NCBI GenBank assembly: GCA_028288965.1
Contig: JAQGHD010000019.1
Location: 25,202 to 89,201 of the forward strand
Direction of reading: 5' to 3'
Source of the DNA: Candidatus Saccharimonadota bacterium
Lineage (GTDB): Bacteria > Patescibacteriota > Saccharimonadia > Saccharimonadales > JAQGHD01
Length of the DNA stretch: 64,000 nt
Shown piece by piece: positions 1 through 64,000 of the stretch; position 1 is the stretch's first letter, and each line of letters starts with the position of its first letter. Position numbers and translations under genes: made by a program. The notes under the pieces are model-generated. The model saw nothing but the letters and a program-made list of their open reading frames with translations, did not search any database and was not told where the DNA came from.

Positions 1-8859: not shown

Positions 8860-9174
8860 ATGGACTTACAACAAAACCCAGAAAGTAACCGAGCAATAGA
8901 TATGACCATAGAAAGTCTGGAAGAAAATTTGGCATTGCATCGAGCTGCTTTTCCGGAACACGTCACGGCTATAAGGCTGCTCATCAGCCACCGAATGCTA
9001 AAAAAGTTACCACCGCTCTCAATGGATGTTGATGAGTATCCAAAAACGGCAACCTTGTCTAGATTTCAAGTAGCCTATTTAGGCAAACGTCTGGTGGGCA
9101 ATGCCATAGACGCCAAAGGCAAAGATTCCCTCAGCGCTCAGTTATCGATGGAGATTGAACAGGCGGGCTATTAA
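8860..9174 (+). CDS. Hypothetical protein
   Basis: 104-aa ORF, no motif. Confidence 0.35.
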   Translation: MDLQQNPESNRAIDMTIESLEENLALHRAAFPEHVTAIRLLISHRMLKKLPPLSMDVDEYPKTATLSRFQVAYLGKRLVGNAIDAKGKDSLSAQLSMEIEQAGY

Positions 9175-9226
9175 CGGTTATGTTTGCACGCTAGACTTTT
9201 AAAACGCTACTGTTAAAATTGAAAGC

Positions 9227-9535
9227 ATGACACATGAAGGCTTTGAGCAACCTCCTGATGCCGAAATTGCCGAAGCATTTAGTGGTGCAGCTTTTCTGGC
9301 AGAGCACGGCCTGGTAGATATAGCCGATGATATGATTGAGGCGCATGGCGGCCGCTTTACAGTGGCTGAAGCTATTGAGGGCTGCCGGCCTTTAGCTGAC
9401 ATGGTTGTCAGCCTGTCTCGTGACCTTAAGGATGTGCCTGGACATATGGGGATTATTAAAAACGCTATTCAATCAGCTGGGGGATCAACAGCTGAACGGC
9501 CAGTGCCGGAAGCAGCTAAAAAAAAATTGAAGTAG
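9227..9535 (+). CDS. Hypothetical acidic protein
   Basis: 102-aa ORF. Confidence 0.35.
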   Translation: MTHEGFEQPPDAEIAEAFSGAAFLAEHGLVDIADDMIEAHGGRFTVAEAIEGCRPLADMVVSLSRDLKDVPGHMGIIKNAIQSAGGSTAERPVPEAAKKKLK

Positions 9536-9552
9536 CAGCCGAAAAGCAAAAA

Positions 9553-10671
9553 GTGCCGAATACGCTTACCCAAAAACTCGCCAAGAAACAATCAGAACCA
9601 GACAGTCATACATACGAAGAACCAATTTTTAAAACGGCGGCACAGCCTAAACTGTCGCAAGACGTACTGGTTGAGACCCGCCAAGCAGAACAGGACCGTG
9701 AGGTCATTGAATACGACAGTGTACAACTGGTTGAGCCAGGCGTAGATATCCTCATCGAACTCAACCAACAAGCACTTGGTAGGGAGGCTGCAGAAGTAGT
9801 TAGTCAGCCTGTTGATTTAGCGAATGAGTTATCGCTCGAGCTGTCCCAGCCAAAGATAATGCCCCAGGCGCTACTCTCTGAAAATGAGTCTGTCGCTACC
9901 TTTGCCGAAATCCAAGTTCCAGAACCGTTGGTAGCCGAACTCAGTGAGCAAATTGCAGCGCTCATCCATAATCCAGATAACTGGCTGGCTGCCGAGCTAC
10001 CGGTTAAGCCGCTAGTTGATCAAACAATTGAGGATGTCTTTACTCCTGGGAAAATTGAAGAACCTGCTACAGAGTTTGAGACTTTCGATTCTGAGGCATT
10101 TTTGCTGGATCTGCAGGAACTTTTTGCCACCAGTAATGTTGGGCTGGAAGACAATCAACAAGAAGAATTAAGGGTTGAACTTGGAGAGGTTGGCATTGAC
10201 CAAGGAAAAGACGCTACATTTATAGATGGTTTAACCGAATTTGTGAAAACCCTCGAACCTCAAAAGGCCGAGCCTGCCGAAGCCTTACTAAACTCAGCCA
10301 TAGCTAAAATAGATCAGCTTCTGGAAATGGCGGACCAAGCAGCAGAAGGCGTTGCCGACACGCTGGAAAGTCAGCCAGAGTACGCAGAAGAACTTATGGA
10401 AATTTGTTTACAGCTGCTGGAATACTTGAGAATTGAAGGTATCGAGTTAAACGCCAACAAGCTATTGGTGACCCTAGTAAACAGCCAATATGCTAAACAG
10501 CATCTGTTACAAGCAAATGTTTTTAAAATTTCCGAATGGCAAGAACTTGGCACGCACGAACAAAAACATGATTCTCACTACGCAAGGAATTTGGGTACTA
10601 TTTGGCAAAGTGGCCAATCGCGGCAGACTATACTAGGCCAATTAGCCATCACTTTTACGGCTGCAGCATAG
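9553..10671 (+). CDS. Hypothetical highly acidic protein
   Basis: 372 aa, E/D/L/Q-rich; co-oriented with the two preceding small ORFs. Confidence 0.45.
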   Translation: MPNTLTQKLAKKQSEPDSHTYEEPIFKTAAQPKLSQDVLVETRQAEQDREVIEYDSVQLVEPGVDILIELNQQALGREAAEVVSQPVDLANELSLELSQPKIMPQALLSENESVATFAEIQVPEPLVAELSEQIAALIHNPDNWLAAELPVKPLVDQTIEDVFTPGKIEEPATEFETFDSEAFLLDLQELFATSNVGLEDNQQEELRVELGEVGIDQGKDATFIDGLTEFVKTLEPQKAEPAEALLNSAIAKIDQLLEMADQAAEGVADTLESQPEYAEELMEICLQLLEYLRIEGIELNANKLLVTLVNSQYAKQHLLQANVFKISEWQELGTHEQKHDSHYARNLGTIWQSGQSRQTILGQLAITFTAAA

Positions 10672-10911
10672 TTAAGTCCCGGTGTAGCTCTTTTAGATTT
10701 TCATAAAGTGCAGGTAATAAACAAGTGTGCCAACAAAGCCCAAAAACCACACCCCGCCGGCTCCACCATGTTGACTGACATTTCGCTTATTGATTAGCAT
10801 TAGATGGCTAGGCGTGAAATGAGTGACTTTGAGTCATATTACAAAGCGCTATTGAGCTAGAGCTTTCCTATTCCCCCGGGAGTATAATTGTAAGAGGCGA
10901 AGGGATGGCTA

Positions 10912-11679
10912 GTGGAGCAGGCTCAATTGCAAATAAGTCGGTGGAGCTGGCTGCGTATTCTGTTGGGCGGCGCGGTGCTGTTTGTGCTACTGGAACGGGC
11001 CTTGCTGGCCACCAGCGACATACTGTATCTACCCTCAATCTTACTTATCGGTGCTTTCACCGTACCGGTAGCTTTTATCGCGCTCCTATATTCAAGGGCG
11101 AAGGTGCCGGACGTACCATGGAGTACTTTAGGCTGGTGCTTTTTGTGGGGAGGTGTAGTGGGCACGGTCTTGGCTGGCCGATTGGAATATGAAACCTTAA
11201 AACACCTGGGAACTTTGCCAACCATTGCTATAGGCGTCAGCGAGGAGCTGGCCAAGATTGTTGTCCCGCTGTATCTGTTATGGCGTTGGCGTTACAAAAG
11301 TGTTTTTGACGGGCTTATTATTGGGGCAGCGACGGGAGCTGGTTTTGCAGCGCTGGAAAGTATGGGGTACGGCCTGGTAGCTCTGATTGCCTCTGGAGGG
11401 AATATCAACGCTGCCGTTGAGACCTTATTGTTTCGCGGTCTGATGGCCCCGGCGGCCCACATTGCCTGGACCAGTTTGCTGTGCGGTGCTTTATGGTATG
11501 CCAAGAGCCATTATGGGTTCAAAGCTCGCCGGCAACTTACGAATACGCTGGTGGGCGTTATACTGCTGCATGCCATCTGGGATAGTGTCACTTCGACGGC
11601 AGTGCTTATTGCATTGGGCTCGGTAAGCCTATTGTGGCTGTTGCTTCGTGTCCGGCAGGCTGAACGCCAGGGTTTATAG
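10912..11679 (+). CDS. PrsW-family-like intramembrane protease (multi-TM)
   Basis: Multi-TM protein with EELAK (EExxK), FAALE (FxxxE) and HAIWD (HxxxD/N)-type motifs on predicted helices, as in PrsW/CPBP-like proteases. Confidence 0.45.
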   Translation: MEQAQLQISRWSWLRILLGGAVLFVLLERALLATSDILYLPSILLIGAFTVPVAFIALLYSRAKVPDVPWSTLGWCFLWGGVVGTVLAGRLEYETLKHLGTLPTIAIGVSEELAKIVVPLYLLWRWRYKSVFDGLIIGAATGAGFAALESMGYGLVALIASGGNINAAVETLLFRGLMAPAAHIAWTSLLCGALWYAKSHYGFKARRQLTNTLVGVILLHAIWDSVTSTAVLIALGSVSLLWLLLRVRQAERQGL

Positions 11680-11756
11680 TTGTATAGGCAATAAACTAGG
11701 GGTACAGCTGCGATGACCTTCACGATGGCTGGCTAATCGCTTATACTAATAGGCAT

Positions 11757-12467
11757 ATGAAGCTCAAACTCTCGGCTCTTGTTGGCTTAATACTCACCGG
11801 CGTATTTGTATTGAGCAGTACCGCTCTGGCTCAAGGTATATACACGGCTGGATCGACCGGTGTTGATATATCATGGCCAAATTGTCGGGCCAAGGTGCCA
11901 ACCAGCGCCAAGTTTGGCATTGTGGGCGTAACCAACGGGCTGGGCTACTCCACTAGTCCTTGCCTAGTTAGTGAGGCAGCGCATTTTTCTAACCTAAGTT
12001 TTTATGTAAATACCGGCTGGAACAGCAGTTCTACGCACATTAACCCTACCAGCCCGCGGCTGTGTGCCGCCGCCGATAATAATTGTTTGGCCTACAATTA
12101 CGGCTATAACGCCGGACTTTATGCTTATAATGCGGCGTCTAGTGCCGGGCTGCACAGCACTACTTGGTGGCTCGACGTAGAATCGAATAATACCTGGTCC
12201 ACTGATGCCTTGCAGAATCAGAATAGCCTACTTGGTGAGCATGATGCATTGCTTGCCAGCGGCGTAGCAATCGTTGGGGCTTACAGCACCACGGCTATGT
12301 GGAACAGTATTACCGGCAGCTGGTTGAACAACTGGCCATCATGGGGTGCGACTACCTGGAAGACCGCTAACCAAGCCAAAACCTACTGCACCGGCCACCA
12401 GTTTACCGGCGGAACCACCTGGTTAATCCAATACCAGGGCCAGCTCGACCAAGACGTGGCTTGTTAA
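11757..12467 (+). CDS. Secreted glycoside-hydrolase-like protein (GH25-lysozyme-like / DUF1906-like fold)
   Basis: Signal peptide; GVDISWPNC near the N-terminus resembles the GH25 GIDVSxWQG start, later WWLDVE. Weak. Confidence 0.35.
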   Translation: MKLKLSALVGLILTGVFVLSSTALAQGIYTAGSTGVDISWPNCRAKVPTSAKFGIVGVTNGLGYSTSPCLVSEAAHFSNLSFYVNTGWNSSSTHINPTSPRLCAAADNNCLAYNYGYNAGLYAYNAASSAGLHSTTWWLDVESNNTWSTDALQNQNSLLGEHDALLASGVAIVGAYSTTAMWNSITGSWLNNWPSWGATTWKTANQAKTYCTGHQFTGGTTWLIQYQGQLDQDVAC

Positions 12468-12477
12468 GAATTTGAGA

Positions 12478-15228
12478 TTACGAACGTGAGGTTTGTTTTC
12501 GGGCGCGGCTGGGCGCCGTTCGGCGCGAAGTTCGTGGCTTAGCCGGCGCTGCCGTTTTGAAGACAATGCCCTTACCAGCGTCATAGCTGACAGTCACGTG
12601 GCTACCCTCGCTGATGCTGCCGCGCAGTATCTCTTTGGCCAGTTTGTTTTCTATCTCGCTTTTAATTTGCCGGCGTAATTCGCGGGCGCCGAGTTCTGGC
12701 TGGTAGCCAACCGCTGCCAAATGTTCAATCACTGGCGTATCAAAATTAAGCTCAATAGCTTGCCCGCGCGCCATGCGCTTGACCCGCTCTAGTTGTAGCC
12801 CGACAATCTGCTTGATTTGCTCACGGCTTAAAGCTTCAAAAATAATGATTTCATCTATCCGGTTCAAAAACTCCGGGCGGAAAGAATTGCGCAGTTGCTC
12901 CAGCAGCGCTGCTTTGAGTTGGTCGTACGTCTTGCGCTCAGCTTTTTTGGCAGTGAGGTTTTCTTGGATAAGTGACGCGCCCATGTTTGACGTGGCAATA
13001 ATAATGGTGTTGGTAAAGTCTACTACTCGGCCTTTGCCGTCGGTTAAACGGCCGTCATCAAAAACTTGCAGCAAAATATTGTGGACATCGGGATGGGCTT
13101 TTTCGATTTCATCCAGCAGCAGCACGCTGTAAGGTTTGCGCCGGACGCGTTCGGTCAGCTGGCCGCCTTCTTCGTAACCAACATAGCCGGGCGGGGCACC
13201 GATCAGGCGGGCCACGCTGTGGCGCTCCATGTATTCGCTCATGTCTATCCGGATCATGGCGTCTTCGTCACCAAAAACGACCCAGGCCAGGGCTTTGGTG
13301 AGCTCGGTTTTGCCGACGCCGGTTGGCCCCAAAAACATGAAGGTGGCGATGGGGCGGTTGCCCTCGCTCAGGCCGGCCCGGCTCAAACGAATGGCATCGG
13401 CGACGGCTTCCACCGCTTCTGCTTGGCCAATGACTCGCTCGTGCAGGCGCTCTTCCAGCTTGAGTAATTTGTTTCTTTCTTCTTCGGTGAGTTCACTGAC
13501 TGGAATGCCGGTGATGCTAGAAACCACTTGGGCAATATGCTCTACCAGCACTTCCTGCGACGTGACGCCACGGTGGGCATGCCACTTGTTCTCCAGTCCG
13601 TCTCGCTGCTTGGTAAGTTTCTTGAGTTCCTTTTCTAGTTTGTTGGCTTCCTCCATACGTTTATGGTTGACAGCATACTCGCGCTCACGCTTGGCCTGCT
13701 GCAGTTTGTTGTTGAGGTCGGCAATATCTTGAGAGTACGTATCGGCACCGATCCGCACCCGCGAAGCGGCTTGGTCAATGAGGTCGATGGCTTTATCTGG
13801 CAAAAAGCGGTTGGCAATGTAGCGATCACTTAGTTCGGCGGCGGCCACGATGGCTGGCTCGGTTATTTTGACTTTGTGGTGGGCTTCGTACTTATCGCGC
13901 AGCCCGCGCAAGATTTCAATGGTTTGTTCCACCGTTGGTTCCGGGACAATCACCGGCTGAAAGCGCCGCTCCAGAGCCGCATCTTTTTCGATATATTTCT
14001 GATATTCGTTGAGCGTGGTAGCGCCGATAAGGTGCAGTTCACCGCGCGCTAGCGCCGGCTTCATGACGTTGGCCACGTCTATGCCGCCCTCGCCGCCGCC
14101 TTGGCCGGCTCCCACCACGGTGTGCAGCTCATCTATAAAAATGATCAATTCATCTTGGTGCGCGGTTATTTCATCCAGCACGGTTTTGATCCGCTCTTCA
14201 AACTCACCCCTATATTTGCTGCCGGCCACCATGGCTGTCAGGCTGAGTTCAACCACCCGTTTGTCTTGCAGGACTTGGGGCACGTGGCTGTGATAAATGC
14301 GCTGGGCTAAGCCCTCTACAATGGCTGTTTTACCAACACCTGGCTCACCAATCAGGACCGGATTGTTTTTGGTACGGCGGGCCAGGATTTCGATGGTGGT
14401 TTCAATTTCTTTGGCCCGGCCAATCACCGGATCCAGCTTGCCCTGTCTGGCTAGCTCCGACAAATCCCTAGAGTATTTGTCTAGTTGCGGCGTGGTGGAT
14501 TGACCCTCCACTCGGCCTTCTTCGGCCCCTTTGCCAACCACTTTGACAATCTTTTGACGCAGACTTTCCGTAGTGAGGCCATAGCGGCGCAACAACTCGC
14601 CGGCCATGCCCTCATCTTCTTGTAACAGTCCGAGCAGCAGGTGTTCTGGGCCGACGTAGCTGTGGCCAAGTTCGCGCGAGTCACGAAAAGCGTTTTCTAG
14701 GACCTGCTTGACGCGCGGCGCCACAGTAACCTCTACAGTGTCTTCACTTTTTGGAATCTGCTCCTGCTTGGGGGCATTGGTCTCGATATAGCCTTTGACG
14801 TCGCTACTCTTGAGCTTAAACTGCTTGAGTATTTCTTGGACAATTTCACTGTCGGCCAGGGCGTAGAGCAGGTGTTCGGTATCGACTTCGCGCCGGCCAA
14901 ACTTGACGGCGGTTTCGGCTGCTTGTTGAATAATTTCTTTGGTGTGCTCAGAGATGTACTCTTCTATATTGGTGGCTTCGCGATCCCTTGGCAGGGGTGA
15001 GCCAAGTCGTGACGCAAAACTGGGGAAATCCTCGCCAAAATTGTCACCAAGACTGTCGCCAACTCCAGAAAACAAATTCTCGAATGGTGAGTTTTGAGAT
15101 TGCCGGCGCAGCAGTTGCTGATAATGCTCATCGCACAACTCCAGGGTCATTTCCTTGCCATCTTGGCGCACCCGCACCGTGTGTGCGGCTGGTTTGCCGT
15201 CGTTCATGTCACAGACACCATCGGCCAT
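12478..15228 (-). CDS. clpC: Clp/Hsp100 ATPase, ClpC/ClpE-like (two AAA+ modules, short middle domain, Cys/His-containing N-terminal extension)
   Basis: Walker A GEPGVGKT and GPTGVGKT, Walker B/sensor motifs, Clp_N repeats, ~60-aa coiled-coil M-domain (ClpC/E-like rather than ClpB). N-terminus [17 protein letters not shown]...LELCDEHY resembles a zinc-ribbon extension as in ClpE. Confidence 0.9.
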
Positions 15229-15388
15229 TGTCTACATCCCTTCTTTACGCGATCCGTTAAGACTACTCTTTTGCATTCCATCTGTCTGCGAAGATTTAGA
15301 CAGTTAAGAAACAATGGCGTCGGTGGTCAGAAATACACTTTGATTATCTGTGTTACCATAACCGTAGGCTTCCAATAATAAAAATACT

Positions 15389-16489
15389 ATGAAACAAAAA
15401 GTCTCCGCACGTGCTCGGCAGGCCCATACCCGGCAAAAAAAGATTGTTCGGGCCAATCGTCCCTACCATAAAAGGCTGCTACTAAGTCCTATTAGCGTCT
15501 TTTTCTTGCTTTGCGTCGGCGTTTTACTGATTGGTGTGACCTATCAGGCTCTAGCCGCGGATGTTACGGTGGTGGCCCAAAAGCCGGCGCCATTGCCCAC
15601 GTCCCCTGCGGTTATCGAACTGTTAACGCCGCAAAATCAAGCTGGCGATAGCCAAGCACCGCAAGCTGTAGCCAGCTCCCCAAAAACCTATCAGGTAGAC
15701 CGACAGATCATTACGCTCAGTGGTAGCTGTCCCAAAGACAGTTACCTAAAGTTTTATAGAAACGATTTATTTGCCGGTGTGACTATGTGCATTGGTGACC
15801 CGGTATTTAGTATTGAAATTAGCCTGGTGGATGGTCTGAATAAGATCGAGGCACATGTCTTTAGCTTGACAGACGGCGAAGGTCCGCTTAGCTTACCGTT
15901 TTACATAAACTACACGCGCCCCAGCCTGGCGGCGCCTGCTGCTAAGGGACCCACCAAAAGCCCAACTATTGTAGTGCCGCTGGCCGGTTCATTTCTGCTG
16001 ACCAGTAACTATCGATTTAGAGGCGTTTTTGTGAACCAGGCATTCAACTGGGATGTCGACATTCATGGCGGGACGCCGCCCTATAAGTTCGACGTCGATT
16101 GGGGAGATAGGAGTAGTAGCAATTCCACCCACCCATCTGTCTCGAACCTAGTACTTGCGCATACCTATTCCAAACCAGGCGGTTATAATGGCAACTATGC
16201 CATTAAAGTCCACGCGACAGATAGCAAAGCGGTATTGGCCAGTATGCAATTGATGGCCGTGGTAAATAATAAACCAAAGCCAAATGTTTTACTCGACACA
16301 ACCTGTGCCTCACCGGCCATTGGTTTTGGCTGTGCCTCGTGGTTGCCGAGCGTCCGGCATTGGCTTTGGGCGGTTTGGCCAACGTACAGCGTCGTGCTGC
16401 TTATGGCACTCAGTTTTTGGCTTGGCGAGCGCCAAGAAATTCGTCAGCTGCTGCTGCCAAAGCGTCGGATCCAGCACCGTCGGCCATGA
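15389..16489 (+). CDS. Membrane protein with PKD-like domain
   Basis: N-terminal and C-terminal TM helices; WDVDIHGGTPPYKFDVDWGDRSS...HTYSKPGGYNGNYAIKVHATDS fits the PKD signature (WxFGDG...HxY...GxYxVxLxVxD). Confidence 0.5.
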   Translation: MKQKVSARARQAHTRQKKIVRANRPYHKRLLLSPISVFFLLCVGVLLIGVTYQALAADVTVVAQKPAPLPTSPAVIELLTPQNQAGDSQAPQAVASSPKTYQVDRQIITLSGSCPKDSYLKFYRNDLFAGVTMCIGDPVFSIEISLVDGLNKIEAHVFSLTDGEGPLSLPFYINYTRPSLAAPAAKGPTKSPTIVVPLAGSFLLTSNYRFRGVFVNQAFNWDVDIHGGTPPYKFDVDWGDRSSSNSTHPSVSNLVLAHTYSKPGGYNGNYAIKVHATDSKAVLASMQLMAVVNNKPKPNVLLDTTCASPAIGFGCASWLPSVRHWLWAVWPTYSVVLLMALSFWLGERQEIRQLLLPKRRIQHRRP

Positions 16490-16522
16490 TAAATATCACT
16501 TCGATGCAGTATAATAACGTTT

Positions 16523-17596
16523 ATGCGTTGGCCAATTCTTGGAGGGTTGCTTTTGTTCGCGGCTCTGCCGGCGACGGCTAATTATCAGTTAAACTCATAT
16601 GGATTCGGCAATGGGGGAGTGGCCAATGCGTCGACTTCCAACTACGCGCTAGAGGGCATTAGCGGTGAGATTGGCGGCCAAACCGCCAGCACTGCCACCT
16701 ACCAAGTCAAACCGGGTTTTATTGAAACTCAGCAGTCCAATGTTCCTAAAATCGCGACGTTCGATAACGGCAGCGGCCGCTACTATAACAAGCTGCACTT
16801 TGTCCTAGACCAGCAGAGCAATCCATCTGACGCCACATATGCCTTGCAGATCAGCACTACCAGCGATTTTTCCAGCGGCAATAACTTTGTCAAAAGCGAC
16901 CTAACCATTGGCGCCACGCTCAATACCACCGATTACCAAACGTACGCGGCTTGGGGTGGAGCCAGCGGCTCAAACATTATTGGCCTGGTGCCCAGCACCA
17001 CCTACTACTTGCGGGCCAAAGTGACCCAGGTAAATTCCTTTAGCGGCGTTTCAACCGAAAGCGGCTACGGTCCGGCCAGCTCGGTGGCCACAGTGGGGCC
17101 GAGTCTGTCGTTTGATATTGATGTGTCGGCCATTGACACCTCCACCAGCCCGCCCTTTACCACCAATTTTGGCAACATACTGCCTAGTACCATCACCGAT
17201 AGCCCGCAGAAGATTTGGTTTAGCTTTGATACCAATGCCGTCAGCGGCGGCAGTATTTATATATCGGGGGCCAGCGGCGGGCTTAGGAGCACCCTTCGCT
17301 CCTACACCATCAGTTCGCTCAGCGGCGATTTGTCATCATCGGCCGAAGGTTTTGGGGCCCAAAACTCGTCTGCAACCCAAACTTCTGGCGGGCCAATCGC
17401 CGCCGCTAGTCCTTATAATGTGTCTTCCCAGAACGTCGGGATTATAGACAGCACCGTACGGCCCATGTATTCGGCGACGGCACCGCTGGTAGCCGGGCGG
17501 GTGTCTTTTTTGCTTAAGGCCAAATCCAAAGCCTTAACTCCACAGGCTACGGACTATGCCGAAACGCTTACTACCATTGCCGCCGGGAGTTTTTAG
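16523..17596 (+). CDS. Secreted S/T/G-rich surface protein (paralog 1)
   Basis: Signal peptide. The C-terminus ...ATDYAETLTTIAAGSF matches the C-terminus of the 18266..19360 protein. Confidence 0.5.
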   Translation: MRWPILGGLLLFAALPATANYQLNSYGFGNGGVANASTSNYALEGISGEIGGQTASTATYQVKPGFIETQQSNVPKIATFDNGSGRYYNKLHFVLDQQSNPSDATYALQISTTSDFSSGNNFVKSDLTIGATLNTTDYQTYAAWGGASGSNIIGLVPSTTYYLRAKVTQVNSFSGVSTESGYGPASSVATVGPSLSFDIDVSAIDTSTSPPFTTNFGNILPSTITDSPQKIWFSFDTNAVSGGSIYISGASGGLRSTLRSYTISSLSGDLSSSAEGFGAQNSSATQTSGGPIAAASPYNVSSQNVGIIDSTVRPMYSATAPLVAGRVSFLLKAKSKALTPQATDYAETLTTIAAGSF

Positions 17597-18182
17597 CTGC
17601 CTTATGCATCTGCCAAAACCAAAATTGTCCAGAGGCCGCGTGGTTTTTGGGCTGATCGGCTTCACGGTTATTATTTTTGCCGCAGTAATTGTTAAGCAAT
17701 TCAGCGGGCCGGCTATCGGCACCGTAAACAACAACATCAGTACGACAAACGATACCGCTCAGCACCTGCTGCACTTTGACGCTAAGCAAGCTAGTTTTGA
17801 TTATCAATCAGACTTAAAACAACAGGATAACGCCAAGGCCCAGCCCAATGTGTTGGAATATTACATATTCAACAAGGGGGCAGGTGATCATTCTGCCGCT
17901 GCCTACCTGGCGGTGAGCATTTATGCCCTGCCCAGTGGTAACCCGGACGATAACAGCGGCTTTCATTACCGCAAGCAGCACCCCGAACTGTACAGTTCGC
18001 GCGTGCTAGCCATAAACACCACTAATTTTGTGATTGTGACCAAAAAAGACAGCCATGAAATAGTAGCCTTTTCTACCCATGGCACCAAGTTGGCGGCTAT
18101 ATCACTGACCGCCGCCCTGGCGACCTCGAGCGAGTTGCAGAGTCGGTTCGATGGGGTGCTGAACTCTTGGGCCTGGAAATAA
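17556..18182 (+). CDS. N-terminally membrane-anchored protein
   Basis: 208 aa, single TM (VVFGLIGFTVIIFAAVIV); overlaps the upstream gene by 41 nt. Confidence 0.4.
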   Translation: MPKRLLPLPPGVFSCLMHLPKPKLSRGRVVFGLIGFTVIIFAAVIVKQFSGPAIGTVNNNISTTNDTAQHLLHFDAKQASFDYQSDLKQQDNAKAQPNVLEYYIFNKGAGDHSAAAYLAVSIYALPSGNPDDNSGFHYRKQHPELYSSRVLAINTTNFVIVTKKDSHEIVAFSTHGTKLAAISLTAALATSSELQSRFDGVLNSWAWK

Positions 18183-18265
18183 ACCTATTGACAAGATATC
18201 GGCCATTGTTCAGAATAAGCATAAGCTACAAATAAAAAATACAAAGCTATAATAAATATCACGGT

Positions 18266-19360
18266 ATGTACATGACCATGGCACGCATTTCAAAATTATC
18301 TACCAAAGGCCTATTGTTGGTAGGGCTGTTGCTGTTTGGTATTGTCGGATCGGTAGCAGTGGCGCGCCATGCCGGTGCCACCAATTTAGGGGTAGCCTTT
18401 GTCCGGCTGGATCGCCTGAAAGCCAGCACTGCCACCGGTGGTCGCGTCTGCGCCAAGCCGTCGGTTACCAATCTTGCTTCTGTCGAAGCCAGCGTCCAAG
18501 TGACGTTCCCGACCGGCTTTACGGTCAATACAACCTTTGGCAACTGGACCGTGAACACTTCTAACCTGGACACCGGTCAAACAGCGTGGCCAGGTATCAA
18601 CACCGCCACGGCGGCGGCTGGCCAGGTGGTTACCTTCCCAAGTACCGACCTAAGCTCCAGCTCGCTTACCTATTGTTTTAACTTTGTGGCCACCACGACC
18701 CTGACTAATGGCACGGCAGCAGCTGATCAAACCGGCACCATTACTACCCGCACCAGCGGACTGGCAACCATTGATTCTTCTAACTATGCCCTGGCCACCA
18801 TTTCAGAAGATACTATTTCGGTTACCGGCACCGTACCGGCTTCTTTTAACTTTGCTATCACCAGCTGTACCTCTGGTAGCTGTAACGACAACTTTACCGG
18901 TAACCTGACACCCGGCACGATTGCCGTTACAGCCGGCAAAGCTGTCACTATTACGACTAATGCGACCAACGGCTGGATAGCCTGGGCCAAAGACTTGAAC
19001 CAAGGCTTAACCTCAGCCAACCGCGCGGCCACCATCGCCACGGCGGGGACAGTGGATGGATCTCCGAGTACCCTGGCAACCGGCACCGAAGGCTATGTGC
19101 TCGATACTGACCTCACGACCGATGCGGCCGGCGGCGGCGCCGTGGTGATAAATGGCGAATACAATTACACGGGTACCGTCAATGGCACCACGGGTGGCGG
19201 TGGAACCCTGTCTGGTAACTTCCAGCCGATTGCCTCAGCTAATGGTGCGGCGGCCGGTGATGTTATTACACTCATTGAACGAGCAGCGGTGGGCGGCTTA
19301 ACCAAAGACGCTACCGATTACACCGATCAAATAACCATTGTCGGTGCCGGCCAGTTTTAA
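18266..19360 (+). CDS. Secreted T/G/A-rich surface protein (paralog 2)
   Basis: Signal peptide; C-terminus ...ATDYTDQITIVGAGQF. Confidence 0.5.
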   Translation: MYMTMARISKLSTKGLLLVGLLLFGIVGSVAVARHAGATNLGVAFVRLDRLKASTATGGRVCAKPSVTNLASVEASVQVTFPTGFTVNTTFGNWTVNTSNLDTGQTAWPGINTATAAAGQVVTFPSTDLSSSSLTYCFNFVATTTLTNGTAAADQTGTITTRTSGLATIDSSNYALATISEDTISVTGTVPASFNFAITSCTSGSCNDNFTGNLTPGTIAVTAGKAVTITTNATNGWIAWAKDLNQGLTSANRAATIATAGTVDGSPSTLATGTEGYVLDTDLTTDAAGGGAVVINGEYNYTGTVNGTTGGGGTLSGNFQPIASANGAAAGDVITLIERAAVGGLTKDATDYTDQITIVGAGQF

Positions 19361-19410
19361 AGTAGCACTTTCTTCACTTTTCAGTGGTAAAAATCATTCA
19401 TCAGCTATAA

Positions 19411-20478
19411 TTGTGGGCAGTGAAGGCAATCTTGAGACAAGCGGGGGTATGGTGCGGACTTTTTGTGGTGCTGTGTTTGCTGTTGGCGACTACGCCGCAA
19501 GCGGCGGCTCAGTCCAGCGGCGAGCTGAACCTGACCACTTCACCGTTACCGATCAATCTGGAGGTCAAGCCCGGAAATACTATCAGCACCGATTTGAGAG
19601 TCCAAAACTCTGGCAACCAAACCGAAACGCTTAAAATAGACCTGCAAAAATTCAAAGCTTATGGCGAAGACGGCAAGCCGCAACTCATTGCTCGGGAGCC
19701 GGGTGATGATTATTTTGACTGGGCGCATTTTTCCCAGACTACGTTCACGGCGGAGCCAAATGTCTGGACGACGATTAAAATGACTATTGCGGTCCCAAAA
19801 ACGGCGGCGTTTGGCTACTACTATGCGGTGGTGTTTTCGCGCGCTCATAACACTGTGGCGTCGCAGCCGCGGGCTAACTCTATTGTTGGCGGCACGGCGA
19901 CCCTGGTGCTGCTCGATGCCCAGGTACCTGGTGCCAAGAAGCAAGTAGACGTTATGGCCTTTATCTCAGATAAAAAGCTGTATGAGTATCTGCCGGCGCA
20001 GTTCACGATTCGCTTGCGGAATGCCGGGGTCGTGCACGTGGCGCCCAGCGGCACTCTGTTCATCCTGCGCGGTAAAAAACAGGTGGATCTCATAAACATC
20101 AACCCCGAAAAAGGCAATATTTTGCCCGGTTCTAACAGAATTTTCCGCATTGGTTGGGATAACGGCTTTCCGCGCTACGTGGCTTCGTCCAGCAATGGCC
20201 AAGTCATAAAAGACAAAAACGGCCAAGACGTCCAAAATCTAAAATGGGATTTTTCCCAGGCCTCACACCTTAGGATCGGACGCTACACTGCCAAATTACT
20301 GCTGACGTACGATAACGGCAGCCGGGACGTACCCATCCAGGCCAGTGTTAGCTTTTGGGTGCTACCCTGGAAGCTGTTAGCTGGCTTCTTGGTTTTCCTG
20401 GGGCTGTGCGGAGCCGGTTTGTGGTTTATTGCCAGGTCTTTGCTGCGCAAACTTAAAGCACCAAAAAGTCCGCGATGA
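19411..20478 (+). CDS. Cell-surface protein, DUF916/DUF3324-like (CscA-like), C-terminal TM anchor + basic tail
   Basis: Signal peptide. LNLTTSPLPINLEVKPGNTISTDLRVQNSGNQTETLKIDL resembles the DUF916 N-terminal domain. C-terminal WKLLAGFLVFLGLCGAGLWFIARSLLRKLKAPKSPR is a TM helix plus basic tail, as in WxL-locus CscA proteins. Confidence 0.5.
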   Translation: MWAVKAILRQAGVWCGLFVVLCLLLATTPQAAAQSSGELNLTTSPLPINLEVKPGNTISTDLRVQNSGNQTETLKIDLQKFKAYGEDGKPQLIAREPGDDYFDWAHFSQTTFTAEPNVWTTIKMTIAVPKTAAFGYYYAVVFSRAHNTVASQPRANSIVGGTATLVLLDAQVPGAKKQVDVMAFISDKKLYEYLPAQFTIRLRNAGVVHVAPSGTLFILRGKKQVDLININPEKGNILPGSNRIFRIGWDNGFPRYVASSSNGQVIKDKNGQDVQNLKWDFSQASHLRIGRYTAKLLLTYDNGSRDVPIQASVSFWVLPWKLLAGFLVFLGLCGAGLWFIARSLLRKLKAPKSPR

Positions 20479-21434
20479 AACGGTTCGCCACCGCCCTAAC
20501 ACTTATATGCATGGGTCTGCTGTTGGGGCAGCCACAACCGACCCGGGCGGCCACCAAGCCTGGACTCACGCTCGAACCATACATCAAAGAATTAACGATT
20601 GGGGCAGACGATGCCAGCAGCGGTTTTGACCTGCATGTTACGAATAACTCCGGTCGAGATGGCAACTTTCAACTGACGGCGGTTGATTTTGGTAGCTTGA
20701 ACGACAGCGGCGGCCTGCTATTTGGCGGCGTGAACGAGAGTAAGTTGGTGAAAAAATATGGCTTGGCGAACTGGCTAACCTTGCCCAAACAGCCAGTAGC
20801 CATAAAACAAGGCGTAAGCACGGCGGTACGCGTAACGCTCACCAATGACCGTAACTTAACACCGGGCGGCCATTATGCGGGGGTGTTTATCACCCCAACG
20901 TTTGGCGCGGCTTCACCAAAGATCAACATTAACCAAACCGTTACGGCTCTGGTGCTGGCGGTCAAAAAAGGCGGCGATGTGCACGATTTGCGGCTGGTTC
21001 ATACCAGCGATGACCATAGTCTTTTTCGGGCTCCAGCGCGCGCGACGCTTAGTTTTCATAACCCAGGCAATGTTCACGTGGTTCCCAGAGGCATTGTCAT
21101 GCTTAAGCAGGGTGACACGGTAGTGGCCAAAGGTATTATCAATGAGCAGTCAGCTTTTGTGCTGCCCGAAGCACGTCGAAAATATGACGTCGCCCTTAAA
21201 CCCCAAAAGGGGGCCAAGCCCGGATGGCTAACCACAACCTATACCATGCAGGTTGATTACCGCTATGACGGCTATCAGTATTATGCCTCGTCCCACTATC
21301 AACTACGGGTATGGAATGCCGCGGCCTATGAAATCGGCGCAGTGGTGGTTCTGGGCTTTGGCGTGGTACTGTTACTGGCGTTCAGGCGAAAAAAATCTCG
21401 CCCCCGGCGGTTTAAACTTTTTCGGCACGAATGA
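20475..21434 (+). CDS. Cell-surface protein, second DUF916/DUF3324-like paralog with C-terminal TM anchor
   Basis: Signal peptide, similar domain order, C-terminal AVVVLGFGVVLLLAFRRKKSRPRRFKLFRHE; start overlaps the upstream stop (ATGA). Confidence 0.5.
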   Translation: MKRFATALTLICMGLLLGQPQPTRAATKPGLTLEPYIKELTIGADDASSGFDLHVTNNSGRDGNFQLTAVDFGSLNDSGGLLFGGVNESKLVKKYGLANWLTLPKQPVAIKQGVSTAVRVTLTNDRNLTPGGHYAGVFITPTFGAASPKININQTVTALVLAVKKGGDVHDLRLVHTSDDHSLFRAPARATLSFHNPGNVHVVPRGIVMLKQGDTVVAKGIINEQSAFVLPEARRKYDVALKPQKGAKPGWLTTTYTMQVDYRYDGYQYYASSHYQLRVWNAAAYEIGAVVVLGFGVVLLLAFRRKKSRPRRFKLFRHE

Positions 21435-22044
21435 GGTCAATCAAAGCTTTTTCGGATTCGATGATAACGGTTTGACGGCGCACTGAAATAATGCCTTTTT
21501 GCTCTAGCTCACGCATAAATCGGTTAACGGTCTCGCGGGTGGTGCTGATTGATTCGGCTATTTCGCCGTGCGTCATGGGTACATCAATAATAATGCGGCC
21601 GCCAGATTTGACACCAAGCCGCATACCAAAGTAATACAGCCGCTCCAGCAAGCGCTGCATGGTTTGGGTGCTCAGCAAGCTATCTATCTGATCACCCTGG
21701 ACGGACATCATATTGGTTAGGGTGTTGAACATTTCGGTACCATATTTGCCAGAGCGTATGGCTTGGTCAAACTTTTGGCGCGATATAGTAACAACGCTCA
21801 AGGTTTTGAGAACTTTGTAATGGAGTGTCCGGCCAGAGTATAAGCTGTTTTTCTGAGGTGTTCTTACCGGAAATATTTCACCACTGAGTCGAATAAGAAG
21901 CAATCTGTTAGTCTTTTTTTGACGGGGGAAGTGACTGTATACCGCCAGCACACCCGAGCGAATGAAGTGAACATCACTGCCGAGGGGTACAGCATCGCCT
22001 TTGGCATATACCGCAACCTTACCACCTTTAAACATCTCTTCCAT
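21412..22044 (-). CDS. Crp/Fnr family transcriptional regulator
   Basis: N-terminal cNMP-binding-like region and C-terminal HTH (THGEIAESISTTRETVNRFMRELEQKGII) typical of Crp/Fnr. Confidence 0.75.
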   Translation of the reverse strand: MEEMFKGGKVAVYAKGDAVPLGSDVHFIRSGVLAVYSHFPRQKKTNRLLLIRLSGEIFPVRTPQKNSLYSGRTLHYKVLKTLSVVTISRQKFDQAIRSGKYGTEMFNTLTNMMSVQGDQIDSLLSTQTMQRLLERLYYFGMRLGVKSGGRIIIDVPMTHGEIAESISTTRETVNRFMRELEQKGIISVRRQTVIIESEKALIDLIRAEKV

Positions 22045-22120
22045 ATGCTAACCTAAGATACCTTATTTATTTGCAACTTTCCAATCTATGTTGCTGTTAA
22101 TTAGGTCTTTTATACTGTGT

Positions 22121-22136
22121 TGTGATATTTGTCATA
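22121..22136. promoter_or_regulatory. Candidate Crp-family operator (TGTGATATTTGTCATA) in the divergent crp / giant-gene intergenic region
   Basis: Matches the TGTGA-N6-TCACA consensus in 9 of 10 half-site positions. A perfect 10-bp palindrome TTGATATCAA lies at 22162-22171. Confidence 0.35.
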
Positions 22137-22193
22137 TACGTGCGTATTTGTTATGCTTACTTTGATATCAAATAGGGATAATAAACACGAGCT

Positions 22194-25100
22194 ATGAGCT
22201 CAAATCGCAAAGTGTTTTTGGTCACATGGCGTGGGCTGCTGGTGATACTACTCGGTACAGTCGGCTGGTTCGTGGCGACCACCGCTCGCGCCCAGGCTGC
22301 CGGCCCGGCCCTCATTAATTTCCAGGGCAAGGTAGTGAACGCTGACGGCACCAATGTAGCCAACGGCAGTTATAACTTTGATTTTGTATTGTTTGATGAC
22401 TCAAGCCTAGGAACACCCAGTGACGGTGTGCATGATAAATGGCATGAACTAACCAAGAGCACCACCGTTACCAACGGTGTTTTTCAGACCAACTTAGGTT
22501 CTGCCACGGCTTTGCCGGACTTTAACGCCAATCCTACGCTGTACCTGGCGGTTAAATTTAACGGTGATGCCGCCGGCTATATGACGCCGCGGGTGCGCAT
22601 AACGTCATCACCGTATGCGCTGAATGCCGATAACCTGAATGGCTTGACCAGCGCGGCCTTTGGACAGCTATCTACCGCCAACGCCTGGACTAATACCACC
22701 TCCATAACTACTACCTCAACTACAGCCTTTCAGGTCAAAAACAGTTCAGGCCAGATCCTCACCGTAGATACCTCTGGCAACCAAGTCATCTTGGGCAAAG
22801 CTGGCGGCAGTGGCATCACCGGGCTGCTGGCCTGGCAAAACTCAACCAACGCCAACACAGTCGGGCTGACCAGTGGCACCACCAGTTCCTCGTATGTTTT
22901 GACGCTGCCCACAGCCCTGCCAGGAACCACTCAGTGTATTGCCAGTAGTAACACCGGCGCGCTGAGCTTCACTGGTTGTTCAGGCGGCAGCAGCACGTTT
23001 GCTACCACCTATAGCGGCGGGGCCAGCCAAACTGACAGCACAGTGACTCTGGATAGCACGCGGCTGGGACTAATCATCAAAGACAACGCTACTCCAGTAA
23101 CGGGCAGTGCCTTTCAGGTCCAAAACTCGGCCGGGCAGCAAGCCTTTGCCGTCAACACCTCCGGCACTAACAGCAACAACCTGATTGGCAACGCTAGTGT
23201 CGAATTGGCTATTGCCGTAGCCGCTGGGAACTGGAAACTAAAAGGTAGCGCGGCCGTCAGCCAAAGCAGCTTGCAAGCCTACCTGGGCACCAACTCACTC
23301 AAAGTTATCTCTACCGCCGCCACCAACGATGGCGCTCAGCAGCAACTGGCCTCGACGCTGAGCGTCAGTTCCCGCTACATTGCCTCGTTCTATGCCAAAC
23401 TCGATGCGGCCTCCAACTTCACGACCACCAATGGTATGAGTACCCTGACGGCTGGTTATTCATCCACCGGTGCTTCCGATGACACGCCGTGCACGCTCAA
23501 TACCTCAACCGTCAACAGCAGTGGCTGGACCAAGATCACTTGTAGCTTTACCACCCCGGCTTCAACCAGTAGCTCCAACTATTTTTATATCAAGCAAACT
23601 GATGCCAAAATCTACACCTACTACATTGATGCGGTGTTGCTGCAGACCGAAGCCAATGCCCAGAATAATTACCGTGAGGGCCAAGTATCGGTCCAAAGCG
23701 TGATAGTCAGCCCGCTGATTTTGCAAAACAGTTCTAATTCGTCGAACGGTTTGCTGGTACAAAACGCCTTGGGTACCAACATATTTGGGGTGGATACCAC
23801 TGACAGTAACCTGATCACCAATCCGGGGTTTGAACTAAACACCACCGGGTGGACTAGCGTCGCTGGTGGCGGCACCTCCACGATCACGAGGGATACCAGT
23901 CAGTCGTGGTTGGGCAATGCCTCCATGGGCATCACAACGGCCAGCGGCACCAATGCCGGCGCCAAATACGTGACCGGCAATGTCCAACCTACCCAATTGG
24001 CGGTGTCTTCTAGCTATACGTTGTCTTGGTATGCCAAGCTTTCGGCCAGTACCTTTACCGATATGCGGGCGGTGTATGCGCGCGATGGTTCCACGGAAAC
24101 GGCTTGCCTATCGAGCTTAACGGTGGTGACCGCTGGCTGGACGCGTTATAGCTGTACGGTCGCAACCGATGGTACGCTGCCGGCTTCTACGGCTTACCTA
24201 GCCATTGAGCAGGTAGGCAGTGCCAGCCGTACCTTTTGGCTGGACGGCGTGCAATTGGAGCCTGGTACCGTAGCCACCCCATATGGTGCCGGTGGCTTTA
24301 GCTTTAACGGCACAGTCAACTCGCCCCTATTTATTAAAAACGTGGCCAACTCTACCACGGCTTTTCAGGTGGCGAATGCTTCTGGCGTAGCCCTGATGAC
24401 CGTTGATACCTTAAACAGCAGCCTGAACCTGGGTTCGGGTTCTGGCCTAACCGGTAAATTGAGCCTCAGCAATGCTACCAATAACAATACCGCAAGCATT
24501 CAATCTGGTGTTACCTCTGGCTCATACACCTGGACGCTGCCCGCAGCTGATGCGGCTGGTTGTTTGCAGTCCAACGGCTCAGGAACCCTTTCTATTTCAG
24601 CTTGCGGCGACACTCACAAAGACGTCGTGAGCTCTACCAGTACCTGGACCAAACCCACCAACGCTTTAATGATCATGGTTGAAGCCTGGGGTAGCGGCGG
24701 GGGCGGGGGCGGTGGTGCTGGGAACTCGACGGCAGCCGCCCGAACTGGCGGCGGTGGTGCCGGTGGCGGGGCGTATAACTCCGTGACCATGGCGGCATCA
24801 GACGTGGGGGCCACCGTGCCTATTACTGTCGGTGTTGGCGGTACGGCCGGTACGGCTGGGGCCACGGCCGTCGGTGGTAATGGCGGTGCTGGTAACACCA
24901 GTTGTTTTAGTACAACCACGGCCTGTGCTGGCACAGTGTATCTCAGATCCTTTGGCGGCGGCGGTGGCTCTGGTGCCGGGGCGGCTGGTAATGGCGGTGG
25001 TGGCGGTGGTGGTTCTCAGCAGGTTGGCTTCAGCTCAGCTGGTTCAACCGGCGGTGGCGGCGGTGGCGGTCCAAGCGGTGGTGGTGTGGGTGCCAATGCC

Positions 25101-26768
25101 GCAGGTTGGGGCGGCGCCGGCGGCCAAACAGCCATAGCTAACCCTTCGGCAGCTGGCGGCGGCGTGGGTGTCTTTGGCGGTGGCGCCGGCGGTGCTTCAT
25201 CAATTGATGGTACGGCGGCCTCTGGCCAAGGCGGCGGCAGTATGAAAGGCGGCGCAGCCGGTGGCGCCGGCGGTAGTTGTGCCATTACCACCTGTACGAC
25301 CCGAGCCGGTGGCGCCGGGGGGAATACATCTTCTGTTACTTTTGGCGGTGCGGCTAACGGCGGCAGTGGTGCCGGCGTAGCTGGCACGGCCGGAACAGCT
25401 GGGGTAGGCTCAGGGGGTTACGGTGGCGGCGGCGGTGCCAGTAACAACGCTGGTGCGGGCGGCGCTGGCGCCGTAGGTGGCGTAGAAGGTGGCGGCGGTG
25501 GCGGCGGTGGCGCTGGTGAAACAACCACTGGTGGCATTGGCGGTATCGGTGGAGCTGGTGAAGTCCGCATTTGGACACTCCGCGGTACGGGTGCCGACTT
25601 AGCCGAAATCTACTGCAGTAACGATACCAGCCTGGCTCCCGGTAATACGGTGGCCATAGATCCGAGCCTGCAGGCCGGGGTCCGCAAAACCACCAAAGCG
25701 TATGATTCAACCGCCCTGGGCACTATCTCTACCAGCCCAGGTTTAGTGACCGGAGCTACCGAAGAAACCTGTGCCAAACCGGTGTTGGTGGCCTTGGCCG
25801 GACGGGTGCCGGTAAAAGTCAATGCCCAGAACGGTCCCATTAAAGCCGGTGATTTATTAACCGCTTCATCTACACCAGGCGAAGCCATGAAAGCCACTAA
25901 GGCCGGTACCATTATTGGCCAGGCTATTACTACCTATGACAGCAGTATGCCGGACGGCTATGTGGTAGCCTTTGTTAAAAGCAGTCAAACCGTTGGCAGC
26001 GGCTTGTTCGATGCCATTCCGGGCCTCACGCCGCCCAGCGATCAAGCCGCGCAAGTGCTTTCATTGCAGCAGCAAGCCCTCGATTACCTTGTCCATCACC
26101 AGCAAGATTTGTCCAAGCAAGCTAACCTATCGGAAATTGTCACCGACCGTGTCAGCGCCGGACTGGAAATCATTACGCCATCGATCCTGGCTGGAAATGT
26201 ATCGGCCAATAGCATTAGTTCGGCCATTGGCAGCGACATAAACCTCGTGCCCGGCAAAGACGGAAAAGTAGTATTAAAAGATCAATCCGGCCAAGTAAAA
26301 ATGAGTTTTGATAGTAGCGGCAGCGCCTCCTTTGCTCTGGACTTAAGTGTGGGTGGACTGCTCAAAGTTGGCGGCGGAATTCAGGTTAGTGGCTTAGCCA
26401 CTTTTGGAGGAACCGTTGAATTTCAGCAACTGGCCAAGTTCCTCGGGGGCGTCGAATTTAATAGCGACGTTAGTTTCCTGGGCCGGCCAATCTTTAATGA
26501 CGACAGCGGCGGCTTTGCGGTGGTTGGTACTGGTCAAACCACCCAAGTCGTGACGTTTGCTAAGCCGTACACGGACCTGCCGGTGGTGAATCTTAGCATC
26601 AGCGATGGCCAGTTTGCCCTGTATGCCTATAGTTACTTGAAGGATAGTGATCAAAAAATTACCGGCTTCACCATTACCCTCCAACAAGCGGCCGCCAGTG
26701 ATATTCGGTTTGCCTGGTCGGCTATAGCTGTTAAAAATGCAAAAACGGTGACTAGCGCTGGCCCGTAG
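22194..26768 (+). CDS. Giant (1524 aa) secreted surface protein with CBM4_9-like carbohydrate-binding modules and a ~280-aa Gly-rich low-complexity region
   Basis: N-terminal TM/signal segment; two regions with NPGFELNTTGW...W.G-type motifs (CBM_4_9-like); a Gly/Ala run from about aa 830 to 1110; conserved-looking C-terminal domain. Confidence 0.7.
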   Translation: MSSNRKVFLVTWRGLLVILLGTVGWFVATTARAQAAGPALINFQGKVVNADGTNVANGSYNFDFVLFDDSSLGTPSDGVHDKWHELTKSTTVTNGVFQTNLGSATALPDFNANPTLYLAVKFNGDAAGYMTPRVRITSSPYALNADNLNGLTSAAFGQLSTANAWTNTTSITTTSTTAFQVKNSSGQILTVDTSGNQVILGKAGGSGITGLLAWQNSTNANTVGLTSGTTSSSYVLTLPTALPGTTQCIASSNTGALSFTGCSGGSSTFATTYSGGASQTDSTVTLDSTRLGLIIKDNATPVTGSAFQVQNSAGQQAFAVNTSGTNSNNLIGNASVELAIAVAAGNWKLKGSAAVSQSSLQAYLGTNSLKVISTAATNDGAQQQLASTLSVSSRYIASFYAKLDAASNFTTTNGMSTLTAGYSSTGASDDTPCTLNTSTVNSSGWTKITCSFTTPASTSSSNYFYIKQTDAKIYTYYIDAVLLQTEANAQNNYREGQVSVQSVIVSPLILQNSSNSSNGLLVQNALGTNIFGVDTTDSNLITNPGFELNTTGWTSVAGGGTSTITRDTSQSWLGNASMGITTASGTNAGAKYVTGNVQPTQLAVSSSYTLSWYAKLSASTFTDMRAVYARDGSTETACLSSLTVVTAGWTRYSCTVATDGTLPASTAYLAIEQVGSASRTFWLDGVQLEPGTVATPYGAGGFSFNGTVNSPLFIKNVANSTTAFQVANASGVALMTVDTLNSSLNLGSGSGLTGKLSLSNATNNNTASIQSGVTSGSYTWTLPAADAAGCLQSNGSGTLSISACGDTHKDVVSSTSTWTKPTNALMIMVEAWGSGGGGGGGAGNSTAAARTGGGGAGGGAYNSVTMAASDVGATVPITVGVGGTAGTAGATAVGGNGGAGNTSCFSTTTACAGTVYLRSFGGGGGSGAGAAGNGGGGGGGSQQVGFSSAGSTGGGGGGGPSGGGVGANAAGWGGAGGQTAIANPSAAGGGVGVFGGGAGGASSIDGTAASGQGGGSMKGGAAGGAGGSCAITTCTTRAGGAGGNTSSVTFGGAANGGSGAGVAGTAGTAGVGSGGYGGGGGASNNAGAGGAGAVGGVEGGGGGGGGAGETTTGGIGGIGGAGEVRIWTLRGTGADLAEIYCSNDTSLAPGNTVAIDPSLQAGVRKTTKAYDSTALGTISTSPGLVTGATEETCAKPVLVALAGRVPVKVNAQNGPIKAGDLLTASSTPGEAMKATKAGTIIGQAITTYDSSMPDGYVVAFVKSSQTVGSGLFDAIPGLTPPSDQAAQVLSLQQQALDYLVHHQQDLSKQANLSEIVTDRVSAGLEIITPSILAGNVSANSISSAIGSDINLVPGKDGKVVLKDQSGQVKMSFDSSGSASFALDLSVGGLLKVGGGIQVSGLATFGGTVEFQQLAKFLGGVEFNSDVSFLGRPIFNDDSGGFAVVGTGQTTQVVTFAKPYTDLPVVNLSISDGQFALYAYSYLKDSDQKITGFTITLQQAAASDIRFAWSAIAVKNAKTVTSAGP
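24690..25560. repeat. Low-complexity GGC/GGT-rich coding repeat (Gly-rich region of the giant protein)
   Basis: Tandem GGCGGTGGTGGC-type units visible directly in the sequence. Confidence 0.7.
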
Positions 26769-26824
26769 GGCGTTTGCACACACAGATGTGATTAAGCTAC
26801 ACTAATACTAGTCAGTGAGGGAAC

Positions 26825-27295
26825 ATGGACGAATCAGACGGTCACACAAAAACGGCCAAGCTCAAAAATCATAACCATTTAAGCACCAAAATTCTATCCG
26901 TGCTGGTAGCGTTATTGCTGGTGAGCACCGTTGTTTTAAGCTGGCGTTATAACCAGGCGCGTCATGAAGTCAAAAATCTTAAGAACCCCCAAAATTCGGT
27001 CAAACAAGAAGCCGATGCTTTGAAGGCCAAAGTTGGTCAACTAGTTGATCTGCCGGCCGAGGAACCAACTATTGCCGCCGTCAGTGATGTCACCAAATTG
27101 CAGGGCCAAGCCTTTTTTGCCAAAGCCCAAAACGGAGATAAAGTTTTGATTTTTCCCAATGCTGCCCGAGCCGTGTTGTACCGGCCGAGCACCAATAAAG
27201 TTATTGAATACGCCCCGGTCAACCTCGGGACCAGCGCCACTGCCGGCACCACCCCAAGCACGCCAATCCCCACTCCCACTGTCAAAAAGAAATAG
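26825..27295 (+). CDS. Membrane-anchored protein (single N-terminal TM)
   Basis: 156 aa, TM helix ILSVLVALLLVSTVVL, T/P-rich C-terminus. Confidence 0.4.
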   Translation: MDESDGHTKTAKLKNHNHLSTKILSVLVALLLVSTVVLSWRYNQARHEVKNLKNPQNSVKQEADALKAKVGQLVDLPAEEPTIAAVSDVTKLQGQAFFAKAQNGDKVLIFPNAARAVLYRPSTNKVIEYAPVNLGTSATAGTTPSTPIPTPTVKKK

Positions 27296-27362
27296 TAGCC
27301 ATAGCTTACAGTTTCTAAAACGCTAAAGCTATAAAGTAGTGGGCATGGTTTGCTATAATCGA

Positions 27363-28499
27363 TTTGAGGAGTACCCAGCGCTCATGAAAGCCAGTTTGCA
27401 AGACTCGTTACAGCGTTTACTAAACTCGGCAGATATCCGGCTGAATGGTAGCCGGCCGTGGGATGTGCAGGTGCATAACTCGGGGCTGTACAAGCGGGCC
27501 ATAGCCGGCGGCAGTTTGGGCGTAGGTGAAGCCTACATGGACGGCTGGTGGGATTGCCGCCGGCTGGACGACATGCTGACCCGAGTTTTTATGGCTCAGA
27601 TCGATCATAAACTGGTCGGCAATTTGCGCATCTTGCTCAAGATGGCCAGCACAAAAATCATTAATCCGCAGACGCTCAGGCGGGCCTTTGTGGTTGGTCA
27701 GCGACATTACGACCTGGGTAATGATCTGTACGAGGCCATGCTGGATTCGCGGCTGACCTACAGTTGCGGCTACTGGAAAACGGCCAAGGATCTGGACCAA
27801 GCTCAAACCGCCAAGCTTGATTTAATTTGCCGAAAGCTTGATTTAAAACCAGGCATGGCCTTACTGGACATTGGTTGTGGCTGGGGCAGTTTGATGGCTT
27901 ATGCGGCAGAAAAATATAAGGTTAAAGCCACCGGTGTAACGGTATCAAGCCAGCAAGCAGATTACATTAAAAAACGTTATAAACATTTGCCAATCTCTGT
28001 TCGCTTGGCCGATTACCGCACGCTGAGCGGCCAGTTTGATCGGATAGCCAGTGTGGGCATGTTTGAACACGTGGGAGCCAAAAACTATCAGACATTTATG
28101 AAGGTAGCCGAGCGTTGCCTAAAAGATGATGGATTATTTTTACTCCACACCATCGGCAGCAGTACTCCTCATTTTGGCACGGACCCTTGGATAGATAAGT
28201 ATATTTTCCCCAACAGTTTAATCCCAGCTGCTTCTATGATTACCAAAGCCTATGAAGGCAAGTTTGTTATGGAAGATTGGCAAAATTTTGGACCGGACTA
28301 TGATAAAACACTGCAAGCTTGGCACAAAAATTTTAATAAAGCTTGGCCGCAATTAAAAGGTATGTACGATGAACGCTTTCGGCGCATGTGGAATTTTTAT
28401 CTTATGGCGTCAATGGCGCAATTTCGAACTCGCAAGTTGCAGCTCTGGCAAATTGTGCTATCCAAAGATCAGCCGCAGCGCTACGACGCCCCGCGTTAG
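27363..28499 (+). CDS. cfa: Cyclopropane-fatty-acyl-phospholipid synthase
   Basis: GSLGVGEAYMDGWWDC, HYDLGNDLYEAMLD, SAM-binding LDIGCGWGSL and FDRIASVGMFEHVG are CFA synthase hallmarks. An alternative upstream start lies at 27339. Confidence 0.85.
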   Translation, partial: FEEYPALMKASLQDSLQRLLNSADIRLNGSRPWDVQVHNSGLYKRAIAGGSLGVGEAYMDGWWDCRRLDDMLTRVFMAQIDHKLVGNLRILLKMASTKIINPQTLRRAFVVGQRHYDLGNDLYEAMLDSRLTYSCGYWKTAKDLDQAQTAKLDLICRKLDLKPGMALLDIGCGWGSLMAYAAEKYKVKATGVTVSSQQADYIKKRYKHLPISVRLADYRTLSGQFDRIASVGMFEHVGAKNYQTFMKVAERCLKDDGLFLLHTIGSSTPHFGTDPWIDKYIFPNSLIPAASMITKAYEGKFVMEDWQNFGPDYDKTLQAWHKNFNKAWPQLKGMYDERFRRMWNFYLMASMAQFRTRKLQLWQIVLSKDQPQRYDAPR

Positions 28500-28581
28500 A
28501 TCTTTATTGCACTAGCACGAATGCTGGCAGGCTTTCAGGCATGAGCACTTTATTCGGAACACTTTTTGCTATTATGCAGGT

Positions 28582-29085
28582 ATGGCAGTTCTTGTAATAC
28601 GACACGGATTATCTGAAGCAAACAATCGAAATAATGTTGGTATGCTAGCTTTTGCTAGCAAAGATGCGCCACTCATGGAGCAGGGTAGGCAACAAGCTCG
28701 AGAACTGACTGCAATACTCCGAATCGAACATGACATTGACACGGCCAAAACCCCAGTGGCTACTTCAGAATTACTCCGAACCCAGCAGACCGCAGAGGAA
28801 GCTGGCTTTACAAATATTTCTATTTATCCGGTGCTTAATGAAGTGGCTCACGGGATTGCCTTGCCGGGTTTGCGAGAGATGCTTGATCAGAAAAAATTGC
28901 CTGATGTTGCTCTCCAGGCAGCCCATGCAATTTTAGAAAATCCGCCGGCAGAAGATATCTGGGTTACCCATGGCTTAGTCATAGCTAGCTTGTGCCAGGT
29001 ATTGGACGTTGCTAGAGAGGATCGTTTTATCCCCAGGTTTTGTGAGAGACGAGAGCTTCCAATTGACTTGCCGGCTGCAGCATAA
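28582..29085 (+). CDS. Histidine phosphatase family protein (phosphoglycerate-mutase-like)
   Basis: VIRHGLSEAN is the RHGxSxxN catalytic motif of branch-1 histidine phosphatases. Confidence 0.65.
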   Translation: MAVLVIRHGLSEANNRNNVGMLAFASKDAPLMEQGRQQARELTAILRIEHDIDTAKTPVATSELLRTQQTAEEAGFTNISIYPVLNEVAHGIALPGLREMLDQKKLPDVALQAAHAILENPPAEDIWVTHGLVIASLCQVLDVAREDRFIPRFCERRELPIDLPAAA

Positions 29086-29149
29086 ATTGTGTCCCTAACA
29101 CTCCAAGCAAAAGACTCCTCAAGTATAAGGAGCCTTTTGGTTAGGGTGT

Positions 29150-30007
29150 TTAGTTGTTGATGTTGTTCATAAGGCCTCCTTTCTTCATTGCGTCGATCAG
29201 CCGCGTTAACCCAATCCCGCCGCCACTGCGAGGGAAGAAGTTAAGCTCCAAGAACTCCTGAAGTTCACTAATGACTCGTTGTTTGCCAAACAGATCGAAT
29301 AATTTCTGTGCATATTTGCCGCCGCTAATGGTGTGGAATTCGTGCTGCATGTCCGTAACGCTACTGCTACGTTCGGCGCTGCCGATGGTTTCGTTGCCAG
29401 CAAGAATAACATCTATTTTGTGGGCATGATCCCGGCCCTTTTTCTTCATGTTCCAGAAAGGCGATGTATAGGTAGGGAAATCCCGGCAAAACACCACCGC
29501 GCCAAAGTCTTGCTGCATTTCGTTTTCGTGAGCATGGGTGAGTTCGCGAGTTTTGTAGTGATGCTTCAGTTCGTCATATTTTTTGAAGTGGTAGTCGCTG
29601 GATTTGCCAAAGCCGAGGTATTCTAGGAGCTCGGTCTCGAATTTCATAAGTTGTTCTATGTTGCCCTTCAGTTCAAACTCGAACATTGGGAATAGTATTT
29701 TATGGCGCCCAGGCACAGGGTGCTGTTCGTTACGGTAGCTGGTGCTGACACAAAATACTCCTGGCACCTCCGGCCGGGTAAGTAGTTCGTACTCCAGCCA
29801 CATTTGCCCGGTTTGGGGCAAGGGCCAGACCTCGCCAGCATAGTGGTAAGTGGCTACTGTGTCAGGATCTTCGCAAGCCGCCAGAATGCTGAGCCTATCT
29901 TGGGTGCTAACTTCAATAAAGCCCTTTTTAAGGCAGAAGCTTCGCAGCTTGTTTACCACGGCACTAAACGCGGTGGTGTCTTCTACTCCTTTATAATTGT
30001 TGACCAT
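29150..30007 (-). CDS. Class II aminoacyl-tRNA-synthetase catalytic-core-like protein (AsnA-type aspartate-ammonia ligase or related amino acid ligase)
   Basis: 285 aa lacking an anticodon-binding domain; motif-2-like STSYRNEQHPVPGRH and motif-3-like SGGGIGLTRL as in AsnA/AspRS/AsnRS cores. Confidence 0.5.
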   Translation of the reverse strand: MVNNYKGVEDTTAFSAVVNKLRSFCLKKGFIEVSTQDRLSILAACEDPDTVATYHYAGEVWPLPQTGQMWLEYELLTRPEVPGVFCVSTSYRNEQHPVPGRHKILFPMFEFELKGNIEQLMKFETELLEYLGFGKSSDYHFKKYDELKHHYKTRELTHAHENEMQQDFGAVVFCRDFPTYTSPFWNMKKKGRDHAHKIDVILAGNETIGSAERSSSVTDMQHEFHTISGGKYAQKLFDLFGKQRVISELQEFLELNFFPRSGGGIGLTRLIDAMKKGGLMNNINN

Positions 30008-30042
30008 TGTTCCTCCTTTTTTGGGTTGATAATTTTAGTGCA

Positions 30043-30075
30043 TAAAAAAACAGCCCCGAAGGGCTGTCCTTTTTG
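30043..30075. terminator. Bidirectional intrinsic terminator (AAAAAAACAGCCCCGAAGGGCTGTCCTTTTT)
   Basis: 7-bp GC-rich stem with CGAA tetraloop flanked by an A-run on one side and a T-run on the other; sits 36 nt upstream of the minus-strand AsnA-like start. Confidence 0.6.
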
Positions 30076-30267
30076 GAAAAAATATCCCGTGTGCTTATGG
30101 CGCATCGGGGTACCTATTTTTATGCATTACGTTACACGTTAGCATAAACGGAATTGGCGTGCAACAATTTTTAAGACTTACACGCATAAAAGAATAACTT
30201 TGTTGGTGATAAATGAGCATTGTCCAGCTGACTGGAGTTGGCGAAGGAATGGTTATAGAATAAGTTT

Positions 30268-30702
30268 ATGGAAGGTTTCCCACATTCAGAAGAGCCAAAG
30301 GAGTTACCGGCCGAATTACCGGTAGCGGACCCGGTTATTCAGGAAAAACTTGAATCACTGCCGCTGCAAGTAGCTGGGGAGAGATATGCGGACTTTCCCA
30401 ATCGCCGACAGGCACTGAGGGGCAAAGATTCGGAAAATCTGACCGTATTCTTATCACATGCGATTGCCCAGAAACTATATCGCTGCCCATGCTGCTCTGG
30501 TGACATCCCAATTGGCAGCGAGCATGTCATAATGAGCCGCGTTCAAATGTCCAAAAAATATACGCATCACCACGTTGATTTTACCTGTACGCAAGCCGTA
30601 ATTTTACCGAGTCTGACCACTATTGAAAAAATAAATCCTCAAGATGCTTCCGCCAGTGCGGTCAACAAACGAGCACGACGTTTTAGGAATAAGCACCGCT
30701 AA
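30268..30702 (+). CDS. Hypothetical protein with CxCC...H-rich putative zinc site
   Basis: 144 aa; YRCPCCSGDIP...HHHVDFTC. Confidence 0.35.
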   Translation: MEGFPHSEEPKELPAELPVADPVIQEKLESLPLQVAGERYADFPNRRQALRGKDSENLTVFLSHAIAQKLYRCPCCSGDIPIGSEHVIMSRVQMSKKYTHHHVDFTCTQAVILPSLTTIEKINPQDASASAVNKRARRFRNKHR

Positions 30703-30752
30703 GTCGTAATTGCAGCAGTGTTAATGACGATTCTTTTTGCTATGATACTGCT

Positions 30753-31022
30753 ATGAAAATAAGGCCGGAGCAATTTATAAAAGATAAGCACGGGCGCATT
30801 GTCCTGTGGCAAACGCCCAACCTACTTTTATGGACTTGGATTGTTCTCAAAATAATTATATTTCTAATAAGCGCTGGCAAACTAAAAAGCAGTCTAGGGC
30901 AATTAAATACCGCGGTGCTTTTTGCCTGGGCGTATCTTGAGGCCACCAAAGGCGTTAGCTATTTTCGGCAAGCACTTGGCACAGTGGTGCTGGCCAGTAT
31001 AATTATTGGCTTCTTTAGATAG
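30753..31022 (+). CDS. Small membrane protein
   Basis: 89 aa, two hydrophobic helices. Confidence 0.3.
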   Translation: MKIRPEQFIKDKHGRIVLWQTPNLLLWTWIVLKIIIFLISAGKLKSSLGQLNTAVLFAWAYLEATKGVSYFRQALGTVVLASIIIGFFR

Positions 31023-31047
31023 CGCATCCGTTTGCTACAATAGCCGC

Positions 31048-31564
31048 ATGCCACACATACATACAGAACACGGCCAGTATGATTTCACCTCCAGTGCTTT
31101 TATAGTACGTATGGATACCCCAGAGCCACAAAGTGTTAGGCACCTATCTGCAATTTGGTGGTCATGTAGAGCTTGATGAAAATCCCTGGCAAACCGTCGC
31201 CCATGAAGTGTTGGAAGAAACCGGCTATGACTTAAATCAACTCAAAATAATGCAACCCAAAAGTCGGCTGCGGAAATTAACCGGCGTGACACTTCATCCA
31301 GAGCCTGTGATAATGCTGTCGCATGAATTCAGCCCCGGACATTTCCATACCGATATTGAATACTTGTTTGTTGCCACAGGTGAGCCAAGTCATGCTGTTG
31401 GCAACGATGAGTCTACCGACATCCGGGCTTTTAGCCAGGCGGAACTCATGGATGAGTCCATTCCAAACATTCCAGAGAACATTCGTGAGGTAGGCTCATT
31501 TATATTAAGCCATCGCTTAATTGAATGGGAACCAGTCGATGTCAGCGAGTTTTCGCTAGATTAG
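31048..31564 (+). pseudogene. NUDIX hydrolase gene disrupted by a +/-1 frameshift (or sequencing indel) near 31125-31135
   Basis: Frame A from ATG 31048 encodes MPHIHTEHGQYDFTSSAFIVRMDTPEPQSV (typical NUDIX N-terminal beta strands) and then hits a stop. Frame B (31133..31564) begins directly with the Nudix box GGHVELDENPWQTVAHEVLEETGY, which is too close to the start. The two parts join cleanly if one base is removed at the AAA run at about 31130. Confidence 0.55.
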
Positions 31565-31944
31565 GTTTGTAGGACAGAGAGAATGTTGCCAGCCGGGTCT
31601 TTGAACCAGGCAATATCGGGACCCTGGTTAGCAGCCTTGCCGCGCATAATACCTTTTTGGTCAGGACTAGCGGGCATGTTGTCATAGTGCTCAAAGCTGA
31701 CGCCGTTTTTAGCTAGATCGTCTACGGTGGCGTCTATGTCATCGACAACAAAGTTTAATATGGTAAAAGTGGCTGGTTGATGATCTGATTTTTCATAGAC
31801 AAATATTTCTCCACCGCCGGGCAACTTAAGTTGTAAGCCCATTTCTTCGTTAGCTATCTCCAGCCCGAGCGTTTGGGTGTAAAACTCCTTGGCCTTAGCT
31901 AAATCGTTTACTGAAAATCCACTAAATGCTGCAGTTGCTTTCAT
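31561..31944 (-). CDS. VOC family protein (glyoxalase/bleomycin-resistance fold)
   Basis: 127 aa; two beta-alpha-beta-beta-beta modules; the N-terminus FSGFSVNDLAKAKEFYTQTLGLEI is typical. Confidence 0.65.
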   Translation of the reverse strand: MKATAAFSGFSVNDLAKAKEFYTQTLGLEIANEEMGLQLKLPGGGEIFVYEKSDHQPATFTILNFVVDDIDATVDDLAKNGVSFEHYDNMPASPDQKGIMRGKAANQGPDIAWFKDPAGNILSVLQT

Positions 31945-32091
31945 ATTTATCTCCTTATGTTGCTCTTTTCATAGTAGCCCAGCGGGGTAGATCACGCAAA
32001 AAATAATTAAGCTTAGCGAAGTGTAGGTCACAAAAAAAGCGCCACATCACCGGAGGGTACGAAGCGCTTTTAAAAATGGTGGTGGGGCTAT

Positions 32092-32538
32092 TTAGTTATT
32101 GGGGTCTTCTGTGCCTCCTTGTTCTGCGCCGGATCCGTTCGGTCCGTTTTCCACGCTAGTTACTTTAAAGTTGGCATCTAATTTAACGGTGACTCGGCTG
32201 CCATCCGATTTCGTGAGGTGGGCTTCATAGGTAGCACCTTCGGCATCGTTCTCTACCCTTTGAACGGTTGCGCCGGGCACCGCGGCTTCGGCTGCTGCCT
32301 TAGCTTTGGAAGCGGTATCGCCAGTTAGCACTGCTTCCTTCGTTCCATTGTCTCCCACATGGCCACCTTGGGTTTGGTCTTGTTGAGAAGTTCCCGTGGC
32401 CGCTGTAGTAGTTGTTGGTGTGGTGGTGGCCGATGCGGCATTGGCGGTCAGTGAGGTTACTGCCGATCCGCCGGCAATGCCAACAAATGCTGCCGCTCCT
32501 AAAACCGCCGGATATAACAATTTTTTTGTAATTTGCAT
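32092..32538 (-). CDS. Secreted PepSY-like domain protein
   Basis: Signal peptide, T-rich linker, C-terminal ~60 aa (AEAAVPGATVQRVENDAEGATYEAHLTKSDGSRVTVKLDANFKV) fits the PepSY pattern. Confidence 0.5.
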   Translation of the reverse strand: MQITKKLLYPAVLGAAAFVGIAGGSAVTSLTANAASATTTPTTTTAATGTSQQDQTQGGHVGDNGTKEAVLTGDTASKAKAAAEAAVPGATVQRVENDAEGATYEAHLTKSDGSRVTVKLDANFKVTSVENGPNGSGAEQGGTEDPNN

Positions 32539-32912
32539 AGTTCCTCCTTATTACTTAAGGCCCTTACTGCGCGCTTATGTGGGCACGCTCAATAATCGCA
32601 CACTAAACTTGGAACGGACTGAATAAAAAAGCCCCAGGCTCTGGGGCTCCTTAAGGTGAGTGTCGAAAGAAGTTATTCGCTATCGCTGTCTGCCATAGAC
32701 TTCTGAAAGTCTTCTAAATCTTTATCACTTATATCCCTCATGAGGTCGATTTTATCCTTATCAATATTCTTGTCATCGGACATATATTCCCCCGTACTTA
32801 TGTTGCCCATCTAGTGTAGCTACTTAACCTGGTGCTGTAAGTGAGATATCTGGTAGTGCTGGTCGGTGCCACTGGTTGCTTATCGTCTCATTTTATATTA
32901 TTGTTTGTACTT

Positions 32913-33899
32913 ATGACGGATTTAGAAGGTGTAATCAAAGGCCCGGAACAACAAGCCGGCGAATACTGGCAAAAAGCTTCAGGAATAATTAAAGATCATC
33001 CAGAATTATTAGAGCACAGAACTTCTATTGATGGTGAGACACATTTATTAATAACCCCCTCATTTAGCCCAGCTCAAAGAACTATTTACAAAAGTCATAA
33101 AGGTGGAGGAAGCCTAAGCCCTTTACTGGTGGTAAAAGAGATTAAGGGCAAAACCCGGTCCGAAACTGAAATTTATTCACAAAGCTATGCTATTGCTGCT
33201 CAAGTCAACAAGGATTGGTGTTATAAGCCCGGCATGCCATTGCTACTTGTTATTAACGACAATACCGCCAATGCTCAAATAAAATTTAACTTTTTTGGGG
33301 ACGGGTTAGTCCGTTTGGACAATAGCTTTGCTGGTATCGATGATAATAATGCAGTTGGCAAGATACTCGACTACATCGATGAGTGCATGGATGCTAAGCA
33401 GGAACGCGAAGAAAATAAGCGGCACAATAGACACGTACGGCGTTGGCTAGCTGGCGGTATGGTGGCTACTTTGCTAGGCACTGGTGGATTAGCTGGTAAT
33501 ATTCTCGTCAATAAACGTGATGCTACACTCAGGCGTGCCGAAGCAGCCCGCGCTTTCGATGCCAGTAATGTGCAAGTTCCCGGTAACGGACCGGCGGCCG
33601 ATACGGCTATCTTTGTAAAATCAGACGGCAGCTTTTTTAGCCAGGCTATTCCTGATGTACAAAACGGGGAGACATTTGTTCATCCTCGGGTTATACATGT
33701 AGATGAAGGTATATGCTACGGTGCCCTGGCAGTTAATCCATTAACAGAAGCAGTTAGATTAGTGACCGATGCTCCTGCCGAATCTATTGTAGCCACACGC
33801 GGCAGTAATGGTGATATACAACTTTGCGCCGAAAATGATAGTGACCCAAGCACATTAACTTCATATAAAGTAGCTGCACAAGTAGTAAATAACGGCTAG
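32913..33899 (+). CDS. Hypothetical protein with central TM segment (ORF could start at 32841)
   Basis: 328 aa from the internal Met; hydrophobic segment RRWLAGGMVATLLGTGGLAGNILV. Confidence 0.4.
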   Translation: MTDLEGVIKGPEQQAGEYWQKASGIIKDHPELLEHRTSIDGETHLLITPSFSPAQRTIYKSHKGGGSLSPLLVVKEIKGKTRSETEIYSQSYAIAAQVNKDWCYKPGMPLLLVINDNTANAQIKFNFFGDGLVRLDNSFAGIDDNNAVGKILDYIDECMDAKQEREENKRHNRHVRRWLAGGMVATLLGTGGLAGNILVNKRDATLRRAEAARAFDASNVQVPGNGPAADTAIFVKSDGSFFSQAIPDVQNGETFVHPRVIHVDEGICYGALAVNPLTEAVRLVTDAPAESIVATRGSNGDIQLCAENDSDPSTLTSYKVAAQVVNNG

Positions 33900-33920
33900 G
33901 CTATTTATCTGTAAGTAAGT

Positions 33921-35339
33921 TTATTCGTAGTGCAGAGCTTCAACAGGATCGAGCTTGGCAGCCCGATGCGCAGGATAGAGCCCGGCTAACATACCAATCA
34001 TGGTGGTAACTGCGATTACAGTTAAAATGAGCCAAATGGGCAGTGTAATAATATCGTGAGCTTGAACACTCTGGCTAGCCAGTTGTTTGTTGATAAATAC
34101 GTTGGCAATCCTGGTTAGGCCGTACCCTACGCCTACGCCGAACACGCCGCCCCAAAAACCAAGTAGGGAAGCCTCAAAGGTAAATAGTCTGCTAACCGTT
34201 GAGCGACGAGCCCCCACGGCACGCATCACACCAATTTCTCGGGTTCGTTCCAGGATGGCCATGACCATGGTGTTAACCACGCCAATGGCCGCGACAGCCA
34301 GGGCGATACCGCCAATGCCGCCGAGTACCAAGCCCACGACGTTAAAGATAGCTAGCTGGGAGTTGATCATACTTTCGGCATCGGCCGCCCCAACATTGAA
34401 TTTCTTGATGTCGGCAGCTACTTGCTTGGCGTTTTTAGCATTATCAGCTTTCACTACCAGCTGGTCATAGCCGTTGGTGTCCACAAAGTTAGTGGTAATA
34501 AGCGACATGTGCTGGGTCGAATTACAGGCGCCGCGTGCATTTTTACAGGCTGCTTCTTGGGCTATTTGGTCGGCTTTAGTGAACTCATAATGACGCTCTT
34601 GGTTCATGCCAATCGCCCAATCCACGGGTACCCGTACAGCTGTAGAAGTGGTGCTGGTGTCCATAATGCCGACGATGGTGGCAGTTAACACTGTAGGCGG
34701 CTGCTGCAGTTTGTTGTCACAGGGGCCATTACACGGCACAGGTTGCTTTACAACCGCCCCAACGCCGCTATAGAAACTGCGGCTTTGCAAACTTATTTGC
34801 TTGCCGATTAATCCGTTATAATTGCCTTTAAAGCCAAACTTGTCCGCGTAATCAGAGGTGAAGACGGCTACGCCTTCTTTGTCACTTGGCTGGAGGTCAT
34901 GGCCGGCGAGAATATTGTTATGGATCACGCCATTGGCATCAGTGGCATAAACCTGTTCCAGGGTATATTTTTTGCCGCTAAAACTCACGGCTTCAAACGC
35001 CCCAACCCGCATCTGTCGCGCCACTTCCACTACGTGCGGCACCGTTTTAATTTTGGTGATTATAGCATCGGTTAATTTGGTACAGCTGTCACAATTACCG
35101 CCACTGTGGCTGGCATCATTAAAGTCTTTGATATCTGATTTTTGCGAGACGGCTACTTGCTGAAGCATACCATTGGCTTCTACTTGGCTGCGGAAAAACG
35201 TTTTAGCGCCAGTGACGAGCGCGAGCATAATGGTCACGGACGTGGCACCAATGACCACGGCAAAAATGGTTAAAAGCGAGCGCAATTTTTGGCGCCAGAT
35301 GTTGCGCAGAGCGGTAACTATGTAATCAATAAATCTCAT
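33921..35339 (-). CDS. ABC transporter permease, FtsX/MacB family (large periplasmic/extracytoplasmic domain)
   Basis: N-terminal TM, ~250-aa extracytoplasmic domain, C-terminal FtsX 3-TM bundle with conserved TREIGVMRAVGA segment. Confidence 0.8.
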   Translation of the reverse strand: MRFIDYIVTALRNIWRQKLRSLLTIFAVVIGATSVTIMLALVTGAKTFFRSQVEANGMLQQVAVSQKSDIKDFNDASHSGGNCDSCTKLTDAIITKIKTVPHVVEVARQMRVGAFEAVSFSGKKYTLEQVYATDANGVIHNNILAGHDLQPSDKEGVAVFTSDYADKFGFKGNYNGLIGKQISLQSRSFYSGVGAVVKQPVPCNGPCDNKLQQPPTVLTATIVGIMDTSTTSTAVRVPVDWAIGMNQERHYEFTKADQIAQEAACKNARGACNSTQHMSLITTNFVDTNGYDQLVVKADNAKNAKQVAADIKKFNVGAADAESMINSQLAIFNVVGLVLGGIGGIALAVAAIGVVNTMVMAILERTREIGVMRAVGARRSTVSRLFTFEASLLGFWGGVFGVGVGYGLTRIANVFINKQLASQSVQAHDIITLPIWLILTVIAVTTMIGMLAGLYPAHRAAKLDPVEALHYE

Positions 35340-36025
35340 CCTCGGTGCTCCACTAATTTTCCGTCATGGATACTGACCATGCGATGTGCCAGGCGGGCAA
35401 TGGTTTGGTCGTGGGTAATAATCAGTAAGGTAATGCCTTGGTGATTGAGGTCTTGCAGTAATTTCATAATTTCGGCGCCACGGGCACTGTCTAAGTTACC
35501 GGTTGGCTCATCGGCAATAATAATACTTGGCTTTACAGCCAGTGCCCGAGCTATGGCCACCCGTTGACGTTGTCCACCAGACAGCTGCGACGGCTTGTGG
35601 TTAACGCGGTCACCCAGACCGACTGCTTGGAGGCACTCTAGTGCCCGGGCTTTACGCTGCTTGCCACGCATCTTAGCGAACACCAGTGGCATAATGACAT
35701 TTTCGAGTGCTGTGTTACTGCCCTGCAAATTAAAACTTTGGAACACAAAGCCAATGTGGTGATTGCGGTAATCGGACAGCGCTCGGTCACGTACATGCGA
35801 TAAATCCTGGCCGTCGACAATCACGTCGCCACTGGTTGGTTTATCCAGGCCGCCAATAATGTTCGCTAAAGTGGATTTACCCGATCCAGACGGGCCGGTA
35901 ATGGCAATAAATTCACCAGCCTGGGCTACTAAGCTGACGTTATCCAGGGCATTGAGTGTTTCGCCACCAAGTTTGTATGTTTTGGTAACGTGTTTTAGTT
36001 CTATGGCGGGAGTTTTTGTTTCCAT
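35336..36025 (-). CDS. ABC transporter ATP-binding protein (MacB/LolD-like)
   Basis: Walker A GPSGSGKST, signature LSGGQRQRVAIARAL, Walker B IIIADEPT; stop overlaps the permease start. Confidence 0.85.
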   Translation of the reverse strand: METKTPAIELKHVTKTYKLGGETLNALDNVSLVAQAGEFIAITGPSGSGKSTLANIIGGLDKPTSGDVIVDGQDLSHVRDRALSDYRNHHIGFVFQSFNLQGSNTALENVIMPLVFAKMRGKQRKARALECLQAVGLGDRVNHKPSQLSGGQRQRVAIARALAVKPSIIIADEPTGNLDSARGAEIMKLLQDLNHQGITLLIITHDQTIARLAHRMVSIHDGKLVEHRG

Positions 36026-36081
36026 CTTAAGTTAGCTTAAGCATAAGCTTTATTGCTACTGAGTTCAAGTACTCCTTACAA

Positions 36082-38322
36082 TTACTGTCCAGTTAACGTG
36101 GCCTGGGGCTGCATGGCTTTTTCAAGATTGACGGCTATCAGGGCCAGATCAGCAATGTCACCATCGTAGGCTAAATATTGCGGTTGCCAGGCCGGCTCAA
36201 ACTTATTCTTAAACTGCTCGAGTCCGCTCGCAGAAAAGCGTTGGCCGCCCAGTGTTCTGGCCAGCCGCGCCACTGCGCCCTTCATGCTGGCTAGCGGTAC
36301 AAAGCCCAGGTCAAAATACTTAAACCGTTGCTGCTGTTCCAACTGCTGAATAAGACTCATGAATAAGTACGGCATGACGCCATCGGCATCGGGCACGAAG
36401 CGCATCAGGTCCACGGTGGCTTGCTTAAGACTATGGAAAATGGGTAGCTCGTTGGCAAAAGCCAGCAGCTGGCCATCTTGGTCACGAACGGTATGTAGGG
36501 TGCAGGCCTGCAGGTAGGTTTCATCAAAGTAGCCCAGCGCAAAGCCGCGCTCTTGGCGGTTATCATGCTGTAGCCAGGCGTCGGAAACACTTTTAAGTTC
36601 CTGCATGACTGTGGCTGTATGCGGCGGCGTTAACTGGGCATAGCTATAGCCGAGTTTTTTGCCACGGTTACGCTGCCAGCGCCACCATTTGTTGTTGAGC
36701 GTTTGAGTGACAAAGTGCTGGACGTCTACCACAGCGCTGGCGCCAACTTTTATGGTGTCTAGTTCGGCAGTTTTATATAGTGACAGTGAGCTTTCTGGTA
36801 TGGGCAAAAAGCAGGCCCGCAGGCCTTTAGAGCGGCAAAACGTAATAAAATTGGTTAACAATTTTTGCTGAATAACTGTGGGTGCAATCGGATCAGCCAA
36901 GGCGTAAGCAATCGAGCCAGCTACGCGGTAAGCAATAAAGCCGGTTTGGTCACTAGCCCAAAAATACTGTTTGTCCGGCGGCCAGAGTTTAAAGAAATCC
37001 TCACTACTATTGGCATGGTTTTGCAAAAGCTGGCGTATACGCTGCGTATTAAAATCATCACCAGTTGTTTCTATGTGCGTTGGTCTAAACAAGCTCCATA
37101 AGATAAACCAAAGCGTAGCTATAATCAGCGCCAATAGTGTATGAGCCAGCAGCGCACTTTGCAACGGCTCCGCAGTCTCGGTATGTACTTTAAAGATAAA
37201 GTCAGTAAAATGATGCAACAGCATTTCGACAATGCGTGAGTGCGATCTGGTGCGGGTCAGTACAAATGCACTGCCGGTAATGGCCAGTGCCACCCCCACA
37301 AGCACCACGTAAATGTCACGCCAGCGATCTTGCCAACTAAAGTAACTAGCGCCTCTATCAAACAGCGGCTTAAGCACAAACAGGCCACTAAACGTCAAAA
37401 TATAGAGCGCCAACAGCCAGGCGTGTGGAAAAATTATGGCAAACTTTAGGGCTTCCATGGCGCTAATAAATAAGAATAATTGCCGGGCGCGCTTTTCGCC
37501 GCGCCACAAATGCCGACTCACGTACAGTAGGGTAACGCCGACTATAACTCCGTGCTGTGCCAGCCAGGCGGTGTCCCCAGCAAAATACAAACTGTGTACG
37601 AATTTATAAGGACGAATAGGTTCCAAGTTATTAATGATGGCCAGTAGTCCGTTGGCTCCAGCCCAGACAGCCACCAGACGCCGAATAATTTGTCCGCTAC
37701 GTGGGCGGGTGGTTAGGGGTTGGCCATCGGCCGCCAGTTGGCCTATGTACCAGGTTAGCCAGACGATGATGCTGGCTTGATACAAGTACTGCATAAGGGT
37801 ATTGATATGGTTGGTACTGGCCAGTTGGGTGACAAACAAGAAACCATACAGCACCTGAAAGCTGACGTAAAACGTAGAGGTTAGCCGCCTTTCTTTGAGT
37901 GCATCGTAGGTAGACACTACAAATACCAGGAGAGAAGTTACCACGGTTTCAATGGCGTGCAAAACAAAGGCTACCGACACATACTCCACGCAATTATTAC
38001 CACTGATGCGGCAGGTAGTGGTAAACAAAGGATCGCCTAAAATGCCCAACCCAATGATGATGAGCCCGTAGGTTACAAGGGCTGGGAGCTTTCGACGCTT
38101 TTGTATGTGATACACGGCAGCAATAATTAAACAGCCGGCCAATATATCGCCAATCCTAAATAACCAAGCATAGGGCTGACCGGGCACTTCGTATTGGCTG
38201 ATCAGGGCTGTTCGGTCGGATAGTAAAGGATTAAGTAGTGGCGCCCAAAACCAAGTGGTTCCCAGCACCAGCAGCAACCATTGCCATATGTACAGGCGTT
38301 TAAGCCGGAGAGTATGAATCAT
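36082..38322 (-). CDS. mprF: MprF-like bifunctional aminoacyl-phosphatidylglycerol flippase/synthase (multi-TM N-terminus + DUF2156/LPG-synthase C-terminal domain)
   Basis: About 14 predicted TM helices followed by a soluble C-terminal domain with the DUF2156 pattern (NNKWWRWQRNRGKKLGYSY...). Confidence 0.65.
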   Translation of the reverse strand: MIHTLRLKRLYIWQWLLLVLGTTWFWAPLLNPLLSDRTALISQYEVPGQPYAWLFRIGDILAGCLIIAAVYHIQKRRKLPALVTYGLIIIGLGILGDPLFTTTCRISGNNCVEYVSVAFVLHAIETVVTSLLVFVVSTYDALKERRLTSTFYVSFQVLYGFLFVTQLASTNHINTLMQYLYQASIIVWLTWYIGQLAADGQPLTTRPRSGQIIRRLVAVWAGANGLLAIINNLEPIRPYKFVHSLYFAGDTAWLAQHGVIVGVTLLYVSRHLWRGEKRARQLFLFISAMEALKFAIIFPHAWLLALYILTFSGLFVLKPLFDRGASYFSWQDRWRDIYVVLVGVALAITGSAFVLTRTRSHSRIVEMLLHHFTDFIFKVHTETAEPLQSALLAHTLLALIIATLWFILWSLFRPTHIETTGDDFNTQRIRQLLQNHANSSEDFFKLWPPDKQYFWASDQTGFIAYRVAGSIAYALADPIAPTVIQQKLLTNFITFCRSKGLRACFLPIPESSLSLYKTAELDTIKVGASAVVDVQHFVTQTLNNKWWRWQRNRGKKLGYSYAQLTPPHTATVMQELKSVSDAWLQHDNRQERGFALGYFDETYLQACTLHTVRDQDGQLLAFANELPIFHSLKQATVDLMRFVPDADGVMPYLFMSLIQQLEQQQRFKYFDLGFVPLASMKGAVARLARTLGGQRFSASGLEQFKNKFEPAWQPQYLAYDGDIADLALIAVNLEKAMQPQATLTGQ

Positions 38323-38454
38323 TATCTATATTGTACTGACTGCCGCACTGACTGCCAAAGCGTCTATTCCAGTTGGCTGTTAAATATATTACAGAGCTTT
38401 TGCTATATGGTGCTTACAATTATGATGCCAACTAAGAAAGCACGGGAGGAAATA

Positions 38455-38565
38455 TGGCAGAGATGAAAAAGAAGTCGAATCGAGGATTAGCCAGCGCTGA
38501 TGCTGCAACTCGGCAGCGTGTTGCTCGTATGGGCGGCAAGGCCAGCCACGGCCGCCGCAAATAAG
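38455..38565 (+). CDS. Small KGG-repeat stress-induced protein (36 aa), not in the ORF track
   Basis: MAEMKKKSNRGLASADAATRQRVARMGGKASHGRRK; the GGKAS / ...QR...G pattern matches the KGG stress-protein repeat. Followed by a terminator. Confidence 0.45.
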
Positions 38566-38603
38566 CAGCTGATCACCCAACTATACCATTAAGAATTAAC
38601 ATA

Positions 38604-38640
38604 GAAGGGGCGTTCATTGTGAGGGCGCCTCTTTTTATTT
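38604..38640 (+). terminator. Intrinsic terminator (GGGGCG..CGCCTC stem + TTTTTATTT)
   Basis: Hairpin plus T-run immediately after the KGG ORF and before folD. Confidence 0.5.
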
Positions 38641-38694
38641 ACCCCTGTCCAGCAGCTTGCTATATTTAGGGGTGGATGGTACGGTTATATCCGT

Positions 38695-39510
38695 ATGAAA
38701 ATACTCAATGGCCGCGAATTAGCGGACTATATCAAAGAGCGCCAAGCTCGCCAAGTTCGCAGTTTGCGCCAAGCAAACCAGGTTGTGCCTCGCCTGGCAA
38801 TTATTCAAACCAAGGACGACCCGGTTATTAATACCTATGTGCGACTAAAAAAGCGCTATGGCGCCGACCTTTTAATTGATGTAGATGTGCATTTTGTGCC
38901 GCAACCGGAAGTACCAGCCCTGCTAAATAAGCTCAATTCTGACGTAGCCGTGCACGGCATTATTGTTCAACTGCCGCTAACCGACCCAACTCAGACCGAA
39001 AAAATTGTTAACTTAGTGGCGCCAGACAAAGATGTGGATGCCCTAGGGACTAAGGCACAATTCGATCCGGCTACACCCATGGCCATTATGTGGCTGTTAA
39101 GCGGCTACAATATTGACCTCACGGGTAAAAAAGTGCTGCTCATTGGCCGTGGCAAATTAGTCGGCGCGCCACTAGAGCGGATGCTCAAAGATTCTGGCAT
39201 TGATGTGCAAGTGGTGGAACGCGGTGTCGATAACCTGGCCAAACTTACCCTGGCCGCCGACGTTATTATCACTGCCACGGGCAGTCCGAGCATTTTGTAT
39301 GCAGACATGCTTAAAACCGGCGCTGTGGTGGTGGATGCTGGCGTAGCTAGCGAGGAAGGCAAAACCGTGGGCGATCTGGCTCCAAATGTCTACGAGCGCC
39401 AAGACTTGATAGTTACACCTCAAAAAGGTGGCGTTGGGCCGCTTACGGTCTGCGCTTTATTTGATAACGTGATTCGAGCTGCACGGCGAACGGTAACTAA
39501 AGATTCATAA
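38695..39510 (+). CDS. folD: Bifunctional methylenetetrahydrofolate dehydrogenase / methenyltetrahydrofolate cyclohydrolase
   Basis: 271 aa; family-typical segments (GRGKLVGAPL, ATGSPSIL, VGPLTVCALFDNV). Confidence 0.85.
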   Translation: MKILNGRELADYIKERQARQVRSLRQANQVVPRLAIIQTKDDPVINTYVRLKKRYGADLLIDVDVHFVPQPEVPALLNKLNSDVAVHGIIVQLPLTDPTQTEKIVNLVAPDKDVDALGTKAQFDPATPMAIMWLLSGYNIDLTGKKVLLIGRGKLVGAPLERMLKDSGIDVQVVERGVDNLAKLTLAADVIITATGSPSILYADMLKTGAVVVDAGVASEEGKTVGDLAPNVYERQDLIVTPQKGGVGPLTVCALFDNVIRAARRTVTKDS

Positions 39511-39593
39511 ATAGAAGGCCCAAGTGAGAGAGAAAGCGGAAACGCGGATGCGTCCCAAACTTTCCCTCCCACCTGGAAGCCCCTGTTGCTGCC

Positions 39594-39914
39594 TTACGCC
39601 GCCGTTCTGGATGCCTGCGATCTCGCAGCATGCCACAAGAAATAGGCAAGCGCGGCGAAGATCACACCCAGGATGTTGCGCCAGGTGATTGACCGGAAGA
39701 ATGCCCAAAGCAGGAGCATGGCCGAAGCGAAGTAGAGCACGCAGGTAGCCAGCGCATTCTTCGTCAGTTCGTACGTCTCGTACCCAGCGATCGCGACGAC
39801 CACGGCAAAGAGCACGACGAAAAGTGTGCCGGCGTTGTGGCCAGAAACCAGTTGGTGCACGCTGATGAGGCCGGCGACCAAGGCGGCGATGTAGGTAATG
39901 AACTTGGGACTCAT
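39594..39914 (-). CDS. Small membrane protein (GC-rich segment)
   Basis: 106 aa, 3 hydrophobic helices; local GC content is clearly above that of the flanks. Confidence 0.4.
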   Translation of the reverse strand: MSPKFITYIAALVAGLISVHQLVSGHNAGTLFVVLFAVVVAIAGYETYELTKNALATCVLYFASAMLLLWAFFRSITWRNILGVIFAALAYFLWHAARSQASRTAA

Positions 39915-39939
39915 AACATGTCTCCTTGGTAGGGAACGA

Positions 39940-40248
39940 TCAGCGGCCGGAAGGCCGGACAGGTTGGCGAAGCAGACGACGCTGGTCGCGCACGCGGTTG
40001 CGGTGATCGAGATCGAGTGCCAGCCACATGATGACTGCCATGCCTAGGGCAATGGCTGCGATCGAGGCAGGCCTGAGCACGATGCTGTGAGGTTGGTGAT
40101 CGGCCAGGGCCGAAGCAATCTCGCAGAAGGCCGCGGGCAACAGCAAGCTGAGGCCGGTACGCCGCTTGTTCAGTTTGACGATGCAGACCCATGCCAGAGC
40201 AGCAAATGGGATGGCCAAAACAGCAAAGGCGGTACTGTCACTCATGAA
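39940..40248 (-). CDS. Small membrane protein (GC-rich segment; start at internal Met of the 39940..40335 ORF)
   Basis: MSDSTAFAVLAIPFAALAWVCIV...; hydrophobic. Confidence 0.35.
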   Translation of the reverse strand, partial: FMSDSTAFAVLAIPFAALAWVCIVKLNKRRTGLSLLLPAAFCEIASALADHQPHSIVLRPASIAAIALGMAVIMWLALDLDHRNRVRDQRRLLRQPVRPSGR

Positions 40249-40551
40249 TGAGCACTTCCTTTCCGGTTGGTGTAACAGGGAACTTGTGAAGGTTCTTTGG
40301 AGCAACTGCTCGACAAAGTATAGATATAATGGCATAAAATACTAAAAATATCAATGTTTGGGTGAGGCGACTATACCATGGCAGCAAGTAGACTACGGGC
40401 TTACTATGCCCACATTTTTTATAAGTTGTGCCGAAAATCACAAAGCTTATGCCAATTAGTTCACAGCTATTTTGCTTATGCTGTGGAAAGATTAAGACGG
40501 CTTATGCTTGCTATTCGGAGAAAAGAGGATAAAGATGTGGGGGAGAAAAGC

Positions 40552-40986
40552 ATGAATTCAATCAGTGCGTATGACGTCGCTAACGTCTTTGCTAAGCTGA
40601 CAGATATTGATTCTGGAGAGGTTTTAACGAACCTAAAAATCCAGAAGCTTGTTTACTACGCCCAAGGTTTTCACCTTGCAATGTTTGATAAGCCTCTTTT
40701 TAACGACCCTATTGTTGCGTGGGAGCATGGCCCTGTTGTTGAAGATTTGTACCACAAGCTAAAGGAGCATAAGTCATCACCAGTAATGATAGCTGGCGCA
40801 ATCAACAAAGACATCTCCACTGAACAAATTGAACTCCTTGTAGAGGTCTACGATGTTTACGGTCAGTTTTCAGCATGGAAACTCAGAGACATGACCCATA
40901 ACGAAACTCCTTGGGCAACAACACCAAAAGGTTACGTGATTACTCACGCTAAACTCAAAACATACTTCAAGAATCAGCTCCAGTAA
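40552..40986 (+). CDS. Panacea-domain (DUF4065) protein, antitoxin-like
   Basis: KIQKLVYYAQGFHLAMFDKPLFNDPIVAWEHGPVVEDLY is the hallmark block of the Panacea/SocA-like domain; strong SD GGGGGAG upstream. The ORF-track start at 40378 is probably too far upstream. Confidence 0.6.
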   Translation: MNSISAYDVANVFAKLTDIDSGEVLTNLKIQKLVYYAQGFHLAMFDKPLFNDPIVAWEHGPVVEDLYHKLKEHKSSPVMIAGAINKDISTEQIELLVEVYDVYGQFSAWKLRDMTHNETPWATTPKGYVITHAKLKTYFKNQLQ

Positions 40987-41420
40987 TGGATAGACGGCAT
41001 CCGCCTAAGCCGAAGAAAATGAAGGGCGTTTCGTTCAATCAGTCTCAAGTTAGAGTAGCTGAGTCCGCTAGTGCGCATAAGTCTGACCACCCAATATTTT
41101 GTTTGAGATATTTAGTAAATGGATACGACCTAGAGAAATGTGATAAAGAGCAAGCACACTTCTTCGTGAAGAAACTAGCAAATATGGCTCAATTATCATG
41201 GACAGCATTATTGCTTGGTGACCATAAAAGTGGGCTTGGTTTTGAGCCATTACCCAAGGACCAAATAAAAGCCCCATTGCCTGCAATTGTGACCAAGGAT
41301 ATAACTAGTATGCAAGTTATAAGATTTAAGCGTGACTACAGAATTATAGGTTTCAGGAGTGACGATACCTATAGAATTACACATATAGAGTTAGACAGGA
41401 GTGCTTATGACCACGGTTGA
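40986..41420 (+). CDS. Hypothetical protein, candidate toxin partner (C-terminus faintly RelE/ParE-like)
   Basis: Start overlaps the upstream stop (TAATGG), so co-transcribed with the Panacea gene; C-terminal RIIGFRSDDTYRITHIELDRSAY loosely resembles the RelE/ParE RxIY..d....i.i..HRxdxY end. Confidence 0.3.
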   Translation: MDRRHPPKPKKMKGVSFNQSQVRVAESASAHKSDHPIFCLRYLVNGYDLEKCDKEQAHFFVKKLANMAQLSWTALLLGDHKSGLGFEPLPKDQIKAPLPAIVTKDITSMQVIRFKRDYRIIGFRSDDTYRITHIELDRSAYDHG

Positions 41421-41462
41421 TAAGTATATAATATAGGTATGAGCAAGAAACTATTCAAACGA

Positions 41463-41711
41463 CTAATCAAACGTGCTTCCCAGCCCGTCCCAAAAGAACA
41501 AGGTAAATCGGTACAGTCCTGAAGTTATAATAAAAACAAAACTGGTTAAGGTAAGACTCTGTAGGTACTTCGGGCTAACGGCGTGATGAGTGCCATCTAT
41601 TGACCGCTTTAGTTGGCTCCAAAAGCCCTCGATGGTGTTGGTGTGGACGTTGCCACGTATATATTCAAGCGTTGAATGATTAACCGTTGTGTGGTTGCAG
41701 CCCGCTTGCAT
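41463..41711 (-). pseudogene. IS1595-family transposase remnant (C-terminal fragment only)
   Basis: NTIEGFWSQLKRSIDGTHHAVSPKYLQ is the conserved C-terminal block of IS1595-family DDE transposases; no N-terminal catalytic region is present upstream. Confidence 0.55.
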
Positions 41712-41725
41712 TCAGAAAAATGATT

Positions 41726-41800
41726 CGCTTTCGCTCTTTTGAGCTCATCAGTATGAATACACATTCATAAAACGAAAACGACAAATAGACAGAGATAAAG
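41726..41800. repeat. ~75-bp direct repeat, copy 1 (CGCTTTCGCTCTTTTGAGCTCATCAGTATGAATACACATTCATAAA...)
   Basis: Near-identical to 42794..42868. The two copies flank a ~1-kb GC-rich segment. Confidence 0.8.
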
Positions 41801-41900
41801 ATACACAAAGCAGCCAGGGAGGTGGCAAGGCTTTGATATATCAATATCACTGCCTATTTGCCATTCTCGCTTTACCGAGAACTTTTCTCGACCGTCAGTG

Positions 41901-42566
41901 TCAGTTGGCGTCCTGCACAATAAACCCAAACGTCAGGTCATCTTGGTCGCGGAGGTAAGGGAACAGACCCACGTAGGAGGTGCTCAAGCGCCCGGCCGCG
42001 ATCTTGCTGATGACGCTTTCCAGGTGCTGTTTTGCCCGATCTACGTCTGTAACGCGCGTGTCGATGTCCAAGGCTGCTGCCCGGAGTTCGAGCACGTAGC
42101 CCTTGACACCGTCTAGGTCTGTCAATTCGATGGCTACTTGCCTGGTTGCGTCAGCGAAAGCCTGCTGGTCCATGATCTGTTTGGTGATGTGGCTCATTGG
42201 CGTGAACCTTGCAAGGTTGCTGTTGAAGGTGATGATCACCCGGCGGAATGGCCATTCTGTCTGCGGTGTTGCGAGAACACGCTTGTCTCCACGCAAGGGG
42301 AACAAGTCCAACAGATTCTGGGTCGCCCAATCGATGGTAACCTGAACCCACTCTGCAACGGCAGCTGAATTCGTGACGTTGTCACGATACTCAACCGACA
42401 TGTCAAAACGGTTGATGTTGCAGCCAAAGACGCCGTCATGTTGCATAATGCGACCCCTAAGGGGCAGCACTGCATCGCGGTGATCCTCTGAGTTAAAGGT
42501 GCCTGTCTCTTCGTTGATTCCGGTTATAGCCGTATTGAATTCGAACGTGAGAGTCTGATTGGTCAT
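41901..42566 (-). CDS. Hypothetical protein (221 aa, soluble), GC-rich foreign-looking gene
   Basis: SD AGGAG 7 nt before ATG; high GC and GC3 versus the flanks; no recognisable motif. Confidence 0.45.
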   Translation of the reverse strand: MTNQTLTFEFNTAITGINEETGTFNSEDHRDAVLPLRGRIMQHDGVFGCNINRFDMSVEYRDNVTNSAAVAEWVQVTIDWATQNLLDLFPLRGDKRVLATPQTEWPFRRVIITFNSNLARFTPMSHITKQIMDQQAFADATRQVAIELTDLDGVKGYVLELRAAALDIDTRVTDVDRAKQHLESVISKIAAGRLSTSYVGLFPYLRDQDDLTFGFIVQDAN

Positions 42567-42633
42567 GTTGGCTCCTGCTTCAACTCACCTGACTGTTTGT
42601 CCCAACTGACGTTGGCGCGTATCCATAATGAAC

Positions 42634-42778
42634 ACACAAAGTGAGATACCAAGACGCATGGGTGTCCTAGTAACTCACTTTGTGTTTCTGTCTATTTGTC
42701 AAATAACACCTTTGGAACCCATTGGCTCAACAAAAGCAAACATTATATTACCATATAATCATAAAAAAGTCCACAATC
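42634..42778 (-). promoter_or_regulatory. Conserved leader module copy 1 (putative promoter TGGACT-17-TAATAT, conserved 45-nt block, 11-bp hairpin) upstream of 41901..42566
   Basis: Shares a ~150-nt architecture with 43430..43580: hairpin CACAAAGTGAG/CTCACTTTGTG plus conserved TTGTCAAATAACACCTTTGGAACC.ATTGGCTCAACAAAAGCAA plus AAAAGTCCACA. Confidence 0.5.
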
Positions 42779-42793
42779 TGTTTGGACGGTTAC

Positions 42794-42868
42794 CGCTTTC
42801 GCTCTTTTGAGCTCATCAGTATGAATACACATTCATAAAGCAGAAATGACGACCAGACAGGAGTTTAG
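42794..42868. repeat. ~75-bp direct repeat, copy 2
   Basis: See copy 1. Confidence 0.8.
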
Positions 42869-42946
42869 GGTAGAGGGATGACCACAAGGGTCAAACGTCT
42901 AGTTTCCTAAACTGCTCCCTGATGGTCATTTTTGCGCGCGATAACG

Positions 42947-43378
42947 CTATCCGTTATCGCACAAGCGTGGGGTCTGTTGAGACGCCGGCAGCTTGTTGAA
43001 ACTGAGGATGTTCTTGAACGACGAGAAGAGCGGCACACGCCAACCCTTGATTTGCACGCTGTACGTCGTCTCGGGCTGGATCTTGCCGTAGGCGTCGGCA
43101 GTGTTAAACCGTGTCTTGCCGAACAGCGAGTCCTTCATGACAAACGTGCCACCACTGGTGTAGATGCGGTATTCGCCGCCGTTTTGGGTAGCTACGCGCT
43201 CCTTGCTGCACACCGTCAGCACGCGAGTGCTGATGTGGTTGTAGTTGTGGAAGATGGCAGAGATGCCGACTACGAGGGCCAAAACGACCGCCGCAATGGC
43301 AACTGCACAACCCGCGCCCTGGAAATTCTCTCGACGACGAGCCCGATACTGGTTCGCATCACTAGTTCTCATGGACAT
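42947..43378 (-). CDS. Hypothetical membrane-anchored protein (143 aa; basic N-terminus, one TM, extracytoplasmic domain), GC-rich
   Basis: Very strong SD (GGAGAGGAGAAAGGAAG); TM VAIAAVVLALVVGISAI; the opposite-strand ORF 42932..43507 is low-complexity antisense. Confidence 0.45.
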   Translation of the reverse strand: MSMRTSDANQYRARRRENFQGAGCAVAIAAVVLALVVGISAIFHNYNHISTRVLTVCSKERVATQNGGEYRIYTSGGTFVMKDSLFGKTRFNTADAYGKIQPETTYSVQIKGWRVPLFSSFKNILSFNKLPASQQTPRLCDNG

Positions 43379-43429
43379 AGGGTCTTCCTTTCTCCTCTCC
43401 TCGGCATACAGCCTAAGGTGTTTATCCTA

Positions 43430-43580
43430 AACACACAAGGTGAGGAACAAAAGTACAATAATTATACGTTTGGTGCTCACCTTGTGCTTTGTCTGGTTGT
43501 CAAATAACACCTTTGGAACCGATTGGCTCAACAAAAGCAATGTAGATAATAACATAAAAATGCGCAAAAGTCCACATCTC
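43430..43580 (-). promoter_or_regulatory. Conserved leader module copy 2 upstream of 42947..43378
   Basis: Hairpin CACAAGGTGAG/CTCACCTTGTG (compensatory A-T to G-C change relative to copy 1) plus the same conserved block. Confidence 0.5.
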
Positions 43581-43607
43581 TACAGATGTGCATGCTACAC
43601 TAGGCTC

Positions 43608-44252
43608 ATGAAAATTGGCGTCTTTGACTCGGGGGTAGGGGGCAAATCGGTAGCTAATGCCATCTCTCGGGCGCTGCCGCAGCATCAGGTTATTTTTATG
43701 ATGGATAGCGCCCATTTTCCGTACGCCACAAAAACTCCACAAGAAATTCATGGCTATGTGGTGCCGATACTGACAGACCTGGTGGGGCAGGGGTGTGAGG
43801 TAATAGTGATTGCCTGTAACACCGTGTCTACTAACCTTATTGATGAACTTCGCGAGACTTTGCCAGTGCCGCTAATTGCCATGGAGCCCATGGTCAAGCC
43901 AGCTGCCGAACAGACCAAAAGCAAGGTTATTGTCGTGTGTGCCACACCGACCACCCTGGCTAGCCCACGTTACCAATGGCTCAAAGACACCTACGCGTCA
44001 GGTATAAAAGTGCTGGAACCGGATTGTAGCAACTGGAGCTACATGATTGAGACCAACCAAATAGATAGGCAAAAAATCCACGACCAAATAGACCAAGCCT
44101 GCCAGGCTGGGGCGGATATGATTGTGCTGGGCTGTACCCATTACCACTGGATTGAGGACATTATTACAGAGGTGGTGCAGGGCAGGGCACAGGTGATCCA
44201 GCCGGAGCAGCCGGTGATCGAGCAACTAAAAAAGGTAATGGCTAGTTTATAA
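43608..44252 (+). CDS. murI: Glutamate racemase
   Basis: KIGVFDSGVGG, IACNTVS, LGCTHY motifs; the 43440 start in the ORF track is an upstream extension through the leader module. Confidence 0.8.
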   Translation: MKIGVFDSGVGGKSVANAISRALPQHQVIFMMDSAHFPYATKTPQEIHGYVVPILTDLVGQGCEVIVIACNTVSTNLIDELRETLPVPLIAMEPMVKPAAEQTKSKVIVVCATPTTLASPRYQWLKDTYASGIKVLEPDCSNWSYMIETNQIDRQKIHDQIDQACQAGADMIVLGCTHYHWIEDIITEVVQGRAQVIQPEQPVIEQLKKVMASL

Positions 44253-45618
44253 CTTTTACGGCCGCTTGGAACTGTTCGGCGCGGTCTTTGTAATTCTTGA
44301 ACATACCAAAGCTGGCGCAGCCCGTAGACAGTAGCACCACGTCGCCAGGGTGGGCGGCGCCTTTGGCCTGAGCCACAATATCGGCCATGGTGTCGCCACC
44401 TTCTATGATGTTGGTATAACCGGCAGTTTTAAGCGCCTCGGCAATCTTTGGTCCTTGATCACCAATGGCAATCACGGCACGAACATTGCTGGTGGCTACC
44501 ACATGCGCCAGTTCGTCATAATTAGAACCTTTGTCGGATCCACCCAAGATACAAATCTTTGGTTGGACAAAAGCCTGAATAGCCACCATGGCTGTCTCCG
44601 GTGTGGTGCCAAACGAATCGTCGTAATACGCTACGCCATCTATCTCTCGGACCAACTGCAAACGGTGCTCTAGCCCCGCAAAGCTGGTGATCACTTTTTT
44701 GGGGGCTATGACATCATGGCTGGTCAATTCCCAGGTGGCAGCAATGGCCGCGCAGATGTTTTCTAGATTGTGATGGCCCAGCAGGGCAACTTCATCGGTG
44801 TTACAGATGGCAGTAGTGGCCATATAAATAGTGTCGCCATAGACGTAAGCACCAGATTTATCGCTTGGCGCCTCTGTTGGCGGCGGAACGTCATAGACGA
44901 TTTTGCGGGCAGGGGAGGCACCGGCAATTTCGGCCGAATGCGCACTGTGGTGATTGTACACCGCCAAATCTTCTGGCTTCTGCCAGCGAAAGAGCTGTTG
45001 CTTGGCAGTCACGTATTCTTCCATGTTGGCGTGCCAGTTTAGGTGTTCTGGCACCACCATCAGGCAAACAGCAATGCCTGGTGAATACTTGAGATCAATT
45101 AGTTGAAAATTAGCCAGTTCTAGCACGATGTAATCATTTGGCTGGATGCCAGCCTCGAGCATGGACAGTGGGGGAGTGCCAATATTACCACCTAGGTGTA
45201 CCCGCTTCCCCACCGCTTCTAAGATTTTGGCAATCAGCGTGGAGGTAGTACCTTTGCCCTTGGTACCCGTTACGCCAATTATATTTTTACTGGGGCAAAT
45301 CTTAAAAAATTCGTTAGTCACAGTAGTGACTTTACTAAGTATAGTCGCATCGTTGTCGTTGGCAGCCAGAATGTCAGCAGGGTGGACCGACGGCCCGCGC
45401 ACCAACAAATCAAACTCCCCTAGTCCGCCCAGGTAATCTTTGCCCAACTGCCCGACTGCACCAACTGGTACCCGTACCTGCTCGTCGGCGTCGCAAATAG
45501 TCAGCTGGTTGTCTGGCTGACTCCAGTACTTAAAGGCCGCTTCTCCCTGCGCCCCATACCCCAAAATGGCTACCCTCATGCCGCTATTATCACTGAAAGT
45601 TTCACCAGTGGCAATCAT
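44242..45618 (-). CDS. murD: UDP-N-acetylmuramoyl-L-alanine--D-glutamate ligase
   Basis: GVTGTKGKGTT P-loop, Mur ligase middle and C-terminal domains (GLEHRLQLV...). Its 3' end overlaps the murI 3' end by 11 nt (convergent). Confidence 0.9.
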   Translation of the reverse strand: MIATGETFSDNSGMRVAILGYGAQGEAAFKYWSQPDNQLTICDADEQVRVPVGAVGQLGKDYLGGLGEFDLLVRGPSVHPADILAANDNDATILSKVTTVTNEFFKICPSKNIIGVTGTKGKGTTSTLIAKILEAVGKRVHLGGNIGTPPLSMLEAGIQPNDYIVLELANFQLIDLKYSPGIAVCLMVVPEHLNWHANMEEYVTAKQQLFRWQKPEDLAVYNHHSAHSAEIAGASPARKIVYDVPPPTEAPSDKSGAYVYGDTIYMATTAICNTDEVALLGHHNLENICAAIAATWELTSHDVIAPKKVITSFAGLEHRLQLVREIDGVAYYDDSFGTTPETAMVAIQAFVQPKICILGGSDKGSNYDELAHVVATSNVRAVIAIGDQGPKIAEALKTAGYTNIIEGGDTMADIVAQAKGAAHPGDVVLLSTGCASFGMFKNYKDRAEQFQAAVKVIN

Positions 45619-45660
45619 AAGTTTTTAGGGCATATAAACCCCATGCTACTATTAACACTC

Positions 45661-46221
45661 ATGAAGGAATTAATATTCTCTACTGGCAATGCGGATAAAT
45701 TTGCCTCAGCGCAGAGTGCATGTACGGAGTACGGGCTGACGTTTACTCAGTCCAAACTAGACATTGATGAGATCCAAGGTGAGAATTCTGAGCGTATAGC
45801 CCGCGATAAGGCCAATAAAGCGTTTGTACTAGTCCAGAAACCGCTAGTTGTCACCGATGATTCTTGGGCATTCTTGGGCCTAAATGGTTTCCCCGGAGCA
45901 TATATGCGTTCTATGAATCATTGGTTTACACCGGAAGATTTTCTGCGATTAACGTTGCCACTCCAAGATAGGCAGGTGTTACTTAAGATGTATGTTGTTT
46001 ATCAAGATGCGCAGCGGCAAAAACTATTTACAGGTGAGGTTAGCGGAAAGCTTTTAAAAGAAGTACGCGGGCATTCAGACAATCCAAGTCATTCTATCGT
46101 TTCACTAGATGGAGATAACGGACTAAGCATCGCAGAGGTGTATGAACAAGGCACAAATCTTTCCCAGCGTCAAAGTGCCATTATCTGGCATCAGTTTGCA
46201 AAATGGTACACAGCAATCTAA
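45661..46221 (+). CDS. rdgB: Non-canonical purine NTP pyrophosphatase (Ham1/RdgB family)
   Basis: LIFSTGNADKF and VVTDDSWAFLGLNGFPGAYMRS match the Ham1 motifs. Confidence 0.7.
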   Translation: MKELIFSTGNADKFASAQSACTEYGLTFTQSKLDIDEIQGENSERIARDKANKAFVLVQKPLVVTDDSWAFLGLNGFPGAYMRSMNHWFTPEDFLRLTLPLQDRQVLLKMYVVYQDAQRQKLFTGEVSGKLLKEVRGHSDNPSHSIVSLDGDNGLSIAEVYEQGTNLSQRQSAIIWHQFAKWYTAI

Positions 46222-46318
46222 ATTAGCTCTACGACTTCACTGTTTACTGCTCGCCGCCATGCTTGACCAAAAGCCCTATGGCCCCACAAGGAGTACAGTG
46301 TCCTTTTTACCTAAGAGA

Positions 46319-46681
46319 TTATAAATGCTGTTTAACGAGTTCGGCTACCTGCCGGGGGGTCATATCGGCCTTTAAGATCACGGCCTCTACGCCAAGTTTT
46401 TTTACATCATCTGGAATTTCTTGCTCGCCCACATTGGTCAGGATCACTACCTTAATCTTTTTGCCCCAATCGGTTTTGCGCATAGCGGCCAGCATTTGGT
46501 CACCGGTCATCTCTGGCATCATCAGATCCAGCAGAATCATGTCTGGGTTCATTTTCTCGGCCAGCTCCAAACCCAGCTTACCGTTTTCAGCGGTTTCTAC
46601 CGTAAAGCCCTCGGCCTCGAACTTAATCCGATACATTTGGCTTATGGCTTGGTCGTCTTCTACAATTGCAATTTTTGCCAT
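46319..46681 (-). CDS. Stand-alone response-regulator receiver domain protein (paralog 1)
   Basis: 120 aa; IVEDD...LLDLMMP (phospho-acceptor Asp)...ILT...K receiver signature, no output domain. Confidence 0.8.
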   Translation of the reverse strand: MAKIAIVEDDQAISQMYRIKFEAEGFTVETAENGKLGLELAEKMNPDMILLDLMMPEMTGDQMLAAMRKTDWGKKIKVVILTNVGEQEIPDDVKKLGVEAVILKADMTPRQVAELVKQHL

Positions 46682-46720
46682 ATTTCTAATCGTACGGGAA
46701 GTTGAGACTTAACTCAATCG

Positions 46721-47107
46721 TTAGTTAGCTGGTTGCGGCTTGGCGATGGTTTGCTGGACAATCTCCAATACCTGGTGGGGCGTGTAATAGGCTTTGACAA
46801 TATACTTCTCGACGTTTAGTTGGCGGACCCTTGGTGGGACCTCATCTTCGCTAATATTGGTCAGAATAATCACTTTAATGTCCTTACCCCAATCTGTTTG
46901 GCGCAGTTCCTCGAGCATCTCGTCACCGCGCATTTCGGGCATCATAACGTCGAGCATTATCAGATCGGGCTTGAATGTTTTGATCAGTTCCAGGCCTATC
47001 TTGCCATTCTCGGCTATTTTGACTTGGTAGCCCTCGGCATCCAGCTTAATGCGATACATATCGCTGATTGCTTGGTCGTCTTCTATAATTGCTATTTTTT
47101 GTGCCAT
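46721..47107 (-). CDS. Stand-alone response-regulator receiver domain protein (paralog 2)
   Basis: 128 aa; closely similar to paralog 1 (IIEDDQAISDMYRIKLDAEGY...MLDVMMPEMRGDEML...TDWGKDIKVIILTN). Confidence 0.8.
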   Translation of the reverse strand: MAQKIAIIEDDQAISDMYRIKLDAEGYQVKIAENGKIGLELIKTFKPDLIMLDVMMPEMRGDEMLEELRQTDWGKDIKVIILTNISEDEVPPRVRQLNVEKYIVKAYYTPHQVLEIVQQTIAKPQPAN

Positions 47108-47224
47108 GTTTTTTCCTATTCAAAAAGCGAGAGCAACTAGGGCCGCTACACGAAAGGCCGTAATTGTTCTCGCTTTGGTCTGATAAAAGAACTACATCTG
47201 ATTCTAGCGCTTATGGTTGGCTTG

Positions 47225-47644
47225 TCAAGCGGAGGCCACGGCATCAGCGTTACTGGAAGCATTGGTGCCCAGAATTTCTTTGATGATTTCTAGCACCTGC
47301 CCTGGCGTATGGTGAGCTTTGACTATGTAGCGGTCTACGCTCAAAAACCGTAGGATATGAGGCGCCTCGTCTTTGCTGATATTGGTCAGCACAATCACCC
47401 GAATATTACTTCCCCAATTGGTGGCGCGTAGGCGCTGGAGCATTTCATCCCCGCTCATTACCGGCATCCGCAAATCAAGCAAGATAAGATCGGGAACGAA
47501 CTCCTTGCACAGCTGCAAGCCCTCTTTCCCGTCATGAGCTGTCTTAACCTCATAGCCAGAACTCTTGAGCTTAAACTCATACATACTACAGATGGGGATA
47601 TCGTCTTCTATGACGGCAATTTTGGTTAGTTGTGTGTCAAACAT
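47225..47644 (-). CDS. Stand-alone response-regulator receiver domain protein (paralog 3)
   Basis: 139 aa; VIEDD...LLDLRMPVMSGDEML...VLTN. Confidence 0.75.
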   Translation of the reverse strand: MFDTQLTKIAVIEDDIPICSMYEFKLKSSGYEVKTAHDGKEGLQLCKEFVPDLILLDLRMPVMSGDEMLQRLRATNWGSNIRVIVLTNISKDEAPHILRFLSVDRYIVKAHHTPGQVLEIIKEILGTNASSNADAVASA

Positions 47645-47675
47645 GATATTTTCGATAAACTAAGTGCTTATTCTT

Positions 47676-47704
47676 GACATATTACACGTCTTATGTTAAA
47701 CTCA
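47676..47704 (+). promoter_or_regulatory. Candidate sigma70 promoter (TTGACA-17-TAAACT) for 47799..48767
   Basis: Read directly from the sequence in the divergent intergenic region. Confidence 0.4.
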
Positions 47705-47798
47705 CAAGCAGTTCTTTAGTAAATTAATGGCGACACAAATTCCTATTCAACTTTAGGAGTCATTGTGGCGTCATTTTTTAATTTACATAGGCAAGGTA

Positions 47799-48767
47799 AT
47801 GACAGACTTCCAGAATCCCATCGAACAGTTTCATCCGGCAGTAGCTGCCGAAGGCTTAACTTGGCCTGCAGCAATACCCAAACAGGTTAATGATAGTAAT
47901 GTTGAGCTCTTCCCACGTGAAGATAGTTTAGCCATTCATACAGCTCATATAGCACGACACACCCCCGATGCGCTAGATGAACTACCTGCAGAAGAAGTTG
48001 GAGTAATTGATTTTGACGCTGAGAGTCCCACTTTTCTTGGCAAGTTGCGTACTGTTATTGCAGCTATCCGAAGCGACTGGAAAAGAGAGTCAAACGCTGG
48101 CAAAGTATGGCTAGTATCAGCAATGGTTGGCCAAGCTGGCGAGCGTACACACTTATTAACTGAGGCAACCATTGCCCCTATTGCTGCACATGTTTTGCGG
48201 AGTACTCATAGTCCGTGGATGACCGGAGTTGCTTTGTTCAGTATGGTTGGAGCCGCCCAAGAGGGTATTGCTGCAACTTGGGTTGAAGGTATGCATCGCG
48301 CGCCAGAGACAACAGAAGCCGTTTATACTCAATTTCCGAAAACTATTGAACTGGCCGAGGATTTAGGCGCTGCCACAGATCGTAATTTGTTATCAAATGT
48401 TCGTGAAGGTATTTCAAGTTTTGCTACCTATGGCGTTACGCCGTACGTTGTTGCTGAAAAGCTGGCAAATCCAGAAACTACCAAGAAACAGAGCCATATT
48501 ACCGCAGCTGTTATGAGTGGTAAATGTGCTGTTACTGGTTTTGTACTTGGTGTTGGGGTAGGTGAGTTTGCTGTTCACAATCCAGCGGTTGGAAATCATG
48601 TTGTGAATTGGTTGGAGAAACCTTGGATATGGTGGGGTATCACTGCAGTTCTTGAAGGTCCGCGACTAATTAATAAACGCCTACAACGTAGAAAAATGCG
48701 TATGGCCGAGGCCGAAAATGCTTCCACAGAGGCTGTAATAGACAATGAACAATTGGAGGAAAGTTAA
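47799..48767 (+). CDS. Hypothetical protein
   Basis: ~322 aa; no motif; the ORF could start at 47763. Confidence 0.4.
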   Translation: MTDFQNPIEQFHPAVAAEGLTWPAAIPKQVNDSNVELFPREDSLAIHTAHIARHTPDALDELPAEEVGVIDFDAESPTFLGKLRTVIAAIRSDWKRESNAGKVWLVSAMVGQAGERTHLLTEATIAPIAAHVLRSTHSPWMTGVALFSMVGAAQEGIAATWVEGMHRAPETTEAVYTQFPKTIELAEDLGAATDRNLLSNVREGISSFATYGVTPYVVAEKLANPETTKKQSHITAAVMSGKCAVTGFVLGVGVGEFAVHNPAVGNHVVNWLEKPWIWWGITAVLEGPRLINKRLQRRKMRMAEAENASTEAVIDNEQLEES

Positions 48768-48769
48768 TC

Positions 48770-49582
48770 ATGCTTGATGTACAACCCAGAGACGGCTTAA
48801 TGCCAGGTTATGATAATTCGTTCGACAATGAGTCGCGATACGATTTGAGTCAAGAAGAACTTAATCTCCTAGAGACGGAGCTAGTTGAAAAAGCAAGAGC
48901 TATGACGGACCAAGAGTTCTGTGTCGCGTGGGTTACCCCAACTAGTCGGTTTGCTAACTTTATTCGCACCAAAGAAGTAAAAGAATTCCCTGAAGCAGCT
49001 GAAGTTGATGACTACTACGATAACCATCAACTATACTTGGCCTTGATAGACCTGCGGGGCGAAGGTAAGTTAGTTCATGCAGCTTCAATAATGGATTTTG
49101 ACGATCATGCTTCTGATCCCATGGAAGCAACAGAATATGATGAAAGAACAGGCTTTTATACCATTGATAGTTTGATTGCTCGCGGTAATTTTACAAAAGA
49201 TGAGTTTGTAGCTTATTACCAGGCACAAGGGGCAGATCTTGGCTCATCCATCTCAGTAGAAGTCAATTTTAAGATTCGTAAATTAGTAGAGCCTTTCTTG
49301 GGGTTGGGGACTGCTGATCTTGCCTACTTAAGCATATTTAACGCACTTATTGATAAAGGAGCTTCCAGAGAAAACACAGTAGTGTTTGCGTCTATCAATG
49401 AGCAACAAGCAAAATCATTAACGCGCAACGGCTTTAGGTATGCCCCATTAATGGATCGAACAGATTTTGATACAGAAGAGGGCGAGCTGGGTAAAGATTC
49501 GCTACCCGTAGCTATTGATTTTTCCAGCGCATACGATGTACTCGCTCCCTTACAAGTCAAATTAGCAGAAATCCACGTCTAG
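48770..49582 (+). CDS. Hypothetical acidic protein
   Basis: 270 aa; the start abuts the upstream stop. Confidence 0.4.
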   Translation: MLDVQPRDGLMPGYDNSFDNESRYDLSQEELNLLETELVEKARAMTDQEFCVAWVTPTSRFANFIRTKEVKEFPEAAEVDDYYDNHQLYLALIDLRGEGKLVHAASIMDFDDHASDPMEATEYDERTGFYTIDSLIARGNFTKDEFVAYYQAQGADLGSSISVEVNFKIRKLVEPFLGLGTADLAYLSIFNALIDKGASRENTVVFASINEQQAKSLTRNGFRYAPLMDRTDFDTEEGELGKDSLPVAIDFSSAYDVLAPLQVKLAEIHV

Positions 49583-49584
49583 TT

Positions 49585-50481
49585 TTAGGCGCCGCGACTT
49601 ATCCAATATTTCTTAAAGTATTTTGTGGGCACATAAGATTGCTTAGCCTTTTTTAAGCCCGATAAGCCCAAATCTTGTTCCCAGTTGACAATCTTCGACT
49701 TTTTTACCAGCGATTGTGCAGCTTCATTGATTAAGACTACACCAGCGCCTAAATAAACATCGTTGAGTGATTTTTCAAAATGACAGAGGGTATATGTCTT
49801 GTTGATGACTTCATGAATCGAAAATCCATTCAACTTGCCATCTATGCGGCACAAAGTAAGGTGTAAATTGAAGTGGTCAGAATTACTAAGCAATCTATTT
49901 ATGGCAATGTATTCAAGGCGAACCTTTTGTATGGGTTGTGTTGAGTGTTTTTCCCAAGCTCTGAAAATCGCTAACATCTCTTGTTGCAAGCTTGGCGTTA
50001 TTGTATTGGTTGTTGTTGTTTCTAATCTTGATCCTAGGATTTCTTTGGTGCTGTTAAAGAGATTCCTTTTGTTTTTATATTTTTTTCCAGACATATCCGC
50101 TAATTTCTTCAAAAAGTACACATAGTCAAAGCTGCCTCTATCTTCGGCAAGGGCTAATCCACCATGGTGTTTTATGGATCCAATAACTATCTCGGGCACG
50201 AGGTCGAGTTGTGGAACATCATCGAGCAGTATCCTAAGAGAATCATCCATTTTATTTGTTCCGAGTATGGAATATATAAACTGGCCAGCTTTTAAATAAT
50301 CGGGCAGTTTAATGACGAGGTTGTTATTTAGCCAAGCAATCCCTGCTCGACCGTTTGTATTCCAAGAGAACAAGTTAATGAAGCTGAAGTCTGAGTACGG
50401 CTCATACTTATGAGTGAAGTTGGTTATTTCGTCCTGAACCTTTAGATCAATAGGCGAAAAGTTTGGGTATTTTGATATCAC
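49585..50481 (-). CDS. Stand-alone DUF2156-like protein (aminoacyl-PG-synthase C-terminal-domain-like / FemAB-like acyltransferase fold)
   Basis: 298 aa; YSDFSFINLFSW and KKYKNKRNLFNSTK resemble the DUF2156 signature blocks also seen in the MprF C-terminal domain. Confidence 0.4.
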   Translation of the reverse strand: MISKYPNFSPIDLKVQDEITNFTHKYEPYSDFSFINLFSWNTNGRAGIAWLNNNLVIKLPDYLKAGQFIYSILGTNKMDDSLRILLDDVPQLDLVPEIVIGSIKHHGGLALAEDRGSFDYVYFLKKLADMSGKKYKNKRNLFNSTKEILGSRLETTTTNTITPSLQQEMLAIFRAWEKHSTQPIQKVRLEYIAINRLLSNSDHFNLHLTLCRIDGKLNGFSIHEVINKTYTLCHFEKSLNDVYLGAGVVLINEAAQSLVKKSKIVNWEQDLGLSGLKKAKQSYVPTKYFKKYWISRGA

Positions 50482-50571
50482 TAGCGAATTATTATATATG
50501 AATATGAGCCTACATTGCTTTCAAATGTGATATGGCTTGTTCGATTTCTCTGTTATTCTTAGATGTAGCTT

Positions 50572-52767
50572 ATGCTTACCGATTTAGTAATTGCTATAGT
50601 CTGTACCATTATCATGTCCATTCTCGGACTAGTGATAGTGCTTAGAAATCCAAAAAATACGACCAATTTACAGTTTGGCTTTTTGTCATTTTCTATATCT
50701 GCCTGGTCTGTTTTTAACTACTTCTCTGGTGGGAGTTCGACTAATCGTTTAGTATTACAACTTGTTTTCTTCTTTGGGGTACTCACGGCCTATTCCCTGA
50801 TAGTATTTATGCTTAACTTCCCGATTAGTATTTCCGCGAGTCGTTTTATTAGTCGAGTTTTAACATATGCAACGGCCATTATGCTGGTTGTGGTTTTTCT
50901 CCCTGGGTTTATAAAAAACATTACAAAAGATAACATCGAAACAGGCAGTCTATATATTGTTTTTATTGTCTATGCCTTGATCGCTCTCGGTTTACTGGCA
51001 TTCTTAGCATCTGTGCAAATTAGAGCCTCAAAGACTAAAACATCAAAGCAACAAGCAAAGCTCATAGCTCTGGGAGTTATGCTCTATGCTGTGTTTGCGC
51101 TTCTGTCCAATGTCATCATCCCTTTATTTGTTGATAATTGGACAAGCTCAAGGTTTGGTCCCGTTTTTTCACTGTTGCTTGTAGCCATGGTTGCGTACAG
51201 CATTGTGAAGCATAGGCTGTTTGATATTCGATTGATCGTGGCCAGGTTTTTGGCATACGTTCTACTGCTCGCTAGTTTGACTACCACCTACGCGATCATT
51301 GTTTACGCATTTACGCAGAAAATTACTTTCAGGGGCGATCTAAGCTTTATTAAGAATGCGATACCTTTCGTGGCAGCTATATTAATTGCACTCAGTTTCC
51401 AGACTGTAAAAAAATTCTTTGATCGAGTGTCAAACAAATATTTTTATCAAGACGCTTATGACCCGCAGCTGTTTCTTGATGAACTAAATAAAATACTTGT
51501 TTCAACAATTGAAATTAAGACTTTGCTGGAGAAAGTAGCTGACCAAATAAACCTCAATCTTAAATCTCAGTTTGCAATATTTAGTATCAAAAGTACTCCT
51601 CACACTGATAGCCGTAGTGCTGGTAGTCCAGGCACGTTACGGGTAGATAGCGATGGTGTTCATGAAGTAATTACTGCCATGAGTAGCCTCAGACAAAAAA
51701 TTATAGTTGCCGATGATATTGAGGATGAAGCAAACTTAAAGAAATTATTAACTAAACATAATATTGCCATGCTTCTCCGATTAACAAGTTCTGGAAAAGA
51801 TTCAAAAGAAAGTGTTGGCTACTTGTTGCTGGGCGCCAAAAAAAGTGGCAGTCCTTATAGCAACAATGACACAAAAATTATGGGCATTATCACCAATGAG
51901 TTAGTCATCGCCATTCAAAATGCGCTACGTTTTGAGGAGATCCAGCAATTCAACCTGACCTTGCAGCAGAAAGTGGACGATGCCACACACAAACTTCGGC
52001 AGACCAACGAAAAACTGAGGCAACTGGATGAGACCAAGGACGAGTTCATTAGCATGGCTTCGCACCAACTGCGAACGCCGTTAACTAGTGTGAAGGGCTA
52101 TGTCAGCATGGTGCTGGAAGGTGACGCCGGTAAGGTGAGCAAATCGCAAAAAGATCTGCTGAATCAAGCGTTTACGAGTAGTCAGCGCATGGTTTACTTG
52201 ATTGCAGATCTGCTCAACGTCTCACGTTTGCGCACCGGAAAATTTGTGATTGACGCCAAACCTACAAACTTGGCTGATGTAGTACAAGGTGAAATCGGTC
52301 AGCTGATAGAAACTGCTAAAGGCCGTAACTTGGAGCTAACCTACCACAAGCCAGACCACTTCCCTGTGCTAAATCTGGACGATACTAAAACCCGCCAGGT
52401 AATTATGAACTTTATAGATAACGCCATTTATTACACCCCTGCCAAAGGGCATATTAAGGTGAATTTGGCCGAGAGCGATGATGCCGTCGAGTTCACGGTG
52501 GTTGATAATGGCTTGGGTGTGCCTAAAGCTGAACAGCACCATTTATTTACCAAGTTTTATCGGGCTGGTAATGCCAAAAAAGCCCGGCCAGATGGCACGG
52601 GACTGGGACTATTTATGGCCAGAAAAGTTATTGTCGCCGAAGGGGGCGCCGTGATCTTTAAGAGTGAAGAAGGCAAGGGCAGTACCTTTGGCTTTAGCTT
52701 CCCCAAGTCCAAGTTGCTGGTACATGACAGCCCCGCCAAAAATTCTCCAGCCGTTGCTACCAAGTAA
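50572..52767 (+). CDS. Sensor histidine kinase with multi-TM N-terminal sensor, central GAF-like region, HisKA + HATPase_c
   Basis: About 7 TM helices; H-box ISMASHQLRTPLTSVKGY; N-box NFIDNAIYYT; G-boxes DNGLGV and GTGLGLFMARKV. Confidence 0.8.
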   Translation: MLTDLVIAIVCTIIMSILGLVIVLRNPKNTTNLQFGFLSFSISAWSVFNYFSGGSSTNRLVLQLVFFFGVLTAYSLIVFMLNFPISISASRFISRVLTYATAIMLVVVFLPGFIKNITKDNIETGSLYIVFIVYALIALGLLAFLASVQIRASKTKTSKQQAKLIALGVMLYAVFALLSNVIIPLFVDNWTSSRFGPVFSLLLVAMVAYSIVKHRLFDIRLIVARFLAYVLLLASLTTTYAIIVYAFTQKITFRGDLSFIKNAIPFVAAILIALSFQTVKKFFDRVSNKYFYQDAYDPQLFLDELNKILVSTIEIKTLLEKVADQINLNLKSQFAIFSIKSTPHTDSRSAGSPGTLRVDSDGVHEVITAMSSLRQKIIVADDIEDEANLKKLLTKHNIAMLLRLTSSGKDSKESVGYLLLGAKKSGSPYSNNDTKIMGIITNELVIAIQNALRFEEIQQFNLTLQQKVDDATHKLRQTNEKLRQLDETKDEFISMASHQLRTPLTSVKGYVSMVLEGDAGKVSKSQKDLLNQAFTSSQRMVYLIADLLNVSRLRTGKFVIDAKPTNLADVVQGEIGQLIETAKGRNLELTYHKPDHFPVLNLDDTKTRQVIMNFIDNAIYYTPAKGHIKVNLAESDDAVEFTVVDNGLGVPKAEQHHLFTKFYRAGNAKKARPDGTGLGLFMARKVIVAEGGAVIFKSEEGKGSTFGFSFPKSKLLVHDSPAKNSPAVATK

Positions 52768-52848
52768 AAGCTTTTATCTATGAGTTAATTCTCACAGATT
52801 TTCACGGTTTATTGCTAGTATTATAGGTAAAGTATTACGGAGGTTACT

Positions 52849-53994
52849 ATGCGACGGATCTTGATGCGTTGGCGAAAAACAGGGGTCGGGCTAGTGGTGG
52901 CGTCTGTGCTACTAGCGGCTGGGGCTGGAAACTTTTCACGGCCCGCTATAGCCCAAACTGGCAATCAACGCGACTGTGACAGCAACGCAGTTATTACCTG
53001 TGGGGCCTTGACCGTCGATGAGCTCAAGAGCAAATACCAAGCCAACAGTAGTGTTCAGGCCATTTATAAAGAGTTTGGCATAACTAGCCTGCAGTCCTTG
53101 GATGGATTGGTGGCTGGCTCCGTGACGCGTGATGGCCAGGTGTTGGTTAATAATAAAGTGGTAGCAACGAATGCCGTGACGGCTGGTCGGCAAAACATGC
53201 CGGGTAGTACCCCTATAGCCAACGGCGCTGCTTTTAAGCGAGCACCAAGCGTATCGTTTGCCAGTGGCGTGACCTCACTTCCGGCCCTGGTGAGTATAGG
53301 CCGAGACAATACTTTTGCTTTTGCCGTACTTACCTCTTGCGGTAATCCGGTTATGGCTACACCAGTGGCTAAGCCGCCTCAACCAAAACCTCAGCCGCAG
53401 CCCAAACCAGCACCCAACTTTACCATTACCAAACAGGTGCGGGTAAAAGGCACCACTAACTGGCAAGGTGATGTTAAGGCCAATACCAATGATCACGTGG
53501 AGTTTAAGGTAGTTATTCATAATACCGGCAACGTAAGTCTCATTAACACCCAGCTGCAAGATACACTGCCAGACGGTTTGTTTCTGGAAAGCAATAGCGT
53601 GGTCATCAATGGTCAGCATGACTCCAGCACTTTCTTCCATACACTAATGAGCTTGGGTGAGCTGAAAAAGGATGGTACCGACACCATTGTGTTCGAAACG
53701 TTTCTGAGCAATAGCGCGGTAGGCTGCGGCAAAGACCGGCTTAAAAACGTAGCCATGGCTAAGACTAGTCAGCTGCCAGCCAAGCAAGCCACGGCCACAG
53801 TTCAGGTTTGCCAGCCGCAAGTATTGGCTACTACAACACCGATTGCTACGCCGCAATCTCCGCAGTCTCCAGCTCCTCCTACAACCATAGCTGCTACGGG
53901 CGCCAGCAATCTTGTGCCTTTATTTGTCGCCACCAGTCTAGGTGCTGGCCTGGCCTACAACGTCTTTATCCGTGTTCGCCGTCTACCGGTATAA
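52849..53994 (+). CDS. Secreted DUF11-domain surface protein with C-terminal sorting-signal-like IAATG + TM + RVRR
   Basis: Signal peptide; ITKQVRVKGTTNWQGDVKANTNDHVEFKVVIHNTGNVSLINTQLQDTLPDGL fits the DUF11 repeat; C-terminus TTIAATGASNLVPLFVATSLGAGLAYNVFIRVRRLPV. Confidence 0.55.
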   Translation: MRRILMRWRKTGVGLVVASVLLAAGAGNFSRPAIAQTGNQRDCDSNAVITCGALTVDELKSKYQANSSVQAIYKEFGITSLQSLDGLVAGSVTRDGQVLVNNKVVATNAVTAGRQNMPGSTPIANGAAFKRAPSVSFASGVTSLPALVSIGRDNTFAFAVLTSCGNPVMATPVAKPPQPKPQPQPKPAPNFTITKQVRVKGTTNWQGDVKANTNDHVEFKVVIHNTGNVSLINTQLQDTLPDGLFLESNSVVINGQHDSSTFFHTLMSLGELKKDGTDTIVFETFLSNSAVGCGKDRLKNVAMAKTSQLPAKQATATVQVCQPQVLATTTPIATPQSPQSPAPPTTIAATGASNLVPLFVATSLGAGLAYNVFIRVRRLPV

Positions 53995-54043
53995 CGTTTG
54001 GCATAAGCGATTTGCACTCAGCTTAAGATTGTTATGCTAAATA

Positions 54044-54072
54044 TTGACATTTACTCTGTTATGTGATATATT
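54044..54072 (+). promoter_or_regulatory. Strong sigma70-type promoter (TTGACA-17-TATATT with extended-10 TG)
   Basis: ATATTGACATttactctgttatgTGaTATATT; near-identical in design to the promoter at 57179. Confidence 0.55.
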
Positions 54073-54435
54073 TGGAACATCCTAACCTTAGGTGTGGAAG
54101 AAGTTCCGTTACTAGAGAAATCAGCGTTAGACAAGCAGAACTCCGTGTAAACGAAAATCTGCTGCTTTTACGTCTGGTTTCACCAGGAATCTAAGGATAT
54201 AGGGGTGCCTTAACAAGTTGAATCATTACAGAACAGTTATTATCTGTTAACGGATATAACCTTGGACAGACCATCTAATACTAGTACTCCTGTGATAACA
54301 GGGGTAGTTTATGCGTGCTAGGCACGCATGGCTAGTGTTAAGGCGGTCTGTCCACGGTTGAGGCATTAATTGCCTCCCGAAAGGCAGATAAGCAACTACA
54401 AAACCTATGCAAATCAAAAGATATTTCCGAACCAT

Positions 54436-54494
54436 GTGAAATGAAAGACATCTTTGCCGATAAATTTTGTCGGCTTAGATGTCTTTCATTTCAC
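54436..54494. repeat. Perfect 17-bp inverted repeat (GTGAAATGAAAGACATC / GATGTCTTTCATTTCAC) with nested 5-bp hairpin in the 25-nt spacer
   Basis: Read directly; lies ~95 nt upstream of the first GC-rich island gene; no flanking T-run. Confidence 0.7.
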
Positions 54495-54590
54495 AATGGA
54501 AATCCTGTGCTTGCCTGTATGTGGAGCAAAGGAGAAAGGCAATCTGCAATATCCCTCAACGCATACCAGCGCAATAGGAAGGAATCGGAA

Positions 54591-55217
54591 ATGCCCATCA
54601 ATGTCACTGACATTGTCACCGCCGCAGCCGACGTCGAGAAGGACGAGGACAAGGCCGCCCAGAAGCGCATCGCCGCCATCATCAATAGGATGGTTCGCGT
54701 GTACAACTCGGGTGGCAATACCACGGTCTTCGATTCGGTCGAGCTGCTCCTCGGCATCAAGCCGGGCGGCGTCAAGGAGCTCCTCACCCAATTGGGCATT
54801 ACCCTGCCCAACGAGGACGAACCCGACAACACACCGCGTGCGTTAAACGCACCCGGAGCCTCACGCAGGAACATCCACAACTGGGTGGACGTGTACGAGA
54901 ACCGAGAGGGCACTGTCAAGTCGACCGATGTCGACAAGGTCCTGGCCGGCGACATGGTGAAGATCAACGAGTACAACCTCGCACCGATCTTCGCTAATGA
55001 CGACCCGAGCCAGATCGTCGGCTACTACAAGCGACCCGTGCCCGCTCCGGCGCCTGCCCCGACCAACGACACCGTCGTGGTTGCCGGCAAGCGTGGGAAG
55101 CCCGACACGGTCATCAACAGAGTTGACTACCAAGCGAACTCGGCTGCATACCGCGTGCTCGAGCACCACCCCGATGGCACGCCGAAGCGAGTCGCCAAGT
55201 TGCCCCGAGTTCTCTAG
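54591..55217 (+). CDS. Hypothetical protein (GC-rich island gene 1)
   Basis: SD AGGAAGGAAT upstream of the MPINVT start; GC3-rich codon usage unlike the flanks; the 54441 start in the ORF track would run through the inverted repeat. Confidence 0.45.
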   Translation: MPINVTDIVTAAADVEKDEDKAAQKRIAAIINRMVRVYNSGGNTTVFDSVELLLGIKPGGVKELLTQLGITLPNEDEPDNTPRALNAPGASRRNIHNWVDVYENREGTVKSTDVDKVLAGDMVKINEYNLAPIFANDDPSQIVGYYKRPVPAPAPAPTNDTVVVAGKRGKPDTVINRVDYQANSAAYRVLEHHPDGTPKRVAKLPRVL

Positions 55218-55303
55218 GAACCAAGACGAAAGCCCGGAAAGCTAACTAAATTTCCGAGGGGGCGTTCCGAACGAGCGGACATGCTTTGGCATGAGAGAAT
55301 GTC

Positions 55304-56731
55304 ATGTTCTCTACGTCCACGAAGTCGTACAGTTCACCTAAGACAGGAGGTGACCAGTTGGTCATCAAGTTACTACTGCTGATCATGGCCGCCGCATCCC
55401 TCGCGCTTGTGGTGGTTAGCTGGAAAAGAAAGGTGGCCATTGGTCGCCGCTACCACTACTTCAGGGCACTGCCGATGACTGCGGCCGCCGCTGTGGTGTT
55501 GGTAATCGCTGCCACACTTGCGTGGTCAAACACGCACGCGGACGGCCAGACGGTTACTACCACGACCACTACGTCGTCGACCACGGTTGGTCTCCCGACC
55601 AACGGCTCCATCCCCAAGGGCGGAGTCACCATCAAGGTCAGCGACGAGGTGATCAAGAAGATCACAGTCCGTACGGCATCGTTCGACTGCCCGACGCTGG
55701 TTACCAGCCACGGCGGAAGCACGATGGCCTCACTCAACGAGACGGTTGTTGTCCCCAGCGTGAACGTGTACAAGGATGTTTCGACCAGCCGCAAGGCCTC
55801 GGACAACCTCGACACGCCACTGCCGGGCAAGACGCCGACTCAGCAACGGGACTACCTGCGAGCCCGCATCTGCGAGAACGCCCTTTTGGGTGGCTCGTGG
55901 GCGAACATGCTCGCTGGGTTGAACTTCGACGGCATTTCGGTGCTGAAGCAAAACCCATGGTTGCGCCAGTTCGCTGACGTGTCCAAGGTGAACGATCGAG
56001 CGGAGTACTACTTTCCGTTCATCAACATCAAGTCCCCCGAAAAGACGCTGACCGATGCCCAGAAGGTCCTCGCCGTCCGGCGCAACATTGCCTGGCAGCA
56101 AGAGGCCGAGCTCATCGGGACGCTCATCGGGCAGTTCCAGATCGTTGGTGACCAAGCGCCTACAAGCGTGCGGAACTGGCATCTGGCAATGCACGGAAGT
56201 GAGGTCAAGGCCCACGCGTTCCCCGAAGTCGGGCTCAACCCCCTCCAGGAGAACCGTCCGGCGTTGGTAATTCGGTTGATTGACAAGGGCGCTTGCGCTC
56301 CTTGGCTCGCAATCGGTGCCAACCTGGAAGACAAGCGACCGGAAGTCTTCATGGAAGCTCCGAAGCTCGTCTGCCAACGGCCTAAGCCCAAGCCGCGTCC
56401 TGGTACGCCTGGTTCGACGAGCCCTCACCGGCCGCCGACACACGGAACGACCACGACCACCCGGCCGGGGACGACCACGACCACTCAGCCGACAACGTCG
56501 ACCACAGTGGTTTGTTCCTCCGGCAAATGCCAGCCACCAAACACAGTTGCACCACCCCCAATAACGGCAGCGCCGTCTACCACGACAACCACGTCACACG
56601 GCGCTGGACAAGGTGGTTCCGGTACTGGTGAGTCGACAAACACGACGACTCCGTCGCCGACGTCTGTACCTTCGGGCACGACGCCGACTTCTACCGCTAC
56701 CGGCGGGGATACTGGGGCTCCGCCTCCGTAA
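55304..56731 (+). CDS. Membrane-anchored secreted protein with T/P-rich C-terminal tail (GC-rich island gene 2)
   Basis: N-terminal TMs, central domain, C-terminal TTTTRPGTTTTTQPTTSTT... mucin-like tail; very GC-rich. Confidence 0.5.
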   Translation: MFSTSTKSYSSPKTGGDQLVIKLLLLIMAAASLALVVVSWKRKVAIGRRYHYFRALPMTAAAAVVLVIAATLAWSNTHADGQTVTTTTTTSSTTVGLPTNGSIPKGGVTIKVSDEVIKKITVRTASFDCPTLVTSHGGSTMASLNETVVVPSVNVYKDVSTSRKASDNLDTPLPGKTPTQQRDYLRARICENALLGGSWANMLAGLNFDGISVLKQNPWLRQFADVSKVNDRAEYYFPFINIKSPEKTLTDAQKVLAVRRNIAWQQEAELIGTLIGQFQIVGDQAPTSVRNWHLAMHGSEVKAHAFPEVGLNPLQENRPALVIRLIDKGACAPWLAIGANLEDKRPEVFMEAPKLVCQRPKPKPRPGTPGSTSPHRPPTHGTTTTTRPGTTTTTQPTTSTTVVCSSGKCQPPNTVAPPPITAAPSTTTTTSHGAGQGGSGTGESTNTTTPSPTSVPSGTTPTSTATGGDTGAPPP

Positions 56732-57178
56732 GCCGCTGTAGCGACGAGTTTGCGCCTATTGCGCAAAATAGACTGGTCTCTCGCCCATCCCTCTAAGTAC
56801 GTATGCCGCTCACCCGGTGTACTTAGCTGTCTAGTAAGGGAGAAACAAAATTTCGAGCATCCGCTCGAAATGCGAGTGAGGTTCCTGGGACGTCATGTTG
56901 ACGTGCATCCTTTGGATTCGTGAGAATTCATAAAAACCAGGTCGATTTGCATTGGTCATGATCGCACCCTCACGGGTTGCTTGAACATGGAGCTGTAGTT
57001 GCGCTCAAGCTGGGGCTGTTTGGTTCGAAATTTGATCTCCTTTTGGAGACCACCTTTCGATATCAAATAGCCCCGCTTTACCCATGTTTTGTAATGATTT
57101 AACTTTACCTCCGCCAAAAGCAATTGACGAAGGAGAAGCTAGGTTCATTAACAATTGAAAACAATTAAACGTAAGCAT

Positions 57179-57207
57179 ATTGACATTACGTACAAGTTGT
57201 GATAAAG
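57179..57207 (+). promoter_or_regulatory. Sigma70-type promoter (TTGACA-17-TAAAGT, extended-10 TG) for the LPXTG gene
   Basis: ATATTGACATtacgtacaagttgTGaTAAAGT; twin of the 54044 promoter. Confidence 0.5.
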
Positions 57208-57330
57208 TAAGCTTAAACTGTGTGGTGGGTCGTTTATGGTAAGCAAACGACGCCCGGGCGGTTCATGGTCTTTAACAACTCGGTAAGCAATAAAAGTGTG
57301 GTGGGATACATTAATTATTTAGGAGGTGTT

Positions 57331-58599
57331 ATGAATATATTCAAACACTTGCCAAAACAAGCTGTTGCCGTGCTATCTGCCATTGTCATAATGGTTGGAT
57401 TAAGCTCACCAGCAATGGCTGCTTTTGGCCCAGACCGTCCTACCAAGGCATGGAGTCCTACGGTAAGCGGTTTTGACCACGTAACTTTCAACTCATTTAC
57501 TGGCGTCGGCAACGGCGTTGGAGACGAGCGTGATTTTATGCGTGGCATACAAGTTGGTCGCGACAGTACTTGGACTGATCCAGTCAAAAACGTGTCGCAG
57601 GACGCAGAAGTAGAAGCAAAAATCTACATACATAACAACGCCGACGCTACTTTAAATGATGCCCCTGGCAACCCTGGTGTTGCCAAGAACGTAACCGTTC
57701 GTGTGGCATTACCTAGTGGTGCTAAGCAAACTCAAGAAGCTACTGCTTTCATTAAGGCAGATAACGCTCAGCCTGGTACGGTAACAGATACCTTAACTAT
57801 GACTGGCGCTAACAATGGTTTCTTTCAGTTAGCTTACGAAAACGGTACAGCTCAAGTTCACGACCAAAGTGGCCATGTCACTGCCTTAACAGCTGCTCAA
57901 GAGCAAGCCTTGACAGGTACCGGTTGGAACATGGGTGACCAAAAAGGTTGTTTCGCATTCGTAAAGGAAATTACCTTTAAAATGCGAGTTCAAATGCCAG
58001 AGCACTCAATCTCTAAGCAAGTTGCCCTTCCTGGTCAAACTGCTAAAGATTGGACCGAGAAAGTAAATGTTAAGCAAGGCGACACCGTCTCTTGGTTAGT
58101 TACTTTCCGAAACGCTGGTAAGACTGAGCTTGATCACATCAAGATCGTTGACGATATTCCGGTTGGTTTAACAGTTGTTCCTGGTACGGTAAAACTTACC
58201 AACGGCAACTACCCAAACGGCTATGTCTACGCCGATAAAGACGTTGTTCAAGCCAATGGTCGCCAACTCAATATAGATATTGGTAACTATCTGCCAGGTG
58301 GCGCAGCTTACATTTCTTATCGAACAACTATCGATAAGACGGCTGAGCCGGTATGTAAGCCTATGGCTTTGGTTAACAAAGCCTTTGCTACACCTGCAGG
58401 TTACGGTGCTGTTTGGGATGTCGCTGAAGCTGATGTTGCCGCACAAAGTTGCGCAACCACTCCTCCAGCCACTCCTGTCACTACCACGAGCTTGCCAAAC
58501 ACTGGTGCTGGAAACGTAGTTGCAATTTTTGCCGCTACAACCGCCGCTGGTGCTGTTGCTTACCGATGGTTTGTCGGTCGACGTCTGTCTCGTCGATAA
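57331..58599 (+). CDS. LPXTG-anchored DUF11-domain surface protein
   Basis: AGGAGG SD; signal peptide MNIFKHLPKQAVAVLSAIVIMVGLSSPAMA; DUF11-like KQGDTVSWLVTFRNAGKTELDHIKIVDDIPVGLTVVPGTV; C-terminal LPNTG + hydrophobic + RRLSRR sortase signal. Confidence 0.7.
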   Translation: MNIFKHLPKQAVAVLSAIVIMVGLSSPAMAAFGPDRPTKAWSPTVSGFDHVTFNSFTGVGNGVGDERDFMRGIQVGRDSTWTDPVKNVSQDAEVEAKIYIHNNADATLNDAPGNPGVAKNVTVRVALPSGAKQTQEATAFIKADNAQPGTVTDTLTMTGANNGFFQLAYENGTAQVHDQSGHVTALTAAQEQALTGTGWNMGDQKGCFAFVKEITFKMRVQMPEHSISKQVALPGQTAKDWTEKVNVKQGDTVSWLVTFRNAGKTELDHIKIVDDIPVGLTVVPGTVKLTNGNYPNGYVYADKDVVQANGRQLNIDIGNYLPGGAAYISYRTTIDKTAEPVCKPMALVNKAFATPAGYGAVWDVAEADVAAQSCATTPPATPVTTTSLPNTGAGNVVAIFAATTAAGAVAYRWFVGRRLSRR

Positions 58600-58608
58600 A
58601 CATGTCAA

Positions 58609-58645
58609 CAGTGGTTGACCTGTGAAAACCACTAGCATTTTTGCA
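58609..58645 (+). terminator. Intrinsic terminator (AGTGGTT..AACCACT stem + CATTTTTGC)
   Basis: Hairpin plus T-run 10 nt after the LPXTG gene stop. Confidence 0.45.
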
Positions 58646-58699
58646 AAAAATATGCTAAGGTTTTAAATAACGAGCAAGACTGACCGCTCTAACTTCTGA

Positions 58700-58735
58700 G
58701 ATCCCCTTCTAGTAATAGGAGGGGATTTCTTTTTG
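58700..58735 (+). terminator. Intrinsic terminator (GATCCCCT..AGGGGAT stem + TTCTTTTTGG)
   Basis: Strong stem-loop plus T-run. Confidence 0.6.
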
Positions 58736-58779
58736 GCCTCTGTTATGGTATGATCTTGCGGACTAGCGCCGAGTAACCC

Positions 58780-58854
58780 GGCCCCTTCGTCTAACGGTTA
58801 GGACACCAGGTTTTCATCCTGGCAACAGGGGTTCGATTCCCCTAGGGGTCACCA
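58780..58854 (+). tRNA. tRNA-Glu (anticodon UUC), 75 nt including CCA
   Basis: Manual fold: acceptor GGCCCCT/AGGGGTC (one G-U), D-arm GTC-TAACGGTTAG-GAC, anticodon stem CCAGG/CCTGG with loop TTTTCAT (anticodon TTC), T-arm GGGG-TTCGATT-CCCC, discriminator A, encoded CCA. Confidence 0.85.
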
Positions 58855-60406
58855 CAAGAGACTCATCATTTGATGGGTCTTTTTTGTTGGCTTCGTACTG
58901 ACGTTCTATATCTGATGTTTCCTGTAAAATAGGGCTGAGAATTGCGGTTCCAAAAGACTTATCTGGATTTACGACAATTCCAGCCTCACAAATGGCGTTT
59001 TGGAACCGCTGCTGGTCATTTAGTTCCGCAGTACGCCACGCAACAGGGAGGTTTACTAGAAATGACACTGCCTGATCTACTATTTGCTCATTGCGAGCCT
59101 CTGTGTCTTTTAACTCGTTTCTAGCGACCTCTAACTCTACTCGCTGGATTGCGAGCCGGCTCTCCTGCTCCTGATAGGTCTCAGCCGGTATTATGTCCTT
59201 GAGGAACTTATCCATTAGGCTATTCTTCATGTCCTCGGCATTTTTGAGCTGTTGGTCGATCTTGCGTCTTTCTAGTTGGGCATCTACAAAGTCGTTGTTC
59301 CAACGCCGCAGCACCACTTGCTTGAATATTTCAGGCACCCAAGACGCTGGTTCTGCTTTGGCGAGTAATGCCTCGAATTGTTCATGAGCTTTTAACTTGG
59401 GTATTCGGACAGTGTTGCCGGTAGCCTTGCGAGTACAGGTGGTGCAGTGATACGCAGCAAAATGTCCTGTCCTGCCTTTTGAGGCACTTGCAGTCAGTGG
59501 CTTATTGCAAATGCCACAGATTAAAAAACCACGAAGCGGATAGGCTGGTTTATTTCGTGGCAGGCTAGATTTTGGTCGTCCTTTACCGTCTAATATGCTT
59601 TGATTGAGCAAATAGTGGTCGAGCGTAATGACCGGCGTATGAATCCCTTTAATGCGTACACCATCTGAAAGATCATTCTGAATGTAGCCAGCATATACAG
59701 GGTTCCGAAGAAGTTTGATTGTTCCATTTCTCGAAATGGGATCGTTGCCTTTACCACAAATACCATGCTTATGAGCAAGCTCTACGGCTTGAGTCTGAGT
59801 GTAATTTCCAGTGGCAAACTCAGAAAAAAAGCCGAACAATTTCTCGGCACTTTCAGTAGTGATCGCTAGCGTTGGTCTCTTTGCTACATCCTTGATGTTA
59901 ATATAGCCAGCCGGTGCTTTACTGACCCAACAGCCCTCTTTCACTCTTGCTACCATACCTCCACGAGACCTTTCGGATCGCACGTCATTATCGAACTGTG
60001 CAAAGCTGGCAAGTACGTTTTCTAGCAACATGCCAGTGGTGGTCGAATCAATCGGTTCGGATGCTGACCAAAGAATGATGTCCAACTTCTTGAGTAACGC
60101 CCTGAGAGCTGAATGGTCAGCTACCTTTCTGGAAAATCTATCGACCTTGTAAACGACTAGATGTCCGATTGTTTTGCGGTTGGCGAGACAAAACTTTAAC
60201 AACTCTTGCAGCTCAGTACGATCTGCGGTTTTGGCACTTTCGCCTTCCTCGGTGAACTCCTTAATTACCGTCAATTCTTTTAGCTTACAGAAGTCTTTGC
60301 AGATACGCAGTTGTTCACCGAGACTCATATTATCAACCTGTCGGTCACTTGATACTCGTGTGTATATCACGGCACCAGTTTTGACGTTAGGTAGTTTCTT
60401 CTTCAT
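58814..60406 (-). CDS. Large serine recombinase (resolvase catalytic domain + recombinase domain + zinc ribbon + coiled coil)
   Basis: N-terminal AVIYTRVSSDRQ (catalytic Ser), recombinase-domain blocks, CGICNKPL...CTTCTRK zinc ribbon, C-terminal coiled coil. The 3' end overlaps the tRNA-Glu 3' half on the opposite strand. Confidence 0.8.
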   Translation of the reverse strand: MKKKLPNVKTGAVIYTRVSSDRQVDNMSLGEQLRICKDFCKLKELTVIKEFTEEGESAKTADRTELQELLKFCLANRKTIGHLVVYKVDRFSRKVADHSALRALLKKLDIILWSASEPIDSTTTGMLLENVLASFAQFDNDVRSERSRGGMVARVKEGCWVSKAPAGYINIKDVAKRPTLAITTESAEKLFGFFSEFATGNYTQTQAVELAHKHGICGKGNDPISRNGTIKLLRNPVYAGYIQNDLSDGVRIKGIHTPVITLDHYLLNQSILDGKGRPKSSLPRNKPAYPLRGFLICGICNKPLTASASKGRTGHFAAYHCTTCTRKATGNTVRIPKLKAHEQFEALLAKAEPASWVPEIFKQVVLRRWNNDFVDAQLERRKIDQQLKNAEDMKNSLMDKFLKDIIPAETYQEQESRLAIQRVELEVARNELKDTEARNEQIVDQAVSFLVNLPVAWRTAELNDQQRFQNAICEAGIVVNPDKSFGTAILSPILQETSDIERQYEANKKDPSNDESLVVTPRGIEPLLPG

Positions 60407-60481
60407 AGTTCACCTCTAATTCTGACCCGATGGGTCGGTTAATTCAATAACCTATCGTGGGATTTGGAACCGGCATTTATT

Positions 60482-60643
60482 CCTTAACTTGCAGATCCTT
60501 TTTAGCTTGTTTTATATAGATTTGAGCCATGATGTCGAGCTGGCGAATCACCTCTACGACTTGTTCATCGGAGATTTGTGCGGAGGCGAATCCAGTTAGG
60601 CTCCTGAACTCCTCGATTGTGATGATTGCCTGCTCGTTCATGA
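60482..60643 (-). CDS. Small ORF (54 aa), possible recombination directionality / helper protein
   Basis: MNEQAIITIEEFRSLTGFASAQISDEQVVEVIRQLDIMAQIYIKQAKKDLQVKE; sits between the recombinase and cargo genes; not in the ORF track (<60 aa). Confidence 0.25.
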
Positions 60644-60701
60644 CACTGGAAGTCTAAGGCAGACGAAGAATTAGCTGTGATTGTCGATAATTGTCGGGGG
60701 G

Positions 60702-61490
60702 CTAGGCGGTGATCCCTAGATGTGCGGCTATCTTTCCTCGATAATGTTCGTTAATCTTCGATACAAGTTCAATTATTTGCCTGCGGTTCAATACGCTAGG
60801 ATTCTGTAAGGCAATATGCTTCTTATTTAATACCGGCAGCATAGGTGCCAGCCATAAGTAATGATTCTTAGTCAGTAGTTGCTTGAAGTCGAGGTCGTCA
60901 TCAAGCGGTGCAAAATCGATAGCGTTAAGCGGCTGACCTGATGGCATCTTTTGCAGCTGTGTCAAAAGTTGCGGTACCATTCCCTCTATCGGTCGTGCCA
61001 CCTGAAAATCTTCGTTATTGATGCTTAGCATTAACTTATTGTCTCTTTGCCATAGCTTGCAAACGTATTCTGTCGGTGCCGGTGCGACATGTCCTGTTTC
61101 CATGATAAGTTTGTCGAACAGCCGTTGGAACGTATATGGCGTGATATCCAGCATCACTTCATCTGATAGCTCACGATAGTCGATATGGAATCCCATCGGT
61201 ATCTTCGCTGGGTTCAGTAGCGTACCGTCACGATAGATTGCTGAAACATCAATACATAATTCTCGGTATAGCTTGAAAATCAGCATCCATTGCATCTCTG
61301 ACGACTGCGGTGCCAGCCCAAGTGCTGTAAAAAGAGGTGCAGTCTGGTCGAGGTGTAGCCACACCTGGTTGGTCTTTACACCAATCTCCTCGCTTTCATG
61401 GAGTGAGTGCTGGGCAAGAAGCACTCGCATAAAATCGAGCAATAGGGTATCAATGTCAGCTGGGCTGACTTTGGATTCGCCTCCGGTCAT
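60702..61490 (-). CDS. Hypothetical protein (262 aa)
   Basis: ORF with no motif; element cargo. Confidence 0.4.
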   Translation of the reverse strand: MTGGESKVSPADIDTLLLDFMRVLLAQHSLHESEEIGVKTNQVWLHLDQTAPLFTALGLAPQSSEMQWMLIFKLYRELCIDVSAIYRDGTLLNPAKIPMGFHIDYRELSDEVMLDITPYTFQRLFDKLIMETGHVAPAPTEYVCKLWQRDNKLMLSINNEDFQVARPIEGMVPQLLTQLQKMPSGQPLNAIDFAPLDDDLDFKQLLTKNHYLWLAPMLPVLNKKHIALQNPSVLNRRQIIELVSKINEHYRGKIAAHLGITA

Positions 61491-61547
61491 AAGCTAATTA
61501 TACAATAATTTTACTTCTCGTAATTATGATTATGAGAAGTAACAAGC

Positions 61548-62378
61548 TTATTTGCTTGAGAAATCGAGTCCAAGATGACCATTTTTGCGTGAGATAAGCT
61601 CATCCTTTGAGATCTCGGTATGGCTTACTAACTTGTAATGCCGCTCGTCAACCACACTAAGGCGTAATATTTCATCCTCTTCAACGACAGCCAACTCAAT
61701 AGCGGCAACCTCGTTTGTACTGACAAACATGAACGCCAGCGGTCTGCATATTGCTTCTGGGTATTTCAGATTACAGAAGGTAAGATCTTGGATTACTTGA
61801 ACGATGCCGAAGCGGTCACCTGGTGACTTAGCTTGAATTGGTAAGACGTAATTCACACCGGTGCGGTCTATGCCGACATAAAATTCGTCAATCTCAATCT
61901 GTCCGATGCTTTCAACCGTAGTTCGTAAATGATTCTGTACCGAGTAGCAGGTTAAGCCGGTGAAAGTATCGATAAGGCGGTTGTATCTGACTCTTGCAAG
62001 CAGTGCTTGCTCATCACGACCAGCCGCATAGTGCTTGAGTATCTCTGGTGTAGAGTCAGGTATGCTCAGATTTATAAGATTAGGATTCGGAGACACTTTG
62101 CCAGGAGCAGCCAGTCGAAACTCGTAATTTGCTATACCACTGCCCACAATAATCCATTCCGCTCCTGCCGGTGCGGTCTTCTGGATCGATTCTGGCAGTT
62201 CTTTTCTGAACCGGAAACTGTATGTTATATCGCCGAGATTTCGGATTCGAGGGATTTCTAATTCATCACATGCAGCAACAAGGTCTTCTCTATGGAAGGC
62301 TAAACGCTTCAATCCCACTTGGTACTTCTTGTGGAATATCAATGCTATTATCTGGCTGTATTTGCTGCTTTTTTCCAT
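61548..62378 (-). CDS. Putative type II restriction endonuclease (partner of the adjacent m5C methyltransferase)
   Basis: Downstream of and co-oriented with the MTase; IGQIEIDEF...VLPIQAK is a possible PD-(D/E)xK-like arrangement. The 5' region overlaps the MTase 3' end by ~89 nt, so the true start may be internal. Confidence 0.35.
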   Translation of the reverse strand: MEKSSKYSQIIALIFHKKYQVGLKRLAFHREDLVAACDELEIPRIRNLGDITYSFRFRKELPESIQKTAPAGAEWIIVGSGIANYEFRLAAPGKVSPNPNLINLSIPDSTPEILKHYAAGRDEQALLARVRYNRLIDTFTGLTCYSVQNHLRTTVESIGQIEIDEFYVGIDRTGVNYVLPIQAKSPGDRFGIVQVIQDLTFCNLKYPEAICRPLAFMFVSTNEVAAIELAVVEEDEILRLSVVDERHYKLVSHTEISKDELISRKNGHLGLDFSSK

Positions 62379-63657
62379 CTAGGGCTATAAGTCTTTTCCG
62401 AATTGGGATGATTCCTCTGTCAACGCTGAAAAACGCTGCTGCGTCTGTCATATTGAATTGTAGAAGCTTTGCATCCTGTTTGTCCAGCTCATAGACCGGT
62501 AGATCACTTGGATTGATGCCCAATTTACGAATAACCTCGTCACCGAGTGCTTTCCCGAACATCGGAGCCACGGCATTGCCTATCTGGCGGAAACCATGCC
62601 AAACAGTTCGATGAAACTGAAACCAATCAGGGAATGAGTGCAGTCTAGCCGCTTCTCTAATGGAGATACAGCGAGGGAGTTTATAGTGGATTGGTCGGGG
62701 TGCAGTATGAGCGCCCTTATCGCTTGTCGTGCCAGCCCTCAGTGTGTTGCAGGGTCGGTCAGGGTGTAAGCGAAAGAATCGGCTGGTAGTTTCCGTAGTG
62801 CCTGGCTCGGTGTCGATAAAGCGGTCGATAGATATTTGACCATGCACGGAGCCAACATGCCCCCATAAAAGTCCATCAGTCTGTCGAATATGACAAAGAT
62901 TGAACAGTGAGCCTTCGTGCCGGTTATAGTTCTTACGGTACTCGTGATCATAAGTTAGGTTGTTCGGTAAGCCCTTATCATTCTTGATATTGACTGGGAT
63001 ATCTTCAAGATCTCCGATTGCACTCTTTGCCCCTACAAATGCAGTCGAATCGAATAAGCTTACGACTTTATCACTCTTCTCTATATGCGTAGGATCAGGA
63101 TACTTCAATTCAGGCATATCACCCCGACTTCCCAGAATAATAAGCCTTCGTCGCTTCTGCGGTACACCATAGCTGGCTGCACTTAACACCTTGATTTGTT
63201 TATGTATCTTGTAGCCGAGCTTCTCACACTCTTCAACCAGCTCCTCAACAAACTTAATCTGCTTGCCGGCAATCATGCCTGGCACGTTTTCAAGCAAGAA
63301 GTACTTCGGTCGTAAATCTTTCACGACACGCAGATACTCGAATACAAGCTTGTTGCGAGGATCATCGAGTTGACGCTTGCCAATGGTAGAGAACCCCTGG
63401 CAGGGCGGTCCACCTACAAGCATATCCAGCTCGTCATAACCCTTCTCTTGCAGGGCTTTTTTGAGTTCGATAGTCTCAAGCTTGTTCATGTCGGTACAGA
63501 AGGTTTTCGAGTAAGGAAAATTAAACTCATGAGCAGCTGCATGAACAGGATCAAACTCAACGGCGGCAACAACATCAAAGCCTGCTGCCTCAAAGCCTAG
63601 CGACAATCCGCCGACACCGGCAAACAAGTCAATAACAGATGGTCGTTTTCCCCTCAT
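62290..63657 (-). CDS. DNA (cytosine-5)-methyltransferase
   Basis: Motif I DLFAGVGGLSLG, motif IV GGPPCQGFS, motif VI ENV, C-terminal motifs (RLHSFPDWF, GNAV). Confidence 0.85.
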   Translation of the reverse strand: MRGKRPSVIDLFAGVGGLSLGFEAAGFDVVAAVEFDPVHAAAHEFNFPYSKTFCTDMNKLETIELKKALQEKGYDELDMLVGGPPCQGFSTIGKRQLDDPRNKLVFEYLRVVKDLRPKYFLLENVPGMIAGKQIKFVEELVEECEKLGYKIHKQIKVLSAASYGVPQKRRRLIILGSRGDMPELKYPDPTHIEKSDKVVSLFDSTAFVGAKSAIGDLEDIPVNIKNDKGLPNNLTYDHEYRKNYNRHEGSLFNLCHIRQTDGLLWGHVGSVHGQISIDRFIDTEPGTTETTSRFFRLHPDRPCNTLRAGTTSDKGAHTAPRPIHYKLPRCISIREAARLHSFPDWFQFHRTVWHGFRQIGNAVAPMFGKALGDEVIRKLGINPSDLPVYELDKQDAKLLQFNMTDAAAFFSVDRGIIPIRKRLIALDGKKQQIQPDNSIDIPQEVPSGIEAFSLP

Positions 63658-63672
63658 AGTACTTCTATTCTA

Positions 63673-63876
63673 TCAGTTTTCATGGCTACCAACGATAAGC
63701 GTATTCACATTTGATGGGCAAACCGGAAGTAAAGAGGGGAAGATTTTGCTAAACGTGCTGGAACGGAGCCATGTTTTCCAGAGGTGGCGAAATCTGGCAG
63801 TCAGCTTTATGCTGTTTTTTCCTGTTATTTCCTGTTCAATATAAAGGCTGATGCTGTTGTTTCCTTTACACGTCAT
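63673..63876 (-). CDS. Small hypothetical ORF (67 aa)
   Basis: ORF only; weak. Confidence 0.2.
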   Translation of the reverse strand: MTCKGNNSISLYIEQEITGKNSIKLTARFRHLWKTWLRSSTFSKIFPSLLPVCPSNVNTLIVGSHEN

Positions 63877-64000
63877 ACTAGAACTTTCTCAAATATATGA
63901 TCATGCTTAGGAAAGTTCTTAGCTTGCATGACGGTATCGTTGTAGGTTTGTAACTGTTCGAGGCTCCGGTGTCGTGTGAAGCTCATTATCATAAACAAAT

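What the first reader, a model, noticed from the sequence alone, without database searches (positions are those of the whole stretch)
42634..43580. Duplicated ~150-nt leader module with a covarying 11-bp hairpin in front of two unrelated GC-rich genes
Both minus-strand genes (41901..42566 and 42947..43378) are preceded by the same three-part module. Part one is a putative promoter TGGACT-17-TA(A/T)TAT. Part two is a 45-nt conserved block TTGCTTTTGTTGAGCCAAT(G/C)GGTTCCAAAGGTGTTATTTGACAA. Part three is an 11-bp stem whose sixth pair changes from A-U (copy 1, CACAAAGTGAG/CTCACTTTGTG) to G-C (copy 2, CACAAGGTGAG/CTCACCTTGTG). The loops differ in sequence (28 against 31 nt). A compensatory double substitution is direct evidence that the RNA or DNA structure is under selection. 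This points to a cis-regulatory RNA, a protein-binding hairpin or a recombination site shared by the two genes.
Basis: seen in the sequence. Interest (0 to 1): 0.65.

Follow-up and report, generated by a model that had tools for sequence, protein, structure and literature searches.

The report
Ribozyme-ended gene frame in Saccharibacteria
The duplicated leader is the front half of a conserved RNA frame (promoter, two hairpins, a segment complementary to the far end of the message, and a self-cleaving hammerhead ribozyme after the gene) that wraps many unrelated genes in Saccharibacteria, which gives bacterial hammerheads a defined, testable setting.

Summary
I found about 27 such frames in over 20 Saccharibacteria genomes and metagenomes, around unrelated, mostly orphan genes. 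H1, a local 3' hairpin and the ribozyme carry sense-strand RNA signatures. The two long-range helices are strand-symmetric, so a DNA-level role for them cannot be excluded. Part of the 5'UTR overlaps Rfam's RAGATH-10, a motif of unknown function. The best reading is a portable mRNA frame in which the ribozyme sets the 3' end and hairpins cap both ends. Whether the message ends pair in RNA is unproven. Recent duplication of promoter DNA is refuted. I rate it a new variant of a known kind.

The parts
43546..43574 (-). Cassette A promoter-like site: TGGACT, 17-nt spacer, TATTAT, with a TG extension
   Evidence: 9/12. Relatives have TTGACT/TTGACA-17-TATAAT-like sites ending a median of 45 nt before C5.
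43502..43540 (-).
   Evidence: -11.3 kcal/mol, z -2.06. A two-tier leader hairpin with a covarying outer stem is family-wide (mean z -2.0, 16 of 24 below -1.5).
43489..43501 (-). Cassette A C5, GACAACCAGACAA, complementary to C3 (42848-42860)
   Evidence: 11/13 pairs. The co-fold minimum-energy structure contains this helix.
43434..43486 (-). Cassette A hairpin H1 (basal 11 bp CACAAGGUGAG/CUCACCUUGUG plus a paired distal part)
   Evidence: I1; -25.6 kcal/mol, z -6.2; covariation.
43426..43432 (-). Cassette A 5' half of the second long-range helix (GUUUAGG)
   Evidence: It pairs with CCUAAAC at 42863-42869.
42947..43378 (-). Gene A, 143 aa, with an N-terminal transmembrane segment and a weak DUF1523 match
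   Evidence: Its homologs include one in an ordinary operon without a frame (L063).
42863..42869 (-). Cassette A 3' half of the second long-range helix (CCUAAAC)
42848..42860 (-). Cassette A C3, CUGUCUGGUCGUC
   Evidence: It ends 10 nt before the cleavage site.
42793..42847 (-). Hammerhead 1 (type III). Predicted cleavage is after 42838 (CUU|U). Stem I UAUGAAU/AUUCAUA, core CUGAUGA, stem II GCUC/GAGC, GAAA, stem III CUGC/GCGG.
   Evidence: RF00008, 29.8 bits, below the cut-off of 48.5; own model R1, 72.1 bits, E 1e-16; covariation; the canonical fold is the minimum-energy structure.
42745..42773 (-). Cassette B promoter-like site: TGGACT, 17-nt spacer, TAATAT (8/12). It begins 19 nt after hammerhead 1.
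   Evidence: It is homologous in position to the site in cassette A and falls below the threshold of the scan.
42701..42739 (-). Cassette B leader hairpin (conserved block)
   Evidence: -11.2 kcal/mol, z -1.41.
42687..42700 (-). Cassette B C5, GACAAAUAGACAGA, perfectly complementary to 41780-41793
   Evidence: (I3, 14/14).
42635..42684 (-). Cassette B hairpin H1 (basal stem CACAAAGUGAG/CUCACUUUGUG)
   Evidence: I2; -31.0 kcal/mol, z -7.0.
42616..42624 (-). Cassette B 5' half of the second long-range helix (GGAUACGCG)
   Evidence: 9 bp with UGUGUAUCU at 41799-41807.
41901..42566 (-). Gene B, 221 aa, no Pfam domain, predicted as two tandem ferredoxin/ACT-like repeats
   Evidence: (88 family representatives).
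41850..41862 (-). Cassette B decoy, GGCAAAUAGGCAG: a local partner for C3 that would form a 3'-terminal hairpin
   Evidence: 13/13 with G.U. Family-wide enrichment is (12 of 20, p 1e-10). G.U specificity is (p 0.0005).
41799..41807 (-). Cassette B 3' half of the second long-range helix (UGUGUAUCU)
41780..41793 (-). Cassette B C3, UCUGUCUAUUUGUC
   Evidence: (I3).
41724..41779 (-). Hammerhead 2 (type III). Predicted cleavage is after 41770 (UUU|U). The core and stems I and II are identical to hammerhead 1. Stem III is UUCGU/GCGAA.
   Evidence: 23.7 bits; R1, 73.1 bits. One search shows that the minimum-energy structure is a competing fold.

Best explanation
The duplicated leader is the 5' half of a self-contained mRNA frame specific to Saccharibacteria. 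Each frame has its own sigma-70-type promoter. The transcript starts with a small leader hairpin (the '45-nt block'). Next come a conserved 13-nt segment, C5, and a long stable hairpin, H1. These are followed by a short 5'UTR with the ribosome-binding site, one cargo gene, and a 3'UTR. The 3'UTR ends in C3, the complement of C5. A type III hammerhead ribozyme cuts the RNA 10 nt after C3. Shown by comparative evidence: the frame is conserved around unrelated genes; H1, the leader hairpin, a local 3' hairpin and all three hammerhead stems covary; and C5 is complementary to C3, and the 5'UTR just after H1 is complementary to the 3'UTR just before C3, each in a cassette-specific way. Inferred: (1) self-cleavage detaches the message from whatever lies downstream (here the next cassette, 19 nt away) and leaves a 3' end with a 2',3'-cyclic phosphate just past a helix; (2) the 5' leader hairpin and the 3' helix protect the ends from exonucleases; (3) C3 pairs either with a local G.U-rich decoy, giving a 3' hairpin, or with the distant, perfectly Watson-Crick C5 plus the second helix, giving a panhandle with H1 as a side branch and the coding region as the loop; (4) in a subfamily, the 3' arm of H1 (CCUCAUC) can instead pair with GAUGAGG at the Shine-Dalgarno sequence. 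That pairing is the P1 helix of Rfam RAGATH-10 and would allow translational control. It is weak in the two window copies. The confidence given is for the RNA-level processing and stability reading as a whole. That the frame and the hammerheads exist is close to certain.
For: Layout in the window. The same layout appears around gene B homologs in other genomes and around unrelated genes in 21 Saccharibacteria MAGs and 8 metagenome contigs. H1 and C5/C3: 97.9% of cells paired, 5 pairs with changes on both sides, covariation score above all 500 shuffles. L034 has a different C5/C3 sequence that is still complementary, and L065 shows a C-G to G-C swap. Hammerhead: 96.6% paired, 13 of 15 pairs with changes on both sides, score 0.608 against 0.246; the core is intact; the window has exactly two hits to model R1, at 72-73 bits. 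RNA-level and sense-strand signatures: H1 is more stable on the sense strand in 22 of 29 cassettes, G.U 69 against 30, p 0.017; a decoy is present in 12 of 20 cassettes against 6% expected and is G.U-specific, p 0.0005. Second long-range helix: matched pairs average -22.9 against -19.6 kcal/mol for mismatched pairs, and 8.8 against 6.7 bp, permutation p below 1e-4. Promoters: median 9.5/12 at a fixed distance from C5. The leader hairpin is general. The co-fold of cassette A reproduces the leader hairpin, C5/C3, H1 and the second helix. RAGATH-10 hits L046 above the gathering score, with sub-threshold hits in L051, L042, L059 and window A. The cargo ORF always has the same orientation. Hammerheads flanking single genes are known from prophages, where they are thought to cut long transcripts into gene-length mRNAs (PMC3088659).
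Against: No expression, 5'/3'-end or cleavage data exist for these RNAs. C5/C3 and the second helix show no G.U preference (5 G.U against 6 A.C; 8.8 against 8.2 bp, p 0.82), so they could be DNA-level repeats. Co-fold interaction energies are no better than shuffled controls, and in cassette B the minimum-energy structure uses the local decoy instead of C5. Hammerhead 2's minimum-energy structure is a competing fold. Both ribozymes score below Rfam's gathering threshold. The cleavage triplets are CUU and UUU, not the common GUC. The ribozyme is degenerate or lost in several lineages while C5/C3 stays 13/13, so the pairing does not depend on the ribozyme. The test of whether a terminator substitutes for the ribozyme was inconclusive. 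The alternative Shine-Dalgarno pairing is exact in only 8 of 28 cassettes and absent in the CUCACC type that includes window A. C3 and the H1 3' arm were located by complementarity, so the percentage paired is partly circular.
Confidence: 0.55

Rival explanations
1. The nested inverted repeats (C5/C3, the second helix, H1) act in DNA rather than RNA. On this view the promoter-leader-hairpin-ribozyme unit is a 'landing pad', and cargo bounded by its own short inverted repeats is inserted into or deleted from the hairpin. The mechanism would be a recombinase or replication slippage across the palindrome. It can coexist with RNA-level roles for H1 and the ribozyme.
For: The long-range complementarity is strand-symmetric. 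L048 has an empty frame in which C5, H1 and C3 form one hairpin, and the syntenic L060 has a 140-nt ORF-less insert bounded by GTTTAGGAAT/ATTCCTAAAC. The cargo is diverse and mostly orphan, and a gene A homolog exists without a frame. Cassettes often lie just after tRNA genes. In one lineage the whole unit is bounded by a direct repeat that resembles a tRNA 3' end. The window's pair lies in a variable stretch next to an IS1595 fragment and a toxin-antitoxin gene.
Against: No integrase or transposase is consistently adjacent; in the window the only one is a truncated IS1595 fragment. C5/C3 does not match the integron attC core, and each cassette has its own promoter. No cassette is inverted (0 of about 27). 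All six gene B relatives at 28-45% identity keep the frame, which indicates long-term vertical association rather than frequent shuffling. H1 and the decoy hairpin carry sense-strand G.U signatures. The flanking direct repeat is absent from the window.
Confidence: 0.2
2. H1 and the C5/C3 duplex are processing or binding sites for a trans-acting factor, for example RNase III acting on about 25-38 bp of stacked duplex, or a regulator that recognises the repeated ACAAG/CUUGU helix bases. On this view all framed genes form one post-transcriptional regulon.
For: The basal 11 bp of H1 and the 13 nt of C5 are conserved in sequence and not only in pairing. Both helices start with ACAAG/CUUGU. Position 12 of H1 is non-Watson-Crick in 17 of 24 cassettes. 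H1 has a constant span of 49-57 nt. The distal stem varies in sequence but stays paired.
Against: No candidate protein was identified, and no test is possible with these tools. Sequence conservation could also reflect the alternative pairings (C3 with the decoy, the H1 3' arm with the Shine-Dalgarno region).
Confidence: 0.15
3. Where cassettes are in tandem, as in this window, read-through RNA is cut by two hammerheads. The resulting 5'-OH and 2',3'-cyclic-phosphate ends, held together by the C5/C3 panhandle, are then ligated into a circular mRNA.
For: The window has a tandem arrangement with 19 nt between hammerhead 1 and promoter B. The stem III strands of the two ribozymes are mutually compatible (read from the sequence). 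Circular products were considered for clustered bacterial hammerheads (PMC3088659).
Against: Most frames are single and have their own promoter, so the 5' end would be a triphosphate. Perreault et al. did not detect circles. The 5' end produced by hammerhead 1 lies about 140 nt from C5.
Confidence: 0.04
4. The similarity is only a recent segmental duplication of promoter DNA without function.
For: Only two copies exist in this 64-kb window.
Against: About 27 frames occur in over 20 genomes. There are compensatory changes in five helices. The block is 98% identical between the two copies while the adjacent promoter spacer has diverged. Gene B relatives at 28-45% identity retain the frame.
Confidence: 0.01

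Closest known systems
Type III hammerhead ribozymes of bacteria and phages (Rfam RF00008; Perreault et al. 2011, PMC3088659)
   Same: The catalytic core CUGAUGA...GAAA is identical, stems I and II are closed, stem III is open, and the cleavage site follows the NUH rule. Stem II (GCUC-AAAA-GAGC) is identical to that of 28 phage intergenic hammerheads. As in prophages, the ribozymes flank single genes of varying identity, and a hairpin sits just upstream of the cleavage site.
   Different: Here the ribozyme is one fixed component of a frame whose other half is a structured 5'UTR with its own promoter. The segment just before the cleavage site is complementary to the 5'UTR. The host is a chromosome of an ultrasmall epibiotic bacterium, and no phage genes were seen nearby. 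Scores are below Rfam's gathering threshold (24-40 against 48.5 bits).
RAGATH-10 RNA (Rfam RF03147; from the Weinberg et al. 2017 screen, PMC5737381; function unknown)
   Same: One frame, L046, scores above the gathering threshold, and four others including window A give sub-threshold hits at the same place, from the 3' arm of H1 to the Shine-Dalgarno sequence. By its name the motif is associated with hammerhead/twister neighbourhoods.
   Different: The Rfam model covers only about 70 nt downstream of H1. It pairs the H1 3' arm with the Shine-Dalgarno region instead of with the H1 5' arm. It contains no leader hairpin, C5, H1 5' arm, C3 or ribozyme. The window's two copies do not reach the threshold (18.8 bits and no hit).
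Ribozyme-based insulators used in synthetic biology (for example RiboJ) and hairpin-protected 3' ends left by RNase III or terminators
   Same: The logic is shared: self-cleavage makes transcript ends independent of genetic context, and a hairpin next to the new end stabilises the message. This comparison rests on my own knowledge and was not tested here.
   Different: Those devices act at the 5' end and are engineered. Here the ribozyme is natural, lies at the 3' end, and is coupled to 5'-3' complementarity.
Integron gene cassettes with attC sites
   Same: Single, mostly orphan genes in one orientation are associated with imperfect inverted repeats that can fold. Empty and filled forms both occur.
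   Different: No IntI was found. The repeats do not match RYYYAAC/GTTRRRY. Every cassette has its own promoter. The repeats bracket the whole gene instead of forming a compact site after it. A ribozyme is present.

Membership tests
Hammerhead ribozyme, type III | Conserved core C3-U4-G5-A6-N7-G8-A9 and G12-A13-A14 | tested here: met
   Both window copies read CUGAUGA ... GAAA. The core is invariant in the 14 aligned 3' modules except at the variable position N7.
Hammerhead ribozyme, type III | Three helices around the core, with stems I and II closed by loops and stem III open | tested here: met
   In one search, the three helices are 96.5%, 97.2% and 95.8% paired across 18 sequences, and 13 of 15 pairs have changes on both sides. 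Slid controls give 29-45% paired.
Hammerhead ribozyme, type III | A15.1-U16.1 pair, an NUH cleavage triplet, and paired N1.1-N2.1 and N10.1-N11.1 (rules of Perreault et al. 2011) | tested here: met
   In the window the triplets are CUU and UUU (H17 = U), with A15.1-U16.1, U1.1-A2.1 and G10.1-C11.1 all paired. Some relatives (L062, L064, L065) have U.U at 10.1-11.1 and would fail this rule.
Hammerhead ribozyme, type III | Score at or above Rfam RF00008's gathering threshold (48.5 bits) | tested here: not met
   The window copies score 29.8 and 23.7 bits, and relatives score 29-40 bits. A family-specific model gives 72-73 bits.
Hammerhead ribozyme, type III | Self-cleavage activity | not testable with these tools
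   This requires in vitro transcription of 42788-42860 and 41720-41792.
RAGATH-10 (RF03147) | Score at or above the gathering threshold (41.2 bits) | tested here: not met
   Window A scores 18.8 bits and window B gives no hit. Relative L046 scores 43.8 bits, which meets the threshold, and L051, L059 and L042 score 26-30 bits.
RAGATH-10 (RF03147) | P1 helix between CCUCAUCU and GGAUGAGG next to the Shine-Dalgarno sequence | tested here: inconclusive
   The exact matching hexamer is present in 8 of 28 cassettes, 36-49 nt after H1 (p 0.02), and in none of the CUCACC type that includes window A. Window B has only a wobble-compatible GGUGAG.
Integron gene cassette / attC | R''/R' core sites RYYYAAC and GTTRRRY | tested here: not met
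   C5/C3 is GACAAGCAGACAG/CUGUCUGCUUGUC. The second helix varies between cassettes.
Integron gene cassette / attC | Promoterless cassettes expressed from a common promoter next to an IntI integrase gene | tested here: not met
   Each frame has its own promoter-like site. The window's neighbours are a Panacea-domain gene, an unknown ORF and an IS1595 fragment.
Invertible DNA switch (inverton) | A segment between inverted repeats found in both orientations | tested here: not met
   In all of about 27 cassettes, H1 is next to C5 and the ORF points from the promoter to the ribozyme.
Intrinsic terminator as the 3'-end signal | A G+C-rich hairpin followed by a U-run after the gene | tested here: not met
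   None lies on the minus strand between the stop codons and the ribozymes in the window. Across the family the relation between ribozyme and terminator is inconclusive.

The most novel reading that the evidence does not exclude
Saccharibacteria possess a portable 'mRNA capsule'. It is a self-contained expression frame in which a hammerhead ribozyme makes the 3' end. The newly made 3' end can switch from a local hairpin to pairing with the 5'UTR, closing the message into a panhandle around a conserved hairpin. The closure would couple message completion to stability or translation. The conserved frame ends would also serve as homology arms or a hairpin landing pad, letting these naturally competent, genome-reduced bacteria swap accessory genes. 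This would be a natural closed-loop bacterial mRNA and a concrete physiological role for chromosomal bacterial hammerheads.
Probability: 0.25. Interest if true: 0.85.

Novelty: new variant of a known kind. Interest (0 to 1): 0.66.

Why it matters
Hundreds of bacterial hammerheads are known, but Perreault et al. state that their precise biological functions remain unclear. Here the ribozyme is a fixed part of a conserved, multi-element frame around single genes, with a partner structure in the 5'UTR and about 27 natural variants that already supply compensatory mutations. That makes the question testable: the cleavage sites are predicted to the nucleotide, and the alternative pairings can be broken and restored. 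It places RAGATH-10, a motif of unknown function in Rfam, inside this larger frame. It also identifies a lineage-specific way in which the ultrasmall, poorly understood Saccharibacteria express accessory, mostly orphan genes. Standard annotation would miss all of it, because every ribozyme scores below Rfam's threshold.

Tried and rejected
1. Exact scans for the 45-nt block found nothing in viral, genome or metagenome collections. The block is one lineage's version of a variable leader hairpin, so I switched to patterns based on C5 and H1.
2. The hammerhead core pattern in viral contigs returned 28 ordinary phage intergenic hammerheads with a different stem I and no frame. The H1 and C5 patterns found nothing in viral contigs.
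3. I noticed that the block's UUUUGUUGAGC is complementary to hammerhead stem II. This is not conserved in relatives with other stem II sequences, so I dropped it as coincidence.
4. Thermodynamic support for 5'-3' pairing failed: co-fold gains are no better than shuffled controls.
5. My first strand test was confounded because the basal stem is palindromic. I redid it with fixed orientation.
6. The idea that the ribozyme replaces a terminator gave no clean association.
7. The inverton reading is rejected because no cassette is inverted.
8. The integron reading is rejected on core sites and promoters.
9. The flanking AAGTTCTAAC motif as a general boundary is rejected because it is specific to one lineage and absent from the window.
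10. Gene B's function is unresolved: no Pfam domain, and the fold search gives only generic ferredoxin/ACT-like matches. The AFDB library was unavailable.
11. The supplement of Weinberg et al. 2017 that describes RAGATH-10 is not held.
12. No paper combining hammerhead and Saccharibacteria was found.
13. The contig DNA for gene A homolog P0011 was not retrievable.
Full report
SOURCE AND OBSERVATION. The window comes from a Candidatus Saccharibacteria MAG (locus tags JWS12_xxx; exact-sequence look-up). The repeat finder gives an 87-nt direct repeat at 80% identity. The core of the block occurs twice against 0 expected from shuffles, and so does the hairpin pattern. The stems, the spacing between their arms (28 and 31 nt) and the A-U/G-C difference at the sixth pair are as reported. 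The promoter scan lists TGGACT-17-TATTAT for copy A (9/12, with a TG extension). Copy B's site matches only 8/12 but lies at the same distance from C5, 44 nt. Two details need correcting. First, the 'loops' are paired, so the hairpin (H1) has 19-25 bp, with energies of -25.6 and -31.0 kcal/mol and z-scores of -6.2 and -7.0. Second, the genes are about 55% GC in a window of about 50-56%, so the contrast comes mainly from the AT-rich leaders.

A second repeat of 67 nt at 90% identity follows each gene. It contains CUGAUGA-GCUC-AAAA-GAGC-GAAA, preceded by the hairpin UAUGAAU-GUGU-AUUCAUA. This is a complete type III hammerhead, with predicted cleavage after 42838 and after 41770. Rfam's Hammerhead_3 model scores the two copies at 29.8 and 23.7 bits, below its cut-off of 48.5, so routine annotation would not report them. 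In addition, the 13-14 nt directly after the conserved block (C5: GACAAAUAGACAGA in B, GACAACCAGACAA in A) are complementary to the 13-14 nt that end 10 nt before each cleavage site (C3: UCUGUCUAUUUGUC in B, CUGUCUGGUCGUC in A). The match is 14/14 in B (I3) and 11/13 in A, with two compensatory differences between the cassettes.

RELATIVES. The block itself has no exact match in the viral, genome or metagenome collections. Gene B has distant homologs, and their contigs show the same layout: promoter, small hairpin, UUUGACAA-NN-AGACAG, the ACAAAGUGAG...CUCACUUUGUG hairpin, gene, CUGUCUGCUUGUC, hammerhead. Patterns built from these shared parts found 24 genome contigs, of which 21 are Saccharibacteria or Patescibacteria MAGs. 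The other three are chance hits without a partner and serve as negative controls. The patterns also found 8 metagenome contigs. Nearly every true module has a C3 lying 72-1586 nt downstream with 12-13 of 13 pairs. Most C3 sites are followed within about 10 nt by a hammerhead cleavage site. Each frame holds one ORF, always in the promoter-to-ribozyme orientation. Fifteen of 17 cargo proteins have no Pfam domain; one is an acyl-CoA dehydrogenase, and gene A has only a weak DUF1523 match. A deep search shows that gene B belongs to a family with 88 representatives. All six distinct relatives I could examine, at 28-45% identity, are framed. A gene A homolog sits in an ordinary operon with no frame.

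COMPARATIVE TESTS. In a fixed-register alignment of 22 cassettes, C5/C3 and the basal H1 stem are 97.9% paired, against 27-46% when the partner is slid. Five pairs have changes on both sides, and the covariation score exceeds all 500 shuffles. One caveat applies: I located C3 and the H1 3' arm by complementarity, so the percentage paired is partly circular. The independent support is C3's fixed position before the ribozyme and its near-perfect Watson-Crick match, which chance would not produce. L034 has a quite different C5/C3 pair, AACAAGCGGAUAGAUA with UAUCUAUCUGUCUUGUU, that is still complementary. L065 shows a C-G to G-C swap. A covariance model of C3 plus the hammerhead finds exactly two hits in the window, at 72-73 bits. 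On 18 sequences the three hammerhead helices are 96.6% paired, 13 of 15 pairs have changes on both sides, and the score is 0.608 against 0.246 for shuffles. The rules of Perreault et al. for accepting a hammerhead are met by both window copies.

FURTHER ANATOMY.
(i) The '45-nt block' folds into a two-tier hairpin (-11 kcal/mol, z -2.1 and -1.4). Relatives have the same kind of hairpin with a covarying outer stem, followed by (Y)ACUUU and C5.
(ii) The 5'UTR directly after H1 is complementary to the 3'UTR directly before C3, in a way specific to each cassette. Matched pairs average -22.9 against -19.6 kcal/mol for mismatched pairs, and 8.8 against 6.7 bp, with permutation p below 1e-4. In the window these helices are GUUUAGG/CCUAAAC in A and GGAUACGCG/UGUGUAUCU in B. 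Together with C5/C3 this would form a panhandle with H1 as a side branch.
(iii) Twelve of 20 cassettes have a C5-like 'decoy' 50-75 nt upstream of C3, against 6% expected (p 1e-10). The decoy pairs with C3 using many G.U pairs and follows the C3 variants. In cassette B it is GGCAAAUAGGCAG at 41862..41850.
(iv) In a subfamily, a copy of the H1 5' arm lies next to the Shine-Dalgarno sequence and could pair with the H1 3' arm. This is the P1 helix of Rfam RAGATH-10. That model hits L046 above its threshold and four other cassettes, including window A, below it. The exact matching hexamer is present in only 8 of 28 cassettes (p 0.02) and is weak in the window.
(v) Position 12 of H1 is non-Watson-Crick in 17 of 24 cassettes.
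(vi) Strong promoters (median 9.5/12) end a median of 45 nt before C5.

RNA OR DNA. H1 is more stable on the gene-sense strand in 22 of 29 cassettes, with 69 against 30 G.U pairs (p 0.017). The decoy:C3 hairpin is found under a G.U rule in 12 cassettes but under the mirror A.C rule in only 4 (p 0.0005). The hammerhead is an RNA device by nature. In contrast, C5/C3 (5 G.U against 6 A.C) and the second helix (8.8 against 8.2 bp, p 0.82) are strand-symmetric. Co-fold energies do not beat shuffled controls. Cassette A's minimum-energy structure contains all proposed helices, but cassette B's uses the decoy. At a syntenic site, L048 has an empty frame in which C5, H1 and C3 form one hairpin followed by a hammerhead, while L060 has a 140-nt ORF-less insert bounded by GTTTAGGAAT/ATTCCTAAAC. 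The long-range repeats may therefore act in RNA, in DNA (as scars or substrates of cargo insertion and deletion), or in both.

INTERPRETATION. The best-supported reading is a portable mRNA frame. It has its own promoter and a 5' hairpin cap. The ribozyme detaches the message from downstream sequence, which in this window is the next cassette, 19 nt away. The new 3' end lies just beyond a helix. C3 can choose between a local and a distant partner. In some lineages the H1 3' arm can sequester the Shine-Dalgarno sequence. The frame itself, the hammerhead fold and the H1 structure are shown by comparative evidence. Cleavage, end protection, the panhandle and translational control are inferred. The ribozyme is degenerate or lost in several lineages while C5/C3 stays perfect, so C5/C3 has a role that does not depend on the ribozyme. 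A test of whether terminators substitute for lost ribozymes was inconclusive.

COMPARISON WITH WHAT IS KNOWN. Bacterial and phage type III hammerheads that flank single genes are known, and their function is described as unclear (PMC3088659). RAGATH-10 is a catalogued motif with no described function in the text I could read (PMC5737381). I found no paper that links hammerheads with Saccharibacteria. What is new is the composite frame: the leader hairpin, C5, H1, the second helix, the decoy, C3 and the ribozyme together, restricted to one taxon and wrapped around unrelated genes. I rate it a new variant of a known kind, with interest 0.66.

Noticed in passing
window 40378-41420 (+): The ORF at 40378-40986 has a SocA/Panacea antitoxin domain (E 6e-23). 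It is followed by an overlapping 144-aa ORF with no Pfam match. This is a likely toxin-antitoxin pair directly beside the cassettes.
   Followed up: partly
window 41463-41711 (-): A truncated IS1595/ISXO2-like transposase (82 aa matching profile positions 93-142 of 153) abuts the end of hammerhead 2. The stretch between folD (38695-39510) and murI (starting about 43607) looks like a variable island.
   Followed up: partly
window 46319-47644 (-): Three consecutive ORFs of about 120-140 aa have very similar N-termini (IAI[IV]EDD...) and look like stand-alone response-regulator receiver domains. I judged this from the translations only.
   Followed up: no
window 39594-40335 (-): A stretch of about 60% GC, the highest in the region, carries two small hydrophobic ORFs (106 and 131 aa). 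It is compositionally more unusual than genes A and B.
   Followed up: no
L029 6601-6617, 6898-6914 and about 7897-7915; L030 74-90; L049 7330-7346: A roughly 21-nt motif, AAGTTCTAAC.TC.TCCGCT, is sometimes followed by ACGGCCCGCCA and resembles a tRNA 3' end. It recurs as a direct repeat bounding the framed cassette and neighbouring small gene blocks downstream of a tRNA-Asp gene. It looks like attachment-site remnants of serial integrations. It is absent from the window.
   Followed up: partly
L048 4952-5100 and L060 7490-7760: The two loci are syntenic (about 79% identity over several kb). One has an empty frame, in which C5, H1 and C3 form one hairpin followed by a hammerhead. The other has a 140-nt ORF-less insert inside the same frame.
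   Followed up: yes
L047, L052, L054, L062 (H1 hairpins): In these four cassettes H1 folds markedly better on the antisense strand (by up to 13 kcal/mol), the opposite of the family trend. L047 and L052 also lack the hammerhead.
   Followed up: no
L059 4872-4944 and 5488-5553: Two 3' modules lie in tandem with degenerate hammerhead cores (CUAAUGAG...GGAUGAAAG). A sub-threshold RAGATH-10 hit lies between them at 5077-5157. This appears to be a decaying tandem pair analogous to the window's.
   Followed up: partly
L062, L064, L065 (hammerheads): This sub-lineage has CUGAUGA-UUCC-AAAA-GGAU-GAAA, that is, a U.U opposition at positions 10.1-11.1 next to the core. Such a copy would be rejected by the usual hammerhead rules and may be slow or inactive.
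   Followed up: no
L029, L033, L037, L045 (tRNA-Asp); L061 (tRNA-Met); L034 (tRNA-Val): Framed cassettes frequently start within 10-400 nt downstream of a tRNA gene on the same strand. In L029 the promoter begins 3 nt after the tRNA's CCA end.
   Followed up: partly
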